Shown here: piece by piece, positions 1 to 64,000 of the stretch | Layout: each line of letters opens with the position of its first letter | Numbering within the stretch: the first letter of the stretch is position 1 | DNA from: an uncultured bacterium | GTDB lineage: Bacteria; Oederibacteriota; Oederibacteriia; Oederibacteriales; Oederibacteriaceae | DNA: 64,000 nucleotides | Direction of reading: 5' to 3' | Assembly: GCA_965112635.1 (NCBI GenBank) | Contig: OZ218778.1 | Location: forward strand, 640,001 to 704,000 | Program-made: the position numbers and the translations under genes | The notes under the pieces: generated by a model | The model's database searches: none | Told to the model about the DNA's origin: nothing | Seen by the model: the letters and a program-made list of their open reading frames with translations, nothing else

Positions 1-139
1 TTCCCGCCTGGGGAACTCTTTTTTTGTTCTTTTTTCCGCCCAGCAGTCCCAGGGAACGCAAAAGGATGAAGGCCAGGAACAGCCAGATGATCTTGAGCTT
101 TAAAAGTATCAGTAGGATGAGGGTCAGGGTATGTCCCAT
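1..139 (-). CDS. Small membrane protein, runs off the window edge (MGHTLTLILLILLKLKIIWLFLAFILLRSLGLLGGKKNKK...)
   Basis: ATG at 139-137 overlaps the ybjQ stop (TAATG); hydrophobic segment followed by a basic stretch. Confidence 0.6.
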   Translation of the reverse strand, partial: MGHTLTLILLILLKLKIIWLFLAFILLRSLGLLGGKKNKKRVPQAG

Positions 140-501
140 TATTTGGACTCCTTGACCGTGACGGCCGTGCCATAGGCCAGGACTTCGGTGACGCCGGGCG
201 AGATCTCAGTGGCGTCGTAGCGCATTCCGATGATGGCGTTGGCGCCGATCTCGGCCGCGTGCTCGCACATCAGTTCAAAAGCCTCCTGCCGGGCCTGTTC
301 GCACAGTTCGGTATAGATGGTGATATTGCCGCCGAAGAACTGCTGGAAACCGGCGGCCATGTTGCCCAACGCGCCTCTCGAACGCACCGTGATACCGCGC
401 ACGATCCCGATATTATCCGCGATCTCGTACCCGGGCAAAACAAGCGTGGAGGTGACCATACCGTGCTCTACCCGTGCGACCGTCCTTTTGCTGTCAGCCA
501 T
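139..501 (-). CDS. YbjQ/UPF0145 family protein
   Basis: Motifs GIVRGITVRSR, GGNITIYTELCEQAR, GANAIIGMRYDA, EVLAYGTAV; GGAGG RBS upstream of ATG at 501. Confidence 0.92.
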   Translation of the reverse strand: MADSKRTVARVEHGMVTSTLVLPGYEIADNIGIVRGITVRSRGALGNMAAGFQQFFGGNITIYTELCEQARQEAFELMCEHAAEIGANAIIGMRYDATEISPGVTEVLAYGTAVTVKESK

Positions 502-599
502 AAAAAATCCTCCCTTGCATAAATTATTTCTTCCTACACAGCACCTAAATTCTAACCCCTGCCCCTCAAAACACAATGGCTGGGACGCCAACTAGTGTT

Positions 600-1181
600 T
601 TAGGGCATGGACCGGATGGCGGTGATAACCTCGGTTTCATGGCCCTGGGGATTGACCTGGGGGAATATCCTGGCAATGCGGCCTTCTTTATCAATGATAA
701 AGGTGGTCCGCTCAATACCCATGTACTTTTTCCCCTGGTACTCTTTTTGCTTATAAACCCCGTATTTTTTGCACACCTTGGCGTCCGTATCGCTCAGTAA
801 AGTGAAAGGCAAATTGAACTTTTTGATGAACTGGGTATGGGATTCCAGGTTGTCCATGCTGACCCCCAGGACCACCGCGCCCTGGCCTTGGATCTCTTTG
901 ATCCCGTCCCTAAACCCGCAGGCTTCCGTGGTACACCCCGGCGTATCATCTTTGGGATAAAAATACAGGACCACGATTTGTTTTTTAAAGTCTTTGAGCG
1001 AGAGTTTTTTGCCCTGGCTGGAAGGCAAACTGAAATCCGGCGCTTTTTTGCCCACCACTATCTTCTGCTCTTTTTCTTTTGACTGTGTCATACTCCCTCC
1101 TTTTGATAGGGCTGATACAGAGTTGGTTAATGCCGCTCCTCCCAGCATCAGCAAAGCAACGGCCCATATTTTCGTTTTCAT
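600..1181 (-). CDS. bcp: Peroxiredoxin BCP/PrxQ with N-terminal signal peptide
   Basis: LYFYPKDDTPGCTTEACGFRD active site, ERTTFII; GAGGAG RBS before ATG at 1181. Confidence 0.93.
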   Translation of the reverse strand: MKTKIWAVALLMLGGAALTNSVSALSKGGSMTQSKEKEQKIVVGKKAPDFSLPSSQGKKLSLKDFKKQIVVLYFYPKDDTPGCTTEACGFRDGIKEIQGQGAVVLGVSMDNLESHTQFIKKFNLPFTLLSDTDAKVCKKYGVYKQKEYQGKKYMGIERTTFIIDKEGRIARIFPQVNPQGHETEVITAIRSMP

Positions 1182-1279
1182 TTTCTCCTCCTCATTGAAA
1201 CTGATAGCGTCGCAACTCCCTGCGGAGTTGTGACATAACAACCTGCTGAATGACTGTTATTAAAGTTGCCAACAGGTTG

Positions 1280-2449
1280 TTAATACCTCGGCACGGACGG
1301 GTCAATTTTTTTGGACCAGGCGTCAATGCCTCCTATTAGATTCTTGACCCTGGTTAAACTCTGGCGCTTTAAAAATTTCATAGCCTGACTGCTCCGGTTG
1401 CCGTGATGGCAGTAAACCACGATCTCTTTGGAACCATCCAATTCCTCATAACTCTCACCTATCTTGCTCAGGGGCAAAAGAACTGAACCTTCAATACGGC
1501 AAATTTCATATTCATGAGACTCCCGCACATCCACCAACAAAAACTTTTCCTTGCGGTCCAGTTTGGCTTTCAACTCTTCCGGTGTGATGTCGGTAGATTC
1601 GTCTTTGGGTTTTTCCTGCACAACCGGAGTTGCGCTCCCGTAATATTTGGCCAGGGTGGTCAGGTCTTTGAGCACGGGATTATCTCCGCATACTGGACAC
1701 TGGGGATTTTTTTCCAGTTTGACCTCTTTGAATTTCATTTCCAGGCTGTCAAACAATAGCAGCCTGCCGACCAGAGGCTTGCCGATATTGAGCAGAAGTT
1801 TGATGGCCTCTCCGGCCTGGATGAGGCCGAGAATTCCCGGCACCACGCCCAGCACTCCGGCCACCGAACAGCTCCCGTCTCCGGCCGGAGGCTCCGGATA
1901 CAAACAGCGGTAGCAGGGGCCGTGCTCGGCGTCATAAACCGTGACCTGGCCCTGGAATTTGGAAACTCCGGCATCCACCATTGGCTTTTTCAATAGAGCG
2001 CAGGCGTCATTGACCAGATAACGCGTGGGATAGTTGTCCGAACCGTTTATGATGACATCATAGGTTTTGAATATATCTAAAGCGTTTTGGCTGGTCAGGC
2101 GGTCGCCATAGGTCTCGATCTCAATATCAGGATTAAGGGCCAGCAGTGTTTTTTTAGCTGTGGCTGTTTTGGACTTTCCTCTGTCTTTGTCCGCGTAAAG
2201 CACCTGCCTCTGCAGGTTGCTAATATCCACTTTATCGTCATCAATGAGGCCTAAATTTCCCACTCCCGCGGCAGCGAGATATAGCGCGGCGGGTGAGCCC
2301 AGCCCTCCCACGCCCACCATAAGCACCCTTCCTGCTTTGAGTTTGAGCTGGCCTGTTTTGCCTATCTCCGGCAAAATCAGATGCCTGCGGTACCGGGCTA
2401 TTTCATTTTTGGACAGTTCATTGAGATCATCTTTCCTAAAAAATCCCAT
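1280..2449 (-). CDS. moeB: MoeB/ThiF adenylyltransferase fused to a rhodanese domain (MoeZ/MoeBR type)
   Basis: RYRRHLIL, GVGGLGS, SNLQRQ, CYRC and CPVC zinc motifs, C-terminal rhodanese YCHHGNRS and GGIDAWS. Confidence 0.93.
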   Translation of the reverse strand: MGFFRKDDLNELSKNEIARYRRHLILPEIGKTGQLKLKAGRVLMVGVGGLGSPAALYLAAAGVGNLGLIDDDKVDISNLQRQVLYADKDRGKSKTATAKKTLLALNPDIEIETYGDRLTSQNALDIFKTYDVIINGSDNYPTRYLVNDACALLKKPMVDAGVSKFQGQVTVYDAEHGPCYRCLYPEPPAGDGSCSVAGVLGVVPGILGLIQAGEAIKLLLNIGKPLVGRLLLFDSLEMKFKEVKLEKNPQCPVCGDNPVLKDLTTLAKYYGSATPVVQEKPKDESTDITPEELKAKLDRKEKFLLVDVRESHEYEICRIEGSVLLPLSKIGESYEELDGSKEIVVYCHHGNRSSQAMKFLKRQSLTRVKNLIGGIDAWSKKIDPSVPRY

Positions 2450-2582
2450 AATGTCTCCTTAACAGGCTGCTGAATTATTTAAATAATAGTCCTTTAGCAG
2501 CCTGTTACACGAGTTCATACTCGCATGCATGAGCATGTCGCAAAGCCAAAGGGATTTGCGATGCTTTCAACTACACTAACTC

Positions 2583-2653
2583 TGCCAAAAATGCTTTTTG
2601 GCATAAAACCATCCGAACAGAAACGCATTATCACAATAATGCGGATGGTTTTA
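2583..2653 (+). repeat. Copy A of a short structured element with a variable segment complementary to the flanking site
   Basis: tgccaaaaa-tgc-tttttggca hairpin, taaaaccatccg, AGAAACGC, AT-rich spacer, then cggatggtttta (reverse complement of the variable segment). Confidence 0.7.
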
Positions 2654-2956
2654 CCACAACCCCAGCTGGTTCTTGGCTTCCTCGCTGGCCATGGTGGCCG
2701 GATCCCACGGCGGGTCGAACACGATTTCCACGGTCGCGCTTTTGACCCCCGCCACGCTTTCCGCGGCATTGCGTGCGTTTTGCTGGAATTCCGGAGCAAT
2801 GGGGCAAAAAGGCGTGGTCAGGGTCATCTTGACGGCCACATCGCCCTCATCGTTCACCTTGACCTCATAGACCAGCCCCAGGCTGACGATGTCCAGATGG
2901 AGTTCGGGATCAACGACCTTTTTCAGGGCTTCCCTGACCTGTGCCTCGGTGACCAT
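2651..2956 (-). CDS. sufT: Fe-S cluster assembly protein SufT / DUF59
   Basis: VVDPELHLDIVSLGLVY, MTLTTPFCP, VFDPPW motifs; last gene of the suf cluster. Confidence 0.9.
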   Translation of the reverse strand: MVTEAQVREALKKVVDPELHLDIVSLGLVYEVKVNDEGDVAVKMTLTTPFCPIAPEFQQNARNAAESVAGVKSATVEIVFDPPWDPATMASEEAKNQLGLW

Positions 2957-2958
2957 GT

Positions 2959-3408
2959 TCAGCCTCCGTTCTTTCCTTTTTGGCCGTAGTTTTCTATCCC
3001 CTGCTTGAGAGTATGCCAGGCCAGGGTGACGCATTTGACCCGGCCCGGAAATTTCCTGGCTCCCTTGAGCGCCTCGATATCGCCGTCCCAGCCCGGGATA
3101 TCCTGGCCCTGCATCATTTGCTGCAGTTGTTCAATAAGACCCAGGGCCTCCTTAAGTTCTTTGCCTTTGACCATGTCGGTCATGATGGAACCGGACGCCT
3201 GGCTGATGGCGCATCCCCGGCCGCTGCAGGATATCTGTTCGATGCGCCCGTCCTTGAGGCTGGCCTGCACCGAGAGGGTGTCCCCGCAAAGGGGGTTGTT
3301 GCCCTCCGCGGACAGGTCCGGCCGGCTCAGCCGCTCGTGGTTATGCGGCTCCTTGAAATGGTCCAGGATGACCTCCCGATAGAGGTCCGTGATCTCTTGG
3401 TCAGCCAC
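2959..3408 (-). CDS. sufU: SUF system NifU-family sulfur transfer protein SufU
   Basis: LYREVILDH, NPLCGD, GCAISQAS, RVKCVTLAW. Confidence 0.95.
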   Translation of the reverse strand: MADQEITDLYREVILDHFKEPHNHERLSRPDLSAEGNNPLCGDTLSVQASLKDGRIEQISCSGRGCAISQASGSIMTDMVKGKELKEALGLIEQLQQMMQGQDIPGWDGDIEALKGARKFPGRVKCVTLAWHTLKQGIENYGQKGKNGG

Positions 3409-4630
3409 GTTTGAAAAACTCCTTTGTCTTTTTGATCGCCTCGACGAGCTGGTCCACTTCCCTGAGCTTGTTATACAGGTAAAAGCTGGCCCTCGCCGTG
3501 GAGGCTACTCCCAGGACGCTCATCAAAGGCTGGGCGCAATGGTGCCCGGCCCGGATGGCGATGCCCTCCTGGTCCAAAACCGTGCCCACGTCATGGGCAT
3601 GGACCCCGTCAATATTAAAGGAAACGATCCCGCTCCGCTTGACCGCTTCCCTCGGCCCGTAAAGCGTCACTCCGGGGATGCGGCCGATCTGGTTCAGGGC
3701 GTATTCGGTCAGGTCTATCTCGTGCTCATGAATGGCATCGATCCCGACTTTTTTGATGTAATCAATGGCCGCCCCAAGGCCGATAACGCTGCTGATGGCC
3801 ATGGTGCCCGCTTCGAACTTATAGGGGACCTCGTTCCAGGTTGACTGCTCCCATTTGACTTCTAATATCATGTGACCCCCTCCGGTCATGGGTTCCATCT
3901 TATCCAGCAAATCTTTCCTGCCCCATAAGACGCCTGCCCCGGTCGGTCCCAGCATTTTATGTCCGGAAAAGGCCAGAAAGTCGGCTCCCAGGGCCACTAC
4001 ATCCACCAGCTGGTGCGGCACGCTCTGGGCGGCATCCACCAAAAGCAATGAACCGTTCTTGTGGATGGCTGGCGACAGGCACTCTACGGCGTTCAGGGTC
4101 CCCAGCACGTTGGAGACCTGGCACATGGCCACCATTTTGACTTGGGGGGTGAGTAAAGATTTAAAGTGGTTATAATCCAGTTCGCCCTTGGCTGTGATCT
4201 GGCAATATTTGAGTTTGGCCTGCTTTTCCTTGGCCACCATCTGCCAGGGCACGATATTGCTGTGGTGTTCCATCTGGGTCAGCAGGATCTCGTCCCCGGG
4301 TTTGAGGTTCTGGCCTCCCCAGGACTGCGCGACCAGGTTGATGGACTCCGTGGTGCCCCTAGTGAAAATGACCTCTTTAGGGCTGGGGGCATGGATAAAA
4401 TCCGCCACTTTTTCCCTTGTCTCTTCAAAGGCAGCGGTCGCTTCCTCGCTCAAAGTATGGATGCCCCGGTGGATATTGGAGTTGTAATTCTTGTAATAGT
4501 TCGACACCGCCTCGATGACGGAAAGCGGCTTTTGCGAAGTCGCCGCGTTATCCAGATAAACCAGCGGCTTTCCATGGACCTGCCTTTCCAATATCGGGAA
4601 ATCATCCCTTATTGTTTTCACATCCAACAT
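3401..4630 (-). CDS. sufS: Cysteine desulfurase SufS
   Basis: YLDNAATSQKP, SGHKMLGPTG (PLP lysine), IRAGHHCAQP, RASFYLYN. Confidence 0.97.
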   Translation of the reverse strand: MLDVKTIRDDFPILERQVHGKPLVYLDNAATSQKPLSVIEAVSNYYKNYNSNIHRGIHTLSEEATAAFEETREKVADFIHAPSPKEVIFTRGTTESINLVAQSWGGQNLKPGDEILLTQMEHHSNIVPWQMVAKEKQAKLKYCQITAKGELDYNHFKSLLTPQVKMVAMCQVSNVLGTLNAVECLSPAIHKNGSLLLVDAAQSVPHQLVDVVALGADFLAFSGHKMLGPTGAGVLWGRKDLLDKMEPMTGGGHMILEVKWEQSTWNEVPYKFEAGTMAISSVIGLGAAIDYIKKVGIDAIHEHEIDLTEYALNQIGRIPGVTLYGPREAVKRSGIVSFNIDGVHAHDVGTVLDQEGIAIRAGHHCAQPLMSVLGVASTARASFYLYNKLREVDQLVEAIKKTKEFFKRG

Positions 4631-4654
4631 AGCCGACTCCTTTCCTGCAACAAT

Positions 4655-5929
4655 TCAACTTAACCGGTCTAGTTTCTTTTGAATAATGGCGGTCATATCA
4701 TCTTTTAAACTCTGGCTGGGTGCTTGTCCGGCCACCGGCTGGAAAAACCCTTCTACTATCAGTCGTTTAGCGTCCGTGCTGGAAAGCCCCCGGCTCATCA
4801 AATAAAAAAGCTCATTGTCATCTAGGGGCCCCACGGTGGCGGCATGCTTGCAGTGCACGTCATTGGCCTCTATTTCCAGGATGGGAATGGAATCAGCCCC
4901 GGCCTGGCTGCTCAGTAAAAGATTGCGGTTGGTCTGGAAAGCCCGGCTTTGCTGGGCTCCTTTGGCGATGCGTACCGTGCCCATAAAAAAGTATTTGGCC
5001 TGGTCCATGACGCCGGTCTTAAAAAGCAGGTCGCTGGTGGTCTGGCCCGCCTGGTGGTCCTGCAGCACCTTGCAATGGACCTTTTGCTGGCCGCCGTCAA
5101 AAAACAATCCCAGTAGTTTGCTCTCGGCTCCGCTCTCCTTAAGACTGGTCTCAATGTCCAGCTGATGCAGCGCTCCCCCAAAAGAAAGGATTTGGGTCGT
5201 CACTTTGGCCTCCCTCTGCGCCCAAACGCGCAGGCAGCTCAACAGGATATCGGTCGCGCCCAGGTCCTGGAGCTGGACCCAATGGACCTGGCTAGCCGCC
5301 AAAGCGAACACTTCCGTGGCGCTGTGCACCAGGGACGCGCCCAGCCTGTGGCTGGATCGGAACCGCTCCACAAAGGTGACCCGGCTGCCCCTGTCCAGCA
5401 CCAGCAGGTTATGGGGACAATGGATCTTATCCGGCTGGTCCACCATAAATACGGATTCGACCGGCAGTTCCAGTTTGACTTCAGGCGGCACATACAAAAA
5501 TTTGCCGTTGTCCCAAAAAGCCGTATGCAGAGCCAGCAGCCTGGATCTCCCGGTTGCCAGGGCTTGCATAAGATAATTGCGGACCAGGTCAGGGTGATCC
5601 CGCATGGCTTGTCTCAGACTTGTGAAGATCACTCCCTGGGGCAGGTTCTGCGGCGCATTTTCCATGTCCCCAGTCCCAGTCCCGGTTTCAACAGCCCAAG
5701 CCAGGTTCTCGGTGAAGAGCCCGGGGATATCGATTTTTTTCCACTCGGTCTGGCGCCGGTTCGGCCAGGCCAGGCTCAAAACATTTTCCCAGGCCTGCCA
5801 CCGCTTCTGCCGGGCCCATTCCGGTTCTTTATAGGACTCCGCGATCTTCCCTGACTGTTCCCTGGTAAAGATGAGGGGCAGGCCGCGGTCCGTGTCGCTC
5901 TCGTTCGTCTCTCTTAAAACTTCTGCCAT
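4655..5929 (-). CDS. sufD: Fe-S cluster assembly protein SufD
   Basis: SufBD-type C-terminus QTNRNLLLS...PILEIEANDVHCKHAATVG...LFYLMSRG; GGGAG RBS before ATG at 5929. Confidence 0.92.
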   Translation of the reverse strand: MAEVLRETNESDTDRGLPLIFTREQSGKIAESYKEPEWARQKRWQAWENVLSLAWPNRRQTEWKKIDIPGLFTENLAWAVETGTGTGDMENAPQNLPQGVIFTSLRQAMRDHPDLVRNYLMQALATGRSRLLALHTAFWDNGKFLYVPPEVKLELPVESVFMVDQPDKIHCPHNLLVLDRGSRVTFVERFRSSHRLGASLVHSATEVFALAASQVHWVQLQDLGATDILLSCLRVWAQREAKVTTQILSFGGALHQLDIETSLKESGAESKLLGLFFDGGQQKVHCKVLQDHQAGQTTSDLLFKTGVMDQAKYFFMGTVRIAKGAQQSRAFQTNRNLLLSSQAGADSIPILEIEANDVHCKHAATVGPLDDNELFYLMSRGLSSTDAKRLIVEGFFQPVAGQAPSQSLKDDMTAIIQKKLDRLS

Positions 5930-5948
5930 AACTCCCCCGATTTTAAGT

Positions 5949-7355
5949 TCATCCGACTGCTCCTTCCAGCTGCAGGTCAATGAGGCGGTTGAGCTCCACG
6001 GCATACTCCATGGGAAGCTCCTTGGCCACCGGTTCGATGAATCCGTTGACAATCATTTTCATGGCTTCGGCCTCGGTGAGCCCCCGGCTCATCAGGTAAA
6101 AGAGCTGGTCGTCCCCCACCTTGCTTACCACGGCTTCATGCCCGATGTTGACCTGGTCTTCGTCTATCTCCAGGGTGGGGTAGGTGTCGGACCTGGACTT
6201 GTCGTCCAGGATCAGGGCGTCGCAGCGCACCATGGATTTGGAACCCTCGGCCCCGGCTAGGACCTTTAAAAGCCCGCGAAAGCTGGACCTGCCGCCGTCC
6301 TTGCTGATGGACTTGGAGATGATCTGGGAAGTGGTGTGCGGCGCCATATGGATGACCTTGGCTCCCGCGTCCTGGTGCTGTCCTTCGCCGGCAAAGGCGA
6401 TGGACAAAACCTCCGCCTTGGCCCCGGGTTCTTTGAGGTAAACGCAGGGGTATTTCATGGTCAGCTTGCTGCCCAGGTTGCCGTCCACCCACTCCACGGT
6501 CGCCCCCTCGTAGGCCACCGACCGTTTGGTGACCAGGTTATAGACATTGGTGGACCAGTTCTGGATGGTCGTATAGCGCGCCCGGGCGTACTTTTTGACG
6601 ATGACCTCCACTACGGCCGCGTGCAAAGAATCCGACCGGTAAATGGGCGCCGTACAGCCCTCGACATAGTGCACAAAAGCCCCTTCCTCCACGATGATGA
6701 GGGTCCTCTCGAACTGCCCCATATTGGAGGCATTGATACGGAAATAGGCCTGCAAAGGAATGCTGACCTTGACCCCCTTGGGCACATAGATGAAAGTGCC
6801 GCCGCTCCACACGGCGCTATTTAGGGCTGAAAATTTATTGTCTCCGGCAGGGACCAAGGTCCCGAAATACTCCCGGAAAAGGTCCGGGTACTGTTTGAGC
6901 CCCTCGTCCGCGCTCAAAAAGATCACGCCCTGCTTGGAGAGCTCCTGGTTGATATTGTGGTAAACCATTTCTGAGTCGTACTGTGCCCCCATCCCCGCTA
7001 AAAATTTGCGCTCCGCCTCCGGGATGCCCAGGCGGTCAAAGGTTTTTTTGATATTGGCCGGCACGTCTTCCCAGGACTTTTTGGAACCATCCGAAGGTTT
7101 CAAATAGTAGTAGATATCGTCAAAATCGATGTGCGAAAGGTCTCCTCCCCACTGAGGCATCGGCTTTTTGAGGAATATCTCCAGGGCTTTGAGGCGGTAT
7201 TGCCTCATCCACTCCGGCTCGCCTTTGATACTGGAAATCTCTTCGACAACACCGGCCGTCAATCCCTTGGGAGAGCGGAATACCGACGCCTCCGCGTCCT
7301 GAAAACCGTATTTGTACTTTTCCATAATTTGAGCTTGTTTTTCTGGAGACTCCAT
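5949..7355 (-). CDS. sufB: Fe-S cluster assembly protein SufB
   Basis: [49 protein letters not shown]. Confidence 0.97.
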
Positions 7356-7363
7356 ACTCCCTC

Positions 7364-8107
7364 TTACTTTCCTTCGCCGACAATATGCTCGTAACCTTTT
7401 TCTTCCACTTCTAGGGCCAGCTCCTTGCCTCCGGAACGCACGATCCGCCCGTCCATCATAATGTGGACAAAATCCGGTTTGATATAATTCAGAAGGCGCT
7501 GGTAATGGGTAATGACCAAAACCCCCAGGCCTGGATTGAGCAGCTTATTGACCCCTTCGGCCACGGTCCGCAAGGCGTCCACATCCAGACCGGAGTCAGG
7601 TTCGTCCAGGATGGCCAGCTGCGGTTCCAGGAGGGCCATCTGCAGGACCTCGGCCCTTTTTTTCTCGCCGCCCGAAAAACCCTCGTTGATGTACCGGGTG
7701 GCAAAGCTTTCTTCCATCTGCAAAAGCTTCATGCGCTCTTTGAAATTTTTCCTAAAACCAGCCGGATCGAATTTTGTCCCCAGCTTGGACTTGACCGCCA
7801 AACGCATGAAGTTGGCCATGGAAACTCCGGGGATCTCCAGAGGGTACTGGAAGGCCAAGAACAACCCCCTCTTCGCCCTCTCGTTCACCGGCAGGGCGAG
7901 GATATCCTCGCCCTTGAGCAGGACCTGGCCTGAGGTCACTTGGTATTTCGGATGGCCCATCAGGGTATTGGCCAGGGTGCTTTTACCCGAACCGTTGCGG
8001 CCCATCAAGGCGTTCACAGCCCCTGCCTCGAGGGTCAAGTCTATCCCTTTGAGGATCTCCTTGCCTTCGACCTGCACCCGCAGGTTCTTGATCTCAAGAA
8101 GCTTCAC
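7364..8107 (-). CDS. sufC: Fe-S cluster assembly ATPase SufC
   Basis: Walker [44 protein letters not shown]. Confidence 0.97.
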
Positions 8108-8128
8108 GTTCTCTCCCTTCCTGGATAA

Positions 8129-8626
8129 TCAGCTTGTGGTCTCCTGCATGTATTTATGGAAAGCTTCCTTGACGAACTGGTCCGCGTTAGCCTCGTTTTC
8201 CAGGAACTGTTTGAGGGTGATATGGCTCATGGCGCCGTAAAGGTATTTGGAAAGCGTGAGCCATAAGGGCCGGACCATGCAGCCGGCTTTTCGCACGCAC
8301 TCGCCGTGCAACCCGCTGTAGCGGTTGCAAAATTTTTCCGTCAAGGTTTTTTCCTCTTCGGCCAGGGAGCCGTCCAGGGCCTGCATGATCTGGGCCACGG
8401 TCACATCCTCAGGCGGACGGATGAGCCTGAAACCGCCCTTAGACCCCCGGACACTGGTGACCAACCCGGCCTTTCTCAGGCTGGTGACCAGTTTGGTGGC
8501 ATAGTGCAGGGAGATCTGCTCCAGTTGGGCTATCTCCCTTAAAGAAACCGACTTGCCTTCCTGTTCCCGTCGGGCTACATGGAGCAGGCATCTGAGCCCA
8601 TATTCTTCTATCGCCGTTATCTTCAT
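8129..8626 (-). CDS. Rrf2-family transcriptional regulator (IscR-like, three Cys)
   Basis: EEYGLRCLL, SVRGSKGGFRL, C-terminal FC...EC...GC..RPLW; first gene of the suf operon. Confidence 0.92.
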   Translation of the reverse strand: MKITAIEEYGLRCLLHVARREQEGKSVSLREIAQLEQISLHYATKLVTSLRKAGLVTSVRGSKGGFRLIRPPEDVTVAQIMQALDGSLAEEEKTLTEKFCNRYSGLHGECVRKAGCMVRPLWLTLSKYLYGAMSHITLKQFLENEANADQFVKEAFHKYMQETTS

Positions 8627-8677
8627 ATAACAGCCCTTTTCTTAATCTTTACTATTCTGTACCTGTATTAAGGATAT

Positions 8678-8703
8678 AATACCTTACTATTTTGTCAAGT
8701 ATT
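8678..8703 (-). promoter_or_regulatory. Sigma70 promoter overlapped by an IscR/Rrf2-type imperfect palindrome
   Basis: Minus strand AATACTTGAC-AAAATA-GTAAGGTATT (8 of 10 arm positions pair); contains TTGACA, with TATCCT 16 nt downstream. Confidence 0.65.
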
Positions 8704-8779
8704 TAAAAAATTGACTATAACTGCAATAAAACTGGGGTTTGGGGGATTGAGTTGCCGTAGCTGAAAGCTTGGAAAAAAA

Positions 8780-9445
8780 TTAGTTAAAGGCTACCTTTTG
8801 CCTGAACCGTATCATTTCCAGTCTCTGCTTTTCCTGGTCCAGGAATTTCATTTCTTTTTCCAGCCTCATTTGGACAGTAGGCAACTCCAAGAGGTTCTGT
8901 TTATCCTCCAGCTCCAAGGGCAGGACATGCCCCATCCAGTAGGAAAGCCCTATAGGCGAGTTGGGGACCTGGGGGTTTTGCAGAACCTGGCCCGTGACAT
9001 TGGTGAAAAGGTGCAAAAGGGCCTTATTGCCATCGCTGACCTGCTGGTAGAGTTTGGCTACGGCATCTTTATCCCCTGTGGGTTCTGGCTGGAGCCCTAC
9101 TTCAGCCTTGAAATAGGGTTTTTGCTGGAAAATCTCCAGGATCCTGAAACGCTGGCCTCCCCGGACTTCGATCTTGGTCTCCCCTTTTTTGTCCACTGTG
9201 CTTTTAGTGATATTGGCCAGGGTGCCGATGAGGTAAAGCTCCGCCGCCGGATCTGCGGGGGCGCCTTCTTTGACTCCCTTGAGGAGGACCACCCCGAAAG
9301 GCGCCTTCTTTCTCATGCACTCTTTGACCATGAGTTTATAGCGGGCCTCAAAGATGTACAAAGACAGGTTCATCTTGGGGAAAAGCACTGTTTGCAGAGG
9401 GAACAAAGGGATATTCATTCTTTTGCTTTTTTTCATCATGTTCAT
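8780..9445 (-). CDS. Stand-alone Lon peptidase N-terminal (substrate-binding) domain protein
   Basis: IPLFPL.TVLFP...LYIFEARYKLMV, GGQRFRI, KQNLLE...RLE; no AAA or protease domain. Confidence 0.88.
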   Translation of the reverse strand: MNMMKKSKRMNIPLFPLQTVLFPKMNLSLYIFEARYKLMVKECMRKKAPFGVVLLKGVKEGAPADPAAELYLIGTLANITKSTVDKKGETKIEVRGGQRFRILEIFQQKPYFKAEVGLQPEPTGDKDAVAKLYQQVSDGNKALLHLFTNVTGQVLQNPQVPNSPIGLSYWMGHVLPLELEDKQNLLELPTVQMRLEKEMKFLDQEKQRLEMIRFRQKVAFN

Positions 9446-9497
9446 GGCTCCGTGACGCTCATTTTGGTCGTACCTGAATACTAACAAAAGTCTGGAT

Positions 9498-9830
9498 CTA
9501 TTCTGAATACTCCGCCCACTTGCCTTCCCCTTCCCACACTTTAACGCTGAAGAGGAGCGGCAGTTTTTTCTTCAAATCTTGATAAATGGACTCACTGATA
9601 TTTTCGCAAGAGGGATATTTCAGGATATTGTTCAAAAGAACATGGTCGTATTTTTTAAGGACGCTTTGGACGACCGCTTTGACGGCAATGAAATCCTGCA
9701 CCATGCCTTTTTGCTTTTTTCCTTCCAGCACGACCTCCACCTTGTAGGTGTGGCCATGAGGACTGCTGCAGTTGTCATGGTCCGGCAGATAGTGACTGCT
9801 GTCAAAGTGGTCTTCGACCCCGATTCTCAT
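9498..9830 (-). CDS. queD: 6-carboxytetrahydropterin synthase (QueD/PTPS family)
   Basis: FDSSHYL, C..PHGHTY, DH.LLN, PSCEN, VWE. Confidence 0.88.
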   Translation of the reverse strand: MRIGVEDHFDSSHYLPDHDNCSSPHGHTYKVEVVLEGKKQKGMVQDFIAVKAVVQSVLKKYDHVLLNNILKYPSCENISESIYQDLKKKLPLLFSVKVWEGEGKWAEYSE

Positions 9831-9870
9831 GCCATCAACTCCCCTGCGGCCGTCATGAATGTCTCTGTAT

Positions 9871-11055
9871 TCATTTTACTAAATTTTTTGCTTTTTCTCT
9901 TACTTCCTCCAGCACGCGGCGTAGCGGTACTCCCCGCTGGCTGGCGATTTTTTTGCACTCCTCGTATTCGGGCGTGACGGTCAACACGCGGCTGCGTGTA
10001 CCGCTGACCTTGACCTGCACCATGCCGTAACGGGTTTTGACCTTCTCGAACCGCCGGAAAAGCTTGTAACGGCTGGCCAGATGCGCCCTGATCCCCACGG
10101 TTGTCGTTTCTTGGAAAAGGATCTCCAGCAAATGGTTCTCCCGGCCTTGCGGGGCTAAGACCGTGACCAATACCCCGGGCCGGTTCTTTTTCATCTGCAC
10201 GGCTGCCATGGTCACATCCAAAGCCCCGGCTTGGAAAAGCTTTTCCAGAACATGGTCATAGATCTGGGGAGACAAATCATCGACCTGGGTTTCCAGGACC
10301 AGAACCTGGTCTGTGTCATAACTTCCCCGCCCTGCGCCAGATTCCCCTATGACTACGCGCAGGTAATTGGCCATTCCCTCGAGGATGCGGGTGCCCGCCC
10401 CATAACCCACCCGCTCAGGGCTCATCCCCGGCATGGCCGTAAATTCCTTGGCCAGGGTCTTGACGATCGCCGCGCCGGTCGGGGTGACCAGTTCCCCCCA
10501 GGGCCCGCTCGAATAGACCTGCTTCCCCTTGAGGATCTCCAGGGTGGCCGGTCCGGGGGCCGGAAGGACGCCGACCATGGTCTTCACCACACCGGCACCT
10601 AGATTTAGAGGTGAACAGCAAACCTTGTCCACCCCCAAAAGGTCCAGCCCGATGACCGCGCCGGCTATGTCCACGATGGTATCCACGCTTCCCAGCTCAT
10701 GAAAATGGATGTTCTCCAGGCTCGTCCTGTGGACGCCTGCTTCAGCCCTGGCCAGCGTAGCGAAGATGTCCAATATTTTCTCCTGAATAGAAGGGGCTAA
10801 TCGGCTGGCCTGGATGGTTTTTTTGATCTCGGAATATTTTCTGCCATGGCCATGGTGCGCCTCGGTCCTGACTATGACTTGGGTGCCGCCAATGGTGGCT
10901 CGGGTCACTTTTTGGGCGCTCAGGGAATATCCGCCGACTTTTATCTTTTTAAGTTCGGCTGCGATCTTTTTGAGGTCGGCCCCGGCATCCACCAAGGCGC
11001 CCAGGATCATGTCTCCGCTGATGCCCGCGTAACAGTCAAAATAACAGATCCTCAT
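9871..11055 (-). CDS. larC: Nickel pincer cofactor nickel insertase LarC
   Basis: YFDCYAGISGDMILGAL, His-rich HHGHG, HFHELGSVD, ELVTPTGAA, ETQVDD, MKKNRPG, PEYEEC. Confidence 0.95.
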   Translation of the reverse strand: MRICYFDCYAGISGDMILGALVDAGADLKKIAAELKKIKVGGYSLSAQKVTRATIGGTQVIVRTEAHHGHGRKYSEIKKTIQASRLAPSIQEKILDIFATLARAEAGVHRTSLENIHFHELGSVDTIVDIAGAVIGLDLLGVDKVCCSPLNLGAGVVKTMVGVLPAPGPATLEILKGKQVYSSGPWGELVTPTGAAIVKTLAKEFTAMPGMSPERVGYGAGTRILEGMANYLRVVIGESGAGRGSYDTDQVLVLETQVDDLSPQIYDHVLEKLFQAGALDVTMAAVQMKKNRPGVLVTVLAPQGRENHLLEILFQETTTVGIRAHLASRYKLFRRFEKVKTRYGMVQVKVSGTRSRVLTVTPEYEECKKIASQRGVPLRRVLEEVREKAKNLVK

Positions 11056-11176
11056 TTCGCTCCCCCAAAAAGGCGTTGATACATACCCAGAAAAACCTTT
11101 AACATTCTATTATTTGACAACGGATTTGGAAAGGTCAACTTTCAGGATCCGCTAGCTTCCCAGCCGAAATTGCCTT

Positions 11177-13459
11177 CTAAAAGTTGACGGTGTAGCGGAA
11201 ATTGGTGAGGTAAGTGCTGTAACTCGCATTGGCGACAGCGTTGTCATCATAGAAGGTCGTCCCCAGGGTAAGGATGGCTGAATCTTTTTTACTGAAGATC
11301 TGGCTGTAAGTGGTGTCCACATTCACGCCGATCCTGTTATTGTTCTGAACTCCTGAGTTGTCCTGCGTATCCAGAAAATCCAAACTAAAATTGCTTTTCA
11401 GCCGGTCTGGGACGAACTGGTACCCCACTTTGGTGTTGCCGATATAGGTATCGGTGGTATCGGCGTTTAAAGCCAGGGTGTTGATGCTCATCCCGACTCC
11501 GGCCATAAGGGTCCACGGGTTTTCAAAAGTGGTCGAATCAGAAAGCATCCAGGTAAAGCTGTTATAGTTGTTTAAATTCACGTTATCCTTGTAAATGGTG
11601 GTTGAAAAATTGGCGTCCATATAGGTGGTCTTGCCCCACGGCAGGCTCAGGCTCTGGTCGAGCCCGTAAGTGTCGGACGCATTGTCCACCAGATGCAAAT
11701 AGTTCGTGACGGGCTGGGAATTGCCATTGTCCAGCTGGGACTGCTTGCTGTAGTTAAAACTGGAGGAAACCCCGGCGCCTTCCAAATAGCTGGTACCTAG
11801 ATTATAACTGATGGTATTGGTAGTGCTGAGTTTCTGGCCATTGTTATTGTCCACCCAGGTCTGGCAACGCCCGTTGAACCCAAGTTTGTCATCCAAAACA
11901 GCCGTCCTGCCGTTCAGGGTCCACCCGTTGTAATCCGCCTGCAGGTTGGGATTGCCCATGGCCGCGAACTGGTTGCCCAGATAGGGTAGGCTCACGCCGG
12001 TATCCATGTAATCAAACTCTAAATAATGGACTTTGTAACTGAAGGTGGCATACGCCCTCTGGGCCATGCCCCCGGTTATCCCCAGCACCGTTTGATCGTA
12101 GTTATAAAGGCTCGCGGCCAGCTCGCCGCCGAGGGTCAAATATAAAGGCGAGATCTTAAGCCGGGCGTCCGAAGAAACCACATGGTCGCTGAAAGGCTGG
12201 GCAGACCCCGGGTTGGAAACAGAACCCGCGTCATCATCTATGGAAACATAATTCAACCCGATGAAACTGCCCCATAAACCTGTCTCAAAACGGGAACCGT
12301 ATAGATACTGGGCAAAGGCCGGGGAGGGGCTGGTGGAAAGGTCCACGGCTCTCTGGGTCTGGCCTCCCAGGACGGCCAGTTTGGTGTATAACGAATCCGC
12401 ATCGCCGGATAGCAACGAAATGCTGCCGCCGCGGATCTCCGGAAAGTTGGACAGGGACAGCTCTGAGAAGCTGGCCCCGAAGTCTCCGGCGATCAAACGG
12501 TAATGGCCGTCGCCCGTGGACAGGGTGAACCGGTCCACCATCTGCCGGCTGGGAACATCCTCATTGGTCACATAGGCGGACAGGTTGATGTCCTGATTGC
12601 CGCTCCGCCCTGAGAAATTAAGGCCCGTCCGGTTGGTAAACCCGGCGATCTGGGCGATGTACTGGGTGCTGGACGGCTGCGTGCCCACCCCCACATATTG
12701 TATTTCATCAAAAAAATTACCGCTGAAATAACCTGTCTCTTTGGAGGGAGGGATCACTTGCTCAGCCTCCATCTTGGCTCCCGTGGAAAAATGGAAAGCG
12801 ACATTGGAGACATTGCCGGCCATATCTTTGGCGGTAATGCTCAAGAGGTGGGGCCCGTCCGCCATATCCTCGGAAGGGGTGTAATTCAACAGGGTTTCCG
12901 CGAGCACGGTGTCTTTGGACATATCCTTGCCGTCCAGGACCAACTGGATACCCTGGGGGTCGAGGCTGCTGATATCGTCTTCCAGAGTGAGGGCCAGGAC
13001 CGGCCTTTTCTCCGAAACAGAGGAATCCGGATCAGGATACAACAGGGCGATCTTGGGCCACTGGTTGCCCGCGACGATAGGCGCGCTGAAGGGGGCTTGG
13101 TCGGGACTCTTGGCCGGCAGCGTGGCGACGGTTCCATCCAATCCTTTGACCTCGAAATAATAGTCCAAGCTCCCGGTAACGATTTGAGGCAAAGGGACGA
13201 TGGCCGCGTATTGGCCGGCGCTCAAGCTCATGGAAACCACCCGATAGATCGGCTGGTCCGAGGTCTTCCAGTGCAGCAGGACCGAACCGGCTTGCTGGAC
13301 CGGAGTGATCCCAAGGTAAAACTGCAGGGATTGTCCCGGGCTGACCTGAGGGAATACTTCATGCTCCAGGTTGAATACGGTCGCAGCCATAGCCTGGCTG
13401 GCCAACAGCACCAGGGACAACAATAGGATTGTTAGGCGAACTTTGAACCTATAAGCCAT
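11177..13459 (-). CDS. Putative outer-membrane beta-barrel protein with N-terminal Ig-like domains
   Basis: Signal peptide ending AMA; Ig-like segments (LDYYFEV, DGPHLLSITAKDMAGN); amphipathic strands; C-terminal YTVNF beta-signal. Confidence 0.7.
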   Translation of the reverse strand: MAYRFKVRLTILLLSLVLLASQAMAATVFNLEHEVFPQVSPGQSLQFYLGITPVQQAGSVLLHWKTSDQPIYRVVSMSLSAGQYAAIVPLPQIVTGSLDYYFEVKGLDGTVATLPAKSPDQAPFSAPIVAGNQWPKIALLYPDPDSSVSEKRPVLALTLEDDISSLDPQGIQLVLDGKDMSKDTVLAETLLNYTPSEDMADGPHLLSITAKDMAGNVSNVAFHFSTGAKMEAEQVIPPSKETGYFSGNFFDEIQYVGVGTQPSSTQYIAQIAGFTNRTGLNFSGRSGNQDINLSAYVTNEDVPSRQMVDRFTLSTGDGHYRLIAGDFGASFSELSLSNFPEIRGGSISLLSGDADSLYTKLAVLGGQTQRAVDLSTSPSPAFAQYLYGSRFETGLWGSFIGLNYVSIDDDAGSVSNPGSAQPFSDHVVSSDARLKISPLYLTLGGELAASLYNYDQTVLGITGGMAQRAYATFSYKVHYLEFDYMDTGVSLPYLGNQFAAMGNPNLQADYNGWTLNGRTAVLDDKLGFNGRCQTWVDNNNGQKLSTTNTISYNLGTSYLEGAGVSSSFNYSKQSQLDNGNSQPVTNYLHLVDNASDTYGLDQSLSLPWGKTTYMDANFSTTIYKDNVNLNNYNSFTWMLSDSTTFENPWTLMAGVGMSINTLALNADTTDTYIGNTKVGYQFVPDRLKSNFSLDFLDTQDNSGVQNNNRIGVNVDTTYSQIFSKKDSAILTLGTTFYDDNAVANASYSTYLTNFRYTVNF

Positions 13460-13492
13460 TCTGACTTCTGTTTCTCCTCCAGTCGCTCTTGA

Positions 13493-14233
13493 TTATTTTT
13501 GATAATCCAGGATCAAAGTCTTGCTCTGGCCTGAAGCGTCCTTGACATTCACCTGCAACTTCTTGGTAGGCACAGCGGTGGGCACCGGCGTGGGTGTCGG
13601 GTTGGGCACGGGGATCTTGCCCAGGTTCACGATGACCGGCGTGGAAGGAGGCTGGTTCTGCCCAGACCGGCTTTGTTTGGAAGCATCCACCAAAGCGCTC
13701 CCCAGTTTGTTCTTGAACTCCACCAGTCCCTCGAACACCGTCAAGATGGCGTCTCCGTTCTTATCCACACTCATCATAAAGGTAGTGCCCTTGATGGCGG
13801 CTACCCCGTTGGCGCTTTGCACTTCCAGGGGTTCCGTCCTCTTGGTGACTTTCATCCACAGGTCCCCGATGGCCAACGCGATGGCCGTGAGGATCTTGGG
13901 TGCGGGTTTCCCTTTTTCCGGCGCTGGTATAGAGAACTCCGCTTCTTCGCCGACGCTGGAACGGCTGCCGTCTTTATAAACGACGATGACCCCGGCGCCG
14001 GTATCGGTCTTGAGAGAGTCCCCAAAGAACACGATTTCACCCGTCTTGGCCAGGCTGTATTTGTCTGTAGCGATATGCTTGATCAGGACATTGCCTTTGA
14101 TAAGAGTGATGGTTCCGACCGGGACCTTTTTGGGGTTGGCCGCGTTCAGGCCAACAGCGCAAAATACAAACAACAAAAAGCAGGTCAGCACGGCCAGCTT
14201 CAAACCAGTTATGAGTCTAATGTTTTTCATCAT
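13493..14233 (-). CDS. Exported FecR-domain protein
   Basis: Signal peptide; GDSLKT, DGS, GDLW.KV, VQSANGVAAIKGTTF, VFEGLVE; PT-rich linker. Confidence 0.85.
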   Translation of the reverse strand: MMKNIRLITGLKLAVLTCFLLFVFCAVGLNAANPKKVPVGTITLIKGNVLIKHIATDKYSLAKTGEIVFFGDSLKTDTGAGVIVVYKDGSRSSVGEEAEFSIPAPEKGKPAPKILTAIALAIGDLWMKVTKRTEPLEVQSANGVAAIKGTTFMMSVDKNGDAILTVFEGLVEFKNKLGSALVDASKQSRSGQNQPPSTPVIVNLGKIPVPNPTPTPVPTAVPTKKLQVNVKDASGQSKTLILDYQK

Positions 14234-14244
14234 GGCCTCTCCTT

Positions 14245-15378
14245 TTACTTACTGAGGTCCTGGACCGACTGGACCGTAAGGGTCTTGTCGTTCAGGCCTT
14301 TGACCAGGTCTTTGATCTGGCCGGGGGTTGGGGTTGCCCCGTCCAGGGTCAATCCAATCAGATTGAATCCCCGCACAGCGGCGAATGCCTTGGGGTCAGC
14401 GGTGTTCAAGGCGCTGGCCAGGTCCGTCAGTCCGGCGCTGCCGCCTGGTGCCGTGGCCGCGCTGTTGATCGTGAACTGTCCTATCTGGCTCTTTCCGCTG
14501 TTACCGCCCACAGCCGCCCCTCCGGCGCTGAAGGATTGTACCTGCCAGTAATAGGTCGTACCCGGTTGTAAAACACGGTTGCCCGGGCTGTAAAAATAAT
14601 TGGTCATGCTCAGCTGGCCGCTCTGGAACACCGGATTGGATAAGGAGCTGTCCTCGCCGATGGTCAGGATATAGTAGCTTGCGCCTCCGGCTCCGGGCTT
14701 GCCTGCCGGCGACCAAGCAAAAGTAGGCAAGGGGTTGACCACAGCGCCGTTGGCCGGGCTGATCAGATTGGCCGCGCTCGTTGCCGCTGACTGGGGAGCG
14801 AACAAAAGTAATTTAAATGGCGCCGAAATACAGTTGCCATTGGCGTCCGTGACGCAAATATAAAAGGGCATGGCTTGGATGGTCGCGATGGCATTCTGGA
14901 TCGTGCCTTGGTTAACACCGCCGCCATTGCCGTACTGATTGTTATATTTATTTTTTTCACTATTGACCCAGTCCTGGCTAAAGCCTCCGGTGATTTGCAC
15001 GTTCCGGCTTATGCTGTTCAAGTTCAGGGTGGATGCTCCGGCCGACAAAGGGCCATTGGTTTGGAATCCCCTCGCCCAAGCTACTGGATTGGTCGAGCCT
15101 CCGGCACTGTAATCATAAAAATTGAATCCAAAAACAAAAGGCCCTGTTTGCGGACCAGTGGCATTGACCTGCATGGTAATGACATTGGGGTTTATAAAGG
15201 CGTTATTGAGATTGGTGTTGGAACTGGTGCTGGAGTTGACCTGGTTGTACATATCCATCAGGATGGAGGTCGAGATATTGAAGCTCTGCACCGTGACCCC
15301 GGCGTAACCGGCTAAAGGTGCCAGCAAGATTAAAGCCAGGACCAGCCCCGCTCCTTTCATCTTATTTAGGGTAATCAT
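14245..15378 (-). CDS. Secreted Asn/Gly-rich protein with an Fn3/Ig-like domain
   Basis: Signal peptide ending GYA; LISPANGA...PTFAW...YYILTI...LQPGTTYYWQV pattern; GGAGG RBS. Confidence 0.75.
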   Translation of the reverse strand: MITLNKMKGAGLVLALILLAPLAGYAGVTVQSFNISTSILMDMYNQVNSSTSSNTNLNNAFINPNVITMQVNATGPQTGPFVFGFNFYDYSAGGSTNPVAWARGFQTNGPLSAGASTLNLNSISRNVQITGGFSQDWVNSEKNKYNNQYGNGGGVNQGTIQNAIATIQAMPFYICVTDANGNCISAPFKLLLFAPQSAATSAANLISPANGAVVNPLPTFAWSPAGKPGAGGASYYILTIGEDSSLSNPVFQSGQLSMTNYFYSPGNRVLQPGTTYYWQVQSFSAGGAAVGGNSGKSQIGQFTINSAATAPGGSAGLTDLASALNTADPKAFAAVRGFNLIGLTLDGATPTPGQIKDLVKGLNDKTLTVQSVQDLSK

Positions 15379-15392
15379 AATAAAACCTCCTT

Positions 15393-15941
15393 TTAGAATT
15401 TATTTCTCCAGCTTAGGACAAGCATGGATTGTCTATCCACAGGCACGAGGTTTAAGGACACTTTGGCGCGTTGTTCTTTATTCCATTCGGAACAAGCCAT
15501 CGGCGCTCCCAGCCAGTCGTACATCCAGCTCGTGGTAAAAAGCAGGACGCTTCCCAGACCTAGGGTTAACGCGCCGTTGAGGTTGGTGGTATTCTGCGTG
15601 GGATTGTCGGATAAGCCGTTGGCCGCCCCATAGCCCAGCACATAGGCCTGATAACCCATGTAAAGGGCTCCGCCTTCCATGAGCATCAGGCAGGTCCCCT
15701 CGATGTTCCGGCCGGCATAAAAATGACCAAGCCCGTGAATGACCAGACCTGGAACAAAACCTAAAAAACCGGCTAACGCAGGGGACTTTTCGTCAAATTT
15801 ACCTCCCGCATTGGGGTTTGGGGTTGGGGTTGCAGTGGCTCCACTCTTATCCTGGTCAGCAGCCAGAAAAAGGGGCGCGGAAAGAACGCAAACCATACAA
15901 AGTAAAATGAGCGTAAAAACAATGATTTTGTTTGGAAACAT
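15393..15941 (-). CDS. Hypothetical envelope protein with a TM2-like KSP..A..L...PG.GHFY motif
   Basis: Signal peptide; KSPALAGFLGFVPGLVIHGLGHFYAG; hydrophobic helices; C-terminal Phe; TGnTATAAT promoter near 15975. Confidence 0.7.
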   Translation of the reverse strand: MFPNKIIVFTLILLCMVCVLSAPLFLAADQDKSGATATPTPNPNAGGKFDEKSPALAGFLGFVPGLVIHGLGHFYAGRNIEGTCLMLMEGGALYMGYQAYVLGYGAANGLSDNPTQNTTNLNGALTLGLGSVLLFTTSWMYDWLGAPMACSEWNKEQRAKVSLNLVPVDRQSMLVLSWRNKF

Positions 15942-16090
15942 GACCTTTCCTACGGTAAAAAATTTCGCTGTAAAAATTATACCACCCTTAAATCCTTGAA
16001 AATACATTTTTCTGGCCAAATCTTGTTGGCCTACCTTCATATTAGACCATTGAAATTTCATAAAGTTCCATGATTCTAAACACAAAACCA

Positions 16091-16846
16091 CTAGTCGGCT
16101 TTATTGATCAGCGACGCCATATAACCGGCGCCAAAGCCGTTATCCACATTGACCACGCTGACATTGGGGCTGCAGCTATTGATCATGGTTAGGAGAGCGG
16201 AAAGCCCTTTGAAATTAGCCCCATAACCGATACTGGTCGGCACAGCGATGATCGGCCGGCTCACCAGCCCTGCCACCACGGAAGGTAAAGCGCCTTCCAT
16301 GCCGGCTATCACGACTAAAACCCTGGCAGAATAAAGCTTGTGGTTTTGGGCCAGCAACCGGTGCAATCCAGCCACGCCCACGTCATAGAGCCTCTCTACC
16401 TGGTTGCCCATGACCTCTGCCGTGACCGCCGCCTCCTCCGCCACCGGGATATCAGCAGTGCCTGCGCAGACCACCAGGATTTTTCCCTGCCCCTGTAAAG
16501 GTTTGGGCCGGCCGATCAATATAAGTCTGGCTTCTTTATAGTAAGTAACCTTTTTTAGGCTCTTCATAGATTTTAGGGCCCTATAAACCTTGTCGTCTGC
16601 CCTGGTAGCCAGAAGTGTGGGGCTTTTTAGCGCTAGTTTTTTTAGGATTAATTTAATTCGCTCGATAGTTTTGCCCTGACATAGCACCACCTCAGGAAAT
16701 CCCTGCCGCAGGTCCCGGTGGTGGTCCACTTTGGCGAACCCCAGGTCTTCATAGGGCAGGTCCTTGAGTCTCAGGAGCGCGGAATCCACCGACCTTTTCT
16801 TGCTCCGCACCTCGTTTAATAGTTTTTGCAGACTTTTTTTGTCCAT
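16091..16846 (-). CDS. larB: Nickel pincer cofactor biosynthesis carboxylase LarB
   Basis: FAKVDHHRDLRQGFPEVV, AGTADIPVAEEA, DVGVAGLHRL, AGMEGALPSV, VPTSIGYG, VVNVDNGFGAG. Confidence 0.96.
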   Translation of the reverse strand: MDKKSLQKLLNEVRSKKRSVDSALLRLKDLPYEDLGFAKVDHHRDLRQGFPEVVLCQGKTIERIKLILKKLALKSPTLLATRADDKVYRALKSMKSLKKVTYYKEARLILIGRPKPLQGQGKILVVCAGTADIPVAEEAAVTAEVMGNQVERLYDVGVAGLHRLLAQNHKLYSARVLVVIAGMEGALPSVVAGLVSRPIIAVPTSIGYGANFKGLSALLTMINSCSPNVSVVNVDNGFGAGYMASLINKAD

Positions 16847-16865
16847 GATTAAATCCTTTACGGGA

Positions 16866-19124
16866 TTACTTGCCTATGACCTCACTGTAATCCATTTTGA
16901 CGATCTCTTTATGGGTATTACCGGTCACCAGCAGTTTGACCAGGCAGCAATTCTTATAACGCGTAAGAGGCACGGTAATGATGGAGCCGTTGAAAGTAAA
17001 AGCCGCTTTTGGGGGCTTTTTATCCCCCGGAACCATGACCTCCACCCGGCCGACATCACAACCCCGCTTGACCCTGAAATAGGCCGTAGGCGTTTCGCTG
17101 TAGTGGATGGTATCCGCCTCATTGATGCCTTCACTGCGTATCCCCGCGGCATAACCATCTTTGATGGTGAACAGCTTGCCGATCATGTTATGAGTCAGCC
17201 GCATGGGGTCTGGCTCAAAACAAAACACCCGTCCCCGCAGTTGGTCCAGCATCGGGACATAGTCATGGTAGAGTTTGAGGTATTCCTTTTTGACCCTGGG
17301 GGTCCCGCCGTCATAATCCCCCGGGATATTGGGAAATCCGCCCAGCACCACCAGCCTGCGCAAAGTTTCCTCATATTTTCTGGAAGAGAACATCACGAAC
17401 GGCTTGGCCAGGGCGGCGTAAAATAGCTTTTCCTCGTTGTCATTCCCCTCGCCCTCCAAAAGCTGGCAGTCGTTATACTGCAGGGTCCGTATGGAAGAAC
17501 CCACGTTGCTGAAGTTGTCCTTGCCCAGGCTGACCATCAAATCTTTGATGGTTTTGGCCACACCGTCATAGGCCAGGTTGATGCTGTAGGCCGGTTTGTT
17601 GTGGATGACCGTGAGGCCGTCGTCGTGGCCGTAATCAATATTGGTGTGGTAATAAGCGTCGTAAAAGAAACCGTCGATTTCCGGATATTCTTTGAGGATC
17701 TTTTTGGCGTTATCCACGATATGCGGCCCGAACGAATATTTTAAGTCCGGGTTCATCAGGATGGTCAAAGGCCAGCCTTTAAAAGGCTCCCCATTCTCCT
17801 TTTTCGCGATGGCATCGCTATAATTCTCGTTGGCCCAGGGGATAAACCCGTCGGAAAAGTTGATGTAGTAGTAGGAATGGATCCCCGCCTTGATCATCTT
17901 GCTCAGCACCTCGTGGGTTTTGGCTCTGGTGGACCACAGCACCTCACCGTCAAAGGTGCCGCACTCTTTGACCAGGTCGGCCTCCGAGAGGGTCTGGTAT
18001 TTCTTCCACACGTCCCTAGGGTCCATCTTGTCGTCGCTCTTGTGGAAGATCCTTTCCAGGGGAAGGACGCGGCGGAACCCGTCCTGGTCCGGGAAATATT
18101 CGCCGTACCACGGGAAGTTCGCGTGGAACTCGAAATAGCGCAGGCCCAGAGCCTTGTCGTCTTTGAGATGGTCGGCGGTTTCCAGGGTCCCACAAACATA
18201 AACCCCCACCTTTTGGGATACCTCGGGGGTCTTGGGGTCAAAAAATTCCCGGTAGTGCTGGTAGACCAATCCCAGGCCCGGGCGCCAGTCGCCTTCGTGG
18301 AAAAATACCCGGCAGCCGGTCTTGAGAGGCCGGGTTTTGATAAGACCCACATTGAAATAATTGAGGGACAGGACCGGAAAATCATCCGGCGCCGGGACAT
18401 ACCCGTTGCTGGCTAGTTTGTCCCCCGAGCCGTACCGGAAGGCGGCCCAGGCGATCCTGTCCTCAAAAGGCACGACCATGGTATATCCCACGTCAGCCCC
18501 CGGATTGAACATGGAGAGCACCGGCACCACGATGATGGTATGGCCGCCGCGGGCGTTGTCCCCGTAGGAGTACACAAAGGGCATGTCCGAGTCAAAATCA
18601 AACTCTCCCTGGTAGGCCGGCACCCACACCTTGCCGTAGAGGACCGGCAAAAAAAACTCGACCTGCAGGCCGCGGTCGTCCGCGGACCCGTCCCGCTTAT
18701 CGGTCTGGGCCTCCCAGTGCAGGGAGTCCTCTTCCAAAGTCAGGGTTTCCCGGATCTTGAAATCGGCTCCCTCGAACTGTTTGGAAAAAGAAACCTGCTG
18801 TCCCTGGACCTGAAAATCCTGGACCGTGGATTTCTGCTGTTTGTCGCTGAAAGACTGCTTGGTCAGTTCGTCATACACCCTGACCCCGCCCACGGACCCC
18901 TGGGAGGACCAGCGCCTCGGTTGGCACAGGTCGAAATCTTTGCCTTTCCACACGACCGACCGTATGCATCCCGTGTTCTTATCGATGCCGAGGGAGACCG
19001 CTTTATTTTCCAGAGTGATCAGGGTCTCCTTGTTTTCGCCGCCAACGGTCTGGGCAAAGGCTCCGCGAGGGGCCATGAGGCAGACCGCAAGAATGACCCA
19101 GGCTATAACAGAGGATCTTTTCAT
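16866..19124 (-). CDS. Secreted hypothetical protein, probable glycoside-hydrolase-like TIM barrel
   Basis: Signal peptide ending AFA; N-terminal beta-sandwich (LENKAVSL); aromatic-rich core with YPEIDGFFYD. Confidence 0.6.
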   Translation of the reverse strand: MKRSSVIAWVILAVCLMAPRGAFAQTVGGENKETLITLENKAVSLGIDKNTGCIRSVVWKGKDFDLCQPRRWSSQGSVGGVRVYDELTKQSFSDKQQKSTVQDFQVQGQQVSFSKQFEGADFKIRETLTLEEDSLHWEAQTDKRDGSADDRGLQVEFFLPVLYGKVWVPAYQGEFDFDSDMPFVYSYGDNARGGHTIIVVPVLSMFNPGADVGYTMVVPFEDRIAWAAFRYGSGDKLASNGYVPAPDDFPVLSLNYFNVGLIKTRPLKTGCRVFFHEGDWRPGLGLVYQHYREFFDPKTPEVSQKVGVYVCGTLETADHLKDDKALGLRYFEFHANFPWYGEYFPDQDGFRRVLPLERIFHKSDDKMDPRDVWKKYQTLSEADLVKECGTFDGEVLWSTRAKTHEVLSKMIKAGIHSYYYINFSDGFIPWANENYSDAIAKKENGEPFKGWPLTILMNPDLKYSFGPHIVDNAKKILKEYPEIDGFFYDAYYHTNIDYGHDDGLTVIHNKPAYSINLAYDGVAKTIKDLMVSLGKDNFSNVGSSIRTLQYNDCQLLEGEGNDNEEKLFYAALAKPFVMFSSRKYEETLRRLVVLGGFPNIPGDYDGGTPRVKKEYLKLYHDYVPMLDQLRGRVFCFEPDPMRLTHNMIGKLFTIKDGYAAGIRSEGINEADTIHYSETPTAYFRVKRGCDVGRVEVMVPGDKKPPKAAFTFNGSIITVPLTRYKNCCLVKLLVTGNTHKEIVKMDYSEVIGK

Positions 19125-19185
19125 AAGGCAGGGGTTCCTTCCTTGAAAGGATTGATTGGGCCGCTATGAGACCAGGGGCAGGGCC

Positions 19186-20358
19186 TTACGAAGCCTGACC
19201 TTTGAGGACCTTGGCGTAAACGCCTTCAAAAACCTTGATGACTTCGTCAAAAGAATGTTTTTTGATGATGGCCATGCTTTGCTCGCCCATTTTTCTGGCT
19301 AGCCCGGGGTCTTTGAGGATCTTGATGATCTTGTCGGCGTGGTCCTGGCTGTCAAAAGGCTTGGCCAGATAGCCGTTCACCCCGTCCTGGCAAAGTTCCG
19401 GCAGCGCTCCGGCCTTGGCCGCCACGATCGGCAGCCCTGTGGCCATGGCCTCCATGGTCACGATGGACTGTAGTTCCGCGGTGGAGGGGATGCAGAAGAG
19501 CGAGCCCAGATTATAGATTTTAGGAAGGTCGGTCCGGCTGAGGCCTCCCACAAAGGTCACCCGGTCGTGGATATTCATCTTATTGACCATCTGCTCCAGG
19601 TTTTCCTTTTCGCGTCCTACTCCGGCAAAAACAAAATGGCACGGAATTTCTTTGGTGATGAGCGGAATCGCTCTGATCAGAACAGGAAGGCTTTTTTCAC
19701 CGCTCAACCGTCCGGTATAAAGGACCACGGGCTTGTCGCTGGGAATATTATTTTGCTGCCTCAGAGCGGAGGCATCCTGACCGGGATAAAAAGCGGAAAG
19801 GTTGACCCCGTTGGATACCGGCCCATGTGCCGCCTTTAGGCCGTGGTCCACCAGCATCTGGATCGCAGTGCCGGTCGGCGAAATGACATAGTCGCACCGG
19901 TTATGGAACCAGACGATGTATTTCCATCCGGCATTTTTTAAAAGATGGTAAACCGGGCTCATCCACGCCACGGACATGAAAAAATTCTCGGGCATCAAAT
20001 GGTTGGAGGCCACCACCTTGATCTTGTTTTTCTTGGCGTAGACCAGGCCGGACAGGCCCAGCCCATAGGGGTTATGGATATGGAAAAGGTCCGGCTTGAA
20101 CTCATCCAGGACCTTTTTCATGTGGAAATAAGGACACAGGGTCATTTTGTACTGCGGGATCAGCGGAAAGGTCAAAGCTCGACAACGGTAAATCTTGGAG
20201 CCGCCTTCCTCCTCCATATAATTTTTGAACCCACGGGCAGGGGCAAAAACAATGACCTGATGGCCGTGCTTGACCAGCCTCAGGACAAGCTCATGCTGGG
20301 CGACAGCTCCTCCGTCGATGTTTGGAAAATAGGACTCTGTCACCAAAGCGATACGCAT
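19186..20358 (-). CDS. GT4 glycosyltransferase (glycolipid synthase-like)
   Basis: MRIALVTESYFPNIDG, GRLSGEK, PSTAELQSIVTMEAMATGLP. Confidence 0.92.
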   Translation of the reverse strand: MRIALVTESYFPNIDGGAVAQHELVLRLVKHGHQVIVFAPARGFKNYMEEEGGSKIYRCRALTFPLIPQYKMTLCPYFHMKKVLDEFKPDLFHIHNPYGLGLSGLVYAKKNKIKVVASNHLMPENFFMSVAWMSPVYHLLKNAGWKYIVWFHNRCDYVISPTGTAIQMLVDHGLKAAHGPVSNGVNLSAFYPGQDASALRQQNNIPSDKPVVLYTGRLSGEKSLPVLIRAIPLITKEIPCHFVFAGVGREKENLEQMVNKMNIHDRVTFVGGLSRTDLPKIYNLGSLFCIPSTAELQSIVTMEAMATGLPIVAAKAGALPELCQDGVNGYLAKPFDSQDHADKIIKILKDPGLARKMGEQSMAIIKKHSFDEVIKVFEGVYAKVLKGQAS

Positions 20359-20418
20359 AAGTTCCTCGACCCCCCGTTTAGCCTTTTACGGCAACAATGA
20401 ATGTGCTATTGCAAAAAT

Positions 20419-20637
20419 CTATCTTTTGCGCGATTTCGCGGCTGCTTTGCCCGCGGCCTTGCCGGATGATTTCGCCGGAGCGGCTTTCTTTGCTCCGCCT
20501 TTAGTCTTGGTAAACCGCTTGATGGCCAGCGCCCCTGCCTCGACGATATCCATCCCTGCCCACTCTTCCAGCATCATGTCCGCGATGAACACCACAATAC
20601 ATCCCACTAAAAAGAACCAGATTAAATAAAGCATCAA
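20419..20637 (-). CDS. Small single-TM protein with Lys/Ala-rich tail
   Basis: GGAGG RBS, N-terminal hydrophobic helix, KKAAPAK tail. Confidence 0.7.
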   Translation of the reverse strand: MMLYLIWFFLVGCIVVFIADMMLEEWAGMDIVEAGALAIKRFTKTKGGAKKAAPAKSSGKAAGKAAAKSRKR

Positions 20638-20671
20638 TACCCTCCTTTCTCAAGTTATTGGACTAATAGTA

Positions 20672-21094
20672 TCATGTTTTCTTTTTATCTTCAGTTTGCT
20701 CCAACCTTAACATACTCTGCACGAACTTTTCAATCCGTTGCGTGTCCTGGAGGTGGATGCCCACGAACTGGAAACCTGCGTAATAATCCCCGGTTCCCGC
20801 CTCCTGGGCCACCCGGACGATGCAGACAATGGCCTTTAAGGGCCTTTCCTGGGGCGTCAGGGTGATATTGACCTCGAGCAGGGTGCCTACCGCCAAAGGC
20901 CCCGGAGTACGGATGAGCATCCCGCCGGCACTGATATTCTTGCTGAAGGTCCCCACGTCCCTGTACAAATGGCCCTTGATCTTCTCATCCGCGGCCTGCT
21001 CCTCCAGGGGCCTGTAAGTGAGATGCAACCGGACAGCGACCCTTTGGCGCGCCCGTTTTTCTATCCAGCCTTGCTCGTCGGTTGGATCTCCCAT
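20672..21094 (-). CDS. PilZ domain protein
   Basis: EKRARQR (RxxxR) and NISAGG motifs. Confidence 0.9.
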   Translation of the reverse strand: MGDPTDEQGWIEKRARQRVAVRLHLTYRPLEEQAADEKIKGHLYRDVGTFSKNISAGGMLIRTPGPLAVGTLLEVNITLTPQERPLKAIVCIVRVAQEAGTGDYYAGFQFVGIHLQDTQRIEKFVQSMLRLEQTEDKKKT

Positions 21095-21115
21095 GGTCGG
21101 CCTTTTCCTTTTGTC

Positions 21116-21505
21116 TCAGGATTTATCCACAAAATCGGCGATTTTTTTCGCGTTTTCGTCCTGGATGGCGGCGAAGGCAAAACCGATCTTAAAAAGGTTT
21201 TTGCCCTGCGCTTTGACTTTCTTGCAATAGGTGACCTTGGTCAGAATTTTAGCGGACTTTTCCTCGGATCCCAGGAAAACATCCAGCTCCGCATAACCCC
21301 CCACCGGGATGGCTCTTGTGGTTAAAAGGGCGATGCCTCCCGTCCCCATGTCGATCGTTCTGGCTTTATAAAAAGGCTCGGGAGCTTTTTGGGCGGCGGC
21401 TTCCACATCCGTTACGATGGGCCGAAAGCGTACCTGGAGCCTGGCCTTTCTTCTCGGGTCGAACCGCTGCTCCCTTTTTTTTGTGTTTTTCTTTTTGGTT
21501 GACAC
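21116..21505 (-). CDS. PilZ domain protein
   Basis: EQRFDPR (RxxxR) and DMGTGG motifs; GTG start. Confidence 0.88.
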   Translation of the reverse strand: MSTKKKNTKKREQRFDPRRKARLQVRFRPIVTDVEAAAQKAPEPFYKARTIDMGTGGIALLTTRAIPVGGYAELDVFLGSEEKSAKILTKVTYCKKVKAQGKNLFKIGFAFAAIQDENAKKIADFVDKS

Positions 21506-21518
21506 TGCCGGTCCTGTC

Positions 21519-22358
21519 TTAAAAATATTTTAAGCTTTCCAGGTAAAGATCCTGGCGTTTAAGTCCCGTGGCTTTCTTGGCGGCCAAAACCGCCTGGGTC
21601 CGGGTCATCCCCTTGTGGCGTAAAGACCCAAAAATTTCAGCGAGACCCGTCTCATGGGTCTTGGTGGGGGAGTTCGAGCCCTGGCCCTGTACTAAGATCG
21701 CTATCTCTCCCTTGACCTCCGCTCGGGCTGACAGGATCCCGGTGATCTCAGACAGGGAACCCCTTAAAAACTCCTCGAACTTTTTAGTGACTTCCCGGGC
21801 GACCACAGCCTGCCGGTCCCCCAAAACCTCTTTTAAAGTCTTGAGCGTCCCTAAAATCCTTCGCGGCGACTCATAAAAGATGAGGGTCGCATCCTGGCCG
21901 GCCCACTCCCGGATCTTATCTTTCATGGCCTTAGGTCGGCGGGGCAGGAAACCCGCGAAAACAAAATGCCCGGTTTCCAGTCCCGAAGCGCTCAGGCTGG
22001 CTATGACAGCGCTGGGGCCCGGCACAGGAACCACCCTGAATCCGGCCCCGAGGACGGCCCGGGTCACCTGTTCCCCTGGGTCAGAGACCCCCGGCGTGCC
22101 GCTGTCGGAGACCAGGGCTACGGAACTGCCTTTCCCCAGCTTTTCCAGGATCAATCCGGCCCGCCTTTTCTCATTCTGGGCATAACAACTGACCAGAGGC
22201 GTTCTGATCTGATAATGGTCCAGCAAGATCTTCGTGGTCCTGGTATCTTCTGCGGCTATAAGGTCTGCTTCTTTTAAAACGCGCAAAGCTCTTAAGGTGA
22301 TGTCTTCCAAATTTCCAATGGGAGTGCTGACCAGATAAAGCACACCAGAGGGTTCCAA
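21519..22358 (-). CDS. rsmI: 16S rRNA (cytidine1402-2'-O)-methyltransferase
   Basis: LYLVSTPIGNLEDIT.RA, AAEDTR, VSDSGTPGVSDPG, FYESPRR, AREVTKKFEE; GAGGAG before TTG at 22358. Confidence 0.95.
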   Translation of the reverse strand: MEPSGVLYLVSTPIGNLEDITLRALRVLKEADLIAAEDTRTTKILLDHYQIRTPLVSCYAQNEKRRAGLILEKLGKGSSVALVSDSGTPGVSDPGEQVTRAVLGAGFRVVPVPGPSAVIASLSASGLETGHFVFAGFLPRRPKAMKDKIREWAGQDATLIFYESPRRILGTLKTLKEVLGDRQAVVAREVTKKFEEFLRGSLSEITGILSARAEVKGEIAILVQGQGSNSPTKTHETGLAEIFGSLRHKGMTRTQAVLAAKKATGLKRQDLYLESLKYF

Positions 22359-22564
22359 AGAGAACTCCTCAACAACCTTTAATAAATGGCTGAAAAAACT
22401 TGTGAATGACGCAATTATAACAACTTCCAAAGGGGTTAAGCAACCCATTTCAATTTTTAGGCGCATTTTGCTACAGTAGGCAAAGGATGAAATTTTTTAG
22501 GGAAGAGGATTGTTTGTTAAAGCAAGAAGGCAATGCTTTAATTTAACTGGAGGGAGGAAAAGCA

Positions 22565-23431
22565 ATGGCTCGTTTTCTTATTTTTAAAAAGTTCATAACG
22601 CCTCTTATGGTTCTAGGTTTTATTCTGGCCGGTCTGTCGCTCCGCGGGGATGCCCAGGCACAAAATAACGGGGTGACAGCGACCATCAGTGAGCTGTCCG
22701 GTCAAGTCATGGTCATCAACTCCCAGGGCCGATCCGTAGAAGCAGAGGAAGACATGGATCTGGCCGAAGGAGACCAGATCGTCACCAAAGCTGACGGCAC
22801 GGCGGAGATCAGTTTTGATGATGAAACCTCGGTGCAGGTGACTGAAAACTCGAGCCTGATTATCCAAAAAATGGGTCTTGCCCCGGATACCGGCGTTAAA
22901 CATATCTCCTTGAATCTGGTGTTGGGCAGGCTTTTCAGCGTGGTCAAAAAAGCCCTGGAAGGCGGCCATGAAATGGACGTGAACACGCCGGATGGCGTGG
23001 CCGCTGTCAAGGGGACCGAGTTCGGTGTTTCGGTGGAGAACGGCCAAAGCCAGGTGGGCGTTTATGACGGCCTTGTGGCGGTTTCCGGCCGGGCCAACGA
23101 CGGCAAGGTCACAGAGCCGGTGATGGTTAAGCCCAACCAGGAAACCAGTGTCATTAAAGGGATGAGGCCCCTCTTCGCCAAAGCTTTGAGCCGGCGCTGG
23201 CTGGTCCATCGGGCCAGGATCGCTGCTTTAAGGAAAAATGTTTACTTCCTGCGAACCATAAAGCAAAGGGGCGAGATCGCTAAATTTAGGACGATCAGCC
23301 GGCTGCAATGGAAAGAAAATAAGGGGAAATTGTCCCCTGTTGAAATGAAACAGCTCCAGGAATTGAAGCAAAAAAATCCTCACCTCTTGAGAAAACACAG
23401 AAGAAGGCCTTTTAGACCCACGGAGAGATAG
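22565..23431 (+). CDS. Exported FecR-domain protein with a very basic C-terminal tail
   Basis: Signal peptide ending AQA; GDQIVT, VNTPDGVAAVKGTEF, VYDGLV. Confidence 0.85.
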   Translation: MARFLIFKKFITPLMVLGFILAGLSLRGDAQAQNNGVTATISELSGQVMVINSQGRSVEAEEDMDLAEGDQIVTKADGTAEISFDDETSVQVTENSSLIIQKMGLAPDTGVKHISLNLVLGRLFSVVKKALEGGHEMDVNTPDGVAAVKGTEFGVSVENGQSQVGVYDGLVAVSGRANDGKVTEPVMVKPNQETSVIKGMRPLFAKALSRRWLVHRARIAALRKNVYFLRTIKQRGEIAKFRTISRLQWKENKGKLSPVEMKQLQELKQKNPHLLRKHRRRPFRPTER

Positions 23432-23473
23432 TTCACCAGTTCCTTGGTGACGGTCTTCGGATTCACCTGATGC

Positions 23474-23516
23474 AAAAACCTGGCGTTAAATCTAACGCCG
23501 GGTTTTTGTTTTTTTT
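23474..23516. terminator. Bidirectional intrinsic terminator
   Basis: aaaaacctggcgtta-aatc-taacgccgggttttt followed by a T-run, between convergent genes. Confidence 0.8.
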
Positions 23517-23526
23517 CTACTGTCCT

Positions 23527-24174
23527 TTATCTTGAAATGCCCACCCCGACCCTGGCACAAAAGGTTTTTAATTTACACTGGCTGCAAAAGGGAGAGATGG
23601 GCCGGCAAAAATTCTGGCCAAAAGTGACCAGCAGGTCGTTGATGGGGATCCAGTACGGTTTGGGGAGTTTTTTCCGCAAAGCCCATTCGGTTTGCTCGGG
23701 AGTCTTGGTTTTGACATAACCCCAGCGGTTGCAGATGCGATGCACATGGGTGTCCACGCAAATACCCGGTTTGTGGAATCCTACGGTCATCACCAGATTG
23801 GCGGTTTTCCTCCCGACGCCCGGAAAGGTCAACAGGGTGTCCAGGTCAGCCGGGACTTTTCCCCGGAACTGCTTGAGCAGCAGCGCGCATATCTCCTTGA
23901 TCCGCTTGGCTTTGGTGTGATAGAACCCCACGGGATAAATGGCTCGTTCGATGGTCTGGCGTGACAGTTTTCCTATGGCTAGAGGGGTCTGGGCTAGGTT
24001 AAAAAGTTTTTGGCTGGCTTTAGCCGTGGTTTTATCCTGCGTCCTTAAAGAAAGAAGGCAGGAAATTAAAACTTTAAAGGGTGAAACCTTGTAATGCCCC
24101 ACGATAGGCTCCACCCACTGTTTAACTTCCTGCCTTAGGATCCTGACAGCCTGGTGGATATCCTGGTCTCTCAT
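23527..24174 (-). CDS. nth: Endonuclease III
   Basis: LLSLRTQD, HhH LLTFPGVGRKTAN, VDTHVHR, C-x6-C-x2-C-x5-C Fe-S loop. Confidence 0.95.
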   Translation of the reverse strand: MRDQDIHQAVRILRQEVKQWVEPIVGHYKVSPFKVLISCLLSLRTQDKTTAKASQKLFNLAQTPLAIGKLSRQTIERAIYPVGFYHTKAKRIKEICALLLKQFRGKVPADLDTLLTFPGVGRKTANLVMTVGFHKPGICVDTHVHRICNRWGYVKTKTPEQTEWALRKKLPKPYWIPINDLLVTFGQNFCRPISPFCSQCKLKTFCARVGVGISR

Positions 24175-24211
24175 GAGCTTGCTTTTTCACGTAATGGATT
24201 GGGCATGGGGG

Positions 24212-24775
24212 CTACTCTTTTCTGGAGTACTTTCCCATCAACTGCCCCTGATCCAAAATATGCCCTTCCATGGTTTTGACGAGCTCTTTTTTACTGGCTC
24301 CTGGCTCCAGAGAGAGCAAACATTTGAGCGCGTAAATCTTGAAAAAGTACCGGTGCGTCCCGCCGGGAGGACATGGCCCACTGTAACCCAGCTTGCTGGA
24401 ATCATTGATCCCCTGGATCGCTTTGTTGGGCAGCACCTTATTGTTGGGGACTCCTTCAGACAATTCCGTGATCTCAGGGGGGATATTGTACATCACCCAG
24501 TGGACCCAGGTGCCGCTGGGAGCATCCGGGTCATCGCATATCAGGGCCAGGCTCTTGGTCCCTACGGGGATGCCGCTCCAGGATAGGGCGGGTGACAGGT
24601 TTTTGCCGTCACAGGTGTTTTGAGCCGGAATGGGCTCGCCTTCTTTGAAAGCCGCGCTGGTGATCTTGATGGCCATTTTCTTAAAACCTCCCTTTTTCGA
24701 GATCGCATGGACCGATGCTGCTAAACCCAAGATCAGCAACAAGCTGATCAGGATTGATGGCGCCTTCCCTTTCAC
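24212..24775 (-). CDS. YbhB/YbcL (PEBP-like) protein with signal peptide
   Basis: TCDG.NLSPAL.W, DDPDAP...WVHW, YSGPCPP..THRYFF; alternative internal start at 24676. Confidence 0.92.
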   Translation of the reverse strand: MKGKAPSILISLLLILGLAASVHAISKKGGFKKMAIKITSAAFKEGEPIPAQNTCDGKNLSPALSWSGIPVGTKSLALICDDPDAPSGTWVHWVMYNIPPEITELSEGVPNNKVLPNKAIQGINDSSKLGYSGPCPPGGTHRYFFKIYALKCLLSLEPGASKKELVKTMEGHILDQGQLMGKYSRKE

Positions 24776-24867
24776 GGTAACAACCTCACCAAACATTAGT
24801 TTTGACCAGCATTAAAAGTACCTAAATCCCATCCAAATCGTCAAGAATCAATTTCCGGGCGCCGGGT

Positions 24868-25917
24868 TCAGGACCACATACCGGCGATTTTAGTCGAGCA
24901 ATGCGGGCACAGACCATCCCTTACCTGGTTCTCCAGGACGGTGAACCCGTGGCGCTTGACGACCGTCTTTTTGCAATGGGGGCAAAAGGTGTTTTCATAG
25001 GTCTCCACCTGGCCTGGAATATTACCCGCATAAACATAATGCAGGCCTGTTTGATACCCAGCCTCCACGGCCTGGATCAGTTGCCCTGCCGTGGGTGAAG
25101 CCGTGGACTGCATCTTGTAATCCCCATGGAACGAGGTGACATGCCAGGGAATGTCTGGCGACACGGAGCGGATGAATTCCGCCATCTCTTGGAGTTCCTT
25201 CTTGTCGTCGTTGAAACCGGGGACAATCAGGGTGACGAGCTCCACCCAAAATCCTTTTTCATAAAGTTGCCGGATGGTGTCCAGGACGATCTTTAGGTTC
25301 CCTCCCAGTTTCCTGTAGTTTTTGTCCTGGAATGTCTTGAGGTCCACTTTGAAACAATCCAGCCATGGTTTTAATTCTTCGATGATCCGTGGATTGGCGT
25401 TTCCGTTGGAGATGTATGCGGTCTTGAGTCCATGCTGCTTGGCGCCTTTAAATATTTCTACAGCCCACTCGCTGGTGATCAGGGGCTCGTTGTAGGTGCT
25501 GGCCACGATCTGAGAATCTGTTTGTAGAGCCAGGTCGATGATCTCCGCGGAACTGATGGAACGCGGGGATCCTCCAGACTCCTCGTCTTTTAAGACCTGG
25601 GAAATGACCCAGTTTTGGCAAAAATCGCAGTGAAAGTTACATCCCAACATGCCAAAACTAAGCGCCTTGGAGCCCGGCAGCACATGGTACAAAGGTTTTT
25701 TTTCCACGGGGTCCGCGTTCAGCGATTCCACGTACTCTTTAGGGACGAAAAGTTTCCCGTTCTCATTGAAGCGGACCTTGCATACCCCCTCTTTGCCTTC
25801 CATGACCACGCATTCGTGCCCGCAAGCAAAGCATTTGACCCGGCCATCAGCCTGGGCAACATAATATTCACCGGGATGGGCCAGGTCCCTGAGGGTTTTT
25901 TCCAATTTAGTCTTCAT
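24868..25917 (-). CDS. amrS: AmmeMemoRadiSam system radical SAM enzyme
   Basis: N-terminal CFAC..C...G.CKVR, DPVEKKPLYH, GCNFHCDFCQNW, TYNEP, C-terminal CPHC twice. Confidence 0.92.
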   Translation of the reverse strand: MKTKLEKTLRDLAHPGEYYVAQADGRVKCFACGHECVVMEGKEGVCKVRFNENGKLFVPKEYVESLNADPVEKKPLYHVLPGSKALSFGMLGCNFHCDFCQNWVISQVLKDEESGGSPRSISSAEIIDLALQTDSQIVASTYNEPLITSEWAVEIFKGAKQHGLKTAYISNGNANPRIIEELKPWLDCFKVDLKTFQDKNYRKLGGNLKIVLDTIRQLYEKGFWVELVTLIVPGFNDDKKELQEMAEFIRSVSPDIPWHVTSFHGDYKMQSTASPTAGQLIQAVEAGYQTGLHYVYAGNIPGQVETYENTFCPHCKKTVVKRHGFTVLENQVRDGLCPHCSTKIAGMWS

Positions 25918-25998
25918 AAGCAAGGATTGTTCCTCCAAAACAAACCGAAAACCTTGGCAAGGTTGCTTCCTGGGCTGATCAGGTTAAAAGAGGTAAGA

Positions 25999-26637
25999 CT
26001 AGGCGATCCGTTCAAGTCCTGCGCTGCGTTGGGCCGTGCTTTGCGTGGTACGGTTCATAGCCAGGTTTAAAGTCCGCAAGGTTTCTGCCAGGGTCCGCGG
26101 TCCGGCACCGGCCTGACCTTGGTTAAAACGCTGTGCGGTGGCTGCCTGGGCCAGGAACTGTTGAGTGGTCTGTGGCGCGGGCCTGACGGCTGTCTGGACA
26201 GCCACCCGGGCCGCCTGGGGAGCTCCTGCAGGCCTTACGGTTATATGAGGAGCGATTTGCTGGCCTTGTCTTACGATAGACTGGTTTTCATCCTGGTTGA
26301 CCTGTTGGCTGGGATTAGTTTGGATTGGCGCAGTCCCGACTTGATGGGTTGAGGTTTGTCCGGTCACAGCCATTAAATTTTTTTGGGTTTGCTCGATTCT
26401 CTGCCCTGTGATTCGGGCAGGGTTCAAGGCCGTACGCAGTGCCCCTGTCACCAGGATACCCCTGTTGGTTGGAGCCAATCCTGCCAGGGCAGTCCCTTGC
26501 AAACCGGTTTGGTTCTGCAAAATCTTCTGTTCATCCGTTTTTTGCTGCGAATTGGGTTGATAATTGGGCGTTTGGTCATGCCTGACTTGCTCTTGGGCCT
26601 TTCTACTTAGGAAAGAAGTGACTGGGTTTATGTCCAT
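25999..26637 (-). CDS. Hypothetical Gln/Thr/Ala-rich, probably disordered protein
   Basis: 212-aa ORF with AAGGA RBS; no Cys or Trp; very Q-rich. Confidence 0.65.
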   Translation of the reverse strand: MDINPVTSFLSRKAQEQVRHDQTPNYQPNSQQKTDEQKILQNQTGLQGTALAGLAPTNRGILVTGALRTALNPARITGQRIEQTQKNLMAVTGQTSTHQVGTAPIQTNPSQQVNQDENQSIVRQGQQIAPHITVRPAGAPQAARVAVQTAVRPAPQTTQQFLAQAATAQRFNQGQAGAGPRTLAETLRTLNLAMNRTTQSTAQRSAGLERIA

Positions 26638-26775
26638 AGTTTTTCTTCCTTTCTCTATTAAATTATATCACCCCAAAAAAAAACATACAAGGTAATGAAA
26701 AAACACTGATTTTCTGGTGTTTTTTGGTTTTCTAAAATCCAAAATATAATGGCCTCTGCTATCGGGGATAAAGGA

Positions 26776-26850
26776 TGGAGCGGGAGACGGGGTTCGAACC
26801 CGCGACACCCAGCTTGGAAGGCTGGAACTCTACCACTGAGTTACTCCCGC
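26776..26850 (-). tRNA. tRNA-Gly(TCC)
   Basis: GCGGGAG acceptor stem, anticodon loop CTTCCAA, GGTTCGAACC T-arm, encoded CCA. Confidence 0.97.
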
Positions 26851-26870
26851 TTTATTTGGGATCTTGGTTA

Positions 26871-26957
26871 TGGTGGGGAGAGGAGGAATCGAACCTCCGG
26901 AGGTCTAAGACCGACGGATTTACAGTCCGTTGCAATTGACCGCTCTGCCATCTCCCC
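26871..26957 (-). tRNA. tRNA-Tyr(GTA)
   Basis: GGGGAGA acceptor stem, ACGGA-CTGTAAA-TCCGT anticodon arm, long variable arm, CCA; TTGAGT-N17-TAAAAT promoter upstream. Confidence 0.97.
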
Positions 26958-27037
26958 ATCCAATTCATCTTTAAGAGGTGGCCATTTTACTATGCTTTGG
27001 GCCGGCACTCAATAGCCGCAAAAATTTGCTGATCCGG

Positions 27038-29095
27038 TTACCTTCTGGGGATCACGGCGATGATCCTGGCCTCAGCGGATTGGAAAACAGGCTGGAAAAG
27101 GTATTTATCCGTCTTTTTCAAAGAAAACTTGGATCCTTTGTCCAGCCAACAGTAACCTATCTTGTATCCTTCAATAATTTTCTCGGCCGTCCTGGGATCT
27201 TGGGTGCTGAAAAGTTGTCCCAAAGGTGGCAGGTCCTTTTTAAAAGCCCTGTTGGGATTTTTTCTTTCGCAAAGATAGGATTTGACCCGCCAATCGTTTT
27301 CGATGAGTACCCTGGCGTCCCAAGGCGTGCTTTCCCTGATGAATTTTGCCGCCTCCCTGATAGAGGCGCTGTTCTGATGTCTCATCCCCTGTTCAACGAA
27401 CTGGTTCAAATTAATGCCGTTGAGGACATAAAATGCCCCAAAACAGATCAAAAGGATCAAAGAGGTTGTTTTGGCCAGGATTTTTTTACCAGCTAGCTGC
27501 TTGACCAGGTATCCCAAGAACCCGGCGGTAGCAAACCCTGCAAAGTAATAAGAGATCTCCGCGAACCTGGCTGTATTAAAAGCTTCCGGAGAGGTCATTT
27601 CCACAAAACCAAAATAGATGAAATATCCCGCCAGGATATTCCACCCCAAAAGAACCAAGACAATTTTTTGGTCACCGCGCAAAAGTTTCAGGATTTGTCT
27701 CAGCCAGCCCAAACAGATCCAATGCGGAAAAGTAGCCCCCAAAATATAAAGTGGGATCAGCACTGCCCCGCTAAGGGCCTCTAGCCCTTTTATTTCTGGA
27801 TAATATCTTTGGAAAAAAAACATGCAGCGTGGAACATAGAAGAATGGATGCCAACTAATCCACTCAACAGCCCCGTATTCCGCAGGGCCGATAAATCTGA
27901 AGATCTGCATCAGGAATGGCAAGGAACAGGCGAGCAGAATAAGAAAAGCCCGGGCCAGCCTCGCCGAGTCTAGGCGGGCCAGCCTCAAACTCTTATCCCG
28001 GATAAAATAAAAAAGCGCGGTCAGTCCAAGGCCCGCCAGCATCATATAAGCATCGGGGTTTTTGATCTTTAAGACCGCGGCCATCAGGATACCCATCAAT
28101 AAAGCCTCCCCTGTCCTAGCAGAGCGCAAATACCTCATCAAAAATATCAAAGCGGTCAGGGTCCCCAGCAATCCGACAAGCTGTCCCGGACTTTCGAAAA
28201 AAATAATGGATGGTGACGCTACTAAAGTTTGATACATCGCCTCACCGTCAGTGCCCAGCAAAGCGCCTGTCCTGAACCAATGGAATATTTCTGCCGTAAG
28301 ATGGCCGGCATCCTGGCACATGAACAGGGTCACAACCGCCAGTAATCCGACTCCCTGGGAACCAAAAAGCCGTGCAGCGAACAAATAGATCGCCACAATG
28401 AGCAAGGCGAGGTTATATCCCTGGGTCAAGTCATACGCGGGCATCAACGGCAGACCTAGCCACTTTGACAAAAGGGCTGGAAAAACACTGGCCAGGTGGT
28501 GTTCGACGTAGGGTTTTCCCGGAGGGAGCGGATTTTCAGGCGGGATATGGTTCCTCAACTCAGCAGCATAGGAAAAATGCCATGGCATATCGCCATATCT
28601 CGAGGTGATCACCGCGTCGTTATTGAACATAACGCCCTGGATACCCCACTGATAAAAAATAACGATGAAAATCAGTAAAAATAATAAGGACATTGTGGAC
28701 AGTTTTGCCTCCGGCAAGCTGGGCCTTGTCCTGACCAAGTCTATCAATGCCAAAAGATCAAGGACGCCGGCAATAACAAAATAAAGGAATTCGATATGGA
28801 GCAACCCGCAAACATAATAGATGAGGGATCCCCCGAAATATCCCAGGCTGAGCGCTAACAGGATGTTTTCGCCCAATGAGTTACGGGGACTGATTTTATG
28901 GATAAGGAAAAGACAGGGAACCAGGCAGGCCAGGACCACAAAGAGCAGGAACTTTATAAGATCGACCGGCTGGACCGTTCCGTTGGCCTGGAGCAGCAGG
29001 CCAGTGGCGCCGAGGCCCAGGATCAAACCTATGAGAATCTTACAAAAGGAAAGTTTGATCTGCGATGGGTTATGTTGTATTTTCTGCTGGGGCAA
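27038..29095 (-). CDS. Large polytopic membrane protein (GT-C glycosyltransferase-like)
   Basis: Many TM helices; periplasmic loop GDMPWH...PPENP; probable start is TTG at 29095 after AAGGGAG (the longer ORF runs into the tRNA-linked element). Confidence 0.75.
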   Translation of the reverse strand: MPQQKIQHNPSQIKLSFCKILIGLILGLGATGLLLQANGTVQPVDLIKFLLFVVLACLVPCLFLIHKISPRNSLGENILLALSLGYFGGSLIYYVCGLLHIEFLYFVIAGVLDLLALIDLVRTRPSLPEAKLSTMSLLFLLIFIVIFYQWGIQGVMFNNDAVITSRYGDMPWHFSYAAELRNHIPPENPLPPGKPYVEHHLASVFPALLSKWLGLPLMPAYDLTQGYNLALLIVAIYLFAARLFGSQGVGLLAVVTLFMCQDAGHLTAEIFHWFRTGALLGTDGEAMYQTLVASPSIIFFESPGQLVGLLGTLTALIFLMRYLRSARTGEALLMGILMAAVLKIKNPDAYMMLAGLGLTALFYFIRDKSLRLARLDSARLARAFLILLACSLPFLMQIFRFIGPAEYGAVEWISWHPFFYVPRCMFFFQRYYPEIKGLEALSGAVLIPLYILGATFPHWICLGWLRQILKLLRGDQKIVLVLLGWNILAGYFIYFGFVEMTSPEAFNTARFAEISYYFAGFATAGFLGYLVKQLAGKKILAKTTSLILLICFGAFYVLNGINLNQFVEQGMRHQNSASIREAAKFIRESTPWDARVLIENDWRVKSYLCERKNPNRAFKKDLPPLGQLFSTQDPRTAEKIIEGYKIGYCWLDKGSKFSLKKTDKYLFQPVFQSAEARIIAVIPRR

Positions 29096-29125
29096 GCCTG
29101 ACTCTCCCTTAATAGACCTGATAGA

Positions 29126-29260
29126 TGGTGCGAGGGGGGGAGTTGCCTTACGGTCATCGCTCTTTCGAGTGATGCCTCCAGGCTGGGCTCGCTGTCCACC
29201 CTCCGGGTGCCGGACAGCTCCGCCCTTCAACTCCCCCAAGCAAACGCTTCCACGTTTGCC
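29126..29260 (-). repeat. tRNA-Leu-linked palindromic element with a duplicated tRNA 3' end
   Basis: 29126-29145 repeats the tRNA-Leu 3' end (CAACTCCCCCCCTCGCACCA, one C shorter); 29226-29237 is its inverted copy; three internal or adjacent hairpins. Confidence 0.75.
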
Positions 29261-29308
29261 TATTATGACTCGCTAATCTTTTGTTTTGCTGATACTTCAC
29301 CAATGTAA

Positions 29309-29392
29309 TGGTGCGAGGGGGGGGAGTTGAACCCCCACCCGGTTAAGGACTGGATCCTAAGTCCAGCGCGTCTGCCATTCCGCCACCCTCGC
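29309..29392 (-). tRNA. tRNA-Leu(TAG)
   Basis: GCGAGGG acceptor stem, CTGGA-CTTAGGA-TCCAG anticodon arm, variable arm, GGGGG-TTCAACT-CCCCC T-arm, CCA. Confidence 0.97.
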
Positions 29393-29460
29393 TTAGGCCT
29401 GCAAAAATATTATAGCGCGTTTCCTTACAGGCCTAAGCGCATCGAAAAGCTATTCGATGC
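29390..29460 (-). repeat. Copy B of the short structured element, at the tRNA-Leu 5' junction
   Basis: Plus strand cgcttaggcctg...GCGTTTCC-tta-caggcctaagcg-ca-tcgAAAAGCtattcga. Confidence 0.75.
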
Positions 29461-29540
29461 TGCAACCAATTACTTTCAAACCTAATATTACTTTACCTTT
29501 GAGCAGATTTACACTCCAGATTATATCCATGAAGGCTCAT

Positions 29541-29585
29541 TTGACGCCCTCCGGAAAGTTTAATATAATACCTGAACTTTTCCGA
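29541..29585 (+). promoter_or_regulatory. Sigma70 promoter of the GH38 gene with an overlapping inverted repeat
   Basis: TTGACG-N17-TATAAT; imperfect dyad cggaaagtt...aactttttccg flanks the -10 box. Confidence 0.7.
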
Positions 29586-29612
29586 CCTCAATGAATGTTT
29601 GAAAGGGGACCT

Positions 29613-32447
29613 ATGGATAGAGTCGAGGTTTTACTGGCGGAAGCCAAGAAAAAATACGCTTTCGGTTATTGGGCCGAGCGATTCATCGCCGAGATGCAAT
29701 ATCTGCGGGAGATCTCCAAGCTTCAGAAAGACCGCCTGGACGGCCAGATCGCGGAACAGCTGGAGGCGGTCCTCAAAAGCGCCCGGCAGGACGGCGCCAT
29801 CGTCAAAGCCTCGGTCCTCAACGCTGAGCATTCCCTCGCCTCCCTGGAAAAAGAAGCCAAAAAATACACCCTCAACTGCATCGGCCACGCCCACATCGAT
29901 ATGAACTGGATGTGGCGTTGGGACGAGACGGTCGGTATTGCTCTTGAGACTTTTCGCACGGTCCTGGACCTGATGCAGGAATACCCCGCTTTTACCTTTG
30001 GCCAGTCGCAGGCCTCGGTCTACAAAATTGTCGAGACTTACGCTCCGGCCATGCTGGACGAGATCAAGTTCCGCATCGAGCAGGGCCAATGGGAGGTTTT
30101 GGCCTCCCACTGGGTCGAGGCGGACAAGAACATGCCCAGCGAAGAAAGTTTCGCCCGCCATCTCCTCTACACCAGAAAATACATGACCAACCTCTTAGGG
30201 TTGGACCCGCAAAGCCTGGATATTGACTTTGAGCCGGATACTTTCGGTCACAGCCTCCACGTCCCCGAGATCCTGGCTTCCGGCGGCGTGAAGTATTACT
30301 ACCATTGCCGGGGTGGCCAAGAGCACGTTCTTTACCGTTGGTTCGCGCCTTCAGGCCGGTCTGTCCTGGTTATGCAGGAACCTTACGGATACAACAATGT
30401 CATCAGGGCCGATTTCGGCGTATGCGTCCCGGCTTTTTGCGCCAAACATGGCCTAGACAACATGCTCCGCATCTATGGGGTGGGCGACCACGGCGGAGGC
30501 CCAACCCGCAAGGACCTAGCCATGTTTACGGACATGGCTTCGTGGCCTCTTTATCCTCAGACCACATTTGGAACCTTTAAAAAATTCTTCAAGGATGCCG
30601 AGGTCCGCGAGAAAAAAACCAAGCTTCCTGAAATAAAAATAGAACGGAACTTTATCTTTACAGGCTGTTATACTTCGCAGTCGCGGGTCAAAAAAGCCAA
30701 CCGTCTTGGGGAAGCCGCCTTGCAAGAATCCGAGGCCCTGTGCACTTTTGCCTCCCTGTTCGGTCAGGCTCCGGCCCCGGATAGGACCATGTTCGAGACG
30801 GGTTGGACTAACATCCTTTTCAACCAGTTCCACGACATCCTGCCCGGCTCCCACATCATGGATACCAGGGAATACGCCATGGGTCGTTTCCAGGATACCT
30901 TGGCTATCACTTCCTCGCAAAAGATCCTGGCCATGCGGGCCATCGCCAATCATGTCAACACTTCTGCTTGGATTGAAGAACCGGGCAACCTTCTGGAATC
31001 GGAGTCCGAAGGCGCCGGCGTCGGTTTTGGCATCGATGACTTCAAGATCTCCCAGACCGGCCGGGGACAGGGCCCAACCCGTGTTTTCCTTGTTTTCAAC
31101 CCCTCCACCTTCAACCGCGAAGAGAACACGGAATTCGTGGTGTGGGACTGGCACTATGACCTACGCAGGATCTCATTCCAGGACAGCGAAGGCAAACCCG
31201 TGACCCACCAGCTCCTCACCTCCGATCAGACCAACTACTGGGGCCATAAATTTATCCGCGTGCTGGTCAAGGTCAAAGTGCCTGCCTGCGGCTACAACAC
31301 TTATATCCTCAAAGAAAAGCCAGCCCAGGCCCAACCCATCAAATCCTCTTTGGAAGACCCTTTGAACAATGGCTTACGGGAATTCCCAGATACTTTTGTC
31401 CTGGAGAACAAACACCTCAAAGCGGTTTTTAGTGTCCAAAACGCCTCTCTGGTCTCCCTTTTGGATAAGACAACCGGAGAGCAAATGACCGATTCCGCGA
31501 ATGTTACCGGTGTGTTCCGTCTGGTCGAGGAGGATGCTTGCAAGGGCATGTCCGCTTGGTTCACGGGCAGGTACATGAACGTTCATCCCTTGGTGGAGAA
31601 CATCAAGATGTCGTCCATACCTGAGGCTAAAGGCCCTTTGAGGCAGTCTTTTTACTACGAAGTTAATTTTGGGAGGTCGAAGCTCAAAGCAACGGTTTCC
31701 CTGGATGACAACCAACCTAGGCTGCACTACGGCGTGGAGGTGGACTGGTTGGAAGTGGGCAAACCCAACGATCGGATACCCCAGCTCAGCTTTTATCTAG
31801 GCCTGCCCTACCCCTGCACCCAGTACCAGTACGGTGTGCCCATGGGTACTCTGGTCCGCGAACCCATGGATATGGAAATGCCTTCCTTGGGTTGGGCCAT
31901 GGCCCTGCGCAAAGAAAAGAGCAAAACCCGCCTAATGCTTTCCAGCGACACCAAGTACGGTTACCGGGGCGACGGTAAAAGCCTGGCTGTTTGCTTGATC
32001 CGCGGCTCTTTTGACCCTGATCCTTTCCCTGAGCTTGGCCAGCACCGGTTCAACCTTTCGGTCTGCTTGGTCCGGCCCTGTGCCAATAACGAACTGTTGG
32101 ACCAGACCATAGATTCCTACCGTACTTTGACCGTTTTCTCCTCCACCGCTCACAAAGGGACCCTACCGGCCAGCAACAGTTTCTTCAGCCTGGATAAAGG
32201 TACGGTCAGGATATCCAGCATCAAAAACGCCGACCATGGTTTCGGGGCCCTGGTGGTCAGGATGTTCGAATGCGAAGGCAAGAAAACAAGGGTGCAGATA
32301 AGCTTTGCCAAACCGGTCAAAAAGGCCTATGCCCTGGACGTGCACGAGCAAAAAACGGGCGAAGAGCTGGGGATAAAATTCCAGGGGGATATGGTCGTCT
32401 TGGACGTGCCGGCCTACCGTCTCGTCAACCTCGGCGTGGAATTTTAG
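29613..32447 (+). CDS. GH38 alpha-mannosidase
   Basis: GHAHIDMNWMW, WVEAD, PDTFGH, YGVGDHGGG, GCYTSQ, NQFHDILPGS. Confidence 0.95.
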   Translation: MDRVEVLLAEAKKKYAFGYWAERFIAEMQYLREISKLQKDRLDGQIAEQLEAVLKSARQDGAIVKASVLNAEHSLASLEKEAKKYTLNCIGHAHIDMNWMWRWDETVGIALETFRTVLDLMQEYPAFTFGQSQASVYKIVETYAPAMLDEIKFRIEQGQWEVLASHWVEADKNMPSEESFARHLLYTRKYMTNLLGLDPQSLDIDFEPDTFGHSLHVPEILASGGVKYYYHCRGGQEHVLYRWFAPSGRSVLVMQEPYGYNNVIRADFGVCVPAFCAKHGLDNMLRIYGVGDHGGGPTRKDLAMFTDMASWPLYPQTTFGTFKKFFKDAEVREKKTKLPEIKIERNFIFTGCYTSQSRVKKANRLGEAALQESEALCTFASLFGQAPAPDRTMFETGWTNILFNQFHDILPGSHIMDTREYAMGRFQDTLAITSSQKILAMRAIANHVNTSAWIEEPGNLLESESEGAGVGFGIDDFKISQTGRGQGPTRVFLVFNPSTFNREENTEFVVWDWHYDLRRISFQDSEGKPVTHQLLTSDQTNYWGHKFIRVLVKVKVPACGYNTYILKEKPAQAQPIKSSLEDPLNNGLREFPDTFVLENKHLKAVFSVQNASLVSLLDKTTGEQMTDSANVTGVFRLVEEDACKGMSAWFTGRYMNVHPLVENIKMSSIPEAKGPLRQSFYYEVNFGRSKLKATVSLDDNQPRLHYGVEVDWLEVGKPNDRIPQLSFYLGLPYPCTQYQYGVPMGTLVREPMDMEMPSLGWAMALRKEKSKTRLMLSSDTKYGYRGDGKSLAVCLIRGSFDPDPFPELGQHRFNLSVCLVRPCANNELLDQTIDSYRTLTVFSSTAHKGTLPASNSFFSLDKGTVRISSIKNADHGFGALVVRMFECEGKKTRVQISFAKPVKKAYALDVHEQKTGEELGIKFQGDMVVLDVPAYRLVNLGVEF

Positions 32448-32625
32448 ACTGGTAAAAAATTAGCTTCCCAATCTTGTCCAGGACCCAAAGACCTTATAGA
32501 CATTGTCGGCTCTGGCCTAGGGCAGTGTCCATAACTGATGCGTTACCCTTTCCGGCCTTTTAAATTCCAGGGTTTGATATACCAATTCTCGGGGGCTTGT
32601 CATAGTCAACCTTATCCTGTCCGGG

Positions 32626-33957
32626 TCAGGAAATATGCTTGAACTGGGGTAAATACGCCCGGTTCTTGAGGAACATCTGCTTGACCATTTTCTTGATCTC
32701 GGCCAGGGAAAGGACCGCCGAGGTCAGAGGGTCATAGTAAATGGCGTGGTAGATCTTAGCAGGGTCCCCGGTGAGACTGCCTTCCACGGCCAGTTCCTCG
32801 ATGCCGGCACTGATATTGTTAAGGATGGCGCAGGATTCGGGCAGGCGTCCCACCTTGAGGGGATCCAGGCCCCGCTTGGACGCCAGGATAGGTACTTCCA
32901 CGCAGGCTCCCCAGGGCAGGTTGTCGATGAGCCCAAAGTTCCTCACGTTGCCATTGAACTCGAACATCGTATGGTCGCCGAAGATGGCGTTAAAGATAGA
33001 GGCCGCGTATTCATGCCCTCTCGACAGGTCCAGAGGTTTGGGGTCCTGGATCCACTGGCTGTATTCTTTTTTCCACACTTTGTCCATCCTCATATACTCA
33101 TGCATGATATAGGCGTAATGCCCCGGGTTCCAGTTCGTGCCTTTCGTGCAGTACTTTTTGATAAGGTCCGGCCTTTTGCGGAACCAAGCATTGTACTCGG
33201 AATTATGCCCGCTGGATTCCGTGACATAGTAACCCAGGTGCAGGTACATCTCGTTTCTCACCTGCTCGGCGTTGTAGACCTTGGGGTTGGTGGTGATGGC
33301 TTTGCAAATAAGAGGATAAGCGTCTTCCCCGTTCCATTTATAGTTGAGATACCAGGCCTGGTGGTTGATGCCAGCGCACAGATAGGAGGTTTCCTCGATG
33401 GGGGCGCCGATCCATTCAGCCAGCATATGTGCGGTGCCCTGCACGCTGTGGCATAGTCCGGTCAGTTTGACCTTGGAGGCTGCCTGCATGGTGCGGCAAA
33501 GCATGGCCATGGGATTGGTGTAATTCAAAAGTGTCGCCTTGGGGCAGTAGCGCTCGATGTCCCTGCAGATGCTCAGCATCACCGGGATGGTCCTGAGGGC
33601 CCGGAAAATGCCTGATGGCCCGCGAGTATCCCCGATATTGATGTCCACTCCGTATTGCTTGGGGATCTCGATGTCGTATCGCCAGACATTGACCCCGCCG
33701 GCCAGGATGGTGACAAGGACCCCGTCCGCTCCTTCCAGGGCCTTTTTGCGGTCCCGGGTGGCCAGGAGTTTCGCGGGATAATGTCCTTCCCGGATGATCC
33801 TCTCCACAGCCTGTTTGATCATCTGTAGTCTTCCCGGATGAATATCCATCAGGGCAATGGTGCAATCCTGCAACGCCGGATGGGTCAGGATATCCCTCAC
33901 CAGTCCCCGGGTGAAACCAAAACTCCCCGCACCAATGAACGCGATCTTTTTAGACAT
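32626..33957 (-). CDS. melA: GH4 NAD+-dependent alpha-galactosidase
   Basis: [58 protein letters not shown]. Confidence 0.92.
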
Positions 33958-34007
33958 GTCTCCTCCTGTATAGGATCAAGAATAATACCGCCAGCCGTGA
34001 TTGGGGA

Positions 34008-36116
34008 TCAAGGCTGATGGGTAAAAGGAAAGGCTTCGCGGAAAGAACTCTCCGGCCTGTGCTGGGCCTGCCTGGAACCTAAAGCCTGCAGTCTCCCCTG
34101 CACCGTCGTATATTCGGGCTGCAACTCCATGACTTTATGGTATTGCTCCACAGCCTCCACTTCCAGACCTATCTTAACAAAAAAATCTCCGATGGTTAAG
34201 AAGGTTAGGGCCTGAAGCCTGGTCTTGGCCTTGGAATTCAGGGGACGGATCGCCAGGGCCCTCTGGTACTGGCGGAAGGCTTGCTCAAAAAAGTCCTGGT
34301 TGACAAAAATGTCCCCGACAAGGAGCAGGGTCTTGACCTGTTGTTCCGGGTCATCGGATAATTTGGACAGATAAGATTCATCCAGCGGTTCTGTCTCGAG
34401 CAGAAATTTGAGCTTGTGCGCCGCGTTGAGGTTGGAGGGATCGTGCTCCAGGGCGCTGATCAGGTTGGACCAGCAATGCGTCTTGTCTCCCTGGTCCAGG
34501 TAATGCTGGGCCAGGCCGACCATTTCCGCGCTGGCCTCTTTCGGCATGCCCTTCTTGAGGTATATCTCAATGATCGCATTCCGGAGCATCAGATTCAGCG
34601 GGGCGATTTTCAGGGCTTTTTGGCAGATATCCAAAGCTTTGTTCCACTCCTGTTCCTTCATCAGGGACCGGGTTGCCTGCATGAATTTCAAGGAGGCTTC
34701 GGCGGCATTTCCTTTTTTAACCAGTAAATTTCCCAGCGAGGTTAAAGCCGTTGTGTTGGAAGGGTCGAATTTCAGCACCTTCTCAAAGGTTGTGACAGCC
34801 GAGTCGTCATTTCCCATGAGCTGGTGGACCAGGGCCAGGTGGAGCAAGGCGCCCTCGTGGTTCACCACGTAGCGCAAAATGGTCTCCAAGCTGGTCTTGG
34901 CCTGGGGGACCATTCTTTTTTTCAGGTAAGCCAAGCCCATTATGTAATATCCGTTAATATTTTTGAGATCAACCGCCTTCTGGGCCGCTTGGATAGCTTG
35001 GTCCAGGTCGCCATGGTCGAACATACCCTCCGCAGCCCTGAAAAATTCCGCCTTGGCCTGTTCTTCGTCTCCCTCTTTTAAATAGGTCTCCGCAAGGTGA
35101 AACCGCAGGGTAAAGTTATTCGGCTCTGCTTCCAGTTCCTTTTGGATCTCGCTGGCGGTCTTTTTATGAGGTTCCGGAACCTGCGAAACGGGAGCGGTCT
35201 GCTTTGGTTTTTGGGCCGAAACGCCGAGGAACCGCATCATCTCTTCGCTGCCGTGGAATATTTCCTGCACTTTGCTGTCCAGCGTTCCCTGGGCCTCTTC
35301 TTCCTTGTGGATACCAAGGTCCCGGACCACCAGTTCCACGATGGTAGGGCCGATAACCTCTTGTTTGGTCAAAAAACCTTCCATCAGGCAGTTGTCACAG
35401 ATGGTGTTGAGCAAGCGGGGAATACCCTTGCTGTACCTAAAAAGGGTTTGCATGGCCTCCGGTGAGAAAATATCTTTGGGATTCCCAGCCACGGCCAAGC
35501 GGTGCCGCACGTAGCCCCTAGTATCTTCCTCGTCCATCAGCTTGAGATAGAACTTCACGGAAATGCGTTGCTGAAATGGTGGATCCAGGGCCATGTTCTT
35601 TTCGAACTCGGGCAAACCCATCAGGACCACGGAGATGAGCCGGCTTTCCACAGTCTCGAAATGCAAAAGCGAACGCAAAACTTCGAATAGGGCCTGCGAC
35701 CGGATCATACTGGCCTCGTCGATGATGATCACGGCCTTCTTGCCCTGCTCATCAATCTCCAAAAGACGGTTAAAGAGCGCTTTGAGGATACCCGACTTGT
35801 CCATGGGCGGGTCCATCACGCCCATCTGCATAGCGATCTTGCTTAACAGCCATTCCGGGGTGACATCGCCATGCACCATGACGAACATCCCGATCTCGCA
35901 ATTTTCTTCCTGAAGGCCGTTGAAAAGCTTATGGGCAAGCATGGTCTTTCCGGCCCCCATCTCACCTATCATAATAACCAAGCCTTTGCGGTTGTTCACC
36001 CCGTGAAGTAGGCGCACCAGGGCGTCCTCGCATTGCTTGCTGTGATAAAAGAAACGGTCGTCCGGAGTTAGGGAAAATGGAGAGATATTGAGATTATAAT
36101 ATTTTTCGTAACTCAT
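34008..36116 (-). CDS. ExeA/GspA-family AAA ATPase fused to TPR repeats
   Basis: YYNL...PFSLTPD, GEMGAGKT, IIIDEA, GIPRLLNTICD; C-terminal TPR array. Confidence 0.88.
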   Translation of the reverse strand: MSYEKYYNLNISPFSLTPDDRFFYHSKQCEDALVRLLHGVNNRKGLVIMIGEMGAGKTMLAHKLFNGLQEENCEIGMFVMVHGDVTPEWLLSKIAMQMGVMDPPMDKSGILKALFNRLLEIDEQGKKAVIIIDEASMIRSQALFEVLRSLLHFETVESRLISVVLMGLPEFEKNMALDPPFQQRISVKFYLKLMDEEDTRGYVRHRLAVAGNPKDIFSPEAMQTLFRYSKGIPRLLNTICDNCLMEGFLTKQEVIGPTIVELVVRDLGIHKEEEAQGTLDSKVQEIFHGSEEMMRFLGVSAQKPKQTAPVSQVPEPHKKTASEIQKELEAEPNNFTLRFHLAETYLKEGDEEQAKAEFFRAAEGMFDHGDLDQAIQAAQKAVDLKNINGYYIMGLAYLKKRMVPQAKTSLETILRYVVNHEGALLHLALVHQLMGNDDSAVTTFEKVLKFDPSNTTALTSLGNLLVKKGNAAEASLKFMQATRSLMKEQEWNKALDICQKALKIAPLNLMLRNAIIEIYLKKGMPKEASAEMVGLAQHYLDQGDKTHCWSNLISALEHDPSNLNAAHKLKFLLETEPLDESYLSKLSDDPEQQVKTLLLVGDIFVNQDFFEQAFRQYQRALAIRPLNSKAKTRLQALTFLTIGDFFVKIGLEVEAVEQYHKVMELQPEYTTVQGRLQALGSRQAQHRPESSFREAFPFTHQP

Positions 36117-36279
36117 CGGAATTGCCTCGGCTTGGATGAGACACTTAAGATAATATGAAATTTATACCTGGTGTTCATGGTTGTCAAACGATTAAAAAAA
36201 CAAAAAAGCCTGGGTTTTAGCTCCACTGTTTCTTTTATAAATGCTACATTATGGCCAGGAGGTTTTCTAAACTGCCAAA

Positions 36280-37797
36280 ATGAACCCCATTAACCCAAAA
36301 TCATCGCTTTGGCCCCGCTACCCTTATTTATGGATCTGTCTGCTCGGATTCCTTGTTTATGCTTACTCTCTGTCTTTTGAAATCATCTACCTTGATGATA
36401 ATTCCTATTTTATTGACAACGCTCATTTCCTTTCTGATATCAACAACATTTTCAATATTTTTCAATTCACTCCTTATATAAACCATTCCGGCACCTATTA
36501 CCGCCCTATCCCGACTGTGACTTATATGCTTAACATGTTTTTAAGCGGCAGCTCCTTAGTTGGCTTGCACCTGGGCACCATCCTCGTCCACCTTTGTGCA
36601 GCCTGCCTTCTTTTTTTGTTCTTTTCCAAATTAAAATACCGGCGTGCGTTTAGCTTTATGGTAAGTATGGTTTTTGTAGTCCATCCTTGTCTGGTTTCTT
36701 CTGTGGCCCACATCCCCGGCCGCAACGAATCCTTGCTGGCAGCCTTTTTTTTTCTCTCTATGATAACTTTTATCAATTATACGGATAATCCGAAGTGGTC
36801 GAATTATTTTCCCCACCTCTTTTGTTTCGCCCTGGCTCTATTCACTAAGGAATCCGGCCTGATAATCCCTCTTCTGTGTATCCTCTACACATTGTTAATA
36901 AAGAAAGAAAACGTCCTCTCTATCAAATATTATCTTTTGGCATTTTCTTGGCTAATCATCGCTGGTTTCTGGTTCACGCTCAGGGACAACGCCATCGGCC
37001 ATTACCCCGGGGTCACCGTCTCCAAGATTTTCCTCAATATGATTGCGGCTACGCCGGTGGTCCTCCAGTATTTAGGTAAAATGCTTTTACCTTTTAATCT
37101 CTGTGCCCAGCCCCTTCCCCAGGACACGACCTATATCTACGGCATCCTCAGCCTGATTCTTGTCTGCGCTGCTGTTTTTTTGACCAAAACCCGTCGGAAT
37201 AATTATTCGCTCTTTGGACTGACCATCTTCCTGTTGTTCATGTATCCTTCTTTGTCCATGACCTTTACCCTGAAATCTTCTGTGGGGCTGATCGCTCCCG
37301 AACACAGGGTCTATCTTCCCCTCATTGGCCTTGGAGTGATACTTCTGGAAACGGACTTCTTTCGTCGTTTCGACCCCGCTAATATCTTGCACAAGGGTTT
37401 ATGGGCAGGCTTGCTTGTCTTATTTAGCGGTTTGACGCTTTTACATAGCAACACTTTCAGGGACAGGCAGACCTTTTGGTTGAGCGCGGTCTCTACGGCC
37501 CCTGACAGTTCCTTTGCCCATACTAAATTGGGTTCCACCTTTTATGATTTGAAACGGTTTGATCTCGCCGAACAGGAATTCCAAACTTCCCTTCGGATCG
37601 ATCCTCAAGAAGTTTCCTCCCTCATTAATCTGGCCGGCATTGACACGATGCAAAAACATTATGCCGAGGCAGAATCCTTGCTTGATCAAGTCCTGGCTAT
37701 AGAGCCTGAAAACCAGGACCTTCGGGCGGTGGTCCAGAAAAGACTCGCAGACATTCACAAGAGGTTAAAGCAGGAAAGAACCGGGACTGGGAAATAA
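36280..37797 (+). CDS. TMTC-like polytopic membrane protein with C-terminal TPR (GT-C, protein O-glycosyltransferase-like)
   Basis: LDD, YYRP, HP...SVAHIPGRNE, FTKES, EHRVYLP motifs; TPRs. Confidence 0.85.
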   Translation: MNPINPKSSLWPRYPYLWICLLGFLVYAYSLSFEIIYLDDNSYFIDNAHFLSDINNIFNIFQFTPYINHSGTYYRPIPTVTYMLNMFLSGSSLVGLHLGTILVHLCAACLLFLFFSKLKYRRAFSFMVSMVFVVHPCLVSSVAHIPGRNESLLAAFFFLSMITFINYTDNPKWSNYFPHLFCFALALFTKESGLIIPLLCILYTLLIKKENVLSIKYYLLAFSWLIIAGFWFTLRDNAIGHYPGVTVSKIFLNMIAATPVVLQYLGKMLLPFNLCAQPLPQDTTYIYGILSLILVCAAVFLTKTRRNNYSLFGLTIFLLFMYPSLSMTFTLKSSVGLIAPEHRVYLPLIGLGVILLETDFFRRFDPANILHKGLWAGLLVLFSGLTLLHSNTFRDRQTFWLSAVSTAPDSSFAHTKLGSTFYDLKRFDLAEQEFQTSLRIDPQEVSSLINLAGIDTMQKHYAEAESLLDQVLAIEPENQDLRAVVQKRLADIHKRLKQERTGTGK

Positions 37798-38637
37798 TCA
37801 CCCTTGCTGGGCGATAATTTTATTCTTTAACTTCCCTATCTTCTCAATCTCAACTTCGACCACATCCCCTGGTTTCATAAATAAGGGAGGGTTGCGGAAC
37901 TGGCCCACCCCGCTGGGCGTCCCGGTGGAAATGATATCTCCGGGATAAAGGGTGATGGCCTGGGAGATAAAAGCAATGAGGTAAGGGACTTTAAAGATCA
38001 TTTCGCTGGTATTGGAGTTTTGCACCAATTCTCCGTTCAACCTGCACTGGATGGACAAATGGCTGGGGTCCGGGATCTCCTCAGGCGTCACCAGCCACGG
38101 CCCTAGGGGCGCAAAGGTGTCCAAAGATTTTGCCCTGACCCATTGGCCGTCAGCGGCCTGGATATCCCTGGCGCTGACATCGTTGCAAATCGTATAGCCT
38201 GCAACATAATTCAGGGCTTTGGCTTCTGGAACAGCTTTAGCCTGCCTTCCAATCACGATGGCCAGTTCAGCCTCAAAATCCAACTTTTGCGTAATGGCCG
38301 GATGGATGATGAGGTCGCCGTCCCCGACGATGGCCGAGGGAAACTTGGAGAACAAGACCGGAGACTGGGGCATAGGAAGATTATTTTCCTTGCAGTGGTC
38401 CAGGTAATTAAGACCCACGCAGATGATTTTGGACGGCTCGGTCACCGGCGGCAAAATCTTCACGCCACTCAGGCTGAGGAATGGTCCCTGGTGCGGCACT
38501 TTGAACAATTTCCCCAAGCCTGGGTCCTGCTTTAGAAGTCCGACGAGGTCCGGCGTCAGCCCGGTATCCACAAGACCTTCCCTATGGACAATGCCAAGTC
38601 TTGACCTGCCTTGATGGGAAAATACGGCTATCTTCAT
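37798..38637 (-). CDS. Fumarylacetoacetate hydrolase family protein
   Basis: KIICVGLNY, DFEAELA, NDVSARD, AKSLDTFAPLGP, PGDIISTGTPSGVG. Confidence 0.95.
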   Translation of the reverse strand: MKIAVFSHQGRSRLGIVHREGLVDTGLTPDLVGLLKQDPGLGKLFKVPHQGPFLSLSGVKILPPVTEPSKIICVGLNYLDHCKENNLPMPQSPVLFSKFPSAIVGDGDLIIHPAITQKLDFEAELAIVIGRQAKAVPEAKALNYVAGYTICNDVSARDIQAADGQWVRAKSLDTFAPLGPWLVTPEEIPDPSHLSIQCRLNGELVQNSNTSEMIFKVPYLIAFISQAITLYPGDIISTGTPSGVGQFRNPPLFMKPGDVVEVEIEKIGKLKNKIIAQQG

Positions 38638-38646
38638 AGGGAGGGA

Positions 38647-39426
38647 CTAGACCTTGTGGTACTGCGTGGCCGTGGCATAGGCGCCATCGCTGAGTTTTTT
38701 GAGGGTGAAATCGGCAAAAATATTGGGGGCTTCTTTTTGCATGACTTTGAGTAGTTCCACGGCCAGGGCCCGTATCTCCACATCCGCGTGCTCGCTTCCC
38801 CGGAGTTCTATGAAATGGCGTAGGGCCCGGGCATTGGCCGAAACGAAGATCTTGGTCTCCGTGGCGTTGGGCAGCACGCTCCTGGCCGCCTGCCGGGCCA
38901 TTTTGCGGGCTAGGGTCTTATCCTCCACGGTCTCGTGCTTCTTTTCCAGCCCCTCTACCAGCCTGGTATAAGCTCTGCGGGAGGTCTCCACGGCCTCGAC
39001 CCAGATCTTGTGCAGCTCCGGGTCTTTGGCGATGTCCCCCGGCTCGATGACGTCCGACTCGGCCTCGTTGACGTAGCGCTGGGAAAGCTGGCTGTAGCCA
39101 AACCCAGCCCTATGCCTCACCAGCTCGTGGGTGAGCGATCGGGACACGCCGGTAAAGATGAAGTTCCACACAGTGTGCTCCAGCACGCTTCCGTGGCCCG
39201 ACTCCAGGATATGGTGGATATACTCCTTGTTGGTCTTCCTGCCTTTGCCGTAGGACAGGTAACAGATGCGGCCGGCGATCTCGGGGAGCTGTTCTCCCCC
39301 GATCTGGGTGTCTGTGCCCCAGGTAAATTCGTGGTCAGCCAGAAATTTTTCCACCTCACTCTGGTGCACCTGCTGGCTGCCAATCAAGTAAACTTTTGGT
39401 TTGTTCACGATCTTCATAGTCAACAT
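38647..39426 (-). CDS. thyX: FAD-dependent thymidylate synthase
   Basis: AGRICY, GHGSVLEH, SR..THELVRHR...YSQLSQRY, ARSVLPNATET, NARALRHF. Confidence 0.95.
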   Translation of the reverse strand: MLTMKIVNKPKVYLIGSQQVHQSEVEKFLADHEFTWGTDTQIGGEQLPEIAGRICYLSYGKGRKTNKEYIHHILESGHGSVLEHTVWNFIFTGVSRSLTHELVRHRAGFGYSQLSQRYVNEAESDVIEPGDIAKDPELHKIWVEAVETSRRAYTRLVEGLEKKHETVEDKTLARKMARQAARSVLPNATETKIFVSANARALRHFIELRGSEHADVEIRALAVELLKVMQKEAPNIFADFTLKKLSDGAYATATQYHKV

Positions 39427-39493
39427 TGCTCCTGTTTTGAGGAATGGATTGAGTTTAGCAGAGGTTGGGACTAAAACAACCCGTGAGCGGGGT

Positions 39494-40676
39494 TTAAGGC
39501 TTTTTGCGGTAGATCCAGGCCAGGCCCGTTCCGTTGGCCGCCAAAGACATGAGGATGACGGCCCACTGAGCTCCGACCATCCCTCCGCAGAACTGGCTGG
39601 CCAATACGCCGACCAGGGGCCCGCTGAACTCTCCCACCCCGATCATGGACTCGTGGTATCCTCCCAATTCACCCTTGTTCGCCCCGCAGTTCAGGGAGTA
39701 GTAGATGGAGCTGTTGTAGGACAGGCTCACGGCGCAGCCGAACAGGAATAAAAACGCGAACATGCAGAGGACCTGTGGGGCTGACAAAGATACCGGCCAG
39801 AAAAAACGGGCTCAGCCATAGCACGGCCTGCAGGAGGGGCATCTTGTAGTGCCAGCCCTCCCATTGCCACAGGACCGTAAAACCCACGGTCCGGACAAAA
39901 AAGGTCGTACAGGCAAGCCAGATCATGTATTCGGGCCTCAAATGCAGCCGTTCGCTCAGGTACGGCAGAACCGCTCCCAGCACGAACATGAGAAAATATC
40001 CCATAGCGTTGGCCAGCCAGGACAGGTGCATGAAACGGTTTTTCACCGCCTGGGAAAGTTTTATTCCCTCGTGGCTGGCATCCGCGGCGCTTTGCCCTAG
40101 GGCTTGGGCCCTGGCCCAGGGCCGGCGCAACCACAAGAACTGGCCGGCAAAAATCAAGACCGGTACCCAAACAATCGAATCTCTTTGCCAGGCATACAGC
40201 GCCCCTCCCAGGAAATAGCCCACCACATTGCCCAGGCTCCAGTCGATGTTATAGAGCCCTACCCGGTTGGGCAGAGAAAGTTTGCCTTTGGCATGCAGTA
40301 CGCAGGCTTCCAGGGAGGGCCAGGTGCACGCCGAAAAAAGCACTAGAAGACCCGCGATCAGAAATGGGGTCCAGCTGAAGGCAAGAGCGCAGCCCAGCAG
40401 CATGGCCAGACCCGAACCTGCCGTGCCCATGGCGATGATGCGGTCATAGCCGATCCTGTCCGAAAGTTTGCCGGATAAGGTGGGTAGGAAGATGTAAACA
40501 AAACCCTGCAGAGCCGCCAACCCCAGGTTTTCCGGGTCGGAAAAGCCGAACCTTTGCTTGGCCCAGAAATAACAACAGGACAAAAAGACGCATACCCCCA
40601 CGCTGTTGATAAAGGTAATGGCGTAATATTCAAAAAGCCCTAGTCTGATCTCCTGTTTAACCTGTTTTTTCACCAA
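39494..40676 (-). pseudogene. MFS transporter split by a frameshift near 39775-39785 (possible sequencing error)
   Basis: N-terminal part has motif A GKLSDRIG; the TM pattern continues in another frame (SSIYYSL...GGYHES.IG.G...GP). Confidence 0.75.
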
Positions 40677-40735
40677 TTATGAAACTCCTCTTGCTGTGGA
40701 GGGTTCAGGGTCGTGGTGCCCGGTAACTTTCAACT

Positions 40736-41785
40736 TTAACGGAGGGCGTTAAAGGCTTCAATATTGGAACAACGGGACAAAGCGTCTTCTTTAGAGATCT
40801 TACCGGTCTTGAAAAGGTTGAACAGGGCCTGATCCAGGCTCTGCATGCTCTGGCTTCCGCCGGTTTGGATCGCGGAAGCGAGTTGAAACGTTTTGCCTTC
40901 CCTGATGAGATTTCGTATGGCCGGGGTGGCCACCATGATCTCTAGGGCGCAGGCCCGGCCTTTCCCTTCGGCCGAGGGAACGAGCGTCTGCGAGATCACT
41001 CCCTCCAGCGTCATGCCCAGTTGGCTGCGGACCTGGGCCTGCTGGTGGGGAGGGAATACATCGATGATACGGTCAATGGTCTGGGGTGCGTTGGTGGTGT
41101 GCAGGGTCGCGAAGACCATGTGCCCGGTCTCCGCAGCCGTGATGGCCGAACTGATCGTTTCTAGGTCGCGCATCTCGCCCACCAGGATCACGTCCGGGTC
41201 CTGTCTCAACACATGTTTGAGGGCTTCGGAGAAGGACAAGCTGTCCGCCCCAATCTCCCTCTGGTTTACGATGCACTTTTTATCCTCGTGGACGAATTCC
41301 ACGGGGTCTTCTATGGTCATGATATGGGCCGCCTCGGTTTCATTGATATGGTTGATCATGGCTGCCAGCGTGGTGGATTTACCGCTGCCTGTCGGTCCTG
41401 TCACCAGGACCAGTCCCCGGGGCCGTTCGGCCAGCTCCTTCAAGATGGGCGGCATACCCAGTTCAGCTAGGGTCTTGATACGGATGGGGATCAGCCGCGC
41501 CACGACGCCTACCAGGCCCTTCTGGATGAACACGTTGACCCTGAAACGCGCTGTGCCGGAAAGAGTGTAGGCCAGGTCCAGCTCCCGTGTCTCGTTGAGC
41601 TTGTCCCGCTGCTCGTCATTGATCAACTGGCGCACCAGTTCCCGGATATCATCCTGGGTCAGTTTGGACATACTGGAACGGCTCAATTCACCGTTGACCC
41701 TGTAAACAGGCGGATTACCGACCTTGAGATGAAGATCGGAGGCATTCAGGGAAACCATTTGTCTTAAGAGGTCATCGATCTGCAT
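40736..41785 (-). CDS. pilT: Type IV pilus retraction ATPase
   Basis: ASDLHL, GPTGSGKSTT, TIEDPVE, LRQDPDVILVGEMRD, AETGH, TLHT, AIRNLIRE. Confidence 0.96.
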   Translation of the reverse strand: MQIDDLLRQMVSLNASDLHLKVGNPPVYRVNGELSRSSMSKLTQDDIRELVRQLINDEQRDKLNETRELDLAYTLSGTARFRVNVFIQKGLVGVVARLIPIRIKTLAELGMPPILKELAERPRGLVLVTGPTGSGKSTTLAAMINHINETEAAHIMTIEDPVEFVHEDKKCIVNQREIGADSLSFSEALKHVLRQDPDVILVGEMRDLETISSAITAAETGHMVFATLHTTNAPQTIDRIIDVFPPHQQAQVRSQLGMTLEGVISQTLVPSAEGKGRACALEIMVATPAIRNLIREGKTFQLASAIQTGGSQSMQSLDQALFNLFKTGKISKEDALSRCSNIEAFNALR

Positions 41786-41935
41786 TGGTCAACCATGATT
41801 CCTTTGTTTAGAATTCAACCATTGTTACAATAATCCAGTTTGGTGTCAATCACTTCGGCCCTTTGGCTTTATCCCCAAAAAGCGTTGCTTTTGGAAAGGG
41901 AAAATATGTTATAGTTTTTGTGAAAGGAAAAAACT

Positions 41936-42616
41936 GTGAAAAAAAATTTAAAAAGAAAGAAAAGTATTTCCCGGGTTTCAACTCCATCTATGCCCCTTCT
42001 CCAGGTAATCGCAAGGCAGAACAAGGAAATCTTAAAAAGGCTCAAGACGCTCCCGGTTGGAACTGCTCCTCGTAACGTCAACCCTCTGGTCAAAGAAGTG
42101 CAGCGTCTTCTCGCTCTTTCCGAGGATCCAGCCTCTCGCAACCTTACTGTCCAAACCGCTCCCCCACCCAAACCGGTCAAAGGAGTCGAGGACATACTCC
42201 ATAACCCGGATTTCCACCAGTTCACTCCGGAAGACATCCTAGTCCTGGTTACCGCCTGCCGACAAAAGGAAGCTAAACCCGGAGAAGTAATCTTTAAAGA
42301 GGGAGAATTGGGCAGCAGCCTGTTCATCATCAAATCCGGGGAAATTAAAGTCTATAAGACCGATGTTCTGGGGGATGTGGACATTGCGATCTTGGGGCCC
42401 GGCACCTTGGTGGGAGAAATGGCTTTGATCGACAACAAACCGCGCAGCGCCAATGTCAAAGCGGCCGGCGCTGTGGTCCTGCTGGAGCTGACCGCAGAGA
42501 ACTATCACGAATTTTTAAAGCAACATCCGGCCGTGGCTGTGAAATTCATGAACATTATCATGAACATCCTGGTCAAACGTTTGCGGGAAGCCACCAAAAA
42601 AGCCTACTCCAGATAG
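41936..42616 (+). CDS. Cyclic-nucleotide-binding domain protein (no HTH)
   Basis: GEVIFKEG, GEMALID..PRSA.V phosphate-binding cassette. Confidence 0.88.
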   Translation: MKKNLKRKKSISRVSTPSMPLLQVIARQNKEILKRLKTLPVGTAPRNVNPLVKEVQRLLALSEDPASRNLTVQTAPPPKPVKGVEDILHNPDFHQFTPEDILVLVTACRQKEAKPGEVIFKEGELGSSLFIIKSGEIKVYKTDVLGDVDIAILGPGTLVGEMALIDNKPRSANVKAAGAVVLLELTAENYHEFLKQHPAVAVKFMNIIMNILVKRLREATKKAYSR

Positions 42617-42625
42617 AGCAACACC

Positions 42626-43273
42626 CTATCTCTTCCCTTTTTTCCTATGTGCTGCTTTCCAATGCCTGTACCACTCCAGGAACACGGGCGACAAGGACAC
42701 CAGGATGATCAAGGCTTCCACTTTTTTCAGGTTGTGCTGGATGATCGGCAAAGTGCCCAGGGTGAACCCCAGCAAAAGCATGGAGCAGATCCAGCTGATG
42801 CCTCCGATGATATTAAAACTGGCGAACCGCCAGTAGGACATCTTGGCGATACCGGCCACCACTGGCGCGAAAGTGCGCAAAAAAGGCGCAAACCGGGCGA
42901 GGAAGATAGTGATGCCGCCATGCTTCTCGTAATATTCCTTGGCGGCCAGCAGGTGTTTGCGTTTGAACCACCAGGTGTCCTTCTTCTTATATAAAGGTAT
43001 GCCCGCCCATTTGCCGATGTAATATCCCGTGGCATCCCCCAGAACCGCCATGAGACTCAAGACTACCATTAAGGTTCCGAGACCGAAAAAACCCTGAGCC
43101 GCGATGACCCCGGTCAAAAACAAAAGCGAGTCTCCGGGTAGGAAAAACCCGACCAAAAGCCCGGTCTCGGAGAAAACGACCACCGAAAGGAAAACGATAC
43201 CACCGGACTGGACCAGTTGCATCAGCTTCTGGTCATTGAATAAGCTCCGAAAAAACTCTATGACTGCGTCTAT
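42626..43273 (-). CDS. DedA/VTT family membrane protein
   Basis: FSETGLLVGFFLPGDSLLF, ARFAPFLRTF; frame extends upstream to an ATA placed after GAGGAGG. Confidence 0.9.
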   Translation of the reverse strand: MDAVIEFFRSLFNDQKLMQLVQSGGIVFLSVVVFSETGLLVGFFLPGDSLLFLTGVIAAQGFFGLGTLMVVLSLMAVLGDATGYYIGKWAGIPLYKKKDTWWFKRKHLLAAKEYYEKHGGITIFLARFAPFLRTFAPVVAGIAKMSYWRFASFNIIGGISWICSMLLLGFTLGTLPIIQHNLKKVEALIILVSLSPVFLEWYRHWKAAHRKKGKR

Positions 43274-43301
43274 GTCATCCTCCTCTAAATAATTATTGAA
43301 A

Positions 43302-43376
43302 TGGAGCTGGCGGCCGGGATTGGACCGGCGACCTATCGATTACAAATCGATTGCTCTACCACTGAGCTACGCCAGC
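43302..43376 (-). tRNA. tRNA-Thr(TGT)
   Basis: GCTGGCG acceptor stem, ATCGA-TTTGTAA-TCGAT anticodon arm, CCA; T-loop reads TCCAATC. Confidence 0.93.
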
Positions 43377-43515
43377 TCTTGCTATTTTATAGATAGAGCG
43401 TTTCCGCTCAAGAGCTGGCGTATCGGAAAAGCCATTCCGATACGTCCAGCCAAAACTTAATAATGCGCTTCCTCTCAGACGCTGGCGTACCGAAAAAGCC
43501 TTTCGGTAAGCCAGC
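43368..43515 (-). repeat. Copies C and D (tandem) of the short structured element, at the tRNA-Thr 5' junction
   Basis: GCGTTTCC-gct-caagagctggcgta-tcggAAAAGCcattccga and GCGCTTCC-tct-cagacgctggcgta-ccgAAAAAGCctttcgg. Confidence 0.8.
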
Positions 43516-43896
43516 AACCTGAACTTAAATATTACGTCTCCCTTATTCACTGGCCGATTTTCTATCAACAAACTGCCAGAAAACTAGCCTGTGAAACATC
43601 AAGATTATACATTAAACCTTTATTGAGGTAGCATTTTTTCAACGGACGAACCTCATTGGAACCGTTCTTTCAGCCAGCCCATCCCCCACACTCTGGCCAG
43701 CAATGTCCCCTGCTCCGTAGCACAAGAAAACTATTTTGGTCATAAGCCCATTCTATATTTCCTTTTAGAATAGGCAAGCCGACCTAACCACACTGGGGCA
43801 TAAAGATCCATCCCAAAACCTTAAAAAAAGACCGGACAAAAAAATCCGGCCCTCTTTTTTCCATATTTTCAGTCCGCAGAGGTAAAAAACTCCGCC

Positions 43897-44298
43897 TTAC
43901 TTAGCCTGCGGTTTCTCCCTCCGCACTTTCCTGCGGTCACGGCTGTAGAGCACTTTCTTGGATCCGCTGCGCTTTATGATCAGCCTCTTGTTCTTGTCGA
44001 AATAAAGGTTGTTGCCCAGGGATATCCATTTGGTGCTGGTGCTGTCCGGCCTTTCCCGGCGTTCTATCGCGGGAGCGTTTTTGAGCCTGCGGCGGTCGTT
44101 CTTGATCACCCTCAGGACCTGTTCGCTTTTCTCGACCACCGCCCTCGAAAGGGTGTCCCAGTACTGGTCCTCTCCCAGGAAGATATAGCGTGAACCCGCC
44201 ATGCTGTCTTCCTTGAGCAGGGGCGCTTCGACTTCCTGGCCCGCCGTCTGCTGGGCCTGGAAACGGTTAAGATCAAAAGGTTCCAATGCTCCTCTCAT
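43897..44298 (-). CDS. Small basic protein with two LG...Y-F/W-D...DRR...ERR repeats
   Basis: Internal duplication; similar to the ORFs at 44339 and 61192; AAGGAG RBS. Confidence 0.8.
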   Translation of the reverse strand: MRGALEPFDLNRFQAQQTAGQEVEAPLLKEDSMAGSRYIFLGEDQYWDTLSRAVVEKSEQVLRVIKNDRRRLKNAPAIERRERPDSTSTKWISLGNNLYFDKNKRLIIKRSGSKKVLYSRDRRKVRREKPQAK

Positions 44299-44338
44299 CG
44301 TCTTCTCCTTTCACGATCTTGCCCATAACGCGTCTCTT

Positions 44339-44605
44339 TCAGTTCATGTTCAGGGGCGTGGCCCATTTCACGCCGTATATGCTGTTGGCCAGGGCGCGGA
44401 CCACAATGACCGGCTCCTGCCTATTGTCCGTGCCGGGTTGCTGGTCCCTTTTCCTCCTGTCCTCATGGCTGATCCGGTAAACAGACCCCGACCTTTCCAC
44501 GATCGCCTCTAACCCGGGGTCAAAATAATGGTTTTCGCCCAGCTCGATCAGGCTGTGGCGGCCTTGCGCATCCTCTTCCAACCGTTTTTTCATGGCTTTT
44601 TTCAT
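44339..44605 (-). CDS. Small protein with one LG..HYFD...DRR repeat (C-terminus possibly frameshifted)
   Basis: HSLIELGENHYFDPGLEAIVERSG...EDRRK; GAGGT RBS. Confidence 0.7.
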   Translation of the reverse strand: MKKAMKKRLEEDAQGRHSLIELGENHYFDPGLEAIVERSGSVYRISHEDRRKRDQQPGTDNRQEPVIVVRALANSIYGVKWATPLNMN

Positions 44606-44732
44606 GGCGCACCTCTTTTCTCTCTGCCTCTATTCCCTCTCCTAATTTAATTATACACCCGTTGGAAAAAGAGGATGTCACTCCTGCCTTGGGATCAAAA
44701 GGATGTACAAAGATGGGATTTTCTGGTGAACC

Positions 44733-45581
44733 CTAACTTTTGATGGGTTTGCGTTTGACCTTGCGGATGAGCAAAAAAGCCGAGTTCTCTTTACTGAGCA
44801 CAGTCTGGTGAAGCTCGTTGTTGAGCATCAGGATCTGGCCGGGCCGCAGAATCACCCGGTGTCCCGGCGAGACCAGGACGACCTCGCCTTCCACGGCCTG
44901 CACCATGATGGCCCCCTCAAAAAAATAGGGCGGGATGGTCGAACCCTGGAACAGGACGATGAGTTCCAGCCCGATCCCCACCGCCTCGTCGTTATAAAGG
45001 GCGTTGGAAATATAAACGTAGTGCGGCCCCGTCTGGCTTTCCCGGATATCATCGATCATGCCCTGGATCTGATAAAGTAGCATGGATCCGGGCTTGGCCA
45101 GCCCTTCGATGGGCGCGGAGGGCGGCTCGGACGGGGTGATCACCTTACCCCTGCCCTCCACGGGGGCCTCGTTCCCGTGCAGCCTGGACTGGTTGACATG
45201 GTGGTTCACGCTGGGATAGATGAACTTTTCCTCTTTTTGGTCATGGTCTTCCAGGATCTTCCTGATTTCCTCTTCCTCCGGTCCGTTGAGGATGCCTTTC
45301 TCCAGCCTGGCGCAAACCGCCGCGAAAAGGACCTTGACCCTGGCATGCTGCTGCCTGAGCTCGTCGGCCATATTGGGTTCTCCGGCTGCCAGGGAGTCGT
45401 CGTAGATCGGGTACAGGAACTTTTCCTCCCAAAAGATACGCCGATCAAGGGCCTCCATGAATTCCTTGAACTTGCCCAGGGTCTCCTGGACCTTGTCCAG
45501 CCGGGTCCCCTAGTAGGTCTTAAAAAGGTCCAGATATTTTTGGTGGTCTTTGATGAAAAGTTTTTGCAGGTTAGGTTCCAT
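44733..45581 (-). pseudogene. Hemerythrin-like plus cupin-like protein interrupted by an in-frame TAG at 45512-45510
   Basis: GGGAGG + ATG at 45581: MEPNLQKLFIKDHQKYLDLFKTY*GTRL...WEEKFLYP...QH...DHDQKEEKFIYP. Confidence 0.7.
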
Positions 45582-45613
45582 CGTGCGCCTCCCTGGTCAG
45601 CGCGGGCGGCGCA

Positions 45614-46975
45614 TTAACCGGCGAAAGATTGCCGCTGCCTGTCTATTTTTTTGTTCCGGTACAGCTCCATAATCCTTTCCATCTTGTCCCTCAAGGACAC
45701 AAGGTCCTTGAAGGCGTCGTTGATGGTCATGATCTGGTCTTCGATGTTAAGAAGGGCCTGGGTACATTCCTTTTCCTTCTCGAGCTTCCTCTGGTCCTCC
45801 AAACCCGCGGGAAATCCGATCGCATCCGTTTTTTTGTCCAGTTCTTCCAGTTCCAGGAGGGTGCTTTTCCTCCTCTTGTTGGTCTCCTCGTATTTTTCCT
45901 TGATGCTCAGCTCGCCCGACCGGAGCATCACATTGATATTTCTGACCTTTTTGTCGATCTCCTCCGTGGTACTTTCGGCATTGACCAGGTATTCCAGGGC
46001 GTCCAGGTCCTCTCTCAAAGCCACGACCCTGCGGTTCTCACGGACCAAGTCCTCGTCCATCATCCTTTTGAGCTGGTCAATGAGGTCCGCCGGCCTTCCC
46101 GCTGGAGACGGCTCATCCGGCCCCGCCGCGATATAGATATCTCCCTCCGGGACATCAGGAGCCACGGCGCTTTCCCCCAGGCCATTCGGGGCGGCGGATC
46201 CCGTCAGAACCTCTCTCTCCTCCACATCCTGCTCATCCTCCACTTTGGACGCTTCCAGGTCCCACGAGGCATGCTTCATGATCTTTTTCTTCAGGACCTC
46301 CAGTTGCACGCCCAAGACCCCCTTGGTGTTGGCAAAAGCCGGATCGTTCAGCCCCTGCTTGATCCTGGCCAGGGATTTGAGGATCCGTTTCTTGAGGAGC
46401 GTGTTCTTGGTCAGGGCCAGCGCGTTCAGCAGATCGATGGACTGCTCATCTTTGATCTGGCCGCACACCCAGGCCCCTGAAAGCTGCATGAGCAGGTTTT
46501 CGCTGTGGACCATTTCATTGATGATCTTTTTGGCTTGGACCGGGTCATACCTATAAATAGCCCTGGCTAAATTCGCCCGGACCTGGTTGTTCTGGTCCTT
46601 CAAAAGCGGGATCATCAGATCAAGCGCGGTCCTGGCATTGGCGCGCAATTTGACCAGGTCTTCTTCCAGGACTTCGACCCCCATGGCCCTCACGTGGGGG
46701 TCCTCGTCATTGATCATGTCCCGGATAGTGATGAATTCCTTTTGGAAAAAACCCTGGGGAGTGACGGCCCCTTTTTTTTGCTGGAGCGTCCCGCGGTCTA
46801 ATCCTTTGTCCATCAGACCCTTTTTGATGGCTTTGAGAGAATGGTGGCGGTAAAACTTCCTCGAAACAAGGATGAAAACAAAGACCATGATGAGGACGAT
46901 CACAGCGACCGCAATGAACTCTGGCAAAGAATAATAGTAGATTTGGTCAGATAGAGATTTCAGCGCTTGTCCCAC
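45614..46975 (-). CDS. Membrane-anchored HEAT-repeat and coiled-coil protein
   Basis: N-terminal TM; DEDPHVRA and DQNNQVRANLA HEAT units; acidic linker; C-terminal coiled coil. Confidence 0.75.
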   Translation of the reverse strand: MGQALKSLSDQIYYYSLPEFIAVAVIVLIMVFVFILVSRKFYRHHSLKAIKKGLMDKGLDRGTLQQKKGAVTPQGFFQKEFITIRDMINDEDPHVRAMGVEVLEEDLVKLRANARTALDLMIPLLKDQNNQVRANLARAIYRYDPVQAKKIINEMVHSENLLMQLSGAWVCGQIKDEQSIDLLNALALTKNTLLKKRILKSLARIKQGLNDPAFANTKGVLGVQLEVLKKKIMKHASWDLEASKVEDEQDVEEREVLTGSAAPNGLGESAVAPDVPEGDIYIAAGPDEPSPAGRPADLIDQLKRMMDEDLVRENRRVVALREDLDALEYLVNAESTTEEIDKKVRNINVMLRSGELSIKEKYEETNKRRKSTLLELEELDKKTDAIGFPAGLEDQRKLEKEKECTQALLNIEDQIMTINDAFKDLVSLRDKMERIMELYRNKKIDRQRQSFAG

Positions 46976-47158
46976 TTTATTGTTCTATTCCCCCTTGTCT
47001 CAACAGATTATAGGCGGTGCGTGGTCCGGCGCGGGGCCACTGGTCTCAAACCAAGCGTATCTTAACAGCTTTTGTCAGCCAAGTGCTGATCGTTTTTTTA
47101 ACCGCAAGAGATCATGCAAATCAATGAAGACGGGGTGACCGGATTTGCGGGGAATGAC

Positions 47159-47851
47159 TTAGGCAAGATAAGCGTATTGCAGGCCGTAGACAAATGATTT
47201 TTCCTGGACCGACTGCCAGACCACCCTGCACTTGATCATGACTTTTTCCAATTGGTTCAGGCTGTTTTGGGTGTTAAAGTTCGCCTCGACGAAGGTTTCA
47301 GGCAGGGATAGGAGCTTTTCCGTCTTTAGCCTGAATCCACCCGCGCTGATATCCAGGACCTGCCCTGTGACTTTGACTTTCCCGGTCTGAGGAGTAGTCA
47401 ACTCGGCCTGCAGGTCAGCGAAAACCCGGGGATCCCTGCGGTAATCCGACTTATCGAGTCCGCCCAAGGGCTGGGTCTTGGTTTCCCCGGCCATCCCGTT
47501 GAATCTGCTCCACCAGACGGAGTTGATCAGCTTCCATTTGGTCAGGTTGTTGAGTTTGACGAATTCCACGCCGTACTGATTGGAGTTCGGACCGGCGAGC
47601 TCTATGAGGATCTTGCCCTCGAGGTGCTTGAAGTACAGGCCGTTGGGCATCATAAAATCAAAAAAATAGACGTTCTCCTGCTTAAAAGATCCGGGAACCT
47701 CTATCCTCATCCCGCTCGGGCTGATGTCCCTGATCGATCCCGTGACAGCGGACTTCCCCATCCGCTCACGCGCTCTGACCTCGACCGCAACCTGCAATCT
47801 TGTGTATTTCCTCCTGTTTTCCATTTTTTTTGCTTGGACTGTCAATTCCAT
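47159..47851 (-). CDS. Tandem PilZ domain protein
   Basis: NRRKYTR...DISPSG and YRRDPR...DISAGG. Confidence 0.9.
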   Translation of the reverse strand: MELTVQAKKMENRRKYTRLQVAVEVRARERMGKSAVTGSIRDISPSGMRIEVPGSFKQENVYFFDFMMPNGLYFKHLEGKILIELAGPNSNQYGVEFVKLNNLTKWKLINSVWWSRFNGMAGETKTQPLGGLDKSDYRRDPRVFADLQAELTTPQTGKVKVTGQVLDISAGGFRLKTEKLLSLPETFVEANFNTQNSLNQLEKVMIKCRVVWQSVQEKSFVYGLQYAYLA

Positions 47852-48012
47852 TACATTGCACCTCTTCTCTTACTATATTTTACCATTTTGGCCGTTTTTC
47901 TGCTAATGGCTTAAAAATCGGAGTTCCACCCATGAAAAACAATGCTTTCTCCCGCTACCCTTTTTACTCCAGATCGATTGGAAGGATTTTCCAGAGGCAT
48001 CCTCAGGACTTC

Positions 48013-48576
48013 CTAAATCCATTTAACTTTCGGTTGGTTTTTCGCGGGCGGCTGGGGAAAACCTCCCTTGGGATAGCCCAGGATGATCGGGCCAAAGACT
48101 TTCTCGCCCTCTTTTAATCCCAGGGCTTCCTTCACTTCGCTGTCCTCGGTCGCCAGCTGGCCTATATAGACCCAGCAGGTGCCGAGCCCCAGAGACCTGG
48201 CCGCCAGCATGATGTTCTGGCAGGCCATGGGGCAGTCGAAGCTGCTGTTCGGGCCGCTGCCGATCACAAAAATGACCACAGGTGCACCGTAGTAAAAGGG
48301 GTCCGGCATTTTTTTGTCGGATTCTTCGCGCATGCGCTGGAATTCTTCCGGCATTTGGGAAAGCCATTTTTTGTACCTGGGCATCGTGTGTTTCACCAGT
48401 TTGCCGTGGAATTCCTTGTCCTGCACGACCACGAACCGCCAGGGCTGGAAGTTCGCGCCCGTGGGCGCCCAACGCGCCGCGTCAAGGAGCGTCTCAATGA
48501 GCTCCTTGCTGACGGGCTTGTCTTCATAACTGCGCACCGACCGCCTGTTCTTGATGTTCTCGATGACCTGATTCAT
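48013..48576 (-). CDS. Nitroreductase family protein
   Basis: RRSVRSY, ARWAPTGANFQPWRF, NIMLAARSLGLGTCW, LGYP. Confidence 0.95.
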   Translation of the reverse strand: MNQVIENIKNRRSVRSYEDKPVSKELIETLLDAARWAPTGANFQPWRFVVVQDKEFHGKLVKHTMPRYKKWLSQMPEEFQRMREESDKKMPDPFYYGAPVVIFVIGSGPNSSFDCPMACQNIMLAARSLGLGTCWVYIGQLATEDSEVKEALGLKEGEKVFGPIILGYPKGGFPQPPAKNQPKVKWI

Positions 48577-48597
48577 CGTTTCCTCCGTCTAGCGGGA

Positions 48598-49002
48598 TTA
48601 TTTTTTCGTGGAATGCACGATGCCGTTGATGTCGGTCACAGAAATGTCCGTGAGCTTTTTGTCCGTGAAATCGAACTCCATATCCTTGGCCTCGCTGGAG
48701 ATCGGGAAAAAGAAGAAAAGGCAGCCCAGGTTCTCCGGCGCCTTGTCCGACAAATGGCTCTTGATGATCTGATTAGAGCTGAACAAGACCATGGGCTCAT
48801 CCGCGGCCCATCCTTCCTTTTTTAAATAGGCCCGGACATCATCAATGCCTGCTCCCGCAGGGAATTTTTGGGCCAAAAAATCGCGGATCTCCGGAGCGTT
48901 TTTCAGCACTTTCCCGGAAGAGTCCTTGATCTGTGGGGCGCAGGAATAAATAGATAAGGAAATCAGGATAAGGATCAAAAGCCTAAAGGTTTTTGGTCTC
49001 AT
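48598..49002 (-). CDS. Hypothetical lipoprotein
   Basis: MRPKTFRLLILILISLSIYS-C lipobox; GGAGG RBS. Confidence 0.75.
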   Translation of the reverse strand: MRPKTFRLLILILISLSIYSCAPQIKDSSGKVLKNAPEIRDFLAQKFPAGAGIDDVRAYLKKEGWAADEPMVLFSSNQIIKSHLSDKAPENLGCLFFFFPISSEAKDMEFDFTDKKLTDISVTDINGIVHSTKK

Positions 49003-49238
49003 TTTTCCTCCTTGACCCAAGCGTACCATATCTTGCGCCCTCATCAAACCCCTGCCCTCCCAAGGGCATCACTGGCCACAATTCTCTTAAACTATAAGAA
49101 TTAAAAGGGACCAGGGGCCAGGTTGATGGGGGGAGTGTTCCCCTGAAACCCCTGAAAAAAAACGGGCCAGGCTATGGGTTCCTTATCCATAACAATAAGC
49201 TATAATTAGGGAGTTGGAAATCGGGAAGGGGATTGGCT

Positions 49239-51381
49239 ATGAGAGTGTCGCAAAAACATTGTGCATTTGTTTTGGGACTAGCGCTTTTGTTGCTTTTACT
49301 TGCAGCGCCGCTCAGCGTTTTGGCTGCGGATTGGCCTTTATTCCGCATGAACGGCTTTAGCGGGTACACCACGGATAGCATCGGCACGCAGAATGAGATA
49401 CGGTGGATGTATCCCCCTCCCGCCGCGCCCACCTCGCCGATAGTCGTGGCTGGTTTTACCTATTTTTGCACTGAAGGCGCCATTTATAAGATAGACAGCA
49501 GCGGCGCCCTATCCGCGACCTGGTCAACCAACCCCATCAACCCCTCGGCTTCAGTCACCACCTACTACACGATGCCGGCCTACAATAACGGCGTCATCTT
49601 TGTCGGGGCCGAGGACGGCGTCCAACCATCTCTAAACGGTGTTTATGCCGTCAACACGGCTGACGGTTCCCCCTATTGGACCAATCCGCCGACCTGCCCG
49701 GGCTATTGCAACTACCCTACCAACGGTCCTATAGATCCCAAGGCAGGGCCTACCGTCGCGGGCGGCAAGGTATTTATCGGGGACCTGACCGGGTGGATAT
49801 ACGCCTTTGATGTCACTCAAACGATCCCGGCATCCGCTCTTCTGTGGCATACCGCGCATGGCACTGCCAGATTTTATAGCTCCCCGGCCTCCACGGGGAC
49901 CAACTGGGTTTATTTTGACAGCGTTGATACCACGACCAACCAGAGCAGGGTTTACCAGGTCGCTGTGGCTACCGGTGTCGTGAACCTTTCCTATCCGGCC
50001 GCGGGGATTTTCAGCCCTATCTATACTTCTCCGGCCATAGACGGAAGTGGCAACATCTATTTTGGCTGCGACAACAACAATGTCTATTCCCTCAATTCCG
50101 GCCTCACGCTGAGATGGACCTATCCCACAGGCGGGGCGGTCAGGTCCAGCCCCTCCCTGGCCACTTTCGGGGCGACTACCTATTGCTTTGTGGGGTCAGG
50201 GGACGGTATTTTATACGCCCTTGACGCCAGCAACGGGAACATGCTGTGGGACTACCAGGTGGACCTGTCTCCCACGGGCCCTTTTTATTCATCCCCTGCT
50301 GTGGGGCAGGACGGCAGGCTCTACTATGGCACGGGCAGTCCGGGCTCCGATCTGTATGTTTTGCAGGCCAACCCCCCCCTGCAGCCGACCCCCCAAATGC
50401 TGGCCATGTTCGGGCCGTGGGGAGTGGGAGGGGTTTTATCGGCCGCCATCAGTGACACCACAGGTAGCGGCGGTTTTCCCGCCGCGTATGTCGCAGGGGA
50501 CAAGATCTATTGTCTGGGCCCGACTCTGACGCCTACCATGACTGGCACTCCTGCTCCGTCTTCGACAGCCACCATCACTCCGACGTCTTCGACCACCGGG
50601 ACCATAACGGTCACGGCCACTCGCACCGCCACAGCCACGCAGACTGCCACGGCCACAGCGACCGCCACGGCCACGGCCACGGCAACCGCCACCAGCACAG
50701 CCACGGTCACGCAGACCTCTTCTCAGACCCTGACCTCCAGCCAGACCCTTACGGTCTCCAACACAGGGACCATCACCGAAACTTTGATCCCGTCCCAAAC
50801 CTCCACCCAGACCACGACCCCTTCTACCACCCAGACGCCCTCTGAGACCCTGACACCCAGCCAGACCTCTACGATCTCTCCGACTGCCACCGCGACCAAT
50901 ACCTTGACCCAGACCGTGACCCCGAGCCAGACCCTGACCCCTTCTACCACCCAGACGCCTTCCTCGACCGTCACCTCAAGCCAGACCTATACCCCCAGCC
51001 TCACTCCCACGTTTCTTTTTCACCTTTACCCCGACTCCCAGCGGCCAACTCCAGATCCTGCAGCATGTGCCCTATCCCGACCCGGTCAGAGGCGGCACCC
51101 TGAATATCTATGTGGAAATGACCGATGTGCCGACTTCTTTGGATATGAAGGTCTACACCACCTCCTTCAGGCTGGTCAAAAGCCGCCATTATGAAAACTT
51201 CGGCGAAAACATCCAGATCGTCTACGACAGTAATGTGGCCAGGTACACCTATACCATCAATGATAATGTCTGCGACAGGACCCTCAACTATCTGGCCAAT
51301 GGTCTGTATTACTATGTGATTGAGGCAAACAAGAGTCCCATTATTTACAGGGTGATAGGCAAATTCATAGTTCTTCGTTAA
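49239..51381 (+). CDS. Secreted PQQ/BamB-like beta-propeller with Thr-rich stalk and T9SS-CTD/FlgD-like C-terminal domain; frameshift near 51012-51021
   Basis: Signal peptide then ADWPLFR; repeated SSPA...YFG...LYAL...W units; T-x repeats; second frame TFTPTPSGQLQILQHVPYPDP...KVYTTSFRLVK...LANGLYYYVIEA. Confidence 0.75.
50520..51010 (+). repeat. Coding low-complexity repeat: (TA)n, then TxTPSQT units
   Basis: ACNGCC hexamers at about 50620-50705; repeated gacccc ttctaccacccagacgcc units at about 50815 and 50935. Confidence 0.85.
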
Positions 51382-51414
51382 CGGAAGCTTTTCCTCTGAG
51401 GCCTCAGAACCCTC

Positions 51415-52026
51415 TCATTTGGACTTGAACCGGTATCCCTCGCTCCCGCGCTGGTTCATCAGCTCCACATCAATGGGGAAGGACATTTTGCACAGCATGG
51501 GCTGTCCATGGGCGTCCAGGGCCGGCTCAAAATGAGCGTTCTTGACCTTTTCCTCGATAAACTCATTCAAACCCTCATACCCTCCCATCACCACCTGGGA
51601 CCCCTGCACCTTTCCCTCGGTGTCGATATAGACCTCCACCATGACCACATAGTGAGAGTCGCCGTAGGACTTGGGCGGCATGGCGGACTTGGGCATGTTG
51701 GTGTAATACCCGAAAAGGCCATCCACCCACATGGGCTTTTGGGCTACCTGGGACGCGGAAGCATAGTCGCCCATGCGAGGTATAAGCCAGGGCGAACCGC
51801 CGTTGACCCGCTGGTAGTTGATGCCGCTTTCCTGCCTGTCGACCCTGGCCTCGGCCACCGGCGGAGGGGGCGTCTGCTCTTCGGACCTGGAAAGGTCCAG
51901 TTCAATATCTTTTGGCGTTGCCGGTAGCGGGGTTTTTAGCCACCAGACTAAGAGGACCAGGACGGCCAGATGGAACATGAGAGACAGGGTAAAATTCTGC
52001 AGGCCTTGTTGCATTCTTTTGGACAT
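51415..52026 (-). CDS. tonB: TonB family energy transducer
   Basis: TM with SLMFH, Pro-rich segment, C-terminal V.ID.EGKV...FEPAL. Confidence 0.82.
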   Translation of the reverse strand: MSKRMQQGLQNFTLSLMFHLAVLVLLVWWLKTPLPATPKDIELDLSRSEEQTPPPPVAEARVDRQESGINYQRVNGGSPWLIPRMGDYASASQVAQKPMWVDGLFGYYTNMPKSAMPPKSYGDSHYVVMVEVYIDTEGKVQGSQVVMGGYEGLNEFIEEKVKNAHFEPALDAHGQPMLCKMSFPIDVELMNQRGSEGYRFKSK

Positions 52027-52048
52027 GGGTTTAGGTCCTTTTGGGGGA

Positions 52049-52459
52049 TTACTGCTCCGAGGCCAGGCCCACCCGGCTGGCTCCGGATGCCTTGATAGTA
52101 TCCAGCACGGTCACGACCTGTCCGTAGGGCAAACTGCGGTCAGCTGCCAGGGTCACATGAACATCCGGGTTCACTTTGACCGCCACGCTCAGGTTGTTCT
52201 TCAGGCCCGCCAGGTCTATCCTATCCTCTTTGAGGTAGAGCTCGCCCCGCTCTTTGAGGGTCACGCGGATATTGGCGGTCTCTCCCACGCCCTGGGTGAT
52301 CTTGGGCAGGTTGACCCGCAGGGTGGCCAGGGAAATGAAATGCGCGGTCACCATGAAAATGATGAGCAGGACCAGGGTGATGTCCACCATGGGCGTGATG
52401 TTGATGCCGACGATAAGGTCCTGGTCCGTGTCGTTGTGCCGCATACTATCTCCGTTCAT
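52049..52459 (-). CDS. exbD: ExbD/TolR biopolymer transport protein
   Basis: INITPMVDITLVLLIIFMVTA, ADRSLPYGQVV. Confidence 0.93.
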   Translation of the reverse strand: MNGDSMRHNDTDQDLIVGINITPMVDITLVLLIIFMVTAHFISLATLRVNLPKITQGVGETANIRVTLKERGELYLKEDRIDLAGLKNNLSVAVKVNPDVHVTLAADRSLPYGQVVTVLDTIKASGASRVGLASEQ

Positions 52460-53078
52460 TTTTGTTTTTGAGATGGGCCAGCAGGAGGCTGGTGATACTG
52501 TCGCAGTTGGAAATCACCACCTTGATACGGCTCAAAAAATAGTTGTTGGCCATGACCGCCGGGATGGCCACCAGGATACCGAAGGCCGTGGCAATAAGGG
52601 CCGAGGAAACGCCTGCCATGACCGCTGAAACGCTCGTGCCGCTGCTCACTGCCAGGTCATTAAACGCCTTGATGACGCCTAATACCGTGCCGAAAAGCCC
52701 GATAAAGGGCGCGTTGTTGCCCAGGGTGCCCAATATAATAAGGAACCTCTCCAACTTTTGCCTCTCCTGGGGAAAATGCGCGTCCATGATCTCGCTGACC
52801 GCATCCGGACCCTGCGCAAAGTTTTGCAGGCCTAAAACCGCCATCCTGGCCTCGATGCTCCGGGAGGAGCGGGCTACCGCCAGGGCCTGGGCGATATCCC
52901 CTTTTTGCAGGGTTTCCTCCAGCTTTTGCATGAGATCCGGGAAATTTTTTTCTTTGGTCTTCCTAAAAACCCTCCAGCGGTCGATCATGACCGCGATAGA
53001 GATAACGCTTGCGGCTACCAGCAGGTAGAGCACCCACACATCACCGATCAGCGCCAGTTTATGAAAAAGCTCTTCCAT
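52446..53078 (-). CDS. exbB: ExbB/TolQ/MotA proton channel protein
   Basis: LGTLGNNAPFIGLFGTVLG, ALIATAFGILVAIPA. Confidence 0.93.
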   Translation of the reverse strand: MEELFHKLALIGDVWVLYLLVAASVISIAVMIDRWRVFRKTKEKNFPDLMQKLEETLQKGDIAQALAVARSSRSIEARMAVLGLQNFAQGPDAVSEIMDAHFPQERQKLERFLIILGTLGNNAPFIGLFGTVLGVIKAFNDLAVSSGTSVSAVMAGVSSALIATAFGILVAIPAVMANNYFLSRIKVVISNCDSITSLLLAHLKNKNERR

Positions 53079-53089
53079 CTAAATCCTCC

Positions 53090-54244
53090 TTACTTTTTGG
53101 GTTCCGGGACCACCAGGACGGAGTTCCAACCGCCGTAGTTGTCATGGATTCTTTCGCTGTTTTTAGGATCGTTGATATACAAGCTCTGGTTGATGATGTA
53201 CTTGTACTGGAAGGATCCCGGCACCATGTTCAATTTGATCTTGAAAAGCCCTCCGTCCGTCTTTTCCATCTTGTCGCACTCCTGGTCCCAGCCGTTGAAA
53301 TCGCCCACCACGGACACACTTAAGACAGGCTCCCCTCCGTCCTGCTGGTAGCTGAGCTCCACGGAGGTGGCCGGCTCGAACAAGCTCACCCGGTTGCGAC
53401 CGTTCCTTTTGCTGGCGTACAGGGCCTTGTCCGCGGCCGAGATGAGGTCATCGGCGGTGCGGGCGTCCCGGGGGAAGGTGGCCACGCCCATGCTGACCGT
53501 GATATAGCGCATCTGGTTGCCCTCCTGGACGCACACCGGATGGGTCTCGATCTCCCTCCGGATGCGTTCGGCCATTTCCATGGCCTCGCGCTTGGAGGTC
53601 TCGTGCAGGGCGAGGACGAACTCCTCCCCGCCGTAACGCGCCGCCAGGTCCGTGTCCCTGATCTCGTCCCGCAGGGTCGCGGCGATGTATTCCAGAGCGC
53701 AGTTGCCGGTCGGGTGGCCGTACTTGTCGTTGAATTCCTTGAAATGGTCCAGGTCCATCATGACCAGGGACAGGGCGCGGTGGTAACGCTCGGCCCTCCG
53801 CACCTCTTCCTTGAAACGCACATTAAAATACCGTAAATTGGCTAGGCCGGTCAAAAAATCCGTGAAAGCCATCTGGGTGAGCTGGTTGAGGGTCAGCCCC
53901 GGGTCTTCCTCCACGATGCCCCTGTCCTTCTCCACGTTCTCCAAAAGGTCGTTGGCCACGACCTTGATGCCCACAAGCCTGCCTAAATCCTTTTGCAGCC
54001 TGTCTTGGTGATTTCTGAGGGCTTCAAAAGTAGCCCGCGCCCTCTGCTCGTCTACGGAAAGGTCGGAAACCGCCAAAGCCAGGGCCTCGTAGTCCGGTTT
54101 GCCCAGGGCCTGGCTGTCGATCAAAAGCTGGATCTCGTTGGAATGCCGGCCCCCCAAAGCCAGGCTGCGTAGCAGACGCATGTCCACATTCTGGCTTTCC
54201 GCCCCAAAATCGACTTTATTCCCTTGTTTTTTACCAAGTGTCAT
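53090..54244 (-). CDS. Diguanylate cyclase with C-terminal CBM48 (AMPK-beta-like glycogen-binding) domain
   Basis: TDFLTGL.N, DLDHFK.FND.YGH, RDTD I-site, RYGGEEF, AD.ALY.SK..GRN; then VSVVGDFNGW...FQYKYIIN...DP...DNYGG.NSV. Confidence 0.9.
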   Translation of the reverse strand: MTLGKKQGNKVDFGAESQNVDMRLLRSLALGGRHSNEIQLLIDSQALGKPDYEALALAVSDLSVDEQRARATFEALRNHQDRLQKDLGRLVGIKVVANDLLENVEKDRGIVEEDPGLTLNQLTQMAFTDFLTGLANLRYFNVRFKEEVRRAERYHRALSLVMMDLDHFKEFNDKYGHPTGNCALEYIAATLRDEIRDTDLAARYGGEEFVLALHETSKREAMEMAERIRREIETHPVCVQEGNQMRYITVSMGVATFPRDARTADDLISAADKALYASKRNGRNRVSLFEPATSVELSYQQDGGEPVLSVSVVGDFNGWDQECDKMEKTDGGLFKIKLNMVPGSFQYKYIINQSLYINDPKNSERIHDNYGGWNSVLVVPEPKK

Positions 54245-54366
54245 GTAACTTTTCCTTTTCCGGCCGGGTAAAAAAAATGCTCGGTCCGTTCCCCTCATTA
54301 TAATCCACCCCAAGGTAAAACAAGCCGGCTATTATGCTAAAATCTTGTTGATTTATCAATCTCATT

Positions 54367-54455
54367 TTTCAGGTCTCCCCATGATCAGGTTCCCGGAGCC
54401 AGCCCCCTCTGGCAGAGGCGGGCAAGAGGACCCGGCTCCCTGTTGAGACCTGAAA
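54367..54455 (+). ncRNA. Candidate structured leader RNA upstream of the GH116 gene
   Basis: 11-bp closing stem tttcaggtctc/gagacctgaaa, inner ggagcc/ggctcc stem and gccc-cctct/agagg-gggc hairpin; extended -10 TGCTAAAAT upstream. Confidence 0.4.
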
Positions 54456-54468
54456 TAAGGAGCGTCCT

Positions 54469-57048
54469 CTGCCTACTTTTAATTCAAAAAAATTCAGCTT
54501 TCAGACCCTTTACAGCGCAGAACAATCTCTGCACTTGGCCTTTCCCTTGGGAGGCCTGGGTGCCGGCTGTATCTGCCTGAACGGGATCGGCGGTTTACAG
54601 GATTTTTCCATACACCACAGGCCTGACACGACCGCCATGGCCGACGGCCAAGGCTCAAGGGACGCGGCCTGCGCCCTTCTCCATATCAAAGGCGTTCGGC
54701 CTGTGACCAAACTGGTCGAAGGCCCCCTGCCCCGGGCTAGGATCTACGACCAGGGCTTGCAGGCCCAGGGTTTCCGCAAAAGCGGCTTTGAGGGCCTGCC
54801 CCGTTTCAGCCGCTCGTCTTTTAAGGGACAATACCCTTTCGCTGAAGTGGACCTGAGCGACCCTGAAGTTCCGTTAAGGGTCAAGATCAGTGGGTGGAAC
54901 CCGTTCATCCCCCTGGATGATAAGAATTCCGGCATTCCTTGCGCCATACTGGAATACACACTGTCCAATCCTACCGGAAAAAAAGTAGACTATGATCTTT
55001 CCTACCACCTCTCGCATTTAGCTCAGGGCTCAGCCGGTCATGGGGCCGGCTCCCACAACGCTATGATCCCAGGAAAGGGAATATTTTTCTACAATACCGA
55101 CAAGCCGACCTCTGATAACTGTGGCAGCGCCAGCCTGACCGTGATCGGACACAAACCAGTGATCAAAACCATGTGGTTCAGGGGCGGTTGGTTCGATGCT
55201 TTCTCCGTGTTATGGCGGGAAATTTCCACGGGCTGTTTTAAGCCTAATACCGGGTCAGGCCGCCAAAAACTGGATGGCCGCAACGGCGGCTCTCTCCTGC
55301 TTTCCGGAAGCCTGGCCCCGGGCCGCACCATCACCTATCCCATTGTGATCACCTGGCATTTCCCGGTGAGCGCTTTGACCCAGGGCGGGTTAAAGCCCGG
55401 ACAAAAAGCGGACTGCGCCTGCGGTTGTTCCTGCAAACAGGCCAAGACCTGGAGCCCCTTTTACACGTCGCTTTGGAAAAACGCCCATGAAACGGCCCTG
55501 TATGTCGATAAACATTTTGTTTCGCTCAAAAAACGAACCCTGGCTTTCCAACAGGCCCTGTTCTCCTCCACCCTCCCCCCGGAAGTTTTGGATGCCGTTT
55601 CGGCTAACCTGGCCATCCTCAAATCTCCCACTGTGCTCAGGCAAAAGAACGGCAACCTTTGGGGCTGGGAAGGCTGTTTTCCCGACTCAGGCTGCTGCTC
55701 CGGTTCCTGCACCCACGTTTGGAACTATGCCCAGTCTTTCGCCCATCTTTTCCCTGCTGTGGAGCGCACCCTGCGCCGGCAGGAATATTGTTTCTCCATG
55801 AACTCCGCGGGCCACGTGCAATTCCGCAGCGCTCTGCCCGACGGCCCGGCCAACCATGATTTTCACGCGGCCGCCGACGGCCAGCTGGGCGGGGTCATGA
55901 AAGTTTTTAGGGACTGGCATATCAGCGGCGACACGGCCTGGATGGCCGGGTTGTATCCCCTGGTCAAACAAAGCCTGGACTATTGTATCCGCACCTGGGA
56001 CCCTGACCGCAAGGGCGCTTTGTTCGAACCCCACCACAACACCTACGACATCGAATTCTGGGGCCCGGACGGCATGTGCACAAGTATTTATTTGGGAGCC
56101 CTGTGCGCCTTTGTGGAAATGGCCAGGGCGTTGGGTAAATATCAGGAGGCGGCCACTTACTGGCTTTTGGCGGAAAAAACAGCCCGTTTTATGGATAAGC
56201 ATCTATTCAACGGCCGATATTATTTCCAGCAGGTGATGTTCACGGGCCTGCACCATACCTCTTTTACCCGGCTTATGGCCAAAGTGACTTCCCGCAGCAC
56301 CGCCGAGATGCGGCTTCTCCAACAGGAAGGGCCCAAATACCAATATGGGAGCGGCTGTCTGGCCGACGGCATCATCGGCGCCTGGATGGCCAAGCTCTAC
56401 GGAATCCGCCTTCCTTTGGATCAGGAACACGTCCGATCCGCCCTGCGCTCTATATTCAAGAACAACTTTAAAAAAGACCTTAACGATATTCCCAATACCC
56501 AGCGGCCCGGCTACGCCGTGGGCCACGAACCCGGCCTGCTCCTGTGTACCTGGCCCGGGGGCAACAAACCCACCCTGCCCTTCCCCTACTCGGACGAAGT
56601 CTGGACTGGCGTGGAATACCAAGTGGCTTCCCATCTCATCGAGGAAGGCATGGTACGGGAGGGTCTGAGCATTGTCAGAGGGGTGCGCCGGCGTTACAAC
56701 GGCATGACCCGCAACCCTTGGAACGAGTACGAGTGTGGCAGCTACTATGCCCGGGCCATGGCCAGCTACGCCCTGCTGGGTTCCTTGTCCGGGTTTCGCT
56801 ATTCCGCCATGGACAAGACCCTGTGGTTGGGCCCCAAACTCCGGAAACTCCCCTTTAGAACCTTTTTTTCCACTGCCTCGGGCTTTGGGGTCATCACATT
56901 GGAACACCGCCATCTCAAAATCGCGGTGATGGAGGGTAAATTGGCCATTAAAAAATTCTGTTTCAATTTCCAGGGAAAATATAAAGAGTGGATGCTGGAC
57001 CGGACCGTGAATCAGGGGAAACAGTTCTCTTTGAGAGGGCACTGGTAG
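54469..57048 (+). CDS. GH116 (GBA2-like) beta-glycosidase
   Basis: AFPLGGLGAG, WGWEG, GSCTHVWNY, AADGQ, HNTYDIEF, EVWTG.EY, RNPWNEYECG; probable CTG start after AAGGAG. Confidence 0.9.
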   Translation: MPTFNSKKFSFQTLYSAEQSLHLAFPLGGLGAGCICLNGIGGLQDFSIHHRPDTTAMADGQGSRDAACALLHIKGVRPVTKLVEGPLPRARIYDQGLQAQGFRKSGFEGLPRFSRSSFKGQYPFAEVDLSDPEVPLRVKISGWNPFIPLDDKNSGIPCAILEYTLSNPTGKKVDYDLSYHLSHLAQGSAGHGAGSHNAMIPGKGIFFYNTDKPTSDNCGSASLTVIGHKPVIKTMWFRGGWFDAFSVLWREISTGCFKPNTGSGRQKLDGRNGGSLLLSGSLAPGRTITYPIVITWHFPVSALTQGGLKPGQKADCACGCSCKQAKTWSPFYTSLWKNAHETALYVDKHFVSLKKRTLAFQQALFSSTLPPEVLDAVSANLAILKSPTVLRQKNGNLWGWEGCFPDSGCCSGSCTHVWNYAQSFAHLFPAVERTLRRQEYCFSMNSAGHVQFRSALPDGPANHDFHAAADGQLGGVMKVFRDWHISGDTAWMAGLYPLVKQSLDYCIRTWDPDRKGALFEPHHNTYDIEFWGPDGMCTSIYLGALCAFVEMARALGKYQEAATYWLLAEKTARFMDKHLFNGRYYFQQVMFTGLHHTSFTRLMAKVTSRSTAEMRLLQQEGPKYQYGSGCLADGIIGAWMAKLYGIRLPLDQEHVRSALRSIFKNNFKKDLNDIPNTQRPGYAVGHEPGLLLCTWPGGNKPTLPFPYSDEVWTGVEYQVASHLIEEGMVREGLSIVRGVRRRYNGMTRNPWNEYECGSYYARAMASYALLGSLSGFRYSAMDKTLWLGPKLRKLPFRTFFSTASGFGVITLEHRHLKIAVMEGKLAIKKFCFNFQGKYKEWMLDRTVNQGKQFSLRGHW

Positions 57049-57110
57049 GCCCCCGGACTTTTACGTAAAAGCCGCCATTTTTGTTATGAAAACCCCGTTG
57101 TTTCGCGTCC

Positions 57111-57139
57111 TTGACACCCAACGGCGGTTTGGTTATCCT
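57111..57139 (+). promoter_or_regulatory. Sigma70 promoter of acs
   Basis: TTGACA-N17-TATCCT. Confidence 0.6.
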
Positions 57140-57302
57140 TGAGTTGTTTTAAATTCACCCAAAATTTGGCATCATAACCGGTTTTAAAAGTCCTTCTGTT
57201 CCATCGCCAGGACCAAAAAAAACCCGGAAAAAACAGTCGAAGGTATTCCCATTCCTTTTAATAAGGTTTGGAATCCTAATTTTATACAAGGAGGTTCGTG
57301 TT

Positions 57303-59300
57303 ATGGCACCAAAACCTAAAGAATCGGAGACTCTGGATAAATTTTCCTCAGTGTCCGCTGACGCGCTCAAAACTCTGCTGACGGAAAAGAGGACTTTCAA
57401 GCCGCCCAAGAGTTTCGTCAAGCAGGCCCTCGTCAAAACCGCGGCCGTCTATGCCAAGGCCAAGAAAGACCCGGTGAAGTTCTGGGCGTCGTTCGCCAAG
57501 GAACTGGCCTGGTTCAAGCCCTGGAAAAAGGCCATGGTCTGGGATGAGCCCCATGTGAAATGGTTCGACGGCGGCAAGATCAATGTTTCCTACAACTGCC
57601 TGGACCGCCACCTGGGTACTCCAACCCAGAACAAAGCCGCCATCATTTTTGAGGGCGAGGACGGCACCGACAAGGTCCTCACCTACCGCGACCTGTGGAG
57701 AGAGGTCAATCGGTTCAGCCATGTGCTCAAGAAACTCGGCGTCAATAAAGGCGACCGGGTGGCCATCTACCTGCCCATGATACCCGAAGCGGCCATAACC
57801 ATGCTGGCCTGCACTAGGATCGGCGCTCCGCATTCCATCGTGTTCGGAGGGTTCGCTCCCGAGTCTTTGCGCGACCGCATCAACGATTGCGAAGCCAAGA
57901 TCCTCATCACCGCGGACGGCGGCTACCGCCGGGGCGGCATTGTCCAGCTCAAGAAAAACTCCGACATCGCCGCTGCCCAGTGCCCCACCATCCAGAACGT
58001 GGTCGTGGTCCAGAGAATGGGCGCAAAAATGGAATGCCCCATGCAAGTGGGACGCGACCTGTGGTACCACGAATTGATGGCCCAGGCTCCGGCCACGCCC
58101 TTTCCCTGCGAGCAGATGGACAGCGAAGACATGCTCTTCCTTTTATATACCAGCGGCACGACCGGCAAGCCCAAAGGCATTGTCCATACCACCGGTGGGT
58201 ATTTGACGGGCGTCTACGCCACCACCAAATGGATATTTGACATCAAGGATACGGATGTTTACTGGTGTACGGCCGATATCGGCTGGGTCACAGGCCACAG
58301 CTACATCGTCTACGGCCCCCTGGCTAACGGCGCCACCACCGTGATCTATGAGGGTTCCCCGGACTGGCCAGACAAAGACAGATTCTGGGCCATCATCGAA
58401 AAATACGGTGTCACCATCCTTTACACCGCGCCGACCGCCATCCGCACCTTTATGAAATGGGGTGTGGAATATCCCCAGAAACACGACATGAGCAGCCTGA
58501 GGCTTTTGGGCAGCGTGGGCGAACCCATCAACCCCGAGGCCTGGATGTGGTATTACGAGCATATCGGCGGTAAACGCTGCCCCATCGTGGATACCTGGTG
58601 GCAGACCGAGACCGGCCATATCCTCATTGCTCCTCTGCCCGGCGTAGTCACGTTAAAGCCGGCTTCAGCCACCTTCCCCTTCCCCGGCATCGACGCCGAG
58701 GTCGTGGATGAGAATGGCAAGGTCGTGCCTCTGGGCGGCGGCGGATATCTGGTCATCAAAAAACCCTGGCCCGGAATGGTCAGGACCATCTATAAGGATG
58801 ACGCCCGTTATGCCAGCCAGTACTGGGGCAGGATGAAGAACGTGTATACGACCGGCGACGGCGCCAAGAGGGACAAGGAAGGTTATTACTGGCTCCTCGG
58901 ACGCATCGACGATGTGGTCAATGTTTCCGGCCACCGCATCAGCACCATGGAAGTGGAAAGCGCCCTGGTGGACCATCCCAAGGTCGCGGAAGCGGCCGTG
59001 GTCGGCAAGGCCCATGACGTCAAAGGACAGGCTTTGTCAGCTTTCGTCACGGTCAAGAACTCAGTGACCGTCACCCCGGAACTGAAAAAAGAACTGATGG
59101 ACCATGTGGTCAAAAAGATCGGCCCCATCGCCCGTCCGGACGATATCTTCTTTACCGCCGACCTTCCCAAGACCCGCAGCGGCAAGATCATGCGCCGGCT
59201 TTTGAGGGATATCGCGGAAGGCAGGGCCCTGGGCGACACCACCACCCTGGCTGATCCCAATGTCGTGGCCAAGCTCAAAGAAGGATATAAAGAAGATTAA
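57303..59300 (+). CDS. acs: Acetyl-CoA synthetase (AMP-forming)
   Basis: [57 protein letters not shown]. Confidence 0.97.
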
Positions 59301-59386
59301 TAGGCCCCACAAGTTATATATAAAGAAAAGGGCCTATTACTCCGAGACGCCTTGGCGTCGAGGAGCTACCGGAAGTTAATGTTGTG

Positions 59387-59427
59387 ACCCCGTCTTTTGC
59401 CTAAAAACGAAAGACGGGGTTTTTTTG
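59387..59427 (+). terminator. Intrinsic terminator after acs
   Basis: accccgtcttt...aaagacggggt followed by a T-run. Confidence 0.75.
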
Positions 59428-59461
59428 TAATGCATCCCGGAAATTTAAGGAGCACAAACCC

Positions 59462-60325
59462 ATGTCGCTGATACAGATCTCGATCCTGGCTGTGATCCAG
59501 GGCATTGCCGAACTTCTGCCCGTCTCCAGCTCCGCCCATGTGATCGTGGCTGAAAAACTGATGGGCCTGCAACCGTCCTCCCCGGAAATGACCATGCTGT
59601 TGGTCATGCTTCATACCGGCACCATGTTCGCTGTTCTGGTCTATTTCTGGAAAAAATGGAAGGCCAGCTTTTTCCAGACAGGGAAAATGGCGGGCAATTT
59701 TTTGGTCCAGGTCCTGGTGGCCACCGTGGCCACCGGAGTGGTCGGCGTGTTTTTGCAGAAGATAATAGAAAAAATCATTTTGCGACATGTTCTGCACGCT
59801 GAAATAGAAATGATCTTTGACAGTCTGACCCTGATCGCCTGTGCTTTGGCCTGCGTAGGGATATTGATCATCTTGGCGGATCGAAGAGCCGGTAAGTCAT
59901 CCGGCAACGCCGAACTGACTCCCCGCTCTTCCCTGTGGATAGGCGCGCTCCAGGGCATCTGCCTGCCTTTTCGGGGTTTTTCCCGCTCCGGCGCGACCAT
60001 CTCCACCGGTCTGCTCTTAGGGCTGGCCCGGATGAAGGCCGAAGAGTTCAGTTTTGCCCTGGCTGTGGTCCTGACCCCGCCTGTCATCGCCCGCGAAGCG
60101 TGGCGGCTGCTCAAAAACCAGGCGCAAACAGGCGTTACGACCGGTCCCGGCCTCTTGTCTTTATTTTTTCCCAGCCTGCTGGGCATGGTCCTGAGCTTTA
60201 CGGCCGGCCTGCTGGCTCTAGCCTGGCTTTCCCGCTGGCTGGAGCAGGGCCGCTGGAAATTTTTCGGTTATTATTGCCTGGCGGCTGCTGTGGCCGTGGG
60301 GACTTTGGGTTGGTGCGGGTTTTAG
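59462..60325 (+). CDS. uppP: Undecaprenyl-diphosphate phosphatase
   Basis: QGIAELLPVSSSAH, H.GT, GFSRSGATI, AEEFSF. Confidence 0.93.
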   Translation: MSLIQISILAVIQGIAELLPVSSSAHVIVAEKLMGLQPSSPEMTMLLVMLHTGTMFAVLVYFWKKWKASFFQTGKMAGNFLVQVLVATVATGVVGVFLQKIIEKIILRHVLHAEIEMIFDSLTLIACALACVGILIILADRRAGKSSGNAELTPRSSLWIGALQGICLPFRGFSRSGATISTGLLLGLARMKAEEFSFALAVVLTPPVIAREAWRLLKNQAQTGVTTGPGLLSLFFPSLLGMVLSFTAGLLALAWLSRWLEQGRWKFFGYYCLAAAVAVGTLGWCGF

Positions 60326-60349
60326 TCTAAGTTAATTTTAGCCAGGAAA

Positions 60350-60386
60350 TAAAAAGGACGGGAAATAGCTTTCCCGTCCTTTTTTA
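60350..60386. terminator. Bidirectional intrinsic terminator
   Basis: aaaaaggacgggaaa-tagc-tttcccgtcctttttt between convergent uppP and satP. Confidence 0.85.
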
Positions 60387-60397
60387 ATTGCTTTGTA

Positions 60398-60985
60398 TTA
60401 CTTTTTGACCGGACAAACAGGTAATACGACCTTGCCATACACTTCGTTCAAGACCTGGGCCAGGCCCGTATAGATAGCCGAAAAACCGCACAGGATCCCC
60501 TCATAGCCCGCGATGGTCTTGACCGTCGCGTCCCCGGCAGCGTCCCCCCACGACAGCAGGAAGAACAGGATGAACAAACTCCCAAAAACGACCTGCAGGG
60601 CGCGGTTGATCTTCAGGGTGCCGATGAACATGACAAAAGTGAACAGCCCCCACATGAAAAGGTAGGCCGCCATGGCGCCGGGAGTGGCCGCGTCGATCCA
60701 GTTGAGCTTAGGCATCACGATCAACCCTACGAGGGTCAGCCAGAAAAAACCGTACGAGGCGAACGCCGTGGTGCCGAAGGTGTTGCCCTTTTTGTATTCC
60801 ATGATGCCCGCGATAATCTGGGCCAAACCTCCGTAAAAGATGCCCATGGCCAGGATCATGCTGTCCAGCCCCGTGTAACCCGCGTTGTGGATATTGAGCA
60901 GGACCGTGGTCATCCCGAACCCCAAAAGCCCCAGCGGAGCCGGGTTGGCCGTGGTGTCCTTGACTTGCATTTCACTGCTTGCCAT
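60398..60985 (-). CDS. satP: Acetate uptake transporter (SatP/YaaH/GPR1-FUN34)
   Basis: [33 protein letters not shown]. Confidence 0.95.
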
Positions 60986-61191
60986 TGCCTATCCTCCTTT
61001 TTGACGATTTTTAGCCCATCGGTTGATGGGATCTAACAGGGGTAAGTGTACCATACCTCCCGTTAAAAGGCATTTTGCGGAAAATGCGGTTTTAATATCA
61101 TTCTAATGGAACTTTTCAGGGTTTGGGTTGTCTAAAAATCGGAATAAGCGGCTGAAAAAAGGCCGCGGAAAAGAACGAGGAGGCAAGGAAA

Positions 61192-61536
61192 ATGGAAAAT
61201 ATCTCCCGGTTCGTCCCCCTCAAGGAGGGCTACAACCGGTTTTTTGACACCTTTCAAAAGGTCATAGTGGAGAAAAGGAGCAACGGTTTCCACGTGGTCG
61301 GCACGGACCGCCGCCGCCAGAACGTCTCCGTGCCCGAGGAGCGCCGCAAACTCCCCGATGGCAACAGCTCCAACTTTATCAACTTGGGCAACGGGCTTTA
61401 TTACGACACCAGCCAGAACGCCATCATGAAAAAATCCGGCGCCCGGATGATGCTCTACTGCCGTGACCGCCGCAAAGTCCCGGGCACGGTCCCTGTGGAA
61501 CGGCGGATCAACCCCTACCAGTACCTGGTCGCCTGA
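61192..61536 (+). CDS. Small basic protein with two ...FD/YD...DRR...ERR repeats
   Basis: GAGGAGG RBS; internal duplication; similar to the ORFs at 43897 and 44339. Confidence 0.82.
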   Translation: MENISRFVPLKEGYNRFFDTFQKVIVEKRSNGFHVVGTDRRRQNVSVPEERRKLPDGNSSNFINLGNGLYYDTSQNAIMKKSGARMMLYCRDRRKVPGTVPVERRINPYQYLVA

Positions 61537-61720
61537 TTTTTTTCTGCGCCATTCCTGCCATCAGAACAACCGCTGGCCATTAACAAATCACGGTTTTTCT
61601 GTTATATTAATGGCAGGACTACAAGGAAACATCTTTTGGCACCCTCCGGATTTATTCGAGGCAAAACTAGTTTTGGGTTGATTGTTTTTACGATACTTTT
61701 TTGACAAAAGGACAAAACCG

Positions 61721-62557
61721 ATGTACAAAATTGTGGAAAAAAAGGCTCTCGCCCCTAACGTCAAACTGATGGGCATTGAAGCCGAGCATGTGGTCAGGAA
61801 CGCCAGGGCCGGCAACTTTATCATCATCGTCCCGGATGCCAAAGGCGAAAGGATCCCCCTGACCATCTATGACCTGGATAAAAAGAAAAATATCGTTTAC
61901 ACGATCTTCCAGGAGCTGGGCACCACTACTTTTAAGCTGGGCAGGCTCAATGTCGGGGAAAGCGTGTTTGCCGTGGCCGGTCCCCTGGGCAAGGCGTTTA
62001 CCATAGAGAAATACGGTAGAGTAGTCATGGTCGGCGGCGGCATCGGCATCCCGGCTATCTACCCTATCGCCAAGGCGCTCCAGCAAGCGGGCAATACCAT
62101 CATTTCCGTGGTCGGCGCCAGGAACAAGGGCCTCTTGATCCTGGAAAACGAAATGAAGAACGTCTCCAGCGAACTGTTGGTCGCCACGGACGACGGCTCT
62201 TACGGCAAAAAAGGCTTGGTCACCCACATCCTGCAGGAGCTGATCGATAAAAAAGAGCAGATCGACCTCGTGGTGGCGGTCGGGCCCGTGGTCATGATGA
62301 AAGCTGTCTCTGAAGTGACCCGTCCCTACAAAATAAAAACTATAGTCAGCTTGAACGCCATGATGATCGACGGCACAGGCATGTGCGGCGGCTGCCGCGT
62401 GACCGTGGGCAAGGACACTAAATTTTCCTGCGTGGACGGCCCGGAATTCGACGGCCATCTCGTGGATTTCGCCGAGCTGACCAGCCGCCTGGGCTCTTTC
62501 AAGAACGAAGAAAAAGAATCGTTGCACAAATGCAAATTGGAGCTCAACCTTGAGTAA
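61721..62557 (+). CDS. NfnA/SudB-like FAD/NAD-binding ferredoxin:NADP+ reductase subunit
   Basis: GERIPLTI, GPLG, GGGIG, TDDGS.G.KG, MIDGTGMCGGCRV...CVDGPEF. Confidence 0.92.
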   Translation: MYKIVEKKALAPNVKLMGIEAEHVVRNARAGNFIIIVPDAKGERIPLTIYDLDKKKNIVYTIFQELGTTTFKLGRLNVGESVFAVAGPLGKAFTIEKYGRVVMVGGGIGIPAIYPIAKALQQAGNTIISVVGARNKGLLILENEMKNVSSELLVATDDGSYGKKGLVTHILQELIDKKEQIDLVVAVGPVVMMKAVSEVTRPYKIKTIVSLNAMMIDGTGMCGGCRVTVGKDTKFSCVDGPEFDGHLVDFAELTSRLGSFKNEEKESLHKCKLELNLE

Positions 62558-63977
62558 AAAAGAGATGAAAAAAAAGCTGGAAGTGCGCACCCAGCCAGCC
62601 GGGGTTCGGGTGACCAATTTCGACGAGGTGGCCCTGGGGTTCAGCCCGGAAGAGGCCCTGGAAGAGGCCGGCCGCTGTTTGCAGTGCCCCAAACCCACTT
62701 GTATCAACGGCTGCCCGGTGAACATCAATATCAAGGAGTTCATCCATAAGATCACCCAGAACGATTTTTCCGGGGCGCTCAAGACCATCAAAGAAAAGAG
62801 TTTCCTGCCCGGTGTCTGCGGCCGGGTCTGCCCGCAGGAAGACCAGTGCGAAAAGGCCTGCGTGATGCATAAAATGCATAACGCCATCAATATCGGCGGA
62901 CTGGAAAGGTTTGCCGCGGACTGGGACATGGCCCATGGGACGCGGGAGGTCATTTTGCCCGGGAAAAAGCTGGACAAGTCCGGCAATCCCATCCGCATCG
63001 CCATTGCCGGTTCCGGGCCTTCCGGCCTGACCCTGGCGGGCGAGCTGGTCAAAATGGGTTACGCCCCGGTCCTTTTTGAAGCCCTGCACATCGTGGGCGG
63101 GGTGCTGGTCTATGGCATCCCCGAGTTCCGGCTTCCCAAAAAAATAGTGGAAAGAGAAGTGGACTATCTCGAAAAAATGGGCGTGGATATCCAGCCCAAC
63201 GTGCTGGTCGGCAAATCCTACAGCCTGGATGACCTGATGAGCATGGGTTTTAAGGCTGTTTATATCGGCGTGGGCGCAGGAATCCCCGTGTTCATGAACA
63301 TCCCCGGCGAGAATCTGAACGGCGTTTATTCCGCCAACGAAACTTTGACCCGCCTGAACCTTTTAAAAGCCTATATGTTCCCTGAATACGACACGCCGGT
63401 CAAAAAAGGCAAAAAGGTCGTGGTTTTGGGGGGCGGCAACGTGGCCATGGACGCGGCCAGGGTTTACCGCCGCATCCCCGGCGTGGAAAAGGTCACGATT
63501 TCTTACCGCCGTTCCGAGACCGAAATGCCCGCCCGGGCCGAAGAATCCTTTCGCGCCAAGGAGGAAGGCATCGAGTTTTTATACCTCACCAGTCCTGTGG
63601 AGATCCTGGGAGATGAAAAAGGCTGGGTCAAAGGCCTGAAACTGGTCAAAATGGAGCTGACCGAACCTGACCAGTCCGGCAGACGCGGAGTCAAACCCAT
63701 CCCGGGGAGCGAATTCACCATTGACGCGGATATCGTCATCCCGGCCATCGGCACCAAGGCCAATAAGCTTTTGACCACTGAGGTTAAGGACTTAAAACTC
63801 AATAAGTGGGGGTATATCGAGGTGGACGAATCCTTGGCCACTTCCATCCCTGGAGTTTTCGCCGGAGGCGACATCACCACCGGCTCGGCCACGGTCATCG
63901 CAGCCATGGGCGCGGGCAAAAAAGTCGCCCTTTCCATTGACCGCTATATCCAAAGCCTGGGCATCATCAAAGGATAA
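62550..63977 (+). CDS. NfnB/SudA-like (GltD-family) NADPH-dependent oxidoreductase subunit
   Basis: EAGRCLQC...C..GCPV, CGRVCPQE.QCE, GSGPSGL, YGIPEFRLPK, GGGNVAMD, GVFAGGD. Confidence 0.92.
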   Translation: MSKKEMKKKLEVRTQPAGVRVTNFDEVALGFSPEEALEEAGRCLQCPKPTCINGCPVNINIKEFIHKITQNDFSGALKTIKEKSFLPGVCGRVCPQEDQCEKACVMHKMHNAINIGGLERFAADWDMAHGTREVILPGKKLDKSGNPIRIAIAGSGPSGLTLAGELVKMGYAPVLFEALHIVGGVLVYGIPEFRLPKKIVEREVDYLEKMGVDIQPNVLVGKSYSLDDLMSMGFKAVYIGVGAGIPVFMNIPGENLNGVYSANETLTRLNLLKAYMFPEYDTPVKKGKKVVVLGGGNVAMDAARVYRRIPGVEKVTISYRRSETEMPARAEESFRAKEEGIEFLYLTSPVEILGDEKGWVKGLKLVKMELTEPDQSGRRGVKPIPGSEFTIDADIVIPAIGTKANKLLTTEVKDLKLNKWGYIEVDESLATSIPGVFAGGDITTGSATVIAAMGAGKKVALSIDRYIQSLGIIKG

Positions 63978-64000
63978 AAGGCTCAGAAAATGAAAAACCC

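Follow-up and report, generated by a model that had tools for sequence, protein, structure and literature searches.

Interspersed two-hairpin DNA repeats with locus-matched stems at tRNA and other gene ends in the genome of an uncultured bacterium

The window, i.e. the entire 64,000-nucleotide stretch of DNA analysed here, belongs to the 2.88-Mb genome of an uncultured bacterium of the phylum Oederibacteriota and contains four copies, units A to D, of a short repeat with two hairpins (Table 1). From the coordinates of tRNA-Thr(tgt) and tRNA-Leu(tag), units C, D, and B are located upstream of these tRNAs in the tRNAs' own sense, and unit A meets the end of a SufT-like open reading frame (ORF). 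An earlier reading, made from the sequence alone, had described these four loci as sharing a constant scaffold and a 17-nt variable segment complementary to each unit's own flank. All four copies are present and the shared architecture is real. The exact complement covers 14 of 14 positions in C, 12 of 12 in A, and 12 in B (15 with one wobble), and only 7 in D, which had been described as pairing imperfectly. The tandem arrangement at tRNA-Thr, with three degenerate copies of the tRNA 5' end (at 43368, 43441, and 43507), is likewise as described; the third of these (43507–43515) can pair with the unit D 17-mer across H1. The unit B loop contains TATAAT. DNA folding z-scores are −6.9 for C, −3.1 for D, −3.6 for B, and −7.4 for A.

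Table 1. Positions in the window of the repeat units, their parts, and the neighbouring genes (bit scores from the covariance model).
Feature	Position	Strand	Remarks
SufT-like ORF, PF01883	2651–3034	−	
Unit A	2582–2653	+	antisense to both neighbour genes; 44.6 bits
Unit A, H1	2585–2601		
Unit A, 17-mer	2602–2618		
Unit A, core	2619–2626		AGAAACGC, sense strand +
Unit A, loop	2627–2641		forms small hairpin of its own
Unit A, arm2	2642–2653		ends on stop codon (2651–2653) of SufT-like ORF
tRNA-Leu(tag)	29309–29392	−	
Unit B	29390–29460	−	upstream of tRNA-Leu(tag); 60.1 bits
Unit B, arm2	29390–29404		takes in tRNA-Leu nt 1–3
Unit B, core	29417–29424		
Unit B, 17-mer	29425–29441		
Unit B, H1	29442–29457		
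tRNA-Thr(tgt)	43302–43376	−	sole UGU tRNA-Thr gene found in genome
Unit C	43368–43442	−	upstream of and overlapping tRNA-Thr(tgt); 76 bits
Unit C, arm2	43368–43381		takes in tRNA-Thr nt 1–9 (outer part of arm2)
Unit C, loop	43382–43397		TTGAGC-16-TAAAAT held together with stem top
Unit C, core	43398–43405		GCGTTTCC; given as GGAAACGC for unit on −
Unit C, 17-mer	43406–43422		
Unit C, H1	43423–43440		with closing pairs 43421–43442
Unit D	43438–43515	−	degenerate upstream tandem unit; 40.8 bits
Unit D, arm2 (decayed)	43441–43451		
Unit D, core	43465–43472		GGAAGCGC
Unit D, 17-mer	43473–43489		
Unit D, H1	43490–43506		

The unit is about 70 nt long and consists of two abutting inverted repeats, H1 and, directly after it, H2. 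H1 is a small palindrome of 8 bp with a loop around GCT. It is defined by C.AAA...GCT...TTT.G with a covarying stem, and not, as first proposed, by the string AAAAGC; its half-sites covary at an unconserved position. H2 has a 12-bp stem and a loop of 12–42 nt (mostly 18–32) that opens with ARM-GGAAACGC-ATTATT. Spacing is fixed, H2 beginning at nt 3 of the 17-mer, flush with H1, and the conserved sequence at this fixed spacing amounts to about 40 bits. The 17-mer is indeed locus-matched, but it is a composite of 2 nt closing H1, 12 nt of H2 stem, and 3 nt of loop. Both stems vary in sequence from copy to copy, with compensation, and part of H2 consists of the end of the neighbouring gene itself, often a tRNA gene. 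The conserved part is the loop; the stem foot carries only YRCRM/KYGYR. The partial conservation of the arm ends (YRCRM...C.YTTG) could reflect descent, target preference, or functional constraint.

Searches of the genome found 36–38 copies with a covariance model and about 37 with nhmmer, so that the four copies in the window, first taken as the whole set, are members of one genome-wide family. Thus, a constant scaffold with a locus-matched segment does characterise a real multi-copy family. Among 98 other genomes of the phylum, none of them from the same genus or family, there was no convincing match to the repeat model; two weak singletons (E values of 5e-4 and 5e-3) were taken as chance, and the suggested scan of relatives therefore yielded no further copies. 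Pattern scans of species-representative genomes, metagenome contigs, and viral contigs gave only single, chance-level matches (two in viral contigs, regarded as chance). The H1 stems diverge widely among copies, and hence the family is not simply young. The repeat unit has no match in any known family, as the sequence-only reading had supposed: at the gathering score, Rfam models found four tRNAs and no other family in the window, and at seven unit-bearing loci, with E values up to 1, just tRNAs and one chance snoRNA match. A limited literature search by motif or theme returned unrelated papers only, those matching motif strings apparently through primers. The repeats are a lineage-restricted family of interspersed DNA palindromes, not four guides.

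The complementarity of the stems is real and far beyond chance. Across the genome, GCGYTTCY occurs at 408 sites; the longest exact complement is at most 8 nt in 397 of them and 9–14 nt in the remaining 11, every one of which has the full architecture. In 33 aligned copies, 89.9% of cells pair versus 62.6% in shuffles, and none of 500 shuffles reaches the observed value; sliding the partner by one column reduces pairing to 41–44%. Both checks proposed beforehand, a genome-wide scan and a comparison with shuffled controls, thus bore out the observation. The H2 cells of the 33 copies comprise 355 Watson–Crick pairs, 5 G–T, 6 A–C, and 19 others, with a perfect 12/12 stem in 17 copies. In contrast, tRNA acceptor stems of the same genome have 18 G–T and 5 A–C. 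Because the strong covariation comes without a wobble preference, the complementarity is DNA-type, not RNA-type. Of the two alternatives raised at the outset—a guide or a conserved DNA cruciform—DNA-type pairing agrees no less well with the second, a hairpin or cruciform at the ends of genes.

The same counts bear on the view that the units are structured RNA leaders or trailers, with H1 and H2 both in the transcript. The helix would then sequester a tRNA 5' strand, a ribosome-binding site, or a post-stop region, and the 20 stacked base pairs (8 + 12) would signal processing (RNase III-like) or stability. Variable stems, conserved loops, and strong covariation fit this view, and at genome positions 528693 and 848721, the next ORF has its ribosome-binding site and start in arm2; additionally, one unit exactly fills the gap between co-directional genes, leaving 3 nt on one side and 0 nt on the other, and there are possible promoters upstream of some units. 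However, wobble pairs are not enriched on either strand, units lie in both orientations relative to transcription, Rfam offers no match even at permissive E values, and copies are nested and arranged in tandem. An RNA helix of 12–14 bp over the 5' acceptor strand would, moreover, compete with the 7-bp acceptor stem, and a perfect one would presumably be harmful to single-copy tRNAs. Taken together, these points make an RNA element very improbable.

Placement is intergenic: among 32 loci, 20 units lie in co-directional gaps (in both orientations, 14:6), 7 in divergent gaps, and 5 in convergent gaps. By replication strand, 20 are leading and 11 lagging, which is similar to the gene bias and shows no clear bias of its own. 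The foot of H2, i.e. of the distal arm, is at most 10 nt from a gene end at 13 of 31 loci, 7 of the 13 being tRNA ends, while the H1 foot is so at 1 of 31; 5.1 would be expected (Fisher p 4.6e-4), with protein gene ends taken from a crude purpose-made ORF caller.

At tRNA-Thr, the tRNA side of the pairing is native. Its 5' end, GCTGGCGTAGCT, is also present in other genomes of the phylum, and an upstream complement of at least 12 nt was found at none of 29 such tRNA-Thr loci there. The tRNA-Leu(tag) locus has a paralog in the tRNA-Leu(gag) locus at 2691 kb of the genome, which has its own compensated unit; the two are 76–79% identical over 183–200 nt by blastn, and mean column identity is 80% in a 233-column alignment. 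Between them, five consecutive H2 stem positions and several H1 positions differ, all of them compensated. Judging from these differences between paralogous loci, the stem structure has been maintained in place.

An AT box or a TATAAT-like hexamer of the loop ends 7–17 nt before the tRNA +1 at six tRNA loci, where arm2 corresponds to roughly +1 to +12. In element-free tRNAs of the same genome, the −10 boxes end 5–16 nt upstream (several others 26–56 nt). Since the loop box thus occupies the usual tRNA −10 position, transcription at tRNA-facing copies probably begins within the loop, so that the RNA does not include arm1. A sigma-70-like −35/−10 pair at a spacing of 16–18 nt is found in unit C only (TTGAGC-16-TAAAAT); consensus copies have TTGARM and CATTAT 7 nt apart.

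These positions invite the reading of a cis-acting DNA control module that evolved in place, a promoter or operator of a tRNA-rich regulon. H1 would be a protein-binding palindrome, GGAAACGC-ATTATT would provide recognition and the −10 region, and the inverted repeat, reaching across the −35 region and the first 12 bases of the transcript, would form a supercoiling-dependent cruciform or a protein-bound hairpin. The sequence conserved at fixed spacing, the DNA-type pairing, the structure kept in the paralogous tRNA-Leu loci, the box and arm2 positions at the six tRNAs, and the two arms that coincide with a ribosome-binding site and start are all in its favour, as is the orientation of the unit towards the downstream gene at 21 of 32 loci. 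Yet at the other 11, including A, the unit is directed at the 3' end of a convergent gene or is antisense to the co-directional genes on either side. The most canonical copies have no −35/−10 pair at sigma-70 spacing, covariation of the H1 half-sites at an unconserved position is not required for recognition by a protein, and regulation does not readily account for nested and degenerate tandem copies. The rRNA genes have a canonical promoter that lacks the element, and most tRNA genes have ordinary promoters without it. We therefore regard a control module as unlikely.

Tandem arrays occur at a minimum of nine loci (at least nine), with unit borders at the H1 foot and the H2 foot. A complete unit, here called unit b, with the same H1 and the same two arms, stands directly behind the core in two different host units; for each of these hosts there is a paralog without the insert. 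The empty paralogs of both hosts lack the arm2 of unit b, whose arm is therefore no match for the recipient. Units C, 2419k, and 1580k (the latter two named by genome position) align across the whole unit, and this subfamily shares arm2. C and 2419k share GCAAGAGCTGGCGT; 1580k then has CCCAAG, resembling the CCCAGG (complement of tRNA-Arg(tct)) that follows 2419k. Some copies have kept a few bases of a former flank. The copy at genome position 1439805 has retained its inherited outer arm, which is unpaired with its flank. Sequence comparison thus gives evidence that the units multiply: copies are nested, paralogous loci differ, and flank bases have been carried along. As both arms travel with the unit in several copies, the 'target' is often part of the repeat and not an independent chromosomal site.

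Against this background, a guide-directed programmable mobile element appears quite improbable. On this account, the 12-nt arm beside H1 would act either in the form of single-stranded DNA or through a small RNA that starts at GCGUUUCC. It would pair with a chromosomal match, a trans-acting enzyme would insert a copy alongside, and drift of the arm would open new targets. Frequent tandem arrays at the same target are expected if a guide matches the adjacent site; the ACGCCAGC arm lies beside similar sequence at the tRNA-Thr 5' end, the tRNA-Arg(tct) 3' end, and 1580k; and a CATAAA arm is found at two stop codons and one start codon. The native tRNA side and the strong bias of the H2 foot to gene ends also agree with it. 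However, unit b and the copy at 1439805 carry arms that do not fit their surroundings, target duplication is not consistent, and no recombinase, TnpB, or reverse transcriptase (RT) match is linked to the units.

Indeed, no cognate enzyme or parent element was found for the repeat. The genome has one IS200-type and five RAYT-like Y1 genes, and four IS110 copies, with ends or targets that differ from the unit. The RAYT-like genes (278–283 aa) are flanked by GGGGTCAnnTCTTGA-type inverted repeats and in none of the five cases by the repeat unit, the IS110 copies sit in another, REP-like repeat and are not adjacent to units, and, on reading, neither the IS200-type element nor the IS110 copies have ends related to the unit. 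The IS200/IS605 and IS110 analogies drawn by the sequence-only reading, whose interpretation is partly supported overall, do not stand up when tested: the Y1 genes and IS110 copies of this genome belong with a different repeat. TnpB and RT searches of the genome gave no match; nor did a Y2 (IS91) search, the control for which was silent in 14 of 14 well-known genomes, so that absence is not shown. Five tyrosine recombinases are present, two of XerC/D size. Insertion had also been suspected from apparent target duplications, but flanking direct repeats average 4.9 nt versus 4.2 nt in cross-locus controls, with high values mostly from tandem arrays. No consistent repeat extends beyond arm2 in 22 copies inspected, and there is no consistent flanking motif or tetranucleotide.

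Several other candidates were set aside. A composite transposon bounded by the inverted units at 791 kb and 792.7 kb would enclose a 445-aa ORF that, on reading, has an HxHxQ-type motif and hardly resembles a transposase. Retro-element priming lacks an RT match, and a rolling-circle (IS91-type) origin, prompted by CTTGAGA, lacks a Y2 match, a weak rejection given that the controls were also empty. A crude array finder gave no array for a CRISPR-like mini-crRNA. A hammerhead-like core (CUGAGAGGAAAC versus CUGANGA...GAAAC) has the wrong G/A order, no stem II, and no Rfam match. H1 is unlike a T arm, contrary to a tRNA 3' fragment or att-site duplication. TAnnTTTG of a Bacteroidetes-type −33/−7 promoter occurs in just 5–7 copies, and the rRNA promoter is of the canonical type. 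For a leader peptide in the GGCGATYGAAGTTTAA subfamily, the arm plus flank account for the conservation. The core has no complement in rRNA or RNase P RNA.

We tentatively favour a non-autonomous, duplicating DNA palindrome with templated upkeep of its stems and a −10-like box 10–17 nt before six tRNA genes; how the unit is copied, that its stems are corrected by templating, and that it acts as a promoter are our inferences. The whole folded unit, bounded by the 5' H1 foot and the 3' H2 foot, would multiply non-autonomously, sometimes bringing a few extra bases of the old flank. Copies would land intergenically, with the H2 foot flush with or slightly overlapping a gene end, above all a tRNA end. 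Intrastrand templated correction (quasi-palindrome template switching) would then keep both stem arms perfectly Watson–Crick. If a gene end constrains one arm, the free arm would follow it, and this would yield the locus-specific, 'guide-like' complementarity. Several observations count against this duplicating palindrome, among them the want of a matching enzyme and of a consistent target duplication. Simple random insertion and drift do not predict the excess of H2 feet at gene ends and the preference for tRNAs, and template switching, which needs a partial palindrome as its start, cannot alone explain the first match of arm1 to 7–10 native tRNA bases.

That the 12-nt arm is itself causal is a rather unlikely proposition. 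A small non-autonomous element would choose its site, or be written against it, by pairing with a gene end, preferably the first or last bases of a tRNA, with an enzyme outside the recognisable transposase families. If true, bacteria would have a programmable mobile element of an undescribed kind, defined by its structure, and a very small element whose arm helps choose the site would select its targets on a new principle. If template switching merely keeps the stems perfect, the family would display this mutational process in nature over long times, and would show how a selfish palindrome can settle on tRNA genes and perhaps drive them. Either way, the lineage marked by the repeat is isolated and has several families of nested-hairpin repeats, and the 31 loci form a practical marker set for strain comparison.

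Comparison with known systems places the family beside several without joining any. IS200/IS605 elements pair only 4–5 nt, have conserved hairpins, and insert after a fixed short target; IS110 elements carry a non-coding RNA of well over 100 nt beside the recombinase, and all copies share one target. The unit resembles both in having a constant folded scaffold beside a short segment complementary to flanking DNA, but neither set of traits holds for it: for an IS200/IS605 derivative (PATE), the H1 stems vary, the flanks have no common motif, and strands are split 20/11; for a bridge RNA, the IS110 copies lie apart from the units. Integron attC sites, in cassette arrays, have conserved boxes at the stem foot (R''/R', GTTRRRY) and a free loop. 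They too are DNA sites defined by a folded single strand, with stem sequences that differ between copies, whereas here the loop is conserved, the foot is free, and the units are found before tRNAs and in ordinary gaps between genes, not in cassette arrays.

Quasi-palindrome template switching is a replication error that copies one arm onto the other and gives perfect Watson–Crick repeats without RNA selection. As a mutational process, not an element, it explains the upkeep of the stems but not the origin, conserved loop, or spread of the unit. Miniature inverted-repeat elements (MITEs) share terminal inverted repeats across the family and duplicate a target of fixed length; the Correia elements of Neisseria carry outward promoters and give hairpin transcripts. 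Like these, the units are small, non-autonomous hairpins beside genes that are able to supply promoter boxes, but their arms are locus-specific, duplication is inconsistent, and no autonomous IS with the same ends was found.

REP/BIME sequences are short intergenic palindromes in tens to hundreds of copies, with conserved stems, a 5' GTAG-type motif, and RAYT transposases. The units are likewise short intergenic palindromes, in either orientation, often clustered, between genes and inside operons, with any transcript effects secondary. They differ in that no palindrome sequence is common to all copies and in that the RAYT-like genes of this genome are flanked by the GGGGTCAnnTCTTGA repeat. REP elements and MITEs are normally recognised by their conserved stems; here the arrangement is reversed, with conserved loops and with stems that are locus-specific and partly made of a gene end.

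Each unit, an element of about 70 nt, reads in its own sense as a small hairpin (H1), the variable 17-mer, GGAAACGC, an AT box (ATTATT), 6–20 variable AT-rich bases and arm2, the distal side of a stem (H2) whose arm1 adjoins H1. The 8-bp H1 stem consists of 6 bp plus two closing pairs supplied by the first two nucleotides of the 17-mer, and its loop of 3–6 nt contains GCT; H2 (12 bp) begins at nucleotide 3 of the 17-mer, without a linker to H1, and the last three nucleotides of the 17-mer (AGA, AAA or AGC) open the loop. In the information profile, H1 is conserved at C.AAA / TTT.G, the arm ends are partly conserved (foot YRCRM, top C.YTTG), GGAAACGC is near-invariant and followed by A-T-T-A-T-T-A, and the arm centre and all sequence past the AT box are free. 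The tRNA-Leu(tag) and tRNA-Thr(tgt) genes are both on the minus strand, so that unit B at the former and units C and D at the latter lie upstream in the tRNA sense.

Re-reading the window (G000:C1:640001-704000 within a single 2.876 Mb contig, 51% G+C) bears out the four copies, their coordinates and the two tRNA genes described in the sequence-only reading, and its observation of complementarity is confirmed as more than chance and extended. A looser scan, an nhmmer profile and a covariance model (R1, built from the five equal-length copies of alignment A2) agree on 36–38 units at 31 loci. When the 20 nt after each genomic GCGYTTCY motif were compared with the 45 nt before it, the longest exact complement was 8 nt or shorter at 397 of 408 sites; the remaining 11 had 9–14 nt, and the architecture was complete in all 11. 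Across the 33 copies of alignment A3, which is fitted to the model and hence favours structure (the raw counts at GCGYTTCY sites are independent of it), 89.9% of pairing cells are paired vs 62.6% after shuffling, a value reached in 0 of 500 shuffles; shifting the partner by one column lowers pairing to 41–44%, and both-sided changes occur at 12/12 H2 pairs and 6/7 H1 pairs.

Within these searches, units were found only in their own genome, the nearest comparison genomes being of the same phylum only. Under stricter filters, R1 returned two weak singletons among 98 other phylum genomes. A 19-nt degenerate core pattern, which was scanned against records other than the own genome and would miss diverged cores, had 45 single matches in the species-representative genome set, 77 in metagenome contigs and 2 in viral contigs; the best metagenome match scored 22 bits (R1) vs 35–87 bits for the top 29 copies of the own genome, whose weaker, degenerate copies scored 21–28.

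Compensated pairs of this kind could be read as a structured RNA, the least probable of the explanations we weighed. A helix selected as RNA is expected to tolerate wobble in the transcribed strand, and the tRNAs of this genome have 18 G-T vs 5 A-C cells in their acceptor stems. The H2 cells of the 33 copies comprise 355 Watson–Crick pairs, 5 G-T, 6 A-C and 19 other mismatches (17 of the stems are perfect, 12/12); there being no wobble preference on either strand, the complementarity is DNA-type, not RNA-type. A comparison of the units with Rfam gave nothing at the gathering score and nothing at E up to 1.

Complementarity of the stems appears to be actively maintained. The tRNA-Leu(tag) locus, which holds unit B, has a paralog at 2691 kb, the tRNA-Leu(gag) locus (blastn 76–79% over 183–200 nt, flanks included; mean column identity 80% over a 233-column alignment), and where five adjacent H2 positions and several in H1 differ between the two, the opposite arm matches every change. 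Copies with perfect stems are off consensus at 0–4 of 14 core and AT-box positions (read from the sequences by eye), so stem perfection is not simply youth. The 76–80% identity of the two tRNA-Leu genes and flanks itself suggests a fairly recent duplication with anticodon change.

The 5' end of tRNA-Thr, GCTGGCGTAGCT, recurs in other phylum genomes, where ordinary TTGACG-17-TATAAT promoters lie about 35–40 nt upstream of the gene; an upstream complement of at least 12 nt was found at 0/29 tRNA-Thr loci of those genomes (the best, at one AT-rich locus, had 9 nt). The recurring gene end and the lack of long complements at those loci show arm2 to be the native side at tRNA loci and arm1 the derived one. 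Arms also travel. Two unrelated host units, one at 753 kb and one at 2011 kb, each have a complete unit, b (H1 AGAACAGCTRGTTCT, arms CAAACTCTCTTG / CAAGAGAGTTTG), directly after the core, and in both b is followed by ACGC-ATT; the respective host paralogs at 1082 kb and 2019 kb have nearly identical flanks without the 64-nt insert, and nothing at the recipient loci resembles arm2 of b. Unit C can be aligned from end to end with the units at 2419k and 1580k. GCAAGAGCTGGCGT is common to C and 2419k, the native part at 2419k being only GCGT (complementary to the 3' end of tRNA-Arg(tct)), and the CCCAAG after 1580k resembles CCCAGG of the tRNA-Arg complement, a match made post hoc. In a third subfamily arm2 and the AAGTTTAA past it are common to three loci, and the unit at 1439805 retains an inherited outer arm without local pairing. 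These cases suggest that a folded unit would be copied with a ragged 3' border, its junctions falling at short identities.

The earlier proposal of a mobile element guided by its target-matched segment thus stands in part: units multiply, as nested b indicates, and have one arm that matches native gene ends, but arms often travel and the pairing is DNA-type. Guide-directed insertion seems to us unlikely. We tentatively favour a duplicating family of DNA palindromes maintained by template switching, with an incidental promoter role.

That role concerns the tRNA genes. Six tRNA loci have an AT box, or else a TATAAT/TATTAT within the loop, whose end lies 7–17 nt ahead of tRNA +1; element-free tRNAs of the genome have their best -10 boxes 5–16 nt upstream, several others 26–56 nt. 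For single-copy tRNA genes, a perfect RNA helix of 12–14 bp covering the 5' acceptor strand would be harmful, from which we infer that transcription at the six loci starts in the loop and that arm1 functions there as DNA only. A properly spaced sigma-70-like pair occurs in unit C alone (TTGAGC-16-TAAAAT); the -35-like TTGARM and -10-like CATTAT of consensus copies are 7 nt apart, and the rRNA operon, which is free of units, carries a canonical TTGACA-17-TACAAT promoter. Two units lie about 90 nt upstream of tRNA-Lys(ttt) and tRNA-Val(cac), with a similar leader between, which has a covarying hairpin (CTCGGC-TTTCA-GCCGAG / CCCAGC-CTTCG-GTTGGG) followed by TACGCT and matches nothing in Rfam at E up to 1.

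Placement bears on a regulatory DNA module that would have evolved in place, which we consider improbable, though ahead of guide-directed insertion and, last, structured RNA; all three rank behind the palindrome family, and the remainder goes to explanations not thought of. By our own ORF scorer all units are intergenic, the loci falling between 20 co-directional, 7 divergent and 5 convergent gene pairs; in co-directional gaps 14 units face downstream and 6 upstream. A tRNA gene lies within 200 nt at 13/31 loci. The H2 foot is at most 10 nt from a gene end at 13/31 loci (uniform placement would give 5.1; p about 2e-4), overlapping it by 1–9 nt at 9, vs 1/31 for the H1 foot (Fisher p 4.6e-4); seven of the 13 ends belong to tRNAs (six 5', one 3'), and start and stop codons account for three each. 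Of all the observations, this asymmetry is explained least well. Orientation relative to replication (20:11) is in line with gene orientation, cumulative GC skew of the whole genome placing the origin at around 770 kb and the terminus at around 2.26 Mb; roughly 80% of genes are on the leading strand, and the window belongs to the leftward replichore, ~70–130 kb away from the origin.

Coordinates of repeats and associated features (genome positions unless the window is named)
Feature	Position	Remarks
RAYT-like Y1 genes (five)	1374-2210, 1522713-1523549, 1775656-1776492, 2734115-2734948, 2873600-2874436	278–283 aa
IS110-family copies (four)	near 793-1218, 1090362, 1453319, 2022695	two pairs, 92% identical between pairs
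Second repeat AATAAACTTCCCCGCCCTAAAGGGCGGGGTTTTCG...	168677-168800, 744054-744128, 225219-225281, 616040-616083, 1183593-1183628	
Second repeat, uninterrupted form	e.g. 1572264, 1888751, 14603	about 5 loci
AACAGGCTGCTGAA ... TTTAGCAGCCTGTTAC inverted repeat	window about 2440-2545	just left/upstream of unit A; then second small hairpin
Same family, three other loci	1562285, 2509805, 141452	
Motif (A)GTTCAAAGTTCAAGGTY	1082429, 2146109, 2840032, 1435555, 1183604	0–25 nt upstream of H1
tRNA-Leu(tag) gene and flanks	window 29250-29480	
tRNA-Leu(gag) gene and flanks	2691111-2691325	
Leaders before tRNA-Lys(ttt) / tRNA-Val(cac)	9012-9102 and 168386-168478	
Contig ends	1-3900 and 2872000-2876006	near-identical Y1 genes and repeats

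Hairpins nested in hairpin loops recur in this genome. Several copies of the second repeat carry in the hairpin loop a palindromic insert of ~29 nt (CGCCCTCA...TGAGGGCG type), and the same insert separates arm1 from the core in the unit at 1183604. The motif (A)GTTCAAAGTTCAAGGTY, found once also downstream of arm2 (1082429) and seen in one arm subfamily, could represent either another module or a preferred site of landing. The repeats at the contig ends may be true repeats or an overlap from circular assembly.

Searches of the genome for TnpB and RT found nothing, a crude scan showed no CRISPR array, and a Y2 (IS91) search was empty, which says little as none of the well-known control genomes gave a signal in it. 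The analogies drawn earlier with IS200/IS605 and IS110 fail: the single IS200-type element has its own hairpins, no unit adjoins an IS200-type, RAYT-like Y1 or IS110 gene, and units have no consistent target duplication. Inverted GGGGTCAnnTCTTGA(C)A repeats lie on both sides of each RAYT-like Y1 gene, and the IS110 copies are inserted inside repeats of the GGGGTCAnnTCTTGA type (TCAAGATGTGA, IS, TGACCCC); this REP/RAYT/IS110 triangle is unrelated to the units.
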